Positions 1 through 64,000 of a stretch of 64,000 nucleotides of DNA are shown here, one piece after another (within the stretch, counting starts at the first letter, position 1; each line of letters begins with the position of its first letter). The stretch is taken from positions 215,326,001 through 215,390,000 of the forward strand of contig OZ024742.1 of assembly GCA_964016885.1 (NCBI GenBank), in the 5' to 3' direction. The notes beneath the pieces were generated by a model that saw nothing but the letters and a program-made list of their open reading frames with translations, made no database searches and was not told the DNA's origin. The stretch comes from Eledone cirrhosa. Lineage: Eukaryota. Both the position numbers and the translations under genes were made by a program.

Positions 1-969
1 TTAATTGGATTTTTGCCTTTACCTTTGGAAGTTAGTGCAGTACATAAGGAGGAAAGAAGTTATACATTACGACTAGGGTTGAATATGTCTTTCATCCCAT
101 TGGGATCGATATCATAATTATACGCAATATAGTAGATATATTTAATCGATTGTGTAGCTCAATTAGGAATATAGTACGTTTGCTTAGTCAAAGAGCAAAT
201 GTGCTTAACTGTGTGTGCGCGTAGAATTTCAGTATATTGTTGTTGTTGTTTAGCTACAAGTAAGTTTTCATTGATCAAATATAACTATGATCAAAGGCAT
301 TCCTGATATGAGCATCAAATTATTTACGAATATCTACTACTACATTATCGAATACTATTTTTCTTGATATGTAGATTTGGCTACTATGTCTTGCAACACG
401 AGCGAATGTATAGCGTTTCCTCATTGGTTGGTCAGTATCCCTCGAGCGTGTCTAATCTATGATTGGATTACGAATTCCAGTTTCAGTTATTCCGCCTTCA
501 GTAACACCCTTCCACATGGTATGGAATTCACATTTTGTCGATAGAATATTTCATAGATATTTGGCTTTGTGCCACAAAAATCAATAGCTAGACTATAGAT
601 GTTGAGTATTGTAATTTTGAAACAAGACCACATCAAATCAAGCATTGTTGAAATCATTTCATTATACTTTTATCGATAATGCCTTTGGGAATTATTGAAG
701 TTAGATAATCTCATTTATATTTCGCAATACATTTGAGGTTTTGCACCTCTCTACATAATTTTTATTTCAACAATACTCCAATAATATTCTAAGAAGGCAA
801 ATTATAAGGTGTAAGTGCGGATTTCGTAATAAATTTAATATAGGAATGTAAAGTTCATTTCATTAAAGCTGTAAAATCTGATTATGAATTAGGGGTTAGT
901 GTGTGATACATCGAAAACTAACACGCATACAGTAGATGGGAATATACTCTTATGTTGTGTTCGAATGTG

Positions 970-994
970 TGCATAGATATATACATATGCTATG

Positions 995-1093
<99 letters not shown>

Positions 1094-1168
1094 AGTATGT
1101 ATGTATACGTACATACATATATGTATACAGACGTACAGCAGCATGCATATATATATATATATATATAT

Positions 1169-1248
<80 letters not shown>

Positions 1249-1298
1249 CATATATACAGGTACACATACTGATACGTGCATATATGTATGTGTACCTG

Positions 1299-1366
<68 letters not shown>

Positions 1367-1476
1367 TGCTGCTGTACGTCTGTATACATATATGTATGTA
1401 CGTATACATACATACTTGCATTTAAGTAAGTGCCGTACTAGGAGTGAGAAGTGAAATTTCGTTTTCATTTTATTGC

Positions 1477-1515
<39 letters not shown>

Positions 1516-1540
1516 TATGTGTATATATATATATATATAC
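970..1540. repeat. (TA)n microsatellite cluster containing a fold-back (arms 1090-1150 / 1361-1420)
   Basis: gcaagtatgtatgtatacgtacatacatatatgtatacagacgtacagcagcatgcat and its reverse complement flank an inner inverted pair tacaggtacacatac/gtatgtgtacctgta. Confidence 0.9.
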
Positions 1541-1750
1541 AGTTGCCACCCAGTACTCGCGAGGGTTATGTTCCTAGAGCACTCACGACAAGTGAAAAGC
1601 CACGAATTTTAAACGTGGTCCATAAAAATACCTTTAAATGTCACAACATAACGTAAAATACAAGAAAATATTTACGCTTCCGTGAATATGTGGTTGTCTC
1701 CAATTATTAGGTTCTAAGGAAAATTCCGCGAATGCCGGGCGTACACTCTG
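1540..1750. mobile_element. Putative degenerate MITE (Tigger/pogo-like)
   Basis: Imperfect terminal inverted repeats cagttgccacccagtactcgcgagggttatgttcc ... ggaaaattccgcgaatgccgggcgtacactctg between TA runs. Confidence 0.45.
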
Positions 1751-2339
1751 TGTATATATATAAAATGATAATGCCGAGTTAAAAATCTCACAATACTGTA
1801 TAAAGGATCATTGAATATAATCTTAATTCATTAAAAAATTTTTTACTAGATAGGGAAAGCGCTGATGATCATTTTCAGCTTTCGGAGCTACTTAGAAAGA
1901 TGGAAATTGGGTGCATCTTGAAATTCGAGACCCATCATACATGTATACAACAGACTATAATTAGCTAATGGAATTCCTTAGACAGGTGCACTATTTAGCA
2001 AAATCTAGTCCTGAATCGAGAACGAGATGAGATGTGTGCAGATCGATGAAATCGTTCTGCATGCACTCTCCTGGTATCCGTGCATTGCTGACTTGCGTCA
2101 TTTTATCTTAGGGTTTTGTCACGTTTAGAAGAAATCTGTCTCTCAAAAATAAAGTAGATATGTCTGAAATGTCTCAACACAGACACATTCTTCTTAGCTG
2201 AAGCCCGCATTAATTACTTTATTTCACTTGGAAAGGGCGGTGAGGGTGGAAAGGAAATTACCCTCCACCGTGGTATATTTATTAAAATATATTCAATGTG
2301 CCTATAAAATGTTGACAATATAGGAGAGGGGGAACAGAC

Positions 2340-2548
2340 CTATGGTGCTCTAAATGATCGTTGTCATCACGGATATGTGGGATAACTTCATTACGTCGTT
2401 GTAGTGCTCCATCCTATTGCAGAATCCCGTTTTACATTTATTTTGTTATTTTGTTCTCTGTTTCCATGTCCATATATAAATCCTTATGTGTCCATACTTA
2501 TTGCGTTCTCCTCATGTGTTCGACCCTAGTGGCCAATAAAGAAATTAT
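2340..2548 (+). mobile_element. Probable LINE (L1/Tx1-like) 3' UTR end
   Basis: Ends ccctagtggccaataaagaaatt plus simple repeat; resembles the 3' end cccttgtggcaaataaa of the Tx1-like element at about 62570-62590 (- strand). Confidence 0.4.
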
Positions 2549-5289
2549 TTTTATTTTTATTTTTATTTTTGTTGATGTTGATGTTAATGTTGCCGTTGTT
2601 TTTATTGTTGCTGTTGCTGCTGTTGTTCCTGCTCTTGCTGCTGCTGATTTATTTAATTAAATCCTGCTACTGCAGGATTTATTTAGCCATTCATAGTTAT
2701 GAAGCCGAATGAAACAACGACTGCCAAATTTCAATGATACTTCTCCCAGTGTAGTAATCATTATCCCTTCCACATAAACTTCACTCAGGACAACAAAGCA
2801 AATCTTGGTATCTGCATTAAGATACATCACAATTTCTATTGTTTGATCATCCCGTTTATCATTACGTAGTGCAAAAGAACATTTATCAAACCAGTTTTTA
2901 TCACGAATGCTATTAATAAACAGAACTGTATACACTTCATATGATAGTAAAAATCAGAGCATTGCGTTTCTAATTTCTTTAGAGAACTGCTTTGTTGTTG
3001 GAATAATATCAAATTATTCCGTTTATGAAAAAAAACGCTTTCGGTACAGTGGATTGATTAATAAATATTGCTTGATTTCAGCTTAACAATATTTTGATTA
3101 AATATTATTAGAAATATTTGTCTAACGTCATCCTTGCACAAAGTTTGTATTAGAAACCGATTTGGTTTCAGGGTGGTGATATAGGACATAACGATACGCT
3201 TATGCACTGACGAATCGTTTTTGTTTTAATACTAACATAATGATTTGACGAGAAAAGGGTGGCCCAAATAACAAATTTTTTTCTTCATAGGGAATCGTTT
3301 GATTAATATAATGTACACGAATTCCTAATGAAGCGATTCTAAATTAAAATATTTTAATACATTTCCCCTGAGAAAGATGTTGTTATTGATAACAGAGAAA
3401 CATTTGACGGAGTAAATTTACACGAATGAAGATATACAATAATTCAACACAAATTGTAAACTTTTATTGACAATTTACCGAACCAATTATTTGAATTACA
3501 TTGTATAAATAAATTAATAAATTTCAACATGCCTTATTTACTAATATTTCGCTTGGCTTTAGCCATCGACAAATACAAGAATTAACATAATAATGACTGC
3601 TATATATATGGTTTAAAACGTACAGCTAACCAAAACACTTGGCAATGTCAGATAACAAGTTGTAGGAGCTGAAGAATACCCTAGTTTGATTTCTCTTAGC
3701 TTAGAAATGCATTCTTACTTATTATCTTTATATATATAAAAGCGAGGATGTGTGTGTGTCTGTGTACAACTTGGCATGCACAAGGCTTTCACAATTACCA
3801 ACTGAATTTGACCACATTTGCTGTGCACGTTGCACAGGTCGATAAGATTGTTACATCCCAAACATTTTTCAAATCGACCCATGTTGAGCAATAAATAATC
3901 GATATCAAAATTACCGGTAGAAAAATTGATGTAAAGGAGATAACAAACTTTATTGACAATCCTTATAAAAAAGGGATATAATCTGTTCACCAAATATATT
4001 CGTTTGCATTAATTATTGAAGACTTCTGATTATTTTGACAGGTTGGGGACAAATAATGTTCTTCTTTTACTTCCTAGCTGTATATTCTTAGCATAATTTC
4101 AAACCCCGAGCAACGCCGTATTATCTAAAGAAATATTCTATCATCAAATAGAATCATAGATATTTACATCAAAGAGAGATATGTATGTTAATCATGTTTT
4201 CTATTATTTTCAGATGAAATAACTGCTACAGCGTAGTAAAATCATTGTATTAATTGTATCAGAATTGAAACCATGAACAGATCTGCAGTGAAGTAAATTG
4301 AAGGGCCAAACTGCTGCGATTCATTTCAGGTTTAGTGTATTCAATGATTTATATATTTATGTCATCCTACATCGCAACGTGCATGTGAAACACATTATAG
4401 ATATAATTTATTGAGTAGAATAAACAAACAGAGATACACGTGTAATTCACTGAAGGTACGTGCTGATTGTCCCATCAATTAAGACAAACAACATTTTGAC
4501 ATAAATCCTAACTTGACTATTCTTAATGTTCTGACAGCAGAGAAAATTGATCAAAATTAAACCATGTGTAATCCTCAAGTAATACGCCGATATTGTATAT
4601 GTCATTTTTAACAAACTGTATTGGTAAAGATTTGCTAATAGTTGAGTCTTTACAGTGCAGAAAATATGTGATCTGTGAACTCTATAGATCTAGCTTCACA
4701 GAGAAATAAAATATCTAATTGACTGCTCGGATAGCAAGACTTATTTTATGTGAGATTAAATACTCGCCAAAAGTGAATAGTTCAAATCATTAATATGAAA
4801 GTGTATGTTTGTTCAACATTCAATACGTAGAGCGAGAAGATATTAACTCTCCAATTAAAGCAGTATTTCAGACAAGTTGTGCTATATTAATTTGAATAGA
4901 CTTCTGACCCTAATGTAAGTTCATATATTAGCATCAATTTTATACAGAGAGTTTGGGAAAATAGCGCACTAATTTAGTTAATTACTATCAGGAAATGTGT
5001 TGATTATAAAGAGAATGAATTGGTTCATTTAGCTTTACAAGCTTTCAATACTACATATATCGTACTTAGTGATTACATATTTGTCGTAAACAATTTAGCT
5101 ATTTGTGGCTTTCCTTTGATATATTTGGTAGTTTGAAACCTCAGAGAATATAACATTTATTGCTCAAATACCCATGCAATTTAAACAAAACAACTACTTA
5201 TTTTTTAAGTAAGGAGGTTCGACAAAACTAATGATTTTGTATTTATTCTTTTTATTGAATGGTATCATAGTTTTTAAAACACATACTAT

Positions 5290-5789
5290 GTGAAGTGTTA
5301 GACGGATAGGAAAATTTCCTTTCCTGATTAAATAGTATATCCGGGCTCTGTGCTTACGTGAACGATTTTGAAACCGGGTAAGGGAGTCCAAGAAGAAATT
5401 GCAAGAAATAGGATAAGGCACCTCGATAAGGTGCCTGCTCATAAAACCTTTTGGATTAGAGAATTTCTGGTGGGAAAAATATTTTCTCTCTTCCACATCC
5501 TCCCTACAATCCAGATATAGCACCATGGGGCTTATACTTCTTCCCTATTTTGAAATCGAAGTGGAAGGGTAATTTTGGGACTATGGAAATCATACAAAAT
5601 TTGCAACCTACGGGCTTAGGATGGTCACAGAAAAGGGCATCCGACACTGATATGATGAATGGAAAAATGGTTGGAACAAATACGTGACATCTGAGTGTCG
5701 TATTCTGAAGGAAGTTAACTTGTAATGACATATACGTCTAATATAGATTTAAATAAAACATCGATATTCTTACGCCCGGGACAAACCTC

Positions 5790-5791
<2 letters not shown>
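5290..5791 (+). mobile_element. mariner transposase 3' fragment (decayed)
   Basis: Frameshifted translation DKVPAH...PHPPYNPDIAPWGLYFFPILK...EWKNGWNKYV matches the mariner DNAxxH / YSPDLAP / WxKCV motifs; TIR-like end ggacaaacctcgt. Confidence 0.8.
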
Positions 5792-5869
<78 letters not shown>

Positions 5870-5870
<1 letters not shown>

Positions 5871-6178
5871 TCACACATTCTGTGACCTCCTCAGTGCCTA
5901 GGTATTTATATAGTGCATCCCCTTTGTTGTGTCCTAGACCATCTTATTTTATGTGTTGTGTCAACACACAAAAACAAGATGGTGTGGGACAGAACAAAGG
6001 AGAGACACAAAATAAACACCTATTCACTGAGGAAGTCACACGATGCGTGAGAAAAGAGCTTTGCCAATTTATAAACAACCATCCTGTTATCGAAACACAC
6101 AACGAGTAGGAAATTTGTAATAAATTGAAGTGAAAACCAACACTTGCGTGTGATTTTATTGGAGGCATGACCATTCCA

Positions 6179-6185
<7 letters not shown>
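5870..6185. mobile_element. Small PLE fold-back fragment with degenerate hammerheads (same family as 39105-40165)
   Basis: Arms inverted about 5960; CTGAGGA cores at 5888-5894 (-) and 6027-6033 (+); TA tracts on both sides. Confidence 0.75.
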
Positions 6186-6241
<56 letters not shown>

Positions 6242-6318
6242 TATATTATATTTTGAGATTAAACTCTTAGTCGTTTACAATTAATCAGCTCCAAGAAAGG
6301 GCATTTCTGAGCAGTGAA

Positions 6319-7080
6319 ATACAAGTTATACATTAATATATATGATAAACACAAAACGTGTTTGTATTGTAAGAGACAAAGTAGCTAGCAATGAAATAAA
6401 CTAATTAAAGTGAATACAATTTGTCTGTCTCGATATAAGTCAATAAAGACAAGCTTATATTGGCAAAAGCCGTGATTCCTGGACAAATTTGAATTTCAAA
6501 ATCCAAACCCTTCAAAAATTTTGCAGGTCTGACTACACGTGCGTCTAGCCAGCCAAACTAGCCATCCCGCAGTCCCGGTGCTAGAAATAACAGCCATTTA
6601 TACGGGATTAAAGATCAGCTCTACAGTTAATCCCGTATAAACGGCAGTTATTTCTAGCACGGGAATGCGGGACGGCTAGTTTGGCTGGCTACACGCACGT
6701 GTACAGTAGTCAGACCTGCAAAATTTTTGAAGGTGGAATGTACTAATTTTACTGGATTCCTGTTGATAAGCACAGAAGATTTGGATATTTCACTTTTTAT
6801 TTCAATTCCATTTCGATTCTCTTTATTTTTCAATTCATGTACCATCGTTGCGAGACATATTTGGGTTTCCAAGTTCAAATTCATCTACGGAGCGGGTTTG
6901 GATTTTGAAATTTAAATTTGTCCAGGAATCACGGCTTTTGCCAATATAAGCTTGTCTTTATTGACTTATATCGAGACAGACAAATTGTATTCACTTTAAT
7001 TAGTTTATTTCATTGCTAGCTACTTTGTCTGTTACAATACAAACACGTTTTGTGTTTATCATATATATTAATGTATAACT

Positions 7081-7085
<5 letters not shown>
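6319..7085. mobile_element. Long fold-back element, probably PLE-derived
   Basis: Near-identical inverted arms centred at about 6612-6626; extra segment 6734-6893 in the right arm translates on - as CLATMVHELKNKE..IEIKSEI, weakly like a PLE GIY-YIG C-terminus. Confidence 0.7.
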
Positions 7086-7147
<62 letters not shown>

Positions 7148-8610
7148 GTGTATATGTGTGTGTGTGTATGTGTGTTTTTGCGTGTGTGTATGTGTGTGTT
7201 TTTGTGTGTGTGTGTGTGGAACATACATCAAAAGAATACTTAGTCCTTTAAAACATAATTTTACTTGATGTGACATCACTCAGTGTAGCATATTGTAACA
7301 CCGCTTTTATAATTTCATAGATATTGGGAAAATGCCAGAATTATTGTTTAATGCACGACTTCACTTCTAAACTCCGACAGTGTATATAATTGTACTTGGC
7401 AAAATTTGGCTAATTAAAATAATAGTTATGAATTTATTGATAACGTGGCAACTAAAATATAACAGGACATTACAGCTAATTTTGTTTTCAGTGCTCAATT
7501 ATAACACACCGTAGCCAATTGTTTGTAGCATTTCTTTTTGTAGATTATTTACTATACAGAAACCCGCTATCTAACTTGATGTCTTCATTATCTAAACCAG
7601 ACAATAAATAAACTAACCATGTATATGGCGTTATAAAACAGCTCATTGTTTACTGTGTCATGTGGAATGGCTTATCTGTTTTAATATTATATATTAGAAA
7701 CAATGAAAAAAAAGTAGAAACAATATTATATATTAGAAACGTTTTGCCTGTACAAAGTATTACAAATACATTTGCAGCACCCACTGCATAGATCGAAAAC
7801 ACTGAATAATATGTAATTGTAAAACCCATACAAGTGCTCCACCCATGCTGTTAACATTTATCATATTACATTCAGATACGAAGAGCTTACACTGAAACAA
7901 ATAGCTTAAAATGTTTAAAGTAGCCAATATGGTTGCTGCATCAATTATGACTACACTAACCTGGTAAACTTAGAAAAAAATAATTGCTAAATATGTTGTT
8001 GTTTTTTTTAATTCTATGTTTTACCCGATTAAACAAACAACAGTAGCAAACTTTGCAGCATGGCATATTTCAATACAGTTTCGAAAGTAAAGACCTCCAT
8101 GAAAACAATTCCACTGTCATGGTTACCAACCTAAACTCAAACAAAAAATCTAATAAACAGTATTTACCAAACAAAGTGAAATTCTCTTCAACAGAATGTG
8201 TATTGTAATGAGCAAATCTAAAACACCCTAGATAAATCGATAGGGCGGATTATTCATTGTAAACCTAAATCACACATCATAAAACTAACAACAATGTATC
8301 AGCAAGAATGAGCGATATAACAACGATTCCCACCATAAATGTTGTCTGCAAAATTTGACAATAGTTAGTCAAATGCATGAAATAGAAAACAAAGGTAAAT
8401 AGAAACAATGAACTTAGACGACATTTAGTAGTTACATGGAAATTATTTAAAACTGATGAATATTTACGAACATAATCATAGCCGAAACCTTTGAAATTAT
8501 ATATGTATACACATACACACACACACACCACCTTCTCCATCTTTCTCTTCCTCTCACTCACTCACACACTCTTCTCTCTTCCTATCTGTCTCACTCTCTC
8601 TCTCTCTCTT

Positions 8611-8641
<31 letters not shown>

Positions 8642-9008
8642 CTACTATCTATCTATCTTTATATATAGAGAGATGGTGCCGTGAATAGACCTTCGTTATC
8701 CCTATTATTTTTTTTTTCACTGCTGCCACTGCCAGTCTCCTCAATATTTCTCTTTGCTAATTCACAATTTTCTAATGAAAGACTAACGTCCGAGAAGATA
8801 ATTCTATTTTCCTAATATATCAAGCGTAAAACTATAATTGGGTGGGTGACATTATTGGTGTAACACATTGGTCATGATAGTCAGAGATGTGGGTTCGTGT
8901 CACATGTACCTCAATGATCTTCATTTTTTCCATTCTGTGGGGTTTTAGACTGCAACTATTAAGGTAATGTACTTAGTCAAAAATACGGCAGAATGTCTGT
9001 CTCTATCT

Positions 9009-9045
<37 letters not shown>

Positions 9046-9174
9046 ATGCGTGTGTGCATGTGTGTGTGCGTGTGTGTGTGCGTGTCTTTGTGTGTGTATA
9101 TATATATGCGTATATTTGTGTTTGTATATGTATATGTGTATATATAAATATATATATACGTGTGTGTGTATATG

Positions 9175-9245
<71 letters not shown>

Positions 9246-9923
9246 GCGGACATTTGTAGATGTGTGTAGGTATCCTTATTTGTTTATATGTATGTGCTCA
9301 TGCACGTGGGTGCGTGTATGTATGTATGAGGGTATCTGTGTATTTAAATGTCGTGCTGGGTGGGTATGCATGTGGGAAGGATAGGGAATATGTGTCTAAT
9401 GTGTAGTTGTGTGTGTGTGTATATATATATGTGCGTCTATGTATGTATGTGTAGTTCTATATATATATATGGGGGCGTTTATATATATATGTAATGTATA
9501 GGTACGTATGTATATGTTTGTGTTTATTTATATCTACATGTATATTTGTATAGATTTTGTTTCTATTATGCCTAAAATATATTTTTTCATTTTTCTAATT
9601 TTATTTTTTTATCGGCTATATCGAAGTCAACATTGGCTTATATTTTGTATTTTGTATTTTAATTCCCTTACCCCTTATTTTTCATCACCATTGCATTCTT
9701 GTATTGTCTTCAAACAATGCGCCAGTGAGATCCAGGGATACGGGTCGGCACGTATGGATACGCCCGACAACTTGACCGGGATGGAGGTAAGCCACTAAAT
9801 TATGACCGACAACAAACCAACAAGTGAATGTGGTGACACACCCCTATGGTAGAATTTAAAGTAGCATATAAGAAGGAGTTGGGATAATATTTAACAACTC
9901 TCAGTCCAGAGTCTACATGTTAA

Positions 9924-10017
9924 AACAAATCTGAGGAGCTTCCGATTCCAGAGTGAGGTTCGATTATTAATTGATCGTTCCTCGAGCTGATCGACAGTGA
10001 AACATATGTAATATGTT
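9924..10017 (+). ncRNA. Type I hammerhead ribozyme, long stem II
   Basis: aacaaat-CTGAGGA-gct...agt-GAAA-CATATG-TA-atatgtt; palindromic stem III ACATATGT, GUA cleavage triplet. Confidence 0.8.
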
Positions 10018-10218
10018 ATTAAATATGTATATGATGCAACACGGATCCTTTGTTCCCTTATATATTAAGACAAATGATAATCTGCTCCCGAAGAGCATCG
10101 AGTGCTCATCCGGCATATCGCCTAGCGACGCAATTAATTTGCTCCTTAACAAACACACACAGAAACACAGACACACAGACACACGCACAGACACACACAC
10201 ACACAGACACCCACACAT

Positions 10219-10271
<53 letters not shown>

Positions 10272-10295
10272 TACACACACACACACACACACACG

Positions 10296-10345
<50 letters not shown>

Positions 10346-10742
10346 CACACACACACACACACACGCACATACTTTAATCTGTTATTTTAATAAATATATA
10401 TAAACTGAAAATATGGTCTTATTCAGCTTAGACGTTGTCTCCCCGTAACTTCATTCCCCTCTCAAACAACGACAAAATAGCGACTAAATAATTGACCATG
10501 TGACTTTATAGGCTCCAGCTACTCGTAAATGTCGGTACTATCGAAGTTGTGTCTATCAGGTCTACTAGCTGTCACATAAATAGATCTATTGGAGCGTAGA
10601 CTACTTAACAACTGCCAATCCTGTTTGATCTCACCTCCATGTAAACCGCGTCCAGTGTTAAAACAACCAGTCGGCAAAGTGAAAGCAAATGTGACAAGAT
10701 ATAGAAGAAAATGGCACTTCGGGACAGAAAATATGTGTAATA

Positions 10743-10932
10743 ATTGTTTCTACTTTTGACACAAGGCCAGCAATTACACAGTGCATTATTGGTTCTTTAT
10801 TTTATCGACCCCGTAAGGATGAAAGGCAAAGTTAACCTCGGCGGATTTGAACACAGAATGGCAAGGGCCGTAACACTATACGTCAAAGCATGGCGTCCGA
10901 ACCTCTACCGATACTGCCAATCCACCGTCCAT
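10743..10932 (-). mobile_element. tRNA-derived SINE (octopus-type)
   Basis: Reverse complement of the 24872-25062 copy; A/B boxes and central gcctttcatccttacggggtcgataaaataaag. Confidence 0.85.
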
Positions 10933-12131
10933 ATGTGTAATAATAGAGGAGCGTGACAGGCACTAGTTGAGAAAGTGTTTTTATACATAAGGACGCAAAA
11001 ATTACCTGCAGCGATCCCTACGAGTTATTGAATTCCTATCTCTCGAATACCATGTGATGCGTCAAGATTAAGTTAAGTAGCGACAGGTACTTCATCCCAC
11101 CTGTGTATAGTGTCATAATATGCGGTTTCTGGGAGTGTGAATGTAGCCTTGTTAAAAAAATAAACTGAATGAACTATCGAAACGCAAACACGCGTTTGGA
11201 ATTTGTAAATATGAGAATTCCGAAAGCAAAACATAATTGTCACAACAGCCGATCACTAGACATAATAGTTGAGAAAATTGAATAAATTAAACATAGATTC
11301 GGAAATAATGCACTATGCGACTGCAAGGAATCAAACGCTGAATCTTTCGAATGATGCACGTTATTCGAGAGATATAGGGTTGTTCAACTATTATTACAGT
11401 TATTTTCACCTCTAGGGACTCTCACATTTTCCCGCATATATGTGTGTTTGTGTGTGTGAGAGTGTGGGCGTTCGTGAATGTCTGCAGGTGCGTGCTTGTG
11501 TGCGAATCCCCTTATTTACATACTTCATGCTTAAACGCTTATACACACATACATACATACACACACAGACAGCATTATCTCAGTGACACCCACTCAGAAA
11601 TAACCAGTTGTTCTTGTTTACTAATTAACAAATAGATAATACCATCGACATCAAACTCTATAATTCTAACTGTTATTTTGAATTATTTATTCCTATTTAT
11701 ATTCAGTTTTACTTTTCTCTTTTATCTCTATGTTTATTCATATATATAAGCATTTTTTTATCCACGTTTTATCAATTAGTGCCCGTTCAATTAACGTCTC
11801 TGTCGCCATCCCAATATTCATCGGTACTTCAATATTTGCCGATGCGCTTTATTACTTGACCGCACAACTTTGTTATCGAAATGCTTGTCTATCTAAATAT
11901 CTACAAACCTCCCACCACTCCTAAAACAAGGCAATCAATCACACACATAACCACATATACCTCTGGCACTCCTTTCTAATTACCAACCCACCCATCCTCT
12001 AAACCTACAACAAGTCATTCCCAGCCCAGCCAATTACAACTCTCTCAATCACAATTACCGTTGCTGTTGTTCGCTAGAGAAAATTATATTAAATACACAT
12101 ACACACACACACTCACACACACATACATATA

Positions 12132-12201
<70 letters not shown>

Positions 12202-12387
12202 TGTGTGTGTGTGTGCGTATATAAATACTTAGGAATGTATGTATAAATGAATTCAATGACCACACTCATGCCTGCAGCATTCAGACGAATGGGAAAGTCA
12301 TGGAGATATATTAATCTTTGGAATTTCTGACACGATTATTATTGTAGGTACAGGCTAATACAAAATAGCCATTGATATGTACATGAA

Positions 12388-12470
<83 letters not shown>

Positions 12471-12699
12471 ATATATATATATATAAGTATGTACACGTAC
12501 ATACATATATGTATACATACGTACAGTAGCATATACATACATGCACACATATACATATGTACGTATGGATTCACCGAACATTTATTATAATGCTCGGTGT
12601 GTTTGTAAACAAACATCCCGTATTAAGCCGTACAGTGTCTAGCAACCATCGTTGCTCTTTTGTTCAACACTGACAAAGGAACGCTGAACTAGTTTCAAG

Positions 12700-14361
12700 C
12701 TTATTAGCTATCGTCAGCATGGGACGGGGTGTCTAGGTGGGGAAACATTTTTAAAGGACGCGGTTAATGGGTTTAACGCAAGGATTACCCACGTCCTTAG
12801 GAAAGTTTTTCTTTAAAGACTTATAGGTGTCCGTAGAGACCCTAATCATCTTTAAATTGGGTCTGTCTACACAGCTCGAAAAGGTGGTCCCTTCGGTGAC
12901 ATGACGTCCGTTAAGGTTTTGTTTTCACTGTTTATGTATGTGTAATGTTCTTGTTGTGTTTTGTTGGTTTTTGTCTGTTTTGCTTGTGTGTGTTTTCGTT
13001 TTGTTGTAGGGTGTTTGTGTTTGGAGTGTTGTCGTTGTTTTGTTTTCAGAAGGGGGGATTTTTGTTTGTAATGTTTGTGTTGTTTGTGTTGGTGGTTGTG
13101 TGTTTGTTGCCTTTTTGTTCGTGTTATGTCTTTTTTTTTCCTTTTGGAGCGGAGGGGTTCTCCCTCATAATCACTGAGTGATGATGAGGGGGGGCCTCGT
13201 CCGTTGTGGTGTCTGTGTGATTGGGGAGGAGTACGTTTTGGGGAGCTGTTGTGCTTGAGGGTATTTTTGGAGTTGTTTTAGGTGGGGAGGGGTTGGGTGG
13301 GAATGTGTTTGCGGTTTGGTTTGTTTTGGTCATGTGTGTGTGTTGTTGTTGTTGTTGTGTTGGTGTTGGTAGTGGTGGTTGTGTTGTTGTGTTGGGTGTC
13401 GGCAGTAGTGCCTTTTTTTATCGCAGTTAATTGAGGACAGGAAGCCCTCAGGTGACCACTGCTTAAACAGTGGTAACATGAAGGCCGCCTACCCTCAACA
13501 GAAATGTTTATGTAGGAAACTCCATCCAGAGGCACACGTTGTGGGATTCTATCTATTCGTTTTGGCCTCATTTGGACCAGAACTTCTAAGTTAATAACGT
13601 TAAATATTGATAAAGCCACTCAATATCCACCAGATATTTACATGTGGTGTGATACTCGTTACCTTTATTTTGGGAGTCCTTTTTTCCATATATGTGGGGA
13701 AAAGGGAATATTTCTGTGCCGTCAATTGGTTTTTCATTATTACCGATAAACTCCCGAAGAGTTTTCCCTTCTGTATGAGGGTAATGTCCTTCATGGAGTT
13801 TCTTAGAACCAGCTCAGTTTCATTTTGAGTTAATTGAGATAGTTTTCTGGTGGTATTTGAGATCGTCCTGAAAACTATAGTTTTCAGGACAGTTTTTCCA
13901 CGCAATTCTTGGGGAGAAGTGATGCTAAACGCGCCATCCTCCTCAAAAGTTATGTATTGCTTGGCATCTCTTAGCAATTCTCCGGCATTAGAGATGTCAA
14001 TCTGTGTATATTGTTCCGTCTTTTGGACAGTTTGTGAGAACGAAATTGTTTCTTTTTTTCTGGAGTTGTTCTTGTTGGTGTTGTTGTCATCATTGTTGCT
14101 GTTGTTGGTGTTGTTGTCCTAATTGTTGCTGTTGTTGTTGTTTTGCTGGTGCCGCTGGGTGTGTTGTTTTTGTTCATTGTTTCACACTTTGGGTTTTGGT
14201 TTGTTGCCATAGCAACGTCAAGTTGTTGGACAAAATCCTTCCTCTGGCTGACCTTTGTCTGAGACATCTGCTACTATGACAGTGGAAGGGGGAAGCTGTA
14301 AGCATAGCTTCCCCTTTCCGCCTTCGAATGTTGGTGAAGAAGCTGCTATTGCTTCAGCCAT
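12700..14361 (-). pseudogene. Frameshifted gag-like ORF1 of a non-LTR retrotransposon (L1/Tx1-like) with CCHC zinc knuckle
   Basis: Consecutive - strand ORFs 14267-13971, 13977-13600, 13619-13278; VEGRRPSCYHCLSSGHLRASCP (CX2CX4HX4C); Thr-rich tracts; candidate ATG at 14361. Confidence 0.7.
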
Positions 14362-14377
14362 TTTCTTTTTAAAAACG

Positions 14378-14492
14378 TTTTATTGACCCCCGTAAGGATG
14401 GAAGGCAAAGTTAACCTCGGCGGGATTTGAACTCAGATCGTAAAGGCCCGTAACTCCATGCTGCAAGGCATGGCGTACAACCCTCTACCGAT
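14378..14492 (-). mobile_element. tRNA-derived SINE, 3'-truncated
   Basis: gacccccgtaaggatggaaggcaaagttaacctcggcgggatttgaactcag matches the family. Confidence 0.8.
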
Positions 14493-14639
14493 AAACAATA
14501 ATAATATGTAATTCCCAAATTTCCTCTCTGTAGTAGGACCAATCCTTGGATCTAGCATTCGTCCATGTAGAATGCAGGTTGTTTTAAAAAGCTATTATTG
14601 ATGTTAAGATTAATTTTTTTGCAGAGTGAAAGCAGCTTA

Positions 14640-16325
14640 ACTCCATGACGTCCTTCCGTTTAATAGAGTTAATGAAGATGTAATATCATCTATTCCTGGA
14701 AGGTCGGAGATACCCTGATTGGATCAAGTTCAAGCCGCTATCAAGCAACTGCCACTTAATAAATCTCCTGGTAAAGATGGCATCCCATATAAAATGTTCA
14801 AATATGGTAATTCAAAACTGGTGTTTGAGATTCTTCCGCTCTTCCTTAAAATCTGGAAGGTCGAACATGTCCCTGAAAACTTCAGTGATGCATCGATAAT
14901 CCATCTCTTAAAGAGTAAAGGTAAAAAGTTTGTCTCTGACAATTCTCGCAGCATCTCCCGACTTTGTATTGCTGGCAAGGTACTTGGTCGTGACTTTCTC
15001 AACAGAATTACATCCATATTTGTTGATTATACCTACCCTGAAAATGAATGTGCTTTCCGCACATGCCGGTGTACTACTCACATGATTTTGTCCCTGCGCA
15101 GGTTGCAAAGAAGGTTCGTGAAAAGAATCGGGAACTGTTGATTGTTTTTGTCGACATAACCAAAGCCTTTGACACTGTCAATCGCAAATCTCTCAGGAAA
15201 ATCCTCAAAACGCATGGCATACGTGATAATATGCTGAATGTTATCATATATTTTCATGAAGGCATGATGGCATCAGTTATGTCAAATGGTGAATGATCTG
15301 AACCTTTTGGTATCATAACAGTACGAAGCAGGGAGTTGTCAAGGTTCATGTTCTGTTTGCTTTGTTCTTCTCTGCAAGGATCCAATGTACATTTGGCGAC
15401 TTAGACACTGGTGTCAGATTTGGATTCCGTACATCAGGTGGGTTCCTCAACCGTCAACGCTTCAGAGCTAAAATAGTTACACGATTAAACGGTATCGTTT
15501 GCTGATAATGGTGCACTTGTTGCCACATCAGCTTAGGAGGTACAAGATAGCGAACCACCTGTAAAGCATTAAGCATAATGATCAGCATTGAGAGGAGTGG
15601 GGTTGTACACGTAGAAAAGTCTGATTGCAAGGATCTGAAGTATTACATTTTTTTTATTTACCTTGGCATCAAACTGAACCGTTCTGCATCATTGTATATT
15701 GAGAGTTAATTGCAACTCTAAAGCAACTGAAAACTTTGCAAACTACACCATCATCTATGAGGTGTCAAATGTATATCGCTGAAAACGAAAGTTGCAGTTT
15801 AGTGTGCAGTGGTACAGTGTTACTTATAAAGCTCGGATCCATGGACAGTTTATCGCACCCATATTCATAAGCTTGAAGCCTTCCACAAACATTGTCTTCT
15901 CTCTATCTGTGGTTATGCACTTTCTGACAGAATGTTCAATGCCGATCGCTTCACAAAGTGCAACATCTAATGCAATCATAACTCAGATGAGATGGTAGAT
16001 GAGCTGGTCAATCAACTTCATAATACTACACGTAATGTAGGCAGATCATTACTCAGTTATGAAGAAATCTAAAATAAAATCTTAAATCTGTGAACATACC
16101 TCTTACTTCTTTTAAGTGCCTTGCTGTTGGCAGTAGAAAATGACAAACTGTCTGCAATGAAGGAATAAATCTTTAAAGAATCTCGCCTCGTCGATTTTCA
16201 TATACTAAGATCCGATCAAACATTCCATCCTGTTTCTTTCAAATCCTTTTCTCTGCACTAAATATTGTTTGTTGTGTAAATCAGCAGCTGGACTAAAGTG
16301 CCACTTCAGCCATAAGCATCAATAT
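14640..16325 (+). mobile_element. RTE-clade LINE, decayed RT to 3' end
   Basis: KSPGKDGIP, DASIIHLLKSKG, IVFVDITKAFDTVNR, FHEGM, KQG, FADN; C-terminal CKSAAGLKCH. Confidence 0.9.
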
Positions 16326-17316
16326 TGACCTGAGAACACTGTTGAAGCCTCACACACCGATATAAGACTGTTATGTCTATCACACACACACACACATAAA
16401 CACACACACACACATAAACACACACACACACATAAACACACACACAAATATATATAGTGGCGTTTTAGTGCTTCGATGGAATTACCTATGGCCAGCAATA
16501 CCATGTATTGCAAAAATATCATATATCAAGATGTGTGCTTGAAGCTTTTTTAAGTGTAATGAAAGGCTTTGCACGGAGCCAATCCTACTCTTTGAACATC
16601 AAATATATTTGACCCCAAAGAAAAACTGGTCTACATCATTGGTTGCAAATGGGGTTTCAGGTTTTATATAAGAGTGACCTTCTCCTAGAGAGATATCTTA
16701 ATGAAGACTATGAGTATCCCGCTCCACAATACTTTATTGGATGGTCGTCGACTCTCTTGAGTTACTACTTCATACATACATATATGTGTGTGTCTGTGTG
16801 ACTGTATGCAAATTTATGTGTGTGCGTAGTCAAATTTACCTGGTTTTAAGCGACTATCCGTGTTTAGGTGTAGGTTAATGATATATCGTCCAATTTTACT
16901 CAAATATAATTCAATTTTCATTTGTAGTCATATCTGCTTTGTTGTTGAACGTGTATGTTTAACGAGATAACAAAAAAAATAGTACATCAGCTGGCGTAAA
17001 AATCAAACCAACCATATTCAATAGTTTGGTGTTGAGAAATTCATGTTTTCTAATTATACTTGTTTCGATAATATATTTTTGTTTAATGACAAATCTAATA
17101 TAGAGATAATTGGATATTTTAAATCGATATTATTATGATTAGGACAGGGTTCTACCTATGCAATGTGTGTCTGTCAAGACGCTCATTCACACGCGTACAA
17201 ATAGATGAACGGCCCATTTGCACTATCACACACACCTTCATACAGGTATTTATATATTTGTCTGAGTGCATATGTCGATATATAAAAAAGCCTATCCAAA
17301 GTTAATTATGTATGTA

Positions 17317-17560
<244 letters not shown>

Positions 17561-18124
17561 TAACTGATTTTTATAACACAGCTGGTAGTGAAGCTTTCAT
17601 TTAACAACAATATGATTTGTTATTTAAAAAATTAAGCAATGAATGGTCAATTTGTTTTGCGTAAATGCAATTGATATTCACAGCCGGAGTATCTTCAAAC
17701 ATTCTGAACTCAACTTCAGGCTATGTTTCATCAAAACCTAAAATATGTTTAAGAATAACCCTTGGATAGAAGAAAATAATTTTTCTCAAAGATTTATTTA
17801 TTTCTCACTGTGATTTGGTTTCGAACTCAATGCGCAGCAAGATATGTCTGTTGCTTTCTTTCGTAGACTGTTACTATGTGGAAGTCAATCTAAGGGACTA
17901 TTTTATTGAAACATCAGAAGCAGATTTCCTCATAATTTAATTGGCATCTATACCGTCACCTCTCTCACTTTGCTTAAAAATAAAGTTGTAGACAGCTCAA
18001 AATATTATTTCATCAAAGACGATCTGATGTTCATATATGTTTGCTTGGAAATTGCAACGATATTAAGTAACGTCTAATTTTGAATATTTATTCATAATTT
18101 CCATTATAGCTTAGAAAATAAGAC

Positions 18125-18335
18125 TGGCAGATTGGCAGAAGTGTTTGCGTATCGGGAAAAATGATTTGTAATATACAATCTAGCTCTCTGCATTTTGAGT
18201 TCAAATTCCGCTACATTCAAATTAGTCTTCCTGGATAACAAAATGAAAGTACCAATCAATTCTTGGAGTCGAATTAAACCACTGCCCGTCTCGGAAAACA
18301 TTATTGTCTTTGTGTCATAATTGGAAATAATTATT
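18125..18335 (+). mobile_element. Degenerate tRNA-derived SINE
   Basis: ttggcagaagtg A-box-like, gagttcaaattccg B-box, aaaatgaaagtacc, ttgtgtcataattggaaataatt. Confidence 0.55.
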
Positions 18336-18977
18336 ACTGATAGAACAAATGATATATTCTATTTAACATATTAAATGTGCAGTGCAATGCAGTGCAGTGC
18401 AGTGCAGTGTGTAAACATTTGAGTGAACAATTTTACATTTTAATTTCGTTTTCAGGTTTATCCTTTCACATTAGTTATGGAATAGGCGGAATGTACACAC
18501 AGGCACATAAATTGTGTGTAAACCATTCAACATATTACTCAAAACTGTAGTGATGTAGCTGTTGATATATTTTAAGTTTAGTTTGAATCAGCCCAATGAC
18601 TAGACAAAAACCTGATATGAATCGAATATATTCAAATTTGAATGTATTGTTCAACAGAATCTTTATACGAAAAGGTTTCTCACACTCACTCACAGAGAAA
18701 GAAATACTCCTGCATATCTTTATAATACTGCAGAAAATGTGACAGATTATCTAGTCACATTTGTCCTTCCGATTTTACTGGAGGCGAGTACATATTTCCT
18801 ATGTTAGTATGAAAATATTACGAGCATTTCTTCAATAATGCAATCATATTAGTGTACATATACCACTGCATTAACACATATATATATATATATATATATA
18901 TGTCGTAAGCTGTACAATCTATAGATCACACACATACAATTATAGACTATCTCTAATTATAGACTATCTCTATATAC

Positions 18978-19074
<97 letters not shown>

Positions 19075-19131
19075 TATATAGATATCAAAATAAAGATCCG
19101 AAGGCATGGTATAAATTTCCAATCATTTTAA

Positions 19132-19203
19132 TCACGACACGTTTCAATAAGAGATAGATTGATCGTGCGGCCATGATCGATTATCACTGATCTCGTCAGG
19201 TGA
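19132..19203 (-). ncRNA. Type I hammerhead ribozyme, long stem II
   Basis: Reverse complement reads tcac-CTGACGA-gat...att-GAAA-CGTG-TC-gtga; GUC triplet, stem I tcac/gtga. Confidence 0.8.
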
Positions 19204-19886
19204 AAATGAATTGTCTTTAAATCCTTGATATGAGGGAGAAAACTTAACGATATTCACTCACTAGAGTTTTGTCTGCCATATGAAGATTAAGCAGCCAAAA
19301 CACGCCGACTGCTATCGGCCTTAGTTAGGGTCATAAAACTATCAAATCTCTATCTCTCAATAGCTGTAAAAGACGCTGGACGGGTCTAATCTCAACATCA
19401 AAGCTTTAGAATGACAGTCGGTCACAGTTAGTGTGAGTGATTACACACACACTCACACATACCGACACGAGGTTGAAGAAAAAAATAAATAAATATACCT
19501 ACATAGTATTCACCGAAAGTTAGTTTACAAAACAACAAATGTTATATTGGTCCATTCTCAGTTTGACAATGTAAATCGGAGAAATTGGGTCAACCGCAAC
19601 CCTATACACATGCAAGTAAATTCAGTTCAATGTTCTGGTATACGTGTATCGATTCAATTGTAAATAGTGTATGTTTTGGTATATACAATCCGCATCCTCT
19701 AATAGAGTGTATGTTTTGGTATAACAGGCCTATTCATGTTGACATTATATATATACTCCAAGATAATAATAAATATAGTTTCCATTTATTATTATCTTGG
19801 AATATTTACTCCAGTAACTTGTTGAGTGCTTTATATCAGTTATAAACATTTATGTTTGTCGGAATTCCAACAAATTAAATACAACT

Positions 19887-19936
<50 letters not shown>

Positions 19937-20028
19937 GTCAACATGAATAGGCCTGTTATTTTTATCTAAAGACATTTTTTCGAATTGCAACCTGCCCGTC
20001 CCTTCAATCTATCTTATTTCTCATTCTT

Positions 20029-20065
20029 TCTTCTGATGAAGGACTGACATCCGAAACTTCATGAA
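20029..20065 (+). ncRNA. Minimal hammerhead-like motif (degenerate stem III)
   Basis: CTGATGA-a-gga-ctgaca-tcc-GAAAC; a more decayed copy lies at about 8772-8795. Confidence 0.5.
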
Positions 20066-21057
20066 CTTCTTCCTGCCATTTTAAGCGTTAACCTAATGCA
20101 TTCCTTCCCTATACTCTACCGATTGTGTTGGTATTTCTGTTTACCTTTTACATACATAAACACACACAGACACACACACACGAACACATACACACACACG
20201 CACACACACACACACATATATACATGCACATATATATATAGTGGTGTATATATATATATAGAGAGAGACTTGTCTATAATATATATATATGTATATATAG
20301 GCTTGTCTATAATCAAGAGTGCGTTAGGTTTATATACATATATTCATGTGTGGAATAGACAGCTTACTGGATTCGTGGATTGATAATCATATAATTTTTT
20401 CTCCTTTAAGCTAATTTCCTGAACAAAAAAAAAGAAAGAAGCAGCCTCACAAAATAAATTACAGAAAATGTATTTCTTGTGTACCTACAAAAAGATAAAT
20501 ATAGCAGTGTAAATCTACAGATTAAATTTTGTATAACTGATTTATGAGTTAATATTTTCTCCAGCTGGGTACACTAGCGCTTGACTGGTCGTGATGTTAA
20601 ATAAAGTGGCAATTGTCACGTAGCAGCCAAGTCAGAGACAAAAGTACTGGATTGAATGCTGCCAAAACCATATTAACAAGCACGTATTAGACCAAACAAT
20701 CTTTCGTCAGAACGAAGCAAATATTTTTGCACGTCCGTTCTAATGTTTAATAATGTTTAATATGAATTAGTCTAAATTAGTCGAAAGCCAACTATTGTTT
20801 TTATAAAGAAATTAGTACAATAATGATAACATAATTGTTTATTACACTAAGTTTAGCGACGAATAAATTATAGAAATGTGAAATAAAAGGCAAATATCAT
20901 AACAAAAATGAATGCAAACGATGCAAATAATTATTTTTAAAAAGGAATTTGCGTACTATATTTCACTCTATCTAGTCCTACTCTTTCCATCTCTCCCTAT
21001 ACACACACACACACACACACACAGACCCTCACACACGTATATATATATATACATATA

Positions 21058-21171
21058 ATTGTTTCTACTTTTGGCACAAGGCCAGCAATTACCAGTACAT
21101 TACTGGTACTTTATTTTATCGACCCCATAAGTATGAAAGGCAAAGTTAACCTCGATGGGATTTGAACTTAG
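21058..21171 (-). mobile_element. tRNA-derived SINE, 3' half
   Basis: Family sequence match. Confidence 0.8.
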
Positions 21172-21417
21172 ACAATATATAATGAAGGAAGTTCAGACGT
21201 AAAAATAAGTGCAATTATATTCAGTTACTATAAAAGCAGATATGTTCTAGGTGTGAGTTTCCTACATTTTATAAATATATTTTCTTCGGCATTTAGTACG
21301 TTCGAAAATTTGGGCTTCACACATAATGTTTTTTTCTATATAGTTCAAAGAAACGACGAAACAGTGATACAAAAAGTATTATTAGTTTCACACCTTATAT
21401 GGAAGAGGGATAAGATA

Positions 21418-21453
21418 GTTCGACGTGTCGGGCTTTAGCCCTTCTTCAGGAGT
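21418..21453 (-). ncRNA. Minimal PLE-type hammerhead with GAAA>GACA change
   Basis: Reverse complement actc-CTGAAGA-a-gggc-taaa-gccc-GACA-CGTC; downstream of a Penelope RT on the same strand. Confidence 0.6.
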
Positions 21454-21527
21454 ACAAAAATAGAGACAGGATCACAAAGGATAGGTGCATAAAATTAAAG
21501 GTAAATAGAAATGAAAAAAATAGAAAA

Positions 21528-21675
21528 TAATTGTTTCTACATTTGACACAAGGCCAGCAATAATCACAGTGCATTACTGGTGATTTATTTTATCGACCCC
21601 ATAAGGATGAAAGGCAGAGTTAACCTTTGCACTTATTTGAACTCAGATGATAATGGTGTCCGACCATCTACCGAT
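21528..21675 (-). mobile_element. tRNA-derived SINE inserted in the PLE remnant
   Basis: Family sequence match. Confidence 0.8.
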
Positions 21676-21689
21676 AGAGAGTAAGCAAG

Positions 21690-22420
21690 AGAAACCATTA
21701 GGTGCTCTTGGCAATGTAAATTGGAACTCTAAGTGAAATGTGTATGTATTTGTGTTGATAGTATGTGTGAGTGTATGTGTGACAAGGGTGATGGCGGCTT
21801 GGATCAAGGTAAGGCATGTCCATGTCTAGTGAAAGTCTGACCATGTAATGATAGTGAAACACAAAATCATCAGTTCGATTACACAGGCGACGTAGATGGA
21901 GGAATAGGGAATATGGGATAGAGTGTCTGGTGTGGGTGGTGTGGGAAGAGGTGAAGTCGATGTAGGCATGGGAGTCCGAGGGCTTTAAGAAGGTGGAAGT
22001 TATGAGTGATTGATTGGATTGTTCAATGGATACAGAGATGTGAGGAAGTTGACAACAGAAATAATAGAAAAAAAGGAGTCGAGATAGGAATCGAGATCGA
22101 CAAAAAGGAGTCGAGCTGGGTTTAGGTGAGAGACCTGGTGCCAGAACAGTCATCATTGTAACGACCGTAGAGCTGGAGGGTTGGCCGGGGTATTAAGAAA
22201 AGACGTGTCGCAAGATAGCTGAAAAATATGTTGGTGTAGCTGGGGCCCATTTTTGTACCTATGACCACATACAACATCTGCTGGTAAATCTCATCCGAGA
22301 AGGAGAAATAGTTGAGAGAAAAGACCAATTCGGCTAGGTGAATAAGGGTGGAGTTGGAAGGTTGAGGGGATATACATACGACTGTACATTCAAGGGTGAG
22401 GGGATATTCTAAAGCCTGTA
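21690..22420 (-). mobile_element. Penelope-like element reverse transcriptase remnant
   Basis: LAELVFSLNYFSF...GTKMGPSYTNIF...YGRYNDDC and KPSDSHAYIDFTSSH..SIPYSLFLHLRRLC are PLE RT core and thumb motifs. Confidence 0.9.
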
Positions 22421-24871
22421 CAATTCGATAGAAATATATAAAGGGCAAAGGAAGACGAATAAAACTAAACAAATGAATGTTTTACCCTGTATATTAATTT
22501 ATCTAGAACTTTCATCTCATTTGTGACATCATGTTTCATAGCTTATTTTCTGCACATGGAACTCCAAACATTTTACACAAGCTCCAGTGCAACGTGGTAG
22601 CTACCTTATGAAGTCTGCCTTTTTAATAATCGTTCTGGTTATTTATTTATAATGCTTCCATGCATTTTAATTCATTTACCATAACATTTCTTTCTGCTGA
22701 AAGTAAGATTTGTTGATGTTACTATGTTTTGTTGCTATTATACGAAGAAATAGTATCGCATAATATCTCCTGCATGTCCCCTATATGTAGGGATATACAT
22801 CTATTATTCTTATTTTTTATCTTCTTGCATTCCTAATAAATTATTTTCAATAAAGCTACACGAAAAACATTCGGCGTTTTCAAAGATAACATAAGATAGA
22901 TATTTCTTGCTGGGAGAATGATGGCTAAATGTATCCATTTTAACACCACCACACTGCGCATAGATACTTTAGCGAAGTATAATCTGTTAACATCCTCTCA
23001 ACTAGGTCTCCAGTTTGAAGATACCTTGCTCATTTCATTCCCTATCCACTAATATAGGGTTTCCTAAAAAGTGTTATGGACTACTTTACTATTTTTGACG
23101 AAGCCATAAATAAATAAACATTACCAGCTTCCCTTTGCTCAGCACAACGTTAACGATCTTGTACACGCGTCATAATTACATCACGAATTCAGAACTTTCA
23201 TTTTACTGATGCGTATGGTAGTATTTATACTTGTATCACGAAGAATAATAAAGATAAAAATGTTTAGAACATTGTGCCGAGAAGAGAAAATGCTAAGATC
23301 GAAGCAGATCTTTATAATAGATTAAAATAACCATTCTTTGCAAGACGCAAACTGTTGTCGGGAAGGAACTATGTTTAAACTAAATTTAGTGACCTTCAAA
23401 AGAAATTTAAACTCTAAAATCGTCGATTGATATTATACGCTGAAGCCATTTTCGGGTATATACTGTCAAATGTAGATCAATTGAAACCATACAATGATGT
23501 CGATAATCGATATTTGGTAAAAGTACTAAAACCACGTCACTTTCGCTCTCATCTTCAAAGGAAGACGAATGATTGTTCCATCATAGGAAACTTTCTCTTT
23601 ATACTACATAGTTTTATTCTTACGAAAATGAGACGCGTTGCCTTCCATCGAGCGAACACCAGTAAAAAGAGATTCGGTCATGAAGCTTTTAATAAATTTC
23701 CAGACTTTATTTGTATGCATAACGTTTTTGCGGAGCCATTCCACAGATGTTTCCCCTGATCATTTTTGGGACACACATAATCATTGCAATATGTTTCCTC
23801 TTTCGAATATCTTAATACTATTTTAGTCTAGCTTGATTTGTTACGTGAATACGCGCCGCTGAAAATACCTAATATTACCAAAACAAGCCCTTTGGATTCA
23901 CCAATTAGGTTTATAGAAACATAAACACTTATTTTATTTTCAAAATATGTTCCAGAAGAATTAGATAAGCCAAAACCCAGGAATGTTCTTTTCTTGCTTT
24001 GCATCACCTGAACGTTCTAAATGGGTGTTTAGTAAATACTAGGAGAGACTCAGTTGATTGAATGTTTTCTGACTTGGCATTTTATGACTGCTGTATTATG
24101 TTTGTATGTATATATCAGACGAATTTGTATTCGTAAATGGTTTTCAACGTTTCTACAATTGTATACCGCAGATGAAGAGAAAACATATTGAACCAATATC
24201 ACTCAGAAAGAAACTGAGTTGAGAAATATGCAATCCAGCAAATTCCCTGAACTTTTCGTGAGAGTGAAGATTATAGTCTAAACTAAACATTTGTCTGCTA
24301 GCCAGGGCCTATAAAAGAATGGTAACATTTGGAGTTAAAGTAACCAATATTACTTAGATGGATTATACACTTAAGTCTATCATGCTATTAGAATCTTCCA
24401 GGAGATATATTTTGATAGTGGTTTCCGTTACAAAATTCGCTGGTTTTTAATCTCCTAGTCCCTGTAATTAAATAGAACGATAATGATGATCGTTACTATT
24501 GTTATTTATATTATTTATATTATATTTATCATTGATATTTATATGTGCGATGAATGACACAATTGGTAGAGCCACAATCTTAATTTATATTGGCGTTCAT
24601 TTACACTGCCTTATAAATTCAAAACTAACCTCAGTCGAAATTATATTTCAATATTCCCGATTGATAAATTTAGTTATATTAACAAAGCCCCGTCGTCAAA
24701 ATAATAGAACTATGTCAGTTATATTACAGGATCGGTGTGTTACAGTAATTTTGACGGAGTGAACAAAATGCTTTGGGGTATTGGCACGAGACCCATAACC
24801 ATTGTTAATGGAATACTCAAATAAATTGAGTAAAAGAGAAAACTGGTCATATTTTATTTTATTGATAGCAA

Positions 24872-25062
24872 GGGCGGTGGATTGGCAGTATCGGTAAAGG
24901 GTCGGACGCCATACTTTGAAACATAGTGTTACGGCCCTTGCCATTCTGAGTTCAAATCCCGCCGGGGTTAACTTTGCCTTTCCTCCTTACGGGGTCGATA
25001 AAATAAAGTACCAGTAATGCACTGGGTAATTGCTGGCCTTGTGCCACAAGTAGAAACAATTA
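24872..25062 (+). mobile_element. Full-length tRNA-derived SINE
   Basis: A box tggcagtatcgg, B box gagttcaaatcc, central domain and 3' ggccttgtgccacaagtagaaacaatta. Confidence 0.9.
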
Positions 25063-25071
25063 TTTTATTGA

Positions 25072-25255
25072 TAGCAGACTGGCAGTATTATTAGAGCACC
25101 AGACAACATGCTTTTCAGCATAGAGTTATTGTCCTTTATGTTCTGTATTAAAATTCCGCCGAGGTTAGCTCTGCCTTTCATTCTTATGTGCGTCTATGAA
25201 CTAAAGTAATGCACTGGGATAATTTCTGGCCTTGTGCCAAAAGTAGAAATGTTAT
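25072..25255 (+). mobile_element. Second, older SINE copy in tandem
   Basis: tggcagtatta...gccgaggttagctctgcctttcatt...ggccttgtgccaaaagtagaaa. Confidence 0.75.
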
Positions 25256-28129
25256 TGAAAACGATGGATATAATGAAGGAGTTGAGATGCGAAATCAAAT
25301 GAAATCGTGTCAATCATTTTATATTTCAATTTACGGTTCCTGCTACAACACTTCTTTAGCTTATATCTGATAGAAAGTCAGACATCTATAAGGACGCAAC
25401 TTGCTCATTAATGTACATTTGTATATTTATCATCAAATTTTCCAGAATGCATGGAACTTTCTTAAACCCTTGTACACGGAATCTGTATCGACGCTGGAAT
25501 ATTTCAATTTTCTTTCCCATATGAATTACTAAGTATAACCGGAAACTAATTCAACTCACAACAAAAGGCGACAAAACTCTATACTCAATTACTTTTAACA
25601 GAGCACTTTATTCACTCAAGCAACTTAAGACATGACAACCGTTCAATATTCTATTAATCTAATTATATTCCGAGCCTTAACTACTGGGAGTGAAATAAAT
25701 GAATTTCCTAGATATGTTTCATGAATATCCATTATGAAATTTGCAACAGGAAACATAGTAAAGGCTAATGAGATTTAAGAGCTATTTATTTCCTAATTGT
25801 TTTAATTTTGATAAGATTGTTTGTCATATGTGAAGTTACTGAAAGTATCATGGATGATGGAATACGAGACCATAATAGTTGCCAGCAGGGAGTCGTGAAA
25901 TCTTCCTTGAAGTATAAGAATATAGTATAGAAGAAAATGCTAACGTTACGAATAAGGAATAATATAAGTCTATGAAGGAGAAATAAAAAGGTTAAGCAAT
26001 AGAAATAAGAAATGCGCAAGAGAAAAATGGCAACCACAAGGATACGATGGATGGTGGTGATGTAGTTTAGAACAATTGATTCACGTTGTGTAATGCTTTT
26101 TTTACATCTATAGAATAGATGTTAAAATTCAATATTGCCACCGCCATTTACAATTGTAGCTTTAAATTTGGAAACATGAGCAGGACTAATAACATGTGTT
26201 TTTCTTACTCAAACATTCAGCATTTTCAACTTTTATTCTATTTAATTTCAATAACGTGTGACACGTAGATTTATCAAATTTTGATAACAACAAACATATT
26301 TCCTTTAGGGGGAATAAAATGCTTTAGTTTTAGACATTTTTGACAACCAACTATATATATATATTTTTCTACATAAAAGGTTCAACTCTGTAGTTTACTG
26401 ATAAAGATCAAATATAAAGAACAGTAGGTTTCGTCAATAAAATTTGCAGCTGTTGCGCTTTCGTTTTGATGTGTTTTCCTTTTAGTACTGTATACAGCTA
26501 TAGGTAAAACGCCTTAAAAATTCAAGTTTTGCAAGTAATATCGAAGTCGGATCTTAGTAGACTGATTTAAACACATATTCTACATCGAATCCTTCATACA
26601 GATTACTGTAATAATCGAGCGAAATATTCCTGTTTCATTTTCCGAACCTAAACTTTTGGGTTCGCAGTAAACAACTCACTATTTTTTTCAGGTATTTATT
26701 TCTATATAAGTTTTGCATGTTTGCTTGTTATTGTATATTATATAAATTGCTTTTATATCCTTTTCAATCTGGCAATAGAATACTAGTCTTTAGTATGTGT
26801 GTCAAGCATGTCGGATTGTAATATTTGACTTGAAGAGGTAACAAAATGTTCCATCATTGAAAAGACATATAGACTATGAAACGTACATATTTATGTGTTC
26901 CATAAAGCTCGGGGGCATTCAGATTATTTCATTTACACACATCAGACAGGCATTGATAATGTGCTGAACATTATTACAGTACACTCACATCTTATTGGCA
27001 TTGGGGTTGTGGACGTAGTACTTATTTTACACCAAAATATCGACAGGGTTCTCGCTCACTGACTGATTAGAAAATTTCAATTACAAATAATAGCCAATAT
27101 TTTAGAGATACTACAGCTCATTGTAAATATTGGTGTCTTACGCAGTCGCATCACCACAAAATAATTATATGTTCCATATTACTTCGTATTCGATCATGAA
27201 AGGATGAAATTGAATGTCGAATCGACCTGTCCTGAAAACAAATCGTACAGAGAAGTAATGAAATGCCGCAAATATTCCGTCCAATATATATATTCCGTTG
27301 AATATTCCGTCCAAGACACATAAGTATTTTTATTTTAAATTCAATGTCATGCATTTGTGGAAAATGCATAGCTGATTATATGGCTCTTGGTACATGACTG
27401 ATATTTATGCCAACTGCTCCTTGAAGCTGATTTAATCATAACTATATAACTATGTATCCATAACACATCTATTCGCTCTAGCTGATTGAATTGAAACATG
27501 TGAGCTATATAAAAGGCTGTTCCTTCCCTTTACTGGCATGTAATATTTTGGATCATTCTCTTTTTATTTATATCATCTATTAATGAGTAATCTAATGTAA
27601 TCTGCAATAATATCTTAATGGCTATTTTGCATAAATAACCTATAGAAATTAAGCAGATTTACTAATTATCAAAGGGCACAAGGGAGTAATTGAATACTCT
27701 ACAGACACTTATCAATAACTAAGAAGTCGGGCACTCGACACATAAACGAAACAGTCATAAATATTAATTATCATACAAATCTCAGATATTACTGATGATA
27801 CTAATATTATGCAAATCTGAAAACTTTTGAGAAATATCAGCTGAAAATCAGATCTCAAAGAGATTAGGCAAGTGAAGTACTATACATCTTCGTCTGATAA
27901 TCTGGCTATTACTGCATTACTGCATTGGTATTCTTTAGTCAACAACTCTGTCAGTGTCAACACAGTGTTACTCTAGATAATAAGATTTCATGTTTAACGC
28001 AATGAAGGTTAGTTAACAATTAAAAGTTCTAATGCGCATATGTTGCGACAGATCAAAGCAAAAAGACAAACAACAAAAATTCATGGTAATAATATAAAAT
28101 GTATTGTTGCTGTTGTTGTTGTTGTTTTT

Positions 28130-29150
28130 CTTCTTCTTCTTCTTCTTCTTCTTCTTCTTCTTCTTCTTCTTCTTCTTCTTCTTCTTCTTCTTCTTCTTCT
28201 TTTTCCTCGTCCTTTTTGCTCAATTATTCATGAGAGGGTAGCGGGCGCAGATGTTTGGACACACGTTCCAGGAGGACCTATAAATAGCATACATTTCCTA
28301 AGTAATAAGGCTGGATTCCCACGCGAGACCAACTAAGCATATGAACGTCATCCAGCCATCTTACCTGATGTTTAACTTTGGGTAATCTGCTTTGCCCATA
28401 AAATGTAGCCTACTATTTCTTCGCCGGAAATTGTAACCAGATGTCCGTAGTAACGGTGTTGTCTCTTTTAGTTATAGAACAGCACACTGAGCGAGCTATG
28501 TACGATAATGCGTAACGTTACTCTAAAAGTTCTTCGACTCTACCCCATTTGGGCCGCATGTATTTATCGTTGCATTCTTTCTTTCATTATCCTAAGATTC
28601 ATAACCTAGGGTATGGGTGGTAAGAAATTTTAAATTGAAGAAAAATGGTTTAGCTTTTGCACTTACCTTCCTTCTTCCGATAACGTTGTGTTGAAGGTGG
28701 TGATTATTGCACCAGCTACAGCAATCGTTGCATTTAATTCTGTCGCCTATATTATCCACCTGTTTTAGTGATGTAACATCATTTATATGCAAAGTATCCT
28801 GGGTAGGCTTTCGCGAGAATGACTCAGTATTTCATGGCAATGAATTTCATTCCTGTCTTGCAGCATCCGGTAGCAAACATATCACGTGCATACCGGAGTT
28901 CACGCCCCAACGTGTTAAAAGTAGTAGCATGTCTATAAATATCATCCACCGTATTTGATACAATTGCCACCCCAGATAAGCATATCAGTCCTGTTCATGA
29001 AGATTATAACCAGGTGAAGAGACAATAGGCAAGACTAGCCTTGTTTAATACCAACATTGAATGGCTATAACTTAACCTCATTTTTCGAACACAAATATTA
29101 GGGCATGCGTAAAGTGGTTTAAAGGCAAGAAGATGTACATTATTCCCTAT
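28130..29150 (-). mobile_element. RTE-clade LINE 3' part with (GAA)n tail
   Basis: - strand pieces NVGIKQG, GYES.IMKERMQR.IHAAQMG, RWLDDVHMLSWSRVGIQP; homologous to 52390-53027; followed by (GAA)n. Confidence 0.75.
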
Positions 29151-29199
29151 TCCTGCAGAACAGAATAAATCACGCATCATAGCTCCTGAACTTCAAATA

Positions 29200-30770
29200 C
29201 TAATAGTGCAAGCTTGCAACTCAGTCAAAAATGACCTGAGAGAGGTGCTAAGCCCTGGCAAGCTGGGTGTGGGAATCAAGTGCGGATGTGCGGTTACAGC
29301 CTTTACGGCCAGTCATTTCATGGAACACGAGCCTCCTTCGACTCCACACTTCCTTGAGAAGCTGGATATAACAGATGCCTTCAAAAACTTTGGGCAGGAT
29401 CACTTTCTAGAGACGTGGCTCAGACGAGACCCCTCCATTTACCCCATAGCTTATATCATACGGAAGACCCAACTTACTTATTTCCGCTGAAAAACATGGT
29501 TGCTTCTTTACGTGTGTCTTGCAAGGAGACCACTCAGCATGCTCTTCTTTGTCCTGGCAGTTGAAGACATTGCCCACTCGGCCCAGTCGTCCTTCAACGT
29601 TTGGTACTTGGACGACGTGACACTGGGTAGCTCGATTGAGTCGGTAGATGAGGACCTTCGTCTTAATCTCTTCGAACTCGGGATCAACCCATCCAAGTCC
29701 GAAGTGAAAAACGTTACCTACGGAGAGGCGGAATTCCATGACCCCGTACTCTGAACACATCCCGTCTTATCCGGGAAAGACCAAAGACTCCGCCTGCATT
29801 CTCGGCTCTCCAATTCTCTTGAAAGCCATAAGACTGTATCTGGATACCAAGCACGCAGTCCTGTCTGGAATGGCAGAGAGGCTGTGACTCATTGACCCGT
29901 TGCTCTTCCTGTTGAGGAACTGCTTCGTCCTCCCCTAATTCTACTTCACGCTGCGCAGATAATCTCAGGAAACTCGACGCCACCATCCGAAGCTCTGCAT
30001 AACTCATTTCAATTATCAGTTTTGACAGCGCCAGTTGGCAACTGCTGAAGCTCCAAGCAATGTTCGGTAGCTTTACCGTCGGATTGAGTCTGGGTTGGAC
30101 CAACACCAGCTCACTTGCCTCCGTTCCGCTTCACAGCCAAACAGTGGTACGTAGCTCAATTCAAGGCCCTCCTCATTAAAACGTACGCTTGTTGATGAAG
30201 CGTGGCCAAACGTCTCGGCCACCACATGTGTGAGCCACATATATGGCTTTGTGGGGTTGTCGTTTGGCCTGTAACCACTATCATACCACCAGACACCTGG
30301 CATGTCGCTCTCATAACATATTGATAAAGAGCCTGGATTTCGCTGGCTTCCCATCACAACTGGGGCCAACAAGCCTTGACCGCAGAGACGCAACTACCAC
30401 TTTCCCATACTAAGGACGTAGATCCCTAATATGGGACACCACATTCTGTTTTCCGTCTGCAACATTGTCGTTTTGGCCCCAAACACCGGTACTCCGGCCC
30501 GCAACCCAGAGGAAAGGAAGAGAAACAAATACCGGGAATTGTACGTACGTTCGTTTCCTTTTCGCCCCGATCACCGTCGAGACCTCATTCGTCATCTGAC
30601 CCCGTACTGCAGAGTTCTTCCGCAAAACGGAAGTTCAGCAGCCCGACTGAGGTAGGAGCTCGGCGTTATGGGGTAGCTATTGCAGCGGGTGTCGCTGACC
30701 ATTTTCTGCGAAAATATTTCTGCAGATAGGCCCGCGGAGCGCAGCCCCAACACCACCACACACTAAGCTC
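29200..30770 (+). mobile_element. CRE-type non-LTR retrotransposon remnant (RT plus restriction-like endonuclease)
   Basis: LGVGIKCG, KLDITDAFKN, PLSMLFFVLAV..FNVWYLDDVTLG; C-terminal WDTT...EERKRNKYREL...VET...LLQRVSL. Confidence 0.8.
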
Positions 30771-33062
30771 TGAGTCCAAATTTCCTCTCTCCTTTCCCTT
30801 CCGTTTCTTCTGCGGCCCTAGAGTCCTTGCTTTTCAACACATTTTCCTCTTACTTATAGCTATTATAGACCTATGTAAAGCAGTTCAAGACTGGCGTATT
30901 TTCTACAGATACAGTATGAGCAGATGTCTTAAAATATCTAAAAATGGGTTTGTTAATTAAAATGTCTATATTGTTTTTACTAGTAGACAGGTATAATGAA
31001 AACTAATCTAAAAATGAAGAGCTGAATAACGAGTGTTGCTAACATTATTTTAGTGAAATATAGCTAAATAACAAAATAAAATAATAAAAGGAATGAAAGC
31101 TAACTGCATATCTACTCCTTCCATCACATAAAAAGTAGCACAGTAATTTCAAATATTAATAATAAGCAATCAGAGATATAACAAACTTCCTAATGACTTT
31201 GTCATAAACTATACATCAATATATATGTTATTATTACTGATTAAATTTAAAATATTTCAATGGTACCTAAGAGAATTATTAATCTCGCAAAAGCTACGGA
31301 TATTTATCGTATGACATACATTAAAACATGTACTGATATTAATATTAATATTAATAGTATGAGAGATGTTTCAATAACAACTAATCTATTGTGTACTAAA
31401 ACGCTGAATCCTAATTTCTCTTTGTGTGTGAGCTTATGCTGCAAAATTCCATTGTACCGTAAACATATTTCATCTAATGTTGACCTAAATGCAGGGCTTT
31501 CCACCGAAAATTACTTTACACTAGTGACTTAAAATACACTCTTGAAAATTAAAGAGCATATTTTATTACAAATATTTCAACACTCGTAAGTCATTTGTCA
31601 GCCATTAATAGAAGCGATAAAATAGAAACACGTGTTTAAACACACAGACACATACAGATTATAACGCAAGGCTTTGACACATAGGTATCAACGAAACACA
31701 TCAGAACACTGATGTGCAGTAAACTAATATTGAAAATATAAGACGACGGATAAAAATTTACTTGCAAACAATACATAGACACATTTATAAGATACATATT
31801 CAATATTAAGCACACACTCACATACATGCAAAACACACACACATGCATATACATACTTATATACACATACACACACAAACACACAAAACATAAGCACATA
31901 TGAAAGGATACAGGTTCGAACGGAAAATTAATATGAAATTAGAAATAAGCACATGACATGCAAACGTAATACGTAAGTACATATATGAGCATCAGCATGG
32001 TTAACGCTACAAAACATTTGATCAGAATTGTTTTTTTTTTATTGATTTGGTCTAGATGAACATCTTCCGAGAGAAATGACCCGGAACTACACATCAGCAA
32101 CTATGTACTTCCAATTTGGAAATGGCGGTAGCTTTATTAAAAACACCGTCACACATGAAATTAACACCCCTAACAACTGCAACATCAAAAAATATTAGCA
32201 GCAATAGCAAATGAAAGAGCCACTGTATGATCGATTCACCCGCTAATAGCAGCATAAACTACATCTCAAATAACAGATTGCCATATTTAAAAAAAGACTT
32301 TTGCCCAAAATATAAGGTGGATATGTCAGGAATAGAACATATGGCATCATATCATCTAACCTTACAGGGTAATCTGCACGAATAGCAACTTTTTAAAAGG
32401 CAAGTCCCATTAGATATAGAGAATAAAAATATTTTGAAACTTTTTACGCAAATGCATGAAACGTCACTTTCTCAGTTTATACACTTCGCCATTTCATACT
32501 TTTTCACGCTTCACATTTGTATGAAACCACTAAAGTAGAATGTTTAGCCAAATGCATTATTGATGTGAGTGCCAGACATATTGTTGCAAGATATAAAAGA
32601 AAAATGTAAAATTTCATCGAGTGCAGTGGAACTTGTCAAAGTAATATTAAAAAGCGACAAAACCCATTTAACTAATGCGAAGCGTTTTAACACAATCTCA
32701 ACCACTCATTTATATTCATCAAATTGCTATCATCTCTAACCTATTTAGATTTATTACTGAAAGTAAATAAGCGGATCAAATTATTAAAATGTTTGTCACC
32801 TTGTAATAAGTAACAGGAACATCTAGTAAATAATGCACGGACAGGAAAGCACTATGTCCTTTATTATTTGTATAAGTGAAGAAAAATGTGTTAATGGAAA
32901 ATAATTGTAATAATTTACTATGAATGAAAGCAACACTTCTTTGAAGATGAAAATCTGTGCAAGATAATTTCTAGAAAATTAATAGGTCCTTATTTCAGCG
33001 GAGAATAATGTGTCTTTATTGCATGCATATATACGTTATATTTGCGCGTGTGTCGGTCCCTA

Positions 33063-33119
<57 letters not shown>

Positions 33120-33123
<4 letters not shown>

Positions 33124-33251
33124 ATAATAATAAATTTGAAGACTAAAATCCAAAGAGGGCTCGATAAGGATAACTATATATCAAATATATAAGAACCCCC
33201 GTTAAGGGTGAAAGCAGCGATTCTTTGCTTAAACTTTAATCTGTTATTTTA

Positions 33252-33257
<6 letters not shown>
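33120..33257. mobile_element. Short rearranged PLE-end fragment (family of 58049-60121)
   Basis: Inverted tail segment joined to cccgttaagggtgaaagcagcgattc...ttattttaataaata, between TA tracts. Confidence 0.7.
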
Positions 33258-33293
<36 letters not shown>

Positions 33294-33454
33294 AATGAGT
33301 GAAGAATAACAGGGATCGGCTGTACAATAGGGTTTAATCAACGTACTGACAAATATATATATTATGATTACTATTTAATCAGCAAAACTTTGTCGCCGCT
33401 GAAACTAGCAAGATGAGTTAGGATAAAACAATATATTATAAGGAGTTCTGCCAA

Positions 33455-33800
33455 TAGTTTTCTGGGGAAGCGAAAGTCAATGCGACTCAGTGCATTATTT
33501 GTAATTTATTTTATCGAACCGTAAAAATGAAAGGCTAAATTAACATCGGTGGGATTTGAGATGAGAATGTCAATGGGCGTAACTTTATGCCAGAAAGTAT
33601 ATTGTACTGCCAATCAAACGGCCTCACATATAATGGCTTCTGATTTAGGCACAAGTCCAATAATTTTAGCGGTGTGGATCTTGATGGCATCATCCTCAGT
33701 ATTTGACAGGTGCATTATTTCATTGATCTCGGAAGGATGACAATCAATGTTGACCTCGGTTGAACTTGAACTCAGAAAGAGTCAGAATAAATACGTCGAG
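33455..33800 (-). mobile_element. Two degenerate tRNA-derived SINEs
   Basis: tttattttatcgaaccgtaaaaatgaaaggc and ggaaggatgacaatcaatgttgacctcgg...gaactcag. Confidence 0.65.
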
Positions 33801-34020
33801 GCAATGAAGCTGTACACAGTTCGGAGCGATATTATGTGTTCTTATGCAAATCCGTTTATCCACTATCACACGTATTGTGTCCGCTACGATGCAGGTTCCT
33901 TTATGCAACATACGATTTCTGTATAATCATTCAGGGAAACGATATATCCAATATTCTGGCTCGTTATAATTATTGTATATATATATATCTATATATCTAT
34001 ATATACATACATACATACGT

Positions 34021-34066
<46 letters not shown>

Positions 34067-34122
34067 GTTGTATATATACACACATACACATGCACGCACA
34101 CACACACAAACAAACAAACAAA

Positions 34123-34185
<63 letters not shown>

Positions 34186-34662
34186 ATATATATATATATA
34201 TATATGATAGTAAAAAAGAAAAATATAGAAGAAAGTGTTAAAGGGATGTTCTCTCAGAATAGCAGAAAAACATTTATTTACAAAACAGGAAGTTCCGCGT
34301 TATTCGTACCGGTTTCAACTCCTAGGTCTCTTCATGCGACGGAAGTGCATAATGCAATTAAGTTGCATATTAAAAGAATATGGGAATAATTTCGGAAGGG
34401 CATAATGCAATTAAGTTGCATTTTAAAAGAATATGGGAATAATTTATTTTTACATACATATACATATATAGAAAAATTCACATATTTGTCTGAAGTTATC
34501 TGCCTTTCTCTCTTGGTGTTGACCTTACCTATGACAACCAGTAGAGTCGAGGCCAACAGCTTCAACAGAAGGACCTGATTCTCACCTGCTATTCCCACTA
34601 TTAATGGTGAGAAAACTAAGGTCAACATCGAAAGAGAAACTACAGGTAAAAATGTGAATTAC

Positions 34663-34736
<74 letters not shown>

Positions 34737-35329
34737 AGATCAAATGATGGTTAAAAGAGTTCCATGTATTTTATTATACGCATTTCAAAAACAAATATCA
34801 TCATGCAATAATATTTGTGTTTTCATTAGATAAAATAGGAAGACATGATGTGAAGGTTAAAAAACAATTGTGAATAGTGCAGTTTTTAATCAACATATGA
34901 AAAGTAGTTTTAGATTGATGTGTGATATTCTTAATAACTTGATAACTTCGCGGTGGAATTTATCGTGACGATGGACTCTTTACTATCTTAAATTGCAACA
35001 TAGTTAACATTAATATTATTAAGAACAATATACGTAATTTCTTTAACCAACATAACTTAAAAATTGAATTTGATAACAGCATCAAACTAGCTAATTTCTT
35101 GGATGTATCTCTTAATCTTGACACTGGCCTATATTACCCTTACCATAAAAACAATGAGAACCTAAATTATGTTAATTTTAGATCTAACCACCCCACTAAT
35201 ATTAAGAATGCTATAGTTAGTAATATTGGAAAAAGAATATCTAACCTATCTTCTAATACAAATATATTTAATGCTAACTTATTCATGCTCATCTCACAAT
35301 ATATACTTACTTACATTACTTTTGTTTTT

Positions 35330-35505
35330 TTAATAATACATATCAACATTTTCTTCCCATCGCACATATTATTAAACCCTTAAATATTATTCTTAATACA
35401 TATTAACATTTTCTTTCCATCGCACATATTATTAAACCCTTAAATATTATTCTTAATACATATTAACATTTTCTTTTCATCGCACATATTATTAAACTCT
35501 TCAAT
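35330..35505. repeat. About 60-bp tandem repeat, 3 units
   Basis: taatacatattaacattttctt..catcgcacatattattaaaccct repeated with period 60. Confidence 0.85.
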
Positions 35506-35882
35506 ATACAAACCTTAACTTTACATTATTTTTCTCTTCGTTAATTTTCAAATTCTTTTAATTTATACATTATCTTCCAACGGTTTTTCAACCTCTCTAT
35601 GTAAAACAATATATTTTTCTCAGTTATAAAAGCTATCTCTCTCTCTCTCTCTCTCTCTGTCACCCATCTCTCCTCCTATCTCATCCTTCCTCATTATACT
35701 CCTCCCCCTCCACTTTTTACTCTCATCTCCTCCTCTTTTTCATCCTTTCCACCCCCCCACCCCCACCCCCCATCAATTTTTTTTTTCCTCAATATCACAC
35801 ATCAATCTAAAACTATTTTTCATATGTTGATTCAAAACTGCACTATTCACAAGTGTTTTTTAACCTTCATATCATGTCTTCC

Positions 35883-35950
35883 TATTTTATCTGATGAAAA
35901 AACAAATATTGCATGATGATTTTTGTTTTTGAAATGCGCATAATAAAATA
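35883..35950 (+). ncRNA. Type I hammerhead ribozyme
   Basis: tattttat-CTGATGA-aaaaacaaa...tttgttttt-GAAA-TGCGCA-TA-ataaaata; 8-bp stem I, palindromic stem III; decayed copies at 34767-34837(-), 48231-48301(-), 51143-51213(+). Confidence 0.88.
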
Positions 35951-36098
35951 CATGGAACTCTTTTAACCATCTTTTGATCTTATATATTATGTATACTCCA
36001 GTCCTACAAACTGTAGAGTGCTTCTTATCCGATATCTGCATTGCTTTATTGTACTACAATAAAACTCACCTCCTACATATATATATATATATATATAT

Positions 36099-38625
<2,527 letters not shown>

Positions 38626-38697
38626 CGGAATAAGTAAACATTAAACAATCTTTTAAATAAATTAAAATACGATTTAAATATTTACCTCTTCTATCGA

Positions 38698-38771
38698 CAT
38701 GACCGACGGTTTCGCTAATCAAAAGATTTGAAATTCAGAGATTTTCAAATGGAAATATCGCTCTTCAGATA
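38698..38771 (-). ncRNA. Type I hammerhead ribozyme, long stem II
   Basis: Reverse complement tat-CTGAAGA-gc...atttgaaa/tttcaaat...gc-GAAA-CC-gtc-GG-TC-atg; GUC triplet. Confidence 0.72.
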
Positions 38772-39104
38772 GCTTTTCTAAACCTACTAGATATAAATCC
38801 CTTTAGATGTGGATGTGTCGCTTTCTGCCCGGTGAATGAATGAAGCCGTTAAAATGACCAGCACACAAGTGGGCTGTTAGAAAGAGAGGGAATAATAGAC
38901 TAGTTGATATTTCATGTTACTACTAGAAATAGCAACATGATACAACATTTTTTCTCAACATTAAGGAGAATTCAGATAAATGATATAGATATCCCAGAAG
39001 GTACTAAGTACCCACGGAAATATATATGGTGTCTATAATAGTGGTTGTTCCATGTTTCTAATTTGAGATACCAGAACTTTAAATATGAGTGGATGAATTT
39101 CCGG

Positions 39105-40165
39105 TTGGTTGGCTGGTTCGATGACCGCGAGGTTGTTTATATATTGCCAAAGCTCTTTCGTCACACATTCTGTGACCACCTCAGTGACTGGGTTTTTATT
39201 TTGTGTCTTTCCTTTTTTAGTCCTACAGCATCTTGTTTTTGTGTGTTGTGTGTTATGTGCTTACTTTGCGCATGCGTCTTATCCGGGTGTGTGTGTGTTT
39301 TAATTTATCTATTTATGTGTTTATTTATTTGTCACTAGTTGGTTGTTTGTTCTATCTCTGTGTGTATGAATTGTTTTGTTAGTTTGCAAAATTAGGAAAA
39401 TAGTATATAGCATAAGATGTATTGAGGGACAGTGTAAGAATAAGAACAAATATACATAGGTGAAACAGCCCATAGCATAGGAGAAGTGATAGGTGAACAC
39501 TGGTGAGAACTCCATGATAGGAAAAACTCCTCAGTACTCCACCAACATGCCAAAATAGAACATAGGGTCACATTAAAAAACATAGTGATAAAAGTTATAT
39601 CCACACACAGAAAAGATGCAATGCTCAGGAAAATCACAGAGGCAACAAATATAAAAGAACTCCAACCGAAATTACACAAAGAAATAAACGAGTGCTATTG
39701 CAACATCGCAACTAGTAATTAAAGACAAAATGAAAACATACAGACACACACAACAACCACATTAACAAAATAAATCACACACACACAGGCATACCAAGCA
39801 ACCAGTTAGTGACAAATAAATAAACACATAAATAAATTAAAACACACACTCTCACACGGATGTAACGCATGCGCAAACTAAGCACGCAACACACAACATA
39901 AATACAAGATGGTGTAGGACTGAACAAAGGAGAGACACAAAATAAAAACCCAGTTACTGAGGATGTCACAGAATGTGTGACGAAAGAGATTTGAAAATAT
40001 ATAAACAACCTTCCGATTATCGAACCAGAAATGTATAATAAATTGAAGTGAAAACGAACAGGTGTGTTTGTTTTTATTGGCAGCATGACCCTCCCAAGGT
40101 ATAACAATATCTGTTTCAACACACGTTTTAAGATAAATATTTGTGCAAAAGAAATTGAAAAACGA
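39105..40165 (+). mobile_element. PLE fold-back with GIY-YIG endonuclease remnant
   Basis: Arms about 39105-39370 / 39765-40030; centre encodes IVYSIRCIEGQC..YIGETA...LRKITEATNIKELQPKL; hammerhead motifs at 39146-39188(-) and 39953-39995(+). Confidence 0.85.
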
Positions 40166-40994
40166 AGTATATATATATATATATATATGGGGGGGGGTGT
40201 ACGTGCGTGTGTGTATGTGTGTGTCTGTGTGTGTCTGTTTGAATATATAGATACACGTGACTATATATAAGCATACATAGGTATATGTATGTTTGTGGAG
40301 GGTATATATTTATACATGCACACACACATACATATATAGACAAGGACATATTTTAATAGAGAGAGAGAGAGAGGGAGGGGTGGGACAAACAGTGGCAGAG
40401 GTGAAAGCGTGATTAATTTTATTCCATAATTAGAATGTTAAACGGACGATTACATGTAAATGTTTAGTTGAATACTTTGAAAGGGATTGGAAAATGATAA
40501 GAGAATCTGAATAGATTATATAAACAATACAAAGCTCATGGAATGAGAATTTGAAAAAAAAAATGATAATAATATATGAAACATATAAAATAATGAATTT
40601 ATTGAGCAAGACATCTGAGTGCGGGAAGCGAGAATATATATTTTAAGATTTAGGAAATGTTACAGGAAATATATAAAAGATACATTTCAATGAAATATTT
40701 CAACTCTATGAACTTTATTTGTTCAGTCTAAGAATTAATAAACGAAAACAGAATTGAATAACAGTTTTCATATCGAAATATGAAATAATGAATAACGGAT
40801 AAAAAACAAATTGACTTGCAAAAGAACGTGACTCATCGCGTAAATATATGAAAGCACTAGAACGACTACGATAAACAAAACAACAACAAACACACCATTT
40901 ATATTACTACTAGGATCGAACCTGGTGTCTAACGATTGCAAAGCGAAATTTAAACAGCTGGCGGTAACGCATCCATTATCCTTTCATCATTCCA

Positions 40995-41172
40995 ATAATT
41001 GTTTTATTCTTGGCACAAAGCCAGCAATTATCCCAGTGTATTACTGTCACTTTATTTTATCGACCCTGTAAGGATGAGGCAAAGTTAACCTCAACTTGAT
41101 TTGAACTCAGACCGTAAAGGGACGTAACTATGCTAGAAATCAGGGCGTCTGAGCTTCTACCGTAACTACCAA
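40995..41172 (-). mobile_element. tRNA-derived SINE
   Basis: Family sequence match. Confidence 0.8.
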
Positions 41173-41551
41173 ATGTTGTATAAAGGTACAGAAAAGCTGA
41201 TCGATCTTAACACTATTGTCGTAACAAATGAACTCGAATGTTGTAACAATTACGTTAACTCACCGCTATCGCCTTCTGCTTTATGTTCTTTATAAAGGCA
41301 CATACTTTATGTTATCGAGCACAAAAGGATGAAAGCAGTCTTGAATATGACTGTCTTCATTTTTGTTTCCAGTTTTTATTTATGCAACACATACATACCT
41401 ACGCACGCGCACATGGACACAATAAATATACAAGAACGCATACACACACAAACAGGCACACAGACACACAGATACACACACACATATATATATATATGGT
41501 ATAGTAATAATAATAAATGTAAAGACTAAACTTATATATATATATATAGCT

Positions 41552-41658
<107 letters not shown>

Positions 41659-41723
41659 TATATATATACACGCTATATATATATATATATAAGTTTAGTC
41701 TTTACATTTATAATATATATATC

Positions 41724-41771
<48 letters not shown>

Positions 41772-42086
41772 GCGATATATATTTACATAACAGGCGTAAG
41801 TATGTATGTATACATGGACATACATTAATGTGTGTATATATACACAAGCATATATGTATATAATTTTCATAGATACACTTACACGTATGTGTATACGTGT
41901 CTGCATATGCTATCTGTACATTTGAAAAAAATATAAAGCTTAAACATGAGAATAAACACAGACACGTTAAAGATAGAAGTATTGTTTAGCTCGACTTATC
42001 TTCAATAGACACTTTTAGTACAATAAAAGACGAAAACAAATATTAATGTCAAATGAATAATATCTCTGTACTTCATCTCTGTTATA

Positions 42087-42121
<35 letters not shown>

Positions 42122-42155
42122 CTCTCCCCTCTCTCTCCCTCTCTCTATCTCTATA

Positions 42156-42200
<45 letters not shown>

Positions 42201-42288
42201 CTCTGTTTCGTACTATCTCTTATTGTAGTTTCGTCGCTCTATTTTCTCTTCATTCTCTCGTTCCTTCACTCATTTTCCACCGTCGCTC

Positions 42289-42383
<95 letters not shown>

Positions 42384-42839
42384 TTGTGTGGGGGGGGGGC
42401 ATGTGTGTGTGCGTGCGCGTGTGTATGTGTGCGTGTGTGTCTGTTTAGGTGTAAATGTATTTGTTTTTGTGTGTCTCTCTCTGTGCATGCATATATACAT
42501 GCATATATATACGTATATGTGTGTGTGTGTTTATATGATTATATATATCCATGGGCACATAAAGATCATACATACATACGTACATACATTTATTTTACTT
42601 TATTTAAGAGTTAAATTCGTGAAGAAAGGTATTTATCAAGTGACGTGTAATTAATGTCTGTAGTGATTTATCTTCATTTCTACCCCTTACGAAGCCATCA
42701 TTGTCACGAATATTAATAGGATATTGAACATATTAAAATAAACTATTAATTATAGTTCCGATGGGAATTTGTTTACATTGGAACACCATATTTCTAGTAA
42801 GAGTTAAGTCCGACGCTATTCACGTAGCATCCAATAAAT

Positions 42840-43050
42840 ATTTCTTATTTAGGTACAAGACGAACACATTTGGGGGAGGCGAAAATTGATTAAACTGACC
42901 TCATTCCATTACTGGTACTTTATTTTATCTACCACGAAAGGATGAAAGGCAAAGATAACCTCAGTGGTGTTTGAACTCAGAATGCAAAGGGCCGTATCTT
43001 TATGCCGCAAAGTATATTGTCAGACGCTCTACTGATATTAACAATCCAAT
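42840..43050 (-). mobile_element. tRNA-derived SINE (variant 3' end)
   Basis: actggtactttattttatctaccacgaaaggatgaaaggcaaagataacctc...gaactcag. Confidence 0.75.
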
Positions 43051-43645
43051 AAATTGCTGTTTCTTAGCAACAATTATTTGGCAAACCCGAAGCTATGATA
43101 CCGTCTGCATTCGACGCTTAGATCCAGCTACTGATCGAAGTGAAAATAATTCAATGTTTAGAGAAAGTGAAACTTTTTTAGAAATAATTTTAATCGCATA
43201 AACTGTCAGATATAACTTAAAGCTGTCTGCGCTATAATTAATGCTGTAATAGAATGTCTTACAAGATTTCGTGTGTAAATGTTTTATAAAGATGTGAACG
43301 TGTGAGGCAAACACACTCAGCTCAGCCTATTAATATTTGAAATATGTCCTAATTAAATCGAATAGAATAGTGGTAGGAATCTAGATTCATTCAATATTAC
43401 GTAAACAATAATTTATGCAGATTATTTGCATTCAAGGCAGATAATAGTAACATAGTTTCTATTTGAAAAGGAAAGTGTTATAATAGACATGGCGATTTTA
43501 AACGGAATAATTTCGCGTGAACGTAGGAATGTTTTGTTAGTTACAAATCATGCTGAGTAAAGCAATTTCTTGTAGTGTATTTATACAAATCCTCAAACAG
43601 ACATCTAAACATATACTTATATATCTTTCTTTCTCTGTATATATA

Positions 43646-44914
43646 CAGGATGATCATACAGTCTTTCCCTGATTATAAAATACGGATACTATTTGAGATT
43701 ATATTTTTTTATTATTTTAATTCATGAATTTTAAGTTTAAAGATTTTCTGAAAATGTTTTATATTTTCTCATCTAGAGGAAGTAGCTCAGTGTGTTTTGA
43801 GGTTTCACAAACCAAAGTCGGCAATTAAGGTTCAACGAAACTTTAGGAAAGAATAGGGATAAATTCCACCATACGTTGAAAGTATTAAGAACACGTATGA
43901 CAAGATTAAAGAGGCTGGCAGCATGGGTGGCCTCAAAAGAATTGGCAGGCTAAGAATAAGTGAAGAAAATGTTGATGCTGTGCATATTGCTTGTCAATGA
44001 GGCCCTAAGAAATCAACTGGCAGAGCTTCAAGCGAACTGGGAATACCACATAGTACAGTTGTTAAGATTTGGCAAAAATGCCTCATTCGTAAGCTTACAA
44101 AGTGCAAGTTGTTGAAGCTGTGCAACCAAACGATTTTCCCCTTTGCTACGGAATTTCTTCATCGAATTGATAAGGACAAGGATTACCTTAAGCACGTTGC
44201 TTTTTCTGATGAGTCTACTTTTCAGATATCAGGAAAATGTATTAGACACAATATGCAAATGGAGACAATGGTAAAGTAAATGGTTGGTGCTGTCTGATGC
44301 ATAACATAGTCATTGGACCATTCTTCTTTGCTGAATCTACCATTTCAGCAAACAATTACCTGGACATACAGGAGCATTATGCTATACGCGTTTGGCAGAG
44401 TTTCAGCCACAGATAGTCTTCCAACAATATGGGGCTCCTCCACATTGGAGCCTACGTGTCCGTCAGTTTTGAATGCAACCTTTCCAAGCAGCTAGATTAG
44501 GAAGGGTGGTCCAAAACTATGGCCTCCATGCATGTTTGCCAGATAATACTCAGCTTGACTGAGTGATATCTGGCACACTTTGATACACGTTGCCCCCTCA
44601 CGTACCTCAATTCAATCAATAGCTTGACTGAATGGACGTACGTGAGGGGGTATCATGCGATCGTGAGGCAAGGATATCTGAAGAAACAGCATCTGTAAAC
44701 AGTTGATGTTTCAGAACACAAGGCGTGAAATTGAATATATCACTCAGATGTGCTCCGAGTGAAGAGTGGGGCCCATGTTCATGTTCACAGAAGTTCATCT
44801 GGGAAAGATAACTTCCAGACATATGCAATAACTGTGACAAAAAGTGTTTTTCTATCTTGTTTATGTTTTGATTAATAAAAGTTTATAATCAGGGAATGTC
44901 TTTATCTCACGCTG
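43646..44914 (+). mobile_element. Tc1/mariner-superfamily transposon (maT-like), full length but decayed
   Basis: TIRs sharing ttccctgattataaa, TA flanks; translation KVQRNFRK, GPKKSTGRASSELGIP, FSDESTF, IGPFFF, FQQYGAPPH, LWPP. Confidence 0.88.
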
Positions 44915-44916
44915 TA

Positions 44917-44997
<81 letters not shown>

Positions 44998-45059
44998 GAA
45001 GTAATTCCGTCGGAAAAGTTCAGGAAAAAAGAGTGCTCTATGTAGGTAACAGAGCTTAA

Positions 45060-45323
45060 TAGTTATATAATAAACAACATAAGGCAATTATTTCATTTGC
45101 CAGTGGTTTCTTAAAAGCAAAACAAATTTGCTTTCAATCATCAGAATGAAAAAATCCTGGCGTATTTATTGACTTTGAATTTTAAAAATTTTAGATTTTA
45201 AAATCCAAAGTCAATAAATACGCCAGGATTTTTTCATTCTGATGATTGAAAGCAAATTTTTTTTGCTTTTAAGAAACCACTGGTAAATGAAATAATTGCC
45301 TTATGTTGTTTATTACATAACTA
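45060..45323. mobile_element. Near-perfect 264-bp palindrome of two outward-facing hammerhead-bearing ends
   Basis: Arms inverted about 45190; near or adjacent to TA tracts. Confidence 0.9.
45233..45291 (+). ncRNA. Type I hammerhead ribozyme, canonical
   Basis: ttcatt-CTGATGA-ttgaaagcaa...ttgcttttaa-GAAA-CC-act-GG-TA-aatgaa; predicted cleavage after 45285; the mirror 45092-45150(-) has a GCA triplet. Confidence 0.92.
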
Positions 45324-45328
45324 AATAA

Positions 45329-45360
<32 letters not shown>

Positions 45361-45459
45361 GGGTGTCTGTGTGAGTGTACAAACAAAATTGAATTAAAAA
45401 TGTCATGTCTAAGAATATGAGAAACATGCGCGATATTACCTGAAGAATAAGTTCAAAGA

Positions 45460-45690
45460 TTCTAAGGAATAAATCCGAGCCTTTATTCACATTAAATTAA
45501 AAGTCGATTGATATATATAGATATAATTTATATTTGTATTAATCTCCAGTCTAGCTATTGACCAGTTAATTTTCTTGATTTTGTTAGTTGATTCTATTGA
45601 CTGATGAATACCTTTTGTTGACTTTAAAACCATTCTGTTGAGAACCTAATTCGTTTTGTGATATTTTGCAATTTTGCAATAATATACACA
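45460..45690 (-). pseudogene. Possible PLE GIY-YIG remnant
   Basis: - strand pieces CVYYCKI, KINWSIA, VNKGSDL resemble PLE endonuclease motifs; heavily decayed. Confidence 0.35.
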
Positions 45691-46231
45691 TACTGAATTC
45701 ATCAGCCAAAAATAAGGGTTGCCTCCCTTGCCGAGCCCACGTGGGTATTGGTAACGGTCAATTCTTGGCCTGGCACTTGAACTAAAAGCCTGTTGAGAAA
45801 GTGACTTCCTTGTTCAATCATTCTACAAGAAGCTTAACATTATTTGTCTAAGCGGACAGTACTTGATTTAGGAGTCGCAGAAACCCATCCAGTGGTCCGG
45901 GTAAATTTTTCAATCATATTTTTTTTATTTGTTTGACCCGAATTACTTGGTCGTTTCTATGGCTGTGCGGATAATGGTTTAACCATCGTCTCAGTGTGTT
46001 TGGCCTTTTAACGTATGTTGTAGCTCTGGTTCGTTAGAATCTATTGAGCGCTTGCCACACATCTCGGAAGTTGTTTTTCGCTAATTTCCAAAGCCGAAAT
46101 ACGATTCTCGTTAATTTATATTTATATTTGTAGATATAATGTATATAGAATAGACAGATGAAACATTGACAGGGGATCATTTGTAAAGAGTCTAATCCTA
46201 CATAATTATGGAGGTAACATATAAAAAATTT

Positions 46232-46810
46232 AACGAGAACCTTGAATATAGATTAATCTCCTTACAATAATGATTAATCTCCTTTTTATATATTCCATTA
46301 AAGGAATATATTTCACCATTAATAGTTGAATCACAGATATTACATATTCGATGGTCGGCAAAGGAGAAGATTTAACTAGCTGTGATTACACACTAAGAAC
46401 AAATCAGGAATAAACGACGAAATGCACATGTGGTTTCAAAAAATAGACATCGCTCCATCGTCATGCCAATGGCGTGATAAGTCTTATCGACAGCTAGAAA
46501 TAGCAGCCGAGTCCTTTCAACAGAAAAAGCTCTACTAACAGAATATTAAGGAGCCGAAAATACTAACAAAATTAAATTAAAGATCTCATGTCTGAGAAAC
46601 ATGCCACATATCACCTGTAAAATAATTCTGTAAAATATTCCTGTTTTGTTCTTAGTGTGTAATCACAGAAGGTTAACATTTCTCCTTTGCTGACGATCCA
46701 AGATCTATCTGTAATTCACAGATTAATGATGAAATATATATTTTTTAGCGGAATATATACAAAGGAGATTAATCATTATTGCAATGTATATCTATTCAAG
46801 GTTCTCGATT
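46232..46810. mobile_element. Older fold-back element with two hammerheads
   Basis: Diverged arms 46232-46412 / 46636-46810. Confidence 0.8.
46681..46768 (+). ncRNA. Hammerhead ribozyme with extended stem III
   Basis: tctcctttg-CTGACGA-...-GAAA-tatata...aatata-TA-caaaggaga; the mirror 46278-46367(-) keeps a perfect tatattcc/ggaatata stem III. Confidence 0.7.
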
Positions 46811-47904
46811 ATTTTACTCGTTAATGTTACTAAATAATTAAATTAATTGGATAATTATCCCTGAAATATGAATGGTGAGTAGCATCTCCAAATGACTGTT
46901 TTCTCTAGACAAGGAAAAGGCGAAGAAGCTTTGATGGATGAGGTGATTTTGGATGATATACATTGCATCAATAAATTTCTCACACTGATGTTTGAATGAA
47001 GATTAGCAAGTTGAAATGAAGAGTAGACGAATGAATGAATAAAGGAGTATATGAACGAAACTCAGTGTTTGAATGATTGAAATACTTGGTTAATTGAATG
47101 GGTGGATGATTGAGTGAGTAGTTGAAGAAATACTTTATTGACAGAATGGATATATTAGTGAATGTGGAGTCATAATAAACGAAAGAACGAATGATTGGTG
47201 TGTGAAATAAAGAATGTTTTGATATGTAAAATGTTAAATGTATAGGGAAATGAAAAGAAGATTAAATGTATAGAATGAGGGTGGACAGATGCATGTAAGT
47301 ATGAATGGGTGAATGAAAGGATGGATTGTTAGTCGGAAAAATATATCAATAAATGATATTTTCTCTTTTTCCGACTTTAAATAATATATAGTCATTGTAA
47401 TGACGATATTACAGAACAAATGTGTTCCTTTCCCTAGGGCTTTCTAAGCATATGGATGGCATCACACGCCGTATAATTATATGTGTGAAAAAGAATATAT
47501 AAAACCAAATAATTACTGGACATAACCACTGCTTATATATGCTTTATTGTTGGTTTTGGTTTGCTTTTTTTCTTGTTTATATTTGTTAAATTCGACATCA
47601 GCACTGACTAATTGGTACTAAGATGAAATGGATTCCAGTCATTGTCATCTGTTATTTTCGATATTGAAGACAATAAACGAAATCAGTGAGTTTGTGAAGC
47701 ATTAGAGATGTGATGAAATGTTTTGCGATATGTAATCTGGCCCACAGGAAAAAGAAACGTTGTCCTGTTAGTGCAAGAGGTACACTAAAACATTATATAT
47801 AATAGTAGACTCACTACATGTAACAGATAGATAGATGTAAATCTACACAAACCTACAAAAAGAGAATATATAGCATATAATGATGCTGTATATCACAAGC
47901 TAAT

Positions 47905-47987
<83 letters not shown>

Positions 47988-48194
47988 TAGATAGATAGAT
48001 ATCAACAAAGAAGGTGTGTAAGATACCAGGTGGACCATGACACACAAGAGTATTCGATACTTAAGGTGGTAGAGTGGGTAATAGCCTGCTGGCACAGTAC
48101 GGACTTAGCTGTCGAAATGGCCGATGCCGCGTCGACGGGGTCCTGACATTTTTCCCCTATATATGTATATACACACACACATATATATATATAT

Positions 48195-49276
48195 AATATA
48201 AGATCAAAAGATGGTTAAAGGAGTTCCATGTATTTTATTATGCGCATTTCAAAAACAAACATCATCATGCAATAATATTTGTGTTTTCATGAGATAAAAC
48301 AGGAGAACATGATATGAAGGCTAAAAAACACTTGTGGATAGTGCAGTTTTAAATCTACATATGAAAAGTGGTTTTAGATTGATGTGTGATATTGGGAAAA
48401 ATATTTTATTTAGAGAGGAGGGGAAAGGATGAAAAAGGGGGAGGAGATGAGAGGGAGAGATGGGTGATAGAGAGAAAGAGATAGCTTTTATAACTGAGAG
48501 GAGATATACTGTCCCACACAGAGAGGTTGAAAACCGTTGGAAGATAATGTATAAACCCCAAAAAAATTTTTGAAAATCAACGAAAGGAGGATATGTGCGA
48601 GGAAAAAGTATTTTATTTAAGGAGGGGGGCTGGAAAGGATGAAAAAAAGGGGGAGGAGATGAGAGTGAAGGTGGAGAGGGAGAGATGGGCGATAGAGAGA
48701 AAGAGATAGTTTTTATAACTGAGAGAAAGATACATTGTCTTACACAGAGAGGTTGAGAAACCGTTGGAAGATAATGTATAAATTAAAGGAATTTGAAAAT
48801 TAACGAAGGGAATTTATGTATGAAGATAGAGAGAAGAAATAATAATTGTGGATGAATATTCTAACGTCAAAAAAAGGGTATGTTGTGGCAATTTCAAAAT
48901 TAACGAAGAGAAAAATTATTAAGGTTTGTGTGTAGAAGGATTTGAGAAAAATAATGTGAAGTTAAAGTTTGTATATTGGAGGAATTGATAATATATGCGA
49001 ATAGAGTTAATATGTATTAAGAATGAGTTCGTTGATGGGGAGAAAAAATAAATTAAGGATGAAATTGAGATTAAAAAGATTTATGAGAGAGAGAAAAAAA
49101 TAATGATTGCGGATAAATATTCTAACGTCATAATAATGCGCATAATAAAATACATGGAACTCCTTTAACCATCTTTTGATCTTATATTATGCATACTCCA
49201 GTCCTACAAACTGTAGAGTGCTTCTTATCCGATATCTGCATTGCTTTATTGTACTACAATAAAACTCACCTCCTAC

Positions 49277-49278
<2 letters not shown>
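48195..49278. mobile_element. PLE pLTR fold-back (family of 34733-36077), no coding part
   Basis: 48195-48395 matches 34733-34928; internal purine-rich duplications; inverted end plus same tail at 49136-49278. Confidence 0.85.
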
Positions 49279-49309
<31 letters not shown>

Positions 49310-49316
<7 letters not shown>

Positions 49317-49524
49317 TAACAGATTAAAGTTTAAGCAATGATCGCTGCTTTCAGCTTTAACGGGATCTTCTGAAGATCCCGTTAAGGGTGAAAGCAGCCA
49401 TTCTTTGCTTAAACTTTAATCTGTTATTTTAATAAATATTTGACCTACGGTTCTTATATATTTGATATATATAGTAATCCTTATCGAGCCCTCTTTGGAT
49501 TTTAGTCTTCAAATTTATTATTAT

Positions 49525-49530
<6 letters not shown>
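49310..49530. mobile_element. Short palindrome of PLE ends (family of 58049-60121)
   Basis: Arms 49310-49370 / 49372-49432 around gatcttc-t-gaagatc, then tail to 49530. Confidence 0.85.
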
Positions 49531-49588
<58 letters not shown>

Positions 49589-49597
49589 ATATATATG

Positions 49598-49672
<75 letters not shown>

Positions 49673-49734
49673 TAGTATATATATGTATGTGTATATATAT
49701 ATGTATGTATATACACATATATATATGATATAAC

Positions 49735-50005
49735 ACCTGCAACCCTGATGGTATCCAATGATGTTGACTTGTTCTTCTTTTTGGTAAATATCATCTTGGT
49801 TAAGAGAGTGGGACTGGCTTTGTACAGTGCCTTTGCTCACTATCAAAGCTTCACGGCACAGGCATTGCTTTATATCTGGAGATCTCTCTGCACTTGTCGT
49901 CACATGGTACCATGGGCCCAGCACTATGTGTCAATAATTGTCACAAGTGTAGTGTTTGTACCATAGTTTTCAAGTCACTGGCTGGACTAAAAAGTCACAC
50001 TCGTT
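49735..50005 (+). mobile_element. RTE LINE 3'-terminal fragment
   Basis: [21 protein letters not shown] parallels the C-terminus of the RTE at about 16270-16320. Confidence 0.6.
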
Positions 50006-50078
50006 CAGCGCATCGGTAGGGGTTCTCCTACACGGATATAAAGTAGTGGCCGTACTCGAAAACGAGTTGGCAGCCACC

Positions 50079-50111
<33 letters not shown>

Positions 50112-50131
50112 GGTGTGTGTATATATACATG

Positions 50132-50217
<86 letters not shown>

Positions 50218-50589
50218 TATACATACATATATATACTACGAGATTTTGTGTTGAGGGAGATAGAGAGATTACGACTTTCTAAACCTGACGCGTATGATTG
50301 TGCACATACATACATCTATATGTATGAGTATATAACTATAATCGCACAAACACAAACTTATAAAAATACACTCTCACGGACATAATTCTCACAATTACAC
50401 ATATTTTCACACAAATATACATACATTCACACATACATTCACACATAATTTCACACAAATATACAGGCATTCACACATACGTTCACACAAATATACATAC
50501 ATTCACACATATACATTTACACAAACATGCATTCACACATACTTTCACAAAAATATACATACATATCTGGTATCTTAACAAAAAAAAGA

Positions 50590-51250
50590 AAGAAGGGGAA
50601 GGAAAAGTTAAGGAAGAGGAAGAAAGAAAATAATAAGAAAAGAAAAATATAATAATAAGGAAAGGATGACGGAGGAGGAGTATAAGAAGGAAGGATGAGA
50701 GAGGAGGAGAAATGAGTGAGAGGGAGAGAGAGATAACCTTTAATACTGAGAAACACTGTCTCACAGAGAGAAATAAAAAACCGTTGTAAGATAATATATA
50801 AATTTTAAAAAAATTTTGAAATTAAAAGTTAATGACGTTTATGAATGGTGATGTTTATGATTAAAGAAAAAGGAATTAAGAATAGTATTTATTTAAGTTT
50901 TATATATTGAATGGTTTATTATGTGCGAAAAGGAATTAATTAATAAGTATTATTAAAATTAAAAAAATATTAAGGAGATAAGGTGAATGAAGAAAAGGTT
51001 AAATGAATTATGAACTTAGAGGAATTATTTAGGGTCCAAGTTTGTTTCCCAATCTAATATATCCATCTTATTTTATTTTTCATATCTTGATTTAACACCT
51101 CACTGCTCGCAAGTGTTTTTTAAGCTTCATATCATGTCTCCCTATTTTATCTATTGAGAACGCAAATATCATCCCACGATGATATTAGTTTTTTAAATAC
51201 GCATAATAAAATACATGGAACTCTTTTAACCATATTTTGATCTTATATTA
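50590..51250. mobile_element. Diverged PLE pLTR copy (family of 34733-36077)
   Basis: aaaccgttgtaagataat matches 48530-48550; 51110-51250 matches 35850-35985. Confidence 0.7.
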
Positions 51251-51254
51251 TATA

Positions 51255-51303
<49 letters not shown>

Positions 51304-51739
51304 ATATATGTATATTTATGTATGTGTGTGTATATATATATATATATATACATATGTGTGTGTGTATATATGTGTGTGTGTATGTGTATATCTATATATA
51401 TATTTACACAAACATACATACATTCACACATATACATTTACACAAACACACACATACATTCATGATAGCGTTCGGTTTAATTGGAGATGGGAGGGTAAAA
51501 CAAGTATAACGTTTTATTTATTTATTAACTCTTTTTTTTTTAACTCATTTAATATAATGGTTACAGAACGAAGACACTAACAAATATAATATATACAAAG
51601 GAAAGGGAAGGGAAAAAAAGAAAGAGAAAATTCACAAGAAGGTAATACACACATCTTAGACCCCATAGAACAAAATGAAGATGAAAGGGTGGAAAAACGA
51701 GCCGCTACCAGAACAAAAGATAGCAATATGGCGAGGAGC

Positions 51740-52145
51740 ACTAGGAAACCTCTCTAATAATTTTTGAGGCAGGCCAACACGCTCGCAGGCTTATCTGGGG
51801 TGATGGCGAGGCTGAGGTGCTGGAACAACCAAGTGCCCTCACGAGCATCATCAGCTACCTTTGTTTGGCGAGCCGCCAGTGAAGATAAGAACCTCGCTGT
51901 CAGTAGCCCGACTCCCACAAACGTCTCTAACGCCACAGGCTGGATAATGTAGTTAGCTGACAGAACACGGTATTTTAGGATTTTGTTCCGTTCAGCTGCG
52001 GATGCTGTAGCTCTGGCCCTTACCGCTGCATCCAGGATGTGGCAATAGAGTGACGTCCCAGGTAAGGCTCTGCCTGCCTCTTGACCAGCAGCACAGAGTA
52101 AGACCGTCAATATTCTCATCAATTCAGGACAACCCAGACGGTTCC
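51740..52145 (-). mobile_element. CRE-type retrotransposon RLE endonuclease 3' fragment
   Basis: ASAAERNKILKYRVL..IQPVALETFVGVG...WLFQHLSLAI. Confidence 0.8.
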
Positions 52146-52389
52146 ACAATTGAGGGGATGTTTGCCCGGGCCAAAGCTCCTGAGTGGTAATAGGACAGTT
52201 TGTGTATGTGTGCACGTGCGTGAGTTTGTCGGCGTTCTTAAATTAGAGAAACGTGTGTGTCACTGTTTTTAAGTTAGAGACATATTTGTCTATCCCTTTC
52301 CTTCCTTTTACACACACATACATTCACACAAACACACATACACATTGCGTGATGGACTGGAGGACAGAAGTTTCTCACATTTATATACA

Positions 52390-53027
52390 TGTGCATGGAG
52401 TTCTACTGAAGCAGTTAGAGAAGTTCAAGTATCTTGGAGCCGTGTTCATGAGTGATGGAATGCAGGAAGCTGAATTAAGTACAAGAATTACAAAAGCTGA
52501 TCAGTAAAGCGCCAACCTCAGCAATCAGATGAAGGGGGTAGGTGTAAAAGTCAAACTCGCTCTCTTCCTGGTATTCCTGCCAACTCTTACCGAGGATCAT
52601 GAATCTTGAGTAATGACCAAAAGAATACAATCGCAAATTAAGTGGCAGAAATGGGATTCCTCCGAAGGGTCATTGTAGTAACTTTACTCAATAAAGTGCA
52701 TAACTCATATACCAGACAGTCACTCCTGGTAGAGCCGCTACTTCTCCGAATTGAGAGATCACAATTCCGATATTATGATGAGCATGTGGTTAGAATGTCT
52801 CAGTAAATAATCGCTGGACACATTTTACAGGCAAAACCAACCGGCAAGAGACCCGGGGGTAGACCCGGAGCAAGATAGTTGGATAACATCCATGAGCTTG
52901 GCTGGTAACGCTTTTGAATCCAGCTGGATCAGTTAGAGATGTTTGCTAGTGACAGATTCGCTGGAAGGAGTGTTTGAGAAGGTCTCTGCCCCCACGACCC
53001 TCTCAGAAATAAGTGGGTGAAGAAGAT
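52390..53027 (+). mobile_element. RTE-clade LINE 3' fragment
   Basis: LKQLEKFKYLGAVFMSDG, EMGFLRRV, VEPLLLRIERSQ, KPTGKRPGGRP; ends gaagaaga. Confidence 0.85.
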
Positions 53028-53156
53028 ATTGTCAATTTACTTTTCAATTTACATATATTTATATGCATATATATTTGCGTATAATACCAATATGCACACG
53101 ACATATGCTAGCAGAAAATCGGCCGAAGGGCGGTTTTTCTGCTTGTATATATAATT

Positions 53157-53900
53157 AGACATAGTCACAGATACATATATGAGTTTGGCTACCTTTCACG
53201 GTGTGGCTCAATGAAGAATTGATTAAGCAAATAATCATTAATCAGAGCTATATATAAAATTGCAAGTCTGAAGAACTATTAGATAAAATATATACAGTAT
53301 TTCCTCTCCCTAGTCCGTATAAATCAACCACATAAAAAACATTTAAACGAGGCTATAAGTTTAAAATGTAACTATGAAGAAATAATAGATAAATGATACA
53401 GACTATCTTCCGCGATTTTTCAGCCATATAAAATTTACCTAGTTATTTCTTTTAGCCTGTAGAATTTGAGCACACAAATAATCAACTACACGGAGTTGGG
53501 TACAAAATAGAAGTTTGTACATAAACTGTACCAAAATTCCTCTAGTCCCGTCTACCGGTAGTTTCGTTCCATTTTTTGGATACACCCGAACTTGGATCTA
53601 TACACGAGGCTTGGATCTAATCAGGTGACGCCCCATTCTGGACTAAGTTTTCTACCATGATCTCCGCCAGAAATGAATTCAAAATGGCTAAGAACTATCA
53701 CGTGGCCAACGGACAAGGCAGAAGATTTGTGATTGGTGCATTTCAACGAGTAGGCTGGTTGCTAGAAAGCGCAGCCGAATACTACCTAAACTTGCAATTT
53801 TATATATAGCTCTGATTAATGATTATTTGCTTAATTAATTCTCCATTGAGCCACACCATGGAAGGTAGTCAAAACCATATATGTATCTATGACTATGTCT
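53157..53900. mobile_element. Fold-back element with probable GIY-YIG remnant
   Basis: Arms 53157-53267 / 53790-53900; - strand pieces FIWLKNR and FKCFLCG at about 53320-53445. Confidence 0.6.
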
Positions 53901-53966
53901 TATTATATATATGTATATAATTTAATATATACTCCCGTAAGGTTGAGTAGGTCACGCCATATATAT

Positions 53967-54058
<92 letters not shown>

Positions 54059-54068
54059 ATATATACAC

Positions 54069-54130
<62 letters not shown>

Positions 54131-54131
54131 T

Positions 54132-54178
<47 letters not shown>

Positions 54179-54208
54179 TTATATATATATATATATATAT
54201 ATACATAA

Positions 54209-54240
<32 letters not shown>

Positions 54241-54371
54241 GTGAGGTTTTTTTTACAAAATGAAAAATAACCGAGGTGTCCTACACGAGTGAAAGTATAA
54301 AGAAAAAGAGATGAAATCGAAAATGCAACTGGAGTCTTATTTTTTTTTTAAATATATATATTTATTTGGTT

Positions 54372-54409
54372 CCTTTACCGGTTTCGCAGTTCTTCTGCTT
54401 TTCAAAAGG
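54372..54409 (-). ncRNA. Minimal hammerhead, U3-A8 core variant
   Basis: Reverse complement cctt-TTGAAAA-gcag-aagaa-ctgc-GAAA-CCGG-TA-aagg; a truncated copy lies at about 57985-58012. Confidence 0.8.
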
Positions 54410-54675
54410 TGAGTTGAGATGGAGAGTCTGTGGTTTTTCTCACATCTGTGAGAAAAACCACAGTTTAAAATACAAAATTTCAGCGATATAATTCATTGGA
54501 AGCAGAGTCAAAATAATACAAATAGTGAACACAATGAAATTAAACAAAATGCGGGGAATTTATAGTAAAACTCATTATTTTACGATCGTTTCTGGGGGGT
54601 AGTTGTCAGTATGTTCATTCTATTAGTGATCTATGTAAAATATATTACAAATTATCAAAGTAAGAAAATATACAT

Positions 54676-54858
54676 AATTGTTTCTACTTTAGGCACAAGG
54701 CCAGCAAATACCCAGTGCATTACTGGTACTTTATTTTATCGACCCCGTAAGGATGAAAGGCAAAGTCAACCTCGGCGGGATTTGAACTCAGATCGTAAAG
54801 GGACGTAACTATGCTGGAAAGCATGGCGTCCGACCCTCTACTGATACTGCCAATCCAA
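54676..54858 (-). mobile_element. tRNA-derived SINE, well preserved
   Basis: Family sequence match including B box. Confidence 0.88.
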
Positions 54859-54924
54859 TGCTTCTTTACCCGCCGTATTGTAGAACTACCCACCAGAAAC
54901 GTATGTATGTATATATATATACAT

Positions 54925-54978
<54 letters not shown>

Positions 54979-56076
54979 TTATATACAAACACACACACGC
55001 ACATATATATGTGTATATATATATATACGTGGAGAACTATATAAAGAAGAACAAACCCTTAAAACATGTTTATTTAAAATACCACCTACGTACGTTTCAT
55101 CCGACTGGTCTTCTCAAGGGCATAACAAATTAAAAAGCGTTCCTTACATGACCCCTAATGGGTTTCATAGATAAGTTCACATCACAGTCCATTCTTCGTA
55201 AAAAACATTTATTGATTTTGCAGTATGTCAAGGGAGATAACTCTAGCCGGTGTGAGAGCAATGTTCCCCAGGCTACTTGTATCCGTTATTACTGCTTTAC
55301 TATTGGTGATTCACGCAGGGTTAGGAATGCAATGTTAGTTTCCAGATGTTTGTTTGCTACGCCTGCCCTCCCGGGTCGAGTCATGCCGGGTCTAGGATGC
55401 ATGGTTAATTTGCGGATGTTTTTTGCCTCCGGGGTGTTTAGGTTTGGTGCAGGGTTTCCCGGTTTACGGTTCTCACGCCTTATTCTTATTCCATCTGGAG
55501 TAATAGATTTTTAAGCGGTGCGTACAGTTTATCGTCGTTTCTGCTCTACTGTTGATGAGCTCGTGGGGTGCCGTTATGATATGGTAAATATCCATGAGGC
55601 AAAGCTCGCATTTCCTCTTGAAATTGTACGGTGCTGCCCTGTCGACAATTTCCCAGTGTGTGGAGATTCTGATGTTTGATTCTTTTAATGCTGTAATGTA
55701 ATTCGCGAGCGAAGTGGAGTGTCTTAGTTTCTTGATTGCGAAAGAGTGGAGATGTGTTCGAAATCTATTTTTGAACGGGCCAGTGGTAGCCTCTATATTC
55801 GGCCTTAACGACTCCCTAGCAGCACCCAATTGTGCTGGCAACAGCCACTACAGACGCAACCAACATAACCGCGACACGACTGGGGAATATGCAGGTGACC
55901 CGTACGGATCACTCAACGACAACAGAAAGCGTTGCGGCATCCGGAATGATAATGGTACTACTCTGCAAACAGAGGCTTATAATGGTACCAATGACAGGTG
56001 TAGGGGCGTAGGTAACAACATAGATAGCAATAATAATAGCCTTACCTTGGGAACTAGAAGGGACTGCGACCAAAAT

Positions 56077-56505
56077 TGCAACTGCCGTAACAAGGGACGC
56101 TGCCCCCTTAGGGGAAACTGCGTGACTAATAGGGTTATTTATAGGCGCACCGTAACTAGCCATACTAGCGTTAAAAATTATATAGGGGATACCTCTGGCC
56201 CGTTCAAAAATAGATTTCAAACACATCTCCACTCTTTCGCAAACAAGAAACTAAGACACTCCACTTCGCTCGCGAATTACATCACAGCACTAAAAGACTC
56301 AAACATCAGCTTCTCCACACACTGAGAAATAGTCGGCAGGGCAGAACAGTGCAATTTCAAGAGGAAATGCGAGCTTTGCCTCATGGAGCTTTACCATATC
56401 ATAACGGCACACCACGAGTTCAACAACAGTAGAGCAGAAACGACCATAACCTGTACGCACCGCTTAAAAATCTATTACTCCAGATGGAATAAGAATAAGG
56501 CGTGA
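56077..56505 (+). pseudogene. Penelope GIY-YIG endonuclease domain (one in-frame stop at 56323-56325)
   Basis: CNCRNKGRCPLRGNC..VIY..YIGDTSGPFKNRFQTHLHSF..STSLANYI..CELCL..CTHR; the inverted copy 55473-55798 keeps the Trp codon. Confidence 0.92.
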
Positions 56506-56866
56506 AAACCGTAAACCAGGTCACCCTACAGCAAACCTAAACACCCCGGAGGACAGGCGCTGCAAAAAACATCCGGAAACTAACCATGCATACTAGACCC
56601 GGCAGGAATCGACCCCGGAGGGCAGGCGTAGCAAACAAACATCTGGAAACTAACTTTGCATCCCTAACCCTGCGTGAATCGACAATGGTAGAGTAGTAAT
56701 AACAGATAAAAGTAGACTGGGGAACATTGCTCTAACACCGGCTAGAGTTATCTCCTTTGACCTACTGTAAAATCAATAAATGTTTTTTACGAAGAATGGA
56801 CTGTGATGTGAACTTATCTATAAAACCCATTAGGGGTCATGTAAGGAACGTTTTTCAATTTGTTAT

Positions 56867-56906
56867 GCCCTTGAGAAGCCCAGTCGGGCGAAACGCACGT
56901 AGGTGC
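56867..56906 (+). ncRNA. Minimal hammerhead, U3-A8 core variant
   Basis: gccc-TTGAGAA-gccc-agtc-gggc-GAAA-CGCACG-TA-ggtgc; the mirror 55082-55121(-) has palindromic ACGTACGT. Confidence 0.72.
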
Positions 56907-57414
56907 TATTCTAAATAAACATGTTTTAACGGGTTGTTCTCTTTTATATATTTCTCCACGTGTATCCGCTCTACTGGTTTTCTCGCCCACTAGATATTAA
57001 CACTTCTAATATTTAACACTGCAAGCACAAGCATTGAGCACCCTTTGCATATGCTATTGGCTACATGTATGGCCTATCTCTTCTTCTCTGTCTCGATACT
57101 TAATCACTGTCTCTCTCTCTATATATATATATTTACATACATATATACATACATACAATATATATACACACACGCATACATAATAATAATACGTACATAC
57201 AAACAGATGCATTTATAAAATCGTAATAGAGAAACGATAAATTAATTAGACGAAAAATATTGAAATGCAAACATAATATTCCATGTACATATATGCATAG
57301 ATAAACTTATATAGAATATAGAAATAAGAAATACGAACAAAATATATGAACACACACATACACGCGTATATATACACACACATTTATACACACGCACTTA
57401 CACACACACACACA

Positions 57415-57478
<64 letters not shown>

Positions 57479-57706
57479 TAGATAGATTTTACTAAACCTA
57501 CATTTGTATACACATATATATATATATATAATATTGTTTATAGTTATATATACACTATATACAACTATAAACAGGGAAGGTCAGGAATGTATTACTACCT
57601 TATTACCAGTAAGAAAAATAGATCAATGTAAATAAATACATGCGATGTTTTACAGAGACGGAATATAAATTACACAATAATCAAAGCTATGTTCAAATAA
57701 TTTTAT

Positions 57707-57752
57707 TGCTGACAATCGTTTCTTCCAAACTATCGTTGTTTCCCTCGGAGCA
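57707..57752 (-). ncRNA. Degenerate hammerhead (paired with 60183-60229)
   Basis: Two-copy consensus tgct-CCGATGA-tccaaaac-gaaa-gtttggaa-GAAA-CGATTG-TC-agca. Confidence 0.55.
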
Positions 57753-58011
57753 CTAGCAAAGTTTAGACATATTATTAACCTCCTATACAACTGAACAATC
57801 ATATAGATACATGGATATTAATGTTGTCAACAACAGTTTCGTATTTACAGAGTGGAATGGATGCAAATGAGCGTTTTTTAACCAAATGAAAAAAAAATGA
57901 GATGTCCTACACGAGTGAATGTATAAGGAAAAAGAAAATGAAATCGAAAATGCAAGTGGAGTCTTTTTAAGAATATTTATTTGGTTCCTTTACCGCTTTC
58001 GCAATTCTTGT

Positions 58012-58048
<37 letters not shown>

Positions 58049-58054
<6 letters not shown>

Positions 58055-60121
58055 TAGCAGATTAAAGTATAAGCAAAGTATCGCTGCGTTCACGCTTAAC
58101 GGGATCTTCTGAAACTAAAAAAATCAATATGTGGAAGCAGAAGTAAATATTTCGAAAAACGTTGCAACCGAAGCAAGACAGAAACACGATACTTTGGTTC
58201 GTGGAGACGTTCCCTGGCAAAGAATGAAAAAAAACGAAGATAATATGTCATTATTTGGAGTGGTGAGAACAATTACCCGCAAAGACAAAACCACGTTTAT
58301 AGTATAAATGAAGTCGTAGACTAATATTCTATTAGGTGGTTCATGAAGACTTTCCCTGGCAATGAACGGAAAAACGAAGATAATACGTCATTATGTGGAC
58401 CGTTGAGAACACTTACACGCCAAGACAAAACCACGTTTATGGTATAAATGAAGTCGTAGACTAATATTCTGTTAGGTGGTTCGTGGAGACTTTCCCTGGT
58501 AATGAACGGAAAAACAAAGATGATACGTCATTATGTGGAGCGCTGAGAACAATTACACGCAAAGACAAAACCAAGTTTAAGGTATATCTGAAGTCGTAGA
58601 CTAAAATTCTATTTAGGAATCCGAATGATTCTCGGCTTCAGAGTTAAGAATAATGTAAATGAATTACAGAGGTTATTGAAATCAACAATAGGGTTAACCG
58701 CCAATATATTCAAGCAGCGTCTTTACATGCATATCCAGTCTTTTCTTAACCCTTTAAGAAGGAATATGACGTCACTTTCAGCTTATATCTGGAGTCTAAG
58801 AGACAACCACACCCAATATGGGTAACACTGGGAGATCCTAGATGGTATAATGGAAATAAAAGACCATGTGACGTCTGAGCCGCTGAAGCCCTGGAAATAC
58901 TCTACGCCAATGACCACTCCTTAAACAAAAAATCTGAGGCAATTTCGGCTTGTAAACATAAATTGCACAAAACTTTCCTGTATTACAGCCCAACATTATA
59001 CCCTAACGGATAGTACGAACTATACGCGGATAGTTTACGTCTTGATGTGGTAGCTAAGTATATGTTATGTTTATACCATTACTTATTTGTATAGGTAAGT
59101 ATATATTACCTGTATGTTTTGTGAAGGCATGTATACTTTCTCGTACGCATATTTGCTTGTATTTATTATAGGCGTATATATTACATGGGTTATGGTTTAG
59201 TGTGTACGTGAGTTTTGCGTTTGTGTGTGTATGCTGGTTTGCACGTATGTAGGGTGTGTGTATATGTGTACTTTGTGTTTTGGTTGACGTAGGTTTCGCG
59301 AACATATGTGTATTTACATGTAGGTATGTGTGTGCGCGCGTTATATACGTATGTATGTGTGTATATTTATTACGTTTTTATAATTATATGTATACACGCA
59401 CACACACACAAACATATGTTTTGTTTTTTTTTTATTAATGTGTTATGTGTATTTGGTGTATACGTACGTATGTGTGCGGGTACAGGCGATGCGTGGGTTT
59501 TCGTATGTATGCGCCTATTTGTGTGTACGTACCTGTATTTGCATACCCATGGTGGGTGTTTTCGCGTATGCATGTGTATTTACGTATATGGATGCGTGCA
59601 TGTATATATTTATTATTGTTGATTTCAATAACCTCTGTAATTTATTTACATTATTCTTCACTATGAAGCCGAGAATCATTCGGTTTCCTAAATAGAATTT
59701 TAGTCTACGACTTCATTGCCAGGGAACGTCTCCACGAACCACCTAATAGAATATTAGTCTACGACTTCATTTATACCATAAACGTGTTTTTTTCTTTGCG
59801 TGTAATTGTTCTCACCGGTCCAAATAATGACGTATTATCTTTGTTTTTGTCGTTCTTTGCCAGGGTACGTCTCCACGAACAAAAGTATCGTCTTCCTGTC
59901 TTCCTTCGGTTGCAACGTTTTTCGAAATATTTACTTCTGTGTTCATAGATTGATTTTTTTAGTTTCAGAAGATCCCGTTAAGGGTGAAAGCAGCGATTCT
60001 TTGCTTAAAATTTAATCTGTTATTTTAATGAATATTTGCTCTACGGTTCTTATGTATTTGATATATATTTATCCTTATCGAGCCCTCTTTGGATTTTAGT
60101 CTTCAAATTTATTAGTATTAC
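58049..60121 (+). mobile_element. PLE fold-back with GIY-YIG C-terminal remnant and minisatellite
   Basis: Arms about 58049-58640 / 59660-60028; IGLTANIFKQRLYMHIQSF..TSLSAYIWSLRD..HWEI..LNKKSEAISACKH at 58680-58960. Confidence 0.88.
58196..58612. repeat. About 141-bp tandem repeat, 3 units
   Basis: ggttcgtggagac units start at 58196, 58338 and 58478. Confidence 0.88.
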
Positions 60122-60575
60122 TATATATATATATATATATATAAATTACACAATAATAAAAGCTATGTTCAAATCGTTTTATTGCTGACAATCGTTTATT
60201 CCAAACTTTCGTTTTGGATCATCGGAGCACTAGCAACATTTGTACATATAATTAACCACCTATTCAACTGAACAATCATATAGATACATGGTTATTAATG
60301 TTGTCAACAACGGTTTCGTATTTACAGAGTGGAATGGATGCGACATAGATTACAAGAGAATTGTACAATAATTAAAATTAAAAGTTAATAATTACTGGTA
60401 ATAAGGTAGTAATGAATTACTGACCTTTCCTGTTAATAGTATATAGTGTATACATAACTATAAATAATATAATATATATATATATATATGGAAAGTTATA
60501 TTTAAATTGTTGTGTTACAACTAGTAAATATTTATAACTGATATAAAAGCACTCGACAAATATTTGGAGTATATT

Positions 60576-60934
60576 TACAATATTAAATAAATGGAAACTA
60601 TATTTATAAAACCATATTTATTTCATTATATATATTTCAGGGATAACATATTAACAATATGCTATGCCTTCCTCAGACAAAATACAATATAAACAGTTTT
60701 ATAGATACATAGATTCGACATACCGTAACAACATCTACTTGCATTTGAGAAATCAACCTTCTCAAATGCAAGTAGATGTTGTTACGGTATGTCGAATCTA
60801 TTTATCTATAAAACTGTTTATATTGTATTTTGTCTGAGGAAGGCATAGCATATTGTTAATATGTTATCCCTGAAATATATATAATGAAATAAATATGGTT
60901 TTATAAATATAGTTTCCATTTATTTAATATTGTA
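60576..60934. mobile_element. Near-perfect 359-bp palindrome with two hammerheads
   Basis: 7-nt spacer atcaacc at 60752-60758; the tail 60490-60600 also occurs inverted at about 19770-19890. Confidence 0.92.
60828..60889 (+). ncRNA. Type I hammerhead ribozyme
   Basis: ttttgt-CTGAGGA-agg-c-atagcatatt-gtt-aatatgttat-c-cct-GAAA-TATATA-TA-atgaaa; identical mirror at 60621-60682(-). Confidence 0.82.
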
Positions 60935-60938
60935 TATT

Positions 60939-61013
<75 letters not shown>

Positions 61014-62119
61014 TATGTATGTGTGTGTGAGAGAGAATGAGAGAGAGAGAGTGCGTGTGTGTGCATGTGTGTGTGTGTGGAGCGAGAGAGAGAGAGGAGG
61101 AGAGAAAAGAAATGAGGTAACGAGTGAAGGGTTGACTTAAGAGACGGAGTTAATAAATTAGGGAGGAGCAAATTTAAACATTAATCTCAATTTCAGCACC
61201 TTTCATCTCTGCTAGAATGTCCTAATGTTTATTTAGTTGTCGTTCAAATAGCGGCTCCAGCATACATGAATTTGTTGACATTCCTTTCACGTGACCAAAT
61301 ACATCATCACTAGATATATATTACTGATATCACGAACAAGATCAATAATATCACAATGAAGAAAAAGAAAATCAAATAACTACTATTATCAGAGCAATCA
61401 TTGTTAATGCTAATATCACTAGTAAATATTGTATCAAACCACACAAAATTTGATTGATTGACGTATAGACACATATAGTGTGGAAATAAATGTGCTTTGT
61501 ATTGATATTATGTATATACTAATAGCAATGTCAACAACACGAAATGACATACTGTTATTAAATTGTAGGTCGTTAAATGGAAAACATATACCGTGCAATA
61601 AAACCTGAAAAATTAATCAGGGATTCGCTGAAATGGAAAGGGCTTGTCTCCAACCCCTTCAAAGGTGTACATAACACCAACTCTGTCATCACGACTATCA
61701 GGCAGATAGAAGCTATCTGCCCTCCACAGTTAAAAGAAAGCTGTGTGGTGTTCTTCACGATGGATTCAGCTGATAGCACATAACAGCAAGTGTCCCTCTG
61801 CGTGCATCTCAGATATTCACGGCTGACGGCACTTCCTTGTAGAATTTAACTCGATCTGGCAAAACTCCCCGTTGGCACTGTTAGGCCAGGGATTTCATGA
61901 AACTATACAAGTGGTCCTGGACAAAATTTCCCCCCGAAAAGTGTGGCTAGATGATTTTATTTGATGTCTTGAGTTTCTCCAAAAACGTCGTCGTTTAATT
62001 CACCACTAACCCTGTATAGATCGCCAAGGTGGAGTTTCCACCGATCACATTGCCAGATTCGCGGAGGGCTGTAAGCGCCTGAAGAATTGTCACAGAACTG
62101 CATCTCCATTAAGTATACC

Positions 62120-62390
62120 AGCTAGGGGGACATGCATTTGGTGAACGGCAACCATACCTGTTCACAATTAGGGAAAATATGCCGATGTCTTAGCCTCAGC
62201 ACATGTCTGCGCACCATAAGCGACGGCATTCGCAGTACTCCAAGCAGCGAGTGTTCACAGCAGATGGACCACCTGACCATCGGAACATGTCCTTTCCACA
62301 AGAAGCGGAAGAGCAAATGCTCCAGTGCTGTCAGACCACCGACGACAAGCACCAACCTCGTTGCTAACACCTTGACCAAAATGTTTAACA
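62120..62390 (-). mobile_element. L1/Tx1-like ORF2 fragment (internally deleted)
   Basis: KVLATRL...ALEHLLFRFLWKG..MPSLMVRRHVLRLRH. Confidence 0.65.
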
Positions 62391-62402
62391 CTGCATTTAG
62401 CA

Positions 62403-62470
<68 letters not shown>

Positions 62471-62569
62471 AGAGTAACTGACTGTGGAAATACTGTTAAT
62501 TAGAAACGACCACTAAGTACTAAAGGGATATATAACATTAGATAATGTATTTATTAGATAGATATGTTT

Positions 62570-63610
62570 CTTTTATTTGCCACAAGGGCATCAAAAGTGG
62601 GACAAGTACAATGGGGGGAGTTTACAAAACAAGGCGTCCTCAATAGGGAGGAGGCAATAACAATATATAAAAATAAAATAAAATATAACAAAAAATAGAA
62701 TTATAACAAAATCCTCAATAGAGGATTTTGTTATAAAATATAACAAAAAATAAAATTTATAACAAAATCCTCAATAGAGAGGAGGCGCCTTGGGGGGTCG
62801 CACACACCCCCGAAAAAAGTGTGCAACCCTTTTCCTCAGGAGTACAGAGAGGGGGTGCTCCCTCGTTCCTTCCTCTTTTCCACCTACAGGCTTATGTAAA
62901 GAGAAGGCCCATTCACACGGGCCATTCTCGCCACTTTCACCCACCTTTCATAAAAACGACTGGGGTGCAGCACCTCTCTCTCCATCCTGATCCTTCTTCC
63001 GAAATGATATCGGAAGAAACGGACCAGTTGTTGGCCAGAGAGAAAGGTGCCTGACCTCAGTCCTTTCAGACGCGTCCACCATACAACCTCTTTCGCCATG
63101 GCTATTACGCACAGAAACACCGCCTCTGCTTCATCTTTGAAGGGGGGAGGCGGCTTGATCATTACAATAGACTCGGTGGTCAACCGGATCGGTCCCACCC
63201 TTGACAGCAGTTGTTCGACATAGCCCCACAGATCGGCTACGCCCGAGCATTGTACCAATGCGTGTGCAACGGTTTCCTCGTCGCACACGCATCTGGGACA
63301 GATCTTTTTGGCGAGGTCCCTACCCGGGCGCCCGTGTCTGTAGAGCCTTTCTCGAACGGGTAAAGCTCCTCGGTAGCACTGCCAGGCCAGGGACTTCTGG
63401 AAGTTGTCCATAGGTCCCGGGCTGAATGTCCTACCGAACAGGCTGGCCAGTTCGTCCTCCTCCAAGTCTAGGGCTTCTCCGAGGGCGTCGTCGCACCTGC
63501 TGCGTACCAGCCCTCTATAGAATGTTGCGGTGGAGTCTCCACTGATAACCGGATCCGCCTGCCAGAGGGCGGTGAGCGCCTGGGCACACTCAGTGTGCCA
63601 GGCGCCCAGA
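62570..63610 (-). mobile_element. L1/Tx1-like LINE 3' end with zf-RVT-type domain
   Basis: ORF 63465-62884: KSLAWQCYRGALPVRERL...CPRC..EETVAHALVQC...WGYV; 3' UTR ending aataaa. Confidence 0.85.
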
Positions 63611-64000
63611 TAGATAGATGGACAGACAGATAAGTCACTCGATCGATAGATAGATAGATTGTATACTTATTTGTTTGTTGTATATATCAATATATTACAG
63701 TTTAATATGATTTGATTATTTTCCTTATTGTTAAAGTGTATACATTTTGTTCTCATATAACATTTAAGAAAGGTGTAAAAAAATAATTTTAATAGCAAAA
63801 TGTGAAAAATTGTACTCAAATAATGAGGTGCCAGACAGTCAAAGACAAATTACGTGTCGTAAGTGAACTTTACTACTATGTCTATTTTAAAAATATTGAA
63901 CGCTGAAAAGGAAATTAAAATAGTCTAAAATTAAAATATAGAAAATAATCATAATAAATATAGAAGTATATGCAAACATATGTTTTTAGTTAATGAGGCA

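Follow-up and report, generated by a model that had tools for sequence, protein, structure and literature searches.

The Palindromic Locus and Its Boundaries

The window analyzed here is a 64,000-nucleotide stretch of the Eledone cirrhosa genome (assembly GCA_964016885.1, contig OZ024742.1, positions 215,326,001 to 215,390,000, forward strand), and coordinates are those of the window. Positions 45060-45323 form a palindrome centered at 45191/45192, in which 125 of 132 positions are paired, interrupted by stem mismatches at 45067/45316, 45099/45284, 45123/45260 and 45178/45205 and by a short loop. A preliminary description of this DNA as a minimal 264-bp palindrome was right about the pairing but not about minimality or symmetry, as the left arm extends on the minus strand into a 64-nt family tail (45059-44996) and the element spans 44996-45323. 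Read on the minus strand, the order of the insertion is inverted arm, sense arm and tail, with a TA run on each side. Both borders are (TA)n, which masks any target-site duplication. The features are the following.

44942..44995, no strand: (TA)n target microsatellite of the left flank with a CT run before it (from the sequence).
44996..45059, minus strand: 64-nt tail terminating at end E2; a family sequence that follows the pLTR end and separates pLTR from ORF in full-length copies.
45060..45188, minus strand: left arm, the 3' part of the sense pLTR, 5'-truncated at the junction hot spot (arm pairing, family copies).
45091..45151, minus strand: hammerhead of the left arm, predicted to be inactive and carrying C at 16.1 (45099) (motif, folding, family sample).
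45189..45193, no strand: junction of the inversion, including a few non-template bases and located at the family hot spot (putative RNA 5' end).
45194..45323, plus strand: right arm, an inverted tail-less pLTR copy with fixed end E1 at 45323.
45232..45292, plus strand: type I hammerhead; core 45239-45245 and 45273-45276, stem II 45246-45272.
45324..45360, no strand: right flank, a short A/T stretch and then (TA)n.

The locus was previously regarded as little more than a ribozyme plus its antisense; it proves instead to be a truncated, tailed retroelement insertion whose true sense is the minus strand. The stretch 44996-45323 is almost certainly a stump of a Penelope-like element (PLE) of the Hydra clade. 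RNA editing was considered as a cause of the differences between the arms and is unsupported by the four changes, which are of mixed type.

Hammerhead Motifs and Their Predicted Folding

The right-arm hammerhead (plus strand, 45232-45292) contains CUGAUGA at 45239-45245 and GAAA at 45273-45276, a 7-bp stem I, an 11-bp stem II including one G-U pair and a self-complementary stem III at 45276-45284 made of an A-U pair plus CC/GG. Its triplet is GUA at 45283-45285, H17 is 45285 and cleavage is predicted after this position. The elements of a type I core (CUGANGA, GAAA, UH and three helices) are all found in this arm, while the left arm fails at position 16.1, where its mirror triplet GCA carries a C in place of the conserved U (G on the plus strand at 45099). 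This C occurs in 1 of the 187 family motifs sampled and is therefore read as decay. Earlier observations on the motif gave the same GUA and GCA triplets, with 6 bp for stem I, about 10 bp for stem II and CC/GG for stem III. The motif had also been called the best-formed hammerhead, which holds for the intact right-arm core, but only because the substitutions fall on the left arm.

The base of stem II (10.1-11.1) is U-A and not the G10.1-C11.1 pair that PMC4209133, in the part available, lists as a type I hammerhead criterion. A scan of the whole window against Rfam at the gathering threshold returned 0 families, and the isolated right-arm motif folds modestly better than shuffled sequences (z from -1.6 to -1.9); the identification as a hammerhead is therefore based on its core sequence and helices and not on a match to a model. 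When the right arm is folded alone the minimum free energy structure is the hammerhead, with a pair probability of 0.46 for stem III. In the fold of the 264-nt transcript all three hammerhead helices have a pair probability of 0.0 and imposing the hammerhead costs 73.9 kcal/mol; for the minus-strand transcript of the same length the cost is 71.8 kcal/mol. As the result is the same on both strands, the antisense arm comes first whichever strand is read. The earlier proposal that the antisense arm is made first and that the long hairpin competes with the ribozyme is thus borne out by the folding model, in which the hairpin is predicted to outcompete the ribozyme totally on either strand, leaving it silent and with no switch.

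The stem III duplex formed between two copies is worth -10.2 kcal/mol, and its self-complementarity suggests a ribozyme that would act as a dimer. Dimer-type motifs with self-complementary stem III were reported not to cleave as single motifs (PMC4209133, in the part available), and since the present motif is of this type an assay of the isolated monomer may mislead.

A Hydra-Clade Family of Penelope-Like Elements

The 3.0-Gb assembly contains 5,012 exact matches to a 25-nt piece of the hammerhead core and 0 to its reversed control. Elsewhere, copies of this arm stop at the base equivalent to 45323 (E1) or run on through the tail to E2 and then into (TA)n; a third recurrent end lies about 125 nt beyond E1. 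The flanks of nearly all family copies inspected are TA or CA/TA runs. In 11 of 29 loci examined, judged by eye, the tail runs on into an ORF (L043-L046, L048-L054, L060), and in L063 and L065 the order is pLTR, ORF, spacer, pLTR and tail. The hammerhead lies inside the family pLTR, with the start codon about 230 nt downstream of the cut site.

One locus, L082, holds an open 715-codon frame encoding RT and GIY-YIG domains. It displays RWK (as MRWKA) and DKT (as SDKTK) and, as read by eye, the cysteine motifs CxCX5C (CSCRKPDEC), CxxC (CSLC) and CxH (CPH), with no CCHH and no cysteine within the GIY-YIG core. These are the features ascribed to the Hydra clade in the accessible text of PMC8557442, namely RWK, DKT, a CxCX5C linker, CxxC and CxH around conserved E and N and no CCHH, together with a (TA)n target and a generally short length, under 3 kb. 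The distance from pLTR to tail in L063 is about 4.0 kb, spacer included, which exceeds that length, a loose descriptor and not a defining motif. The placement in the Hydra clade relies on motifs rather than on a tree. A Pfam search with four family frames gave matches below the threshold only, including a weak one to RVT_1 (E 0.009). Database homologs of the protein numbered 1,197, nearly all unnamed, at 38-55% identity, and the best homolog of L082 reached 57%. The stump belongs to a new Hydra-clade family, and its inverted-pLTR layout has already been published.

The closest published relative is the octopus element Hydra-1_Obim (Octopus bimaculoides; PMC8557442, as far as its entry is available). 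It shares the ORF with a C-terminal GIY-YIG domain and RWK, DKT, CxCX5C, CxxC and CxH without CCHH, the (TA)n target, a stem III of the form ACCA-N-TGGT (loop A there, C here), a lack of the G10.1-C11.1 pair according to the parse in the supplement and, by eye, clear similarity in the N-terminus and RT blocks. The many substitutions, judged by eye without a tool alignment, make the present family distinct. Hydra-1_Obim is also described as 2,507 bp long with 'no pLTR', whereas the family studied here has clear pLTRs and the 64-nt tail and, in full-length copies, a TG/TA-rich spacer of roughly 1 kb together with an older copy of the hammerhead inside the element, for a total of about 4 kb.

That internal copy is an older pLTR found after the ORF in full-length elements (L063:4080-4182), and its hammerhead has G at position 17, a base present in 13 of 187 sampled motifs. 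It is followed by the spacer of about 1 kb, and the arrangement looks like a captured flank of the sort described for Pen1_Av. Just upstream of the pLTR core, at L063:1280-1310, a polypyrimidine tract ending in CAG resembles a splice acceptor. Overlap with an intron is known for Penelope pLTRs.

The genome-wide protein search found many stop-free frames of 713-715 codons (85 of 86,014 candidates were scored), several of them in kilobase-scale head-to-head pairs, and these sequences suggest that the family is young and possibly active.

Fixed Ends and Paired Arms

The arrangement of copies was surveyed in the first 100 core matches listed, in chromosome order. Among them, 22 neighbor pairs lie within 10 kb, of which 20 diverge head-to-head, 1 converges and 1 is direct; about 1 pair is expected by chance. 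In all 20 diverging pairs, one of which duplicates another, E1 forms one outer end and E2 the other, with spacings from 91 bp to 7.8 kb. Five further E1/E2 pairs were found among 36 apparent solos (L174 gave no match in this end survey), so that the rule holds at 25/25 loci, and the remaining solos end singly at E1 or E2. The lone converging pair (L091) has two tailed ends and the lone direct pair is a 3.6-kb element. The one-tail rule and the cap-like G described below were not found in the literature searched, which covered few subscription papers.

The two arms of a locus resemble each other more than arms of different loci, with 1.8 of 105 columns differing within a locus vs 4.8 between loci in 32 selected palindromes, an arm-permutation signal that partly reflects subfamily structure. 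This comparison used 32 of 38 palindrome rows, omitting a divergent internal pair, a duplicate, locus repeats and arms that were too short. Six locus-private variants are shared by both arms and 32 are confined to a single arm, and in just 14 of the 32 loci is an arm most similar to its own partner.

A tandem array of six 183-bp units of tail plus 5' leader, without hammerhead, was observed at L055-L059 (G000:C2:169702665-169703645).

A Junction Hot Spot with an Extra G

Palindrome centers cluster at a short self-complementary T/A site, often with a few added or reiterated bases. By pattern match the junction falls at this hot spot in 308 loci and near the ribozyme cut in 21, the two patterns differing in stringency. 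The idea that junctions mark the ribozyme cut was rejected on these counts. Many of the 21 are centered on the palindrome of stem III, and at most about ten of them would fit a start at the cut, but these would fit microhomology as well.

The base just before the hot-spot G (template T) was scored in copies with a non-template base two positions before that G; 139 were found and the first 100 were scored by eye, giving G in 75, T in 19, A in 3 and C in 3. At control positions an extra G occurs in 4/89 and 1/11. When 30 loci were inspected, non-template upstream sequence from varied partners was present in 21/21 G-bearing copies, and several T cases proved to be read-through copies of a subfamily. 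The extra G is on both arms at several junctions, including L201/L202, with perfect centers that leave zero to two unpaired bases. In L200, L209 and L222 capped tail-less arms are joined to tail-only partners, and a tail-then-arm pattern was found in 31 loci, about 14 of which stop less than 10 nt from E1 (by eye; the pattern limits the range). The junction of the window copy is at the hot spot and has no extra G.

An untemplated 5' G has been read as reverse transcription of the cap in L1 and SVA (PMC4859970, in the part available). From the position of the extra G we infer a capped RNA start, probably at a fixed point that precedes the cut site by about 90 nt; a fixed start upstream of the cut would mean that the template RNA is uncut, and uncleaved RNA was the main substrate in vitro according to the text available of PMC11167929. 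No TATA box was seen at the usual distance from the putative RNA start.

Proposed Integration by Twin Priming

The most probable reading is that a Hydra-clade PLE inserted a 5'-truncated pLTR with head-to-head arms into (TA)n at 44996-45323, likely by twin priming, and its hammerheads are predicted to be silenced by the hairpin. In the proposed mechanism, the element endonuclease would nick both (TA)n strands and each 3' end would prime a cDNA on element RNA that is capped and uncleaved; one cDNA would begin at E1 and the other at E2, the two start sites that would bound the tail. Both cDNAs would run through the hammerhead towards the cap, their ends would be joined at the short self-complementary T/A site beside it, often with a few added bases, and second strands would then be filled in. 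Sister copies suggest that a single capped RNA likely served as template for the two halves independently. The proper setting of the ribozyme would be the sense tandem transcript of the parent element, where it would likely act as a dimer or with the assistance of protein; in the stump the hammerhead has no predicted function.

The strict E1/E2 pairing, the extra G on both arms and the capped arms with tail-only partners are fitted best by twin priming, and the tail-only partners support separate priming because neither arm could have copied the other there. Similarly, PAc was reported to reverse transcribe from two sites bounding the tail, with both target strands extended (PMC11167929, in the part available). 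Twin priming specifically is favored over other routes to the same insertion, though with reserve, as the mechanism is read from end products. On the other side, the window copy has no extra G, and E1 contains ATT, which resembles the endonuclease cut motif given in the same portion of PMC11167929; E1 may therefore mark a cut made in a folded-back copy and not a priming site. Deletions within the hairpin at a later time could account for the tail-only partners, and the shared private variants could stem from gene conversion.

The rival that survives best keeps the same Hydra PLE stump and derives the second arm by fold-back: a cDNA primed at E2 would extend to the 5' end of the RNA, snap back at the short T/A palindrome and copy itself, and the endonuclease would trim this copy at E1. 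Junctions on short self-complementary sites, private variants common to both arms and the ATT in E1 all agree with it, and in the portions available junction palindromes are read as self-priming in PMC3846280 and the tail is ascribed to endonuclease resolution in PMC8557442. Perfect centers with zero to two unpaired bases and G on both arms are nevertheless hard to obtain by intramolecular priming, and tail-only partners joined exactly at the capped end require an extra deletion each. Fold-back is accordingly held to be unlikely, if by some way the strongest competitor of twin priming.

Selection for a minimal ribozyme/anti-ribozyme unit, either to regulate its own cleavage or to supply the host with double-stranded RNA, is very improbable. 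The hairpin would indeed dominate any transcript and the right-arm core is intact, but the locus is one among hundreds to thousands of similar insertions that vary in their junctions and in length (<200 bp up to about 8 kb). In addition, the left arm shows decay, no ORF as large as a gene adjoins the locus and the gap of 74 kcal/mol leaves no switchable state.

Still more improbable is a fold-back artefact of the assembly or library. Assemblies are known to have difficulty with palindromes, and no contig or read spans the whole stretch in one contig run and three RAD-seq runs, in which family-wide depth was seen. Against this, the arms differ at four stem positions and terminate at different fixed ends, the junction is unique, all 25 loci follow the E1/E2 rule and fold-back artefacts would not place G at one fixed site. 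A non-LTR retrozyme, that is, a tandem hammerhead repeat propagated via RNA circles, has a comparably negligible chance: the type I dimer-type hammerhead is related to PLE pLTRs in the text available of 10.64898/2026.07.22.740005, but direct tandems with a hammerhead per unit would be expected instead of inverted copies (20/22 close pairs; 1/22 direct), copies are joined to a PLE ORF elsewhere and the sole tandem array, that of 183-bp period, has no hammerhead part.

Relation to Known Systems and Significance

For EN+ PLEs in general, the typical insertion is described as having a tail on one side and, at its 5' end, a 5'-truncated copy in inverted orientation (PMC8557442), junction palindromes are known, e.g., in Pen2a_Av (PMC3846280), and opposite-strand hammerhead pairs occur 100-700 bp apart (PMC4209133), in each case in the parts of these sources available. 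The head-to-head arms, the tail on one arm, the short junction palindrome and the hammerhead in each arm are all in line with these published ends. The tails of EN+ PLEs in the accessible text of PMC8557442 are of 30-40 bp and 'optional', while here they are of 64 nt and strictly one per pair (25/25). The cap-like extra G distinguishes the present junctions from the published ones as far as the available text describes them.

The family resembles PAc, the Anolis Poseidon element studied in vitro (PMC11167929, in the part available), in the two ends bounding the tail, the AT-rich target and the read-through of an uncut hammerhead. PAc belongs to a different clade and its ORF starts inside the hammerhead; such an ORF is absent in the family copies examined, where it begins about 230 nt after the cut. 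L1 twin priming, as cited in the part available of PMC4859970, is also similar in that both target strands prime on RNA, leading to inversion, and in the untemplated 5' G. Unlike L1, both cDNAs of this family usually cover the same pLTR, which yields a palindrome, and both start sites are fixed. To our knowledge, L1 inversions do not duplicate sequence.

The palindrome is a usual by-product of Penelope-like integration and not a switch; the locus itself is ordinary retroelement debris, and the interest lies in the family statistics. The origin of the inverted ends and tail of PLEs is stated as open in the available parts of PMC8557442 and PMC11167929. There are about even chances that the insertions of this family record the whole of Penelope integration in vivo, with a fixed capped start, two obligate start sites and cDNA joining at the cap. 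If so, that record would explain the head-to-head pLTRs and the one-sided tail, and the transposed RNA would not be ribozyme-cut. Intact ORF copies and hundreds of young junctions give sharp predictions on the RNA start, the two priming sites and the uncut template. If transcribed, hundreds of such hairpins could feed double-stranded RNA pathways.

Other Repeats in the Window

The window holds further repeats. A second palindrome of another family, at 60573-60937, has 179-nt arms at 99%, and both of its strands carry an intact type I hammerhead (60826-60891, plus; 60684-60619, minus) with TATATA as the stem III loop; a TA run borders it on the right, its left arm is longer, and it is likely another PLE stump. 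A solo hammerhead of a third family lies at 35883-35950, with stem III TGCGCA; about 130 nt separate it from a TA run downstream, and this third family is also found beside L016, L018 and L050. At 6319-7085 nested inverted repeats lie between TA runs, with 192-nt arms at 99% and an inner palindrome at 6509-6733, and a motif scan detected no hammerhead core in them. Finally, long inverted repeats of about 780 and 325 nt, at about 90%, are present at 55023-56965 and 58042-60035 and are possibly larger insertions of the same kind.
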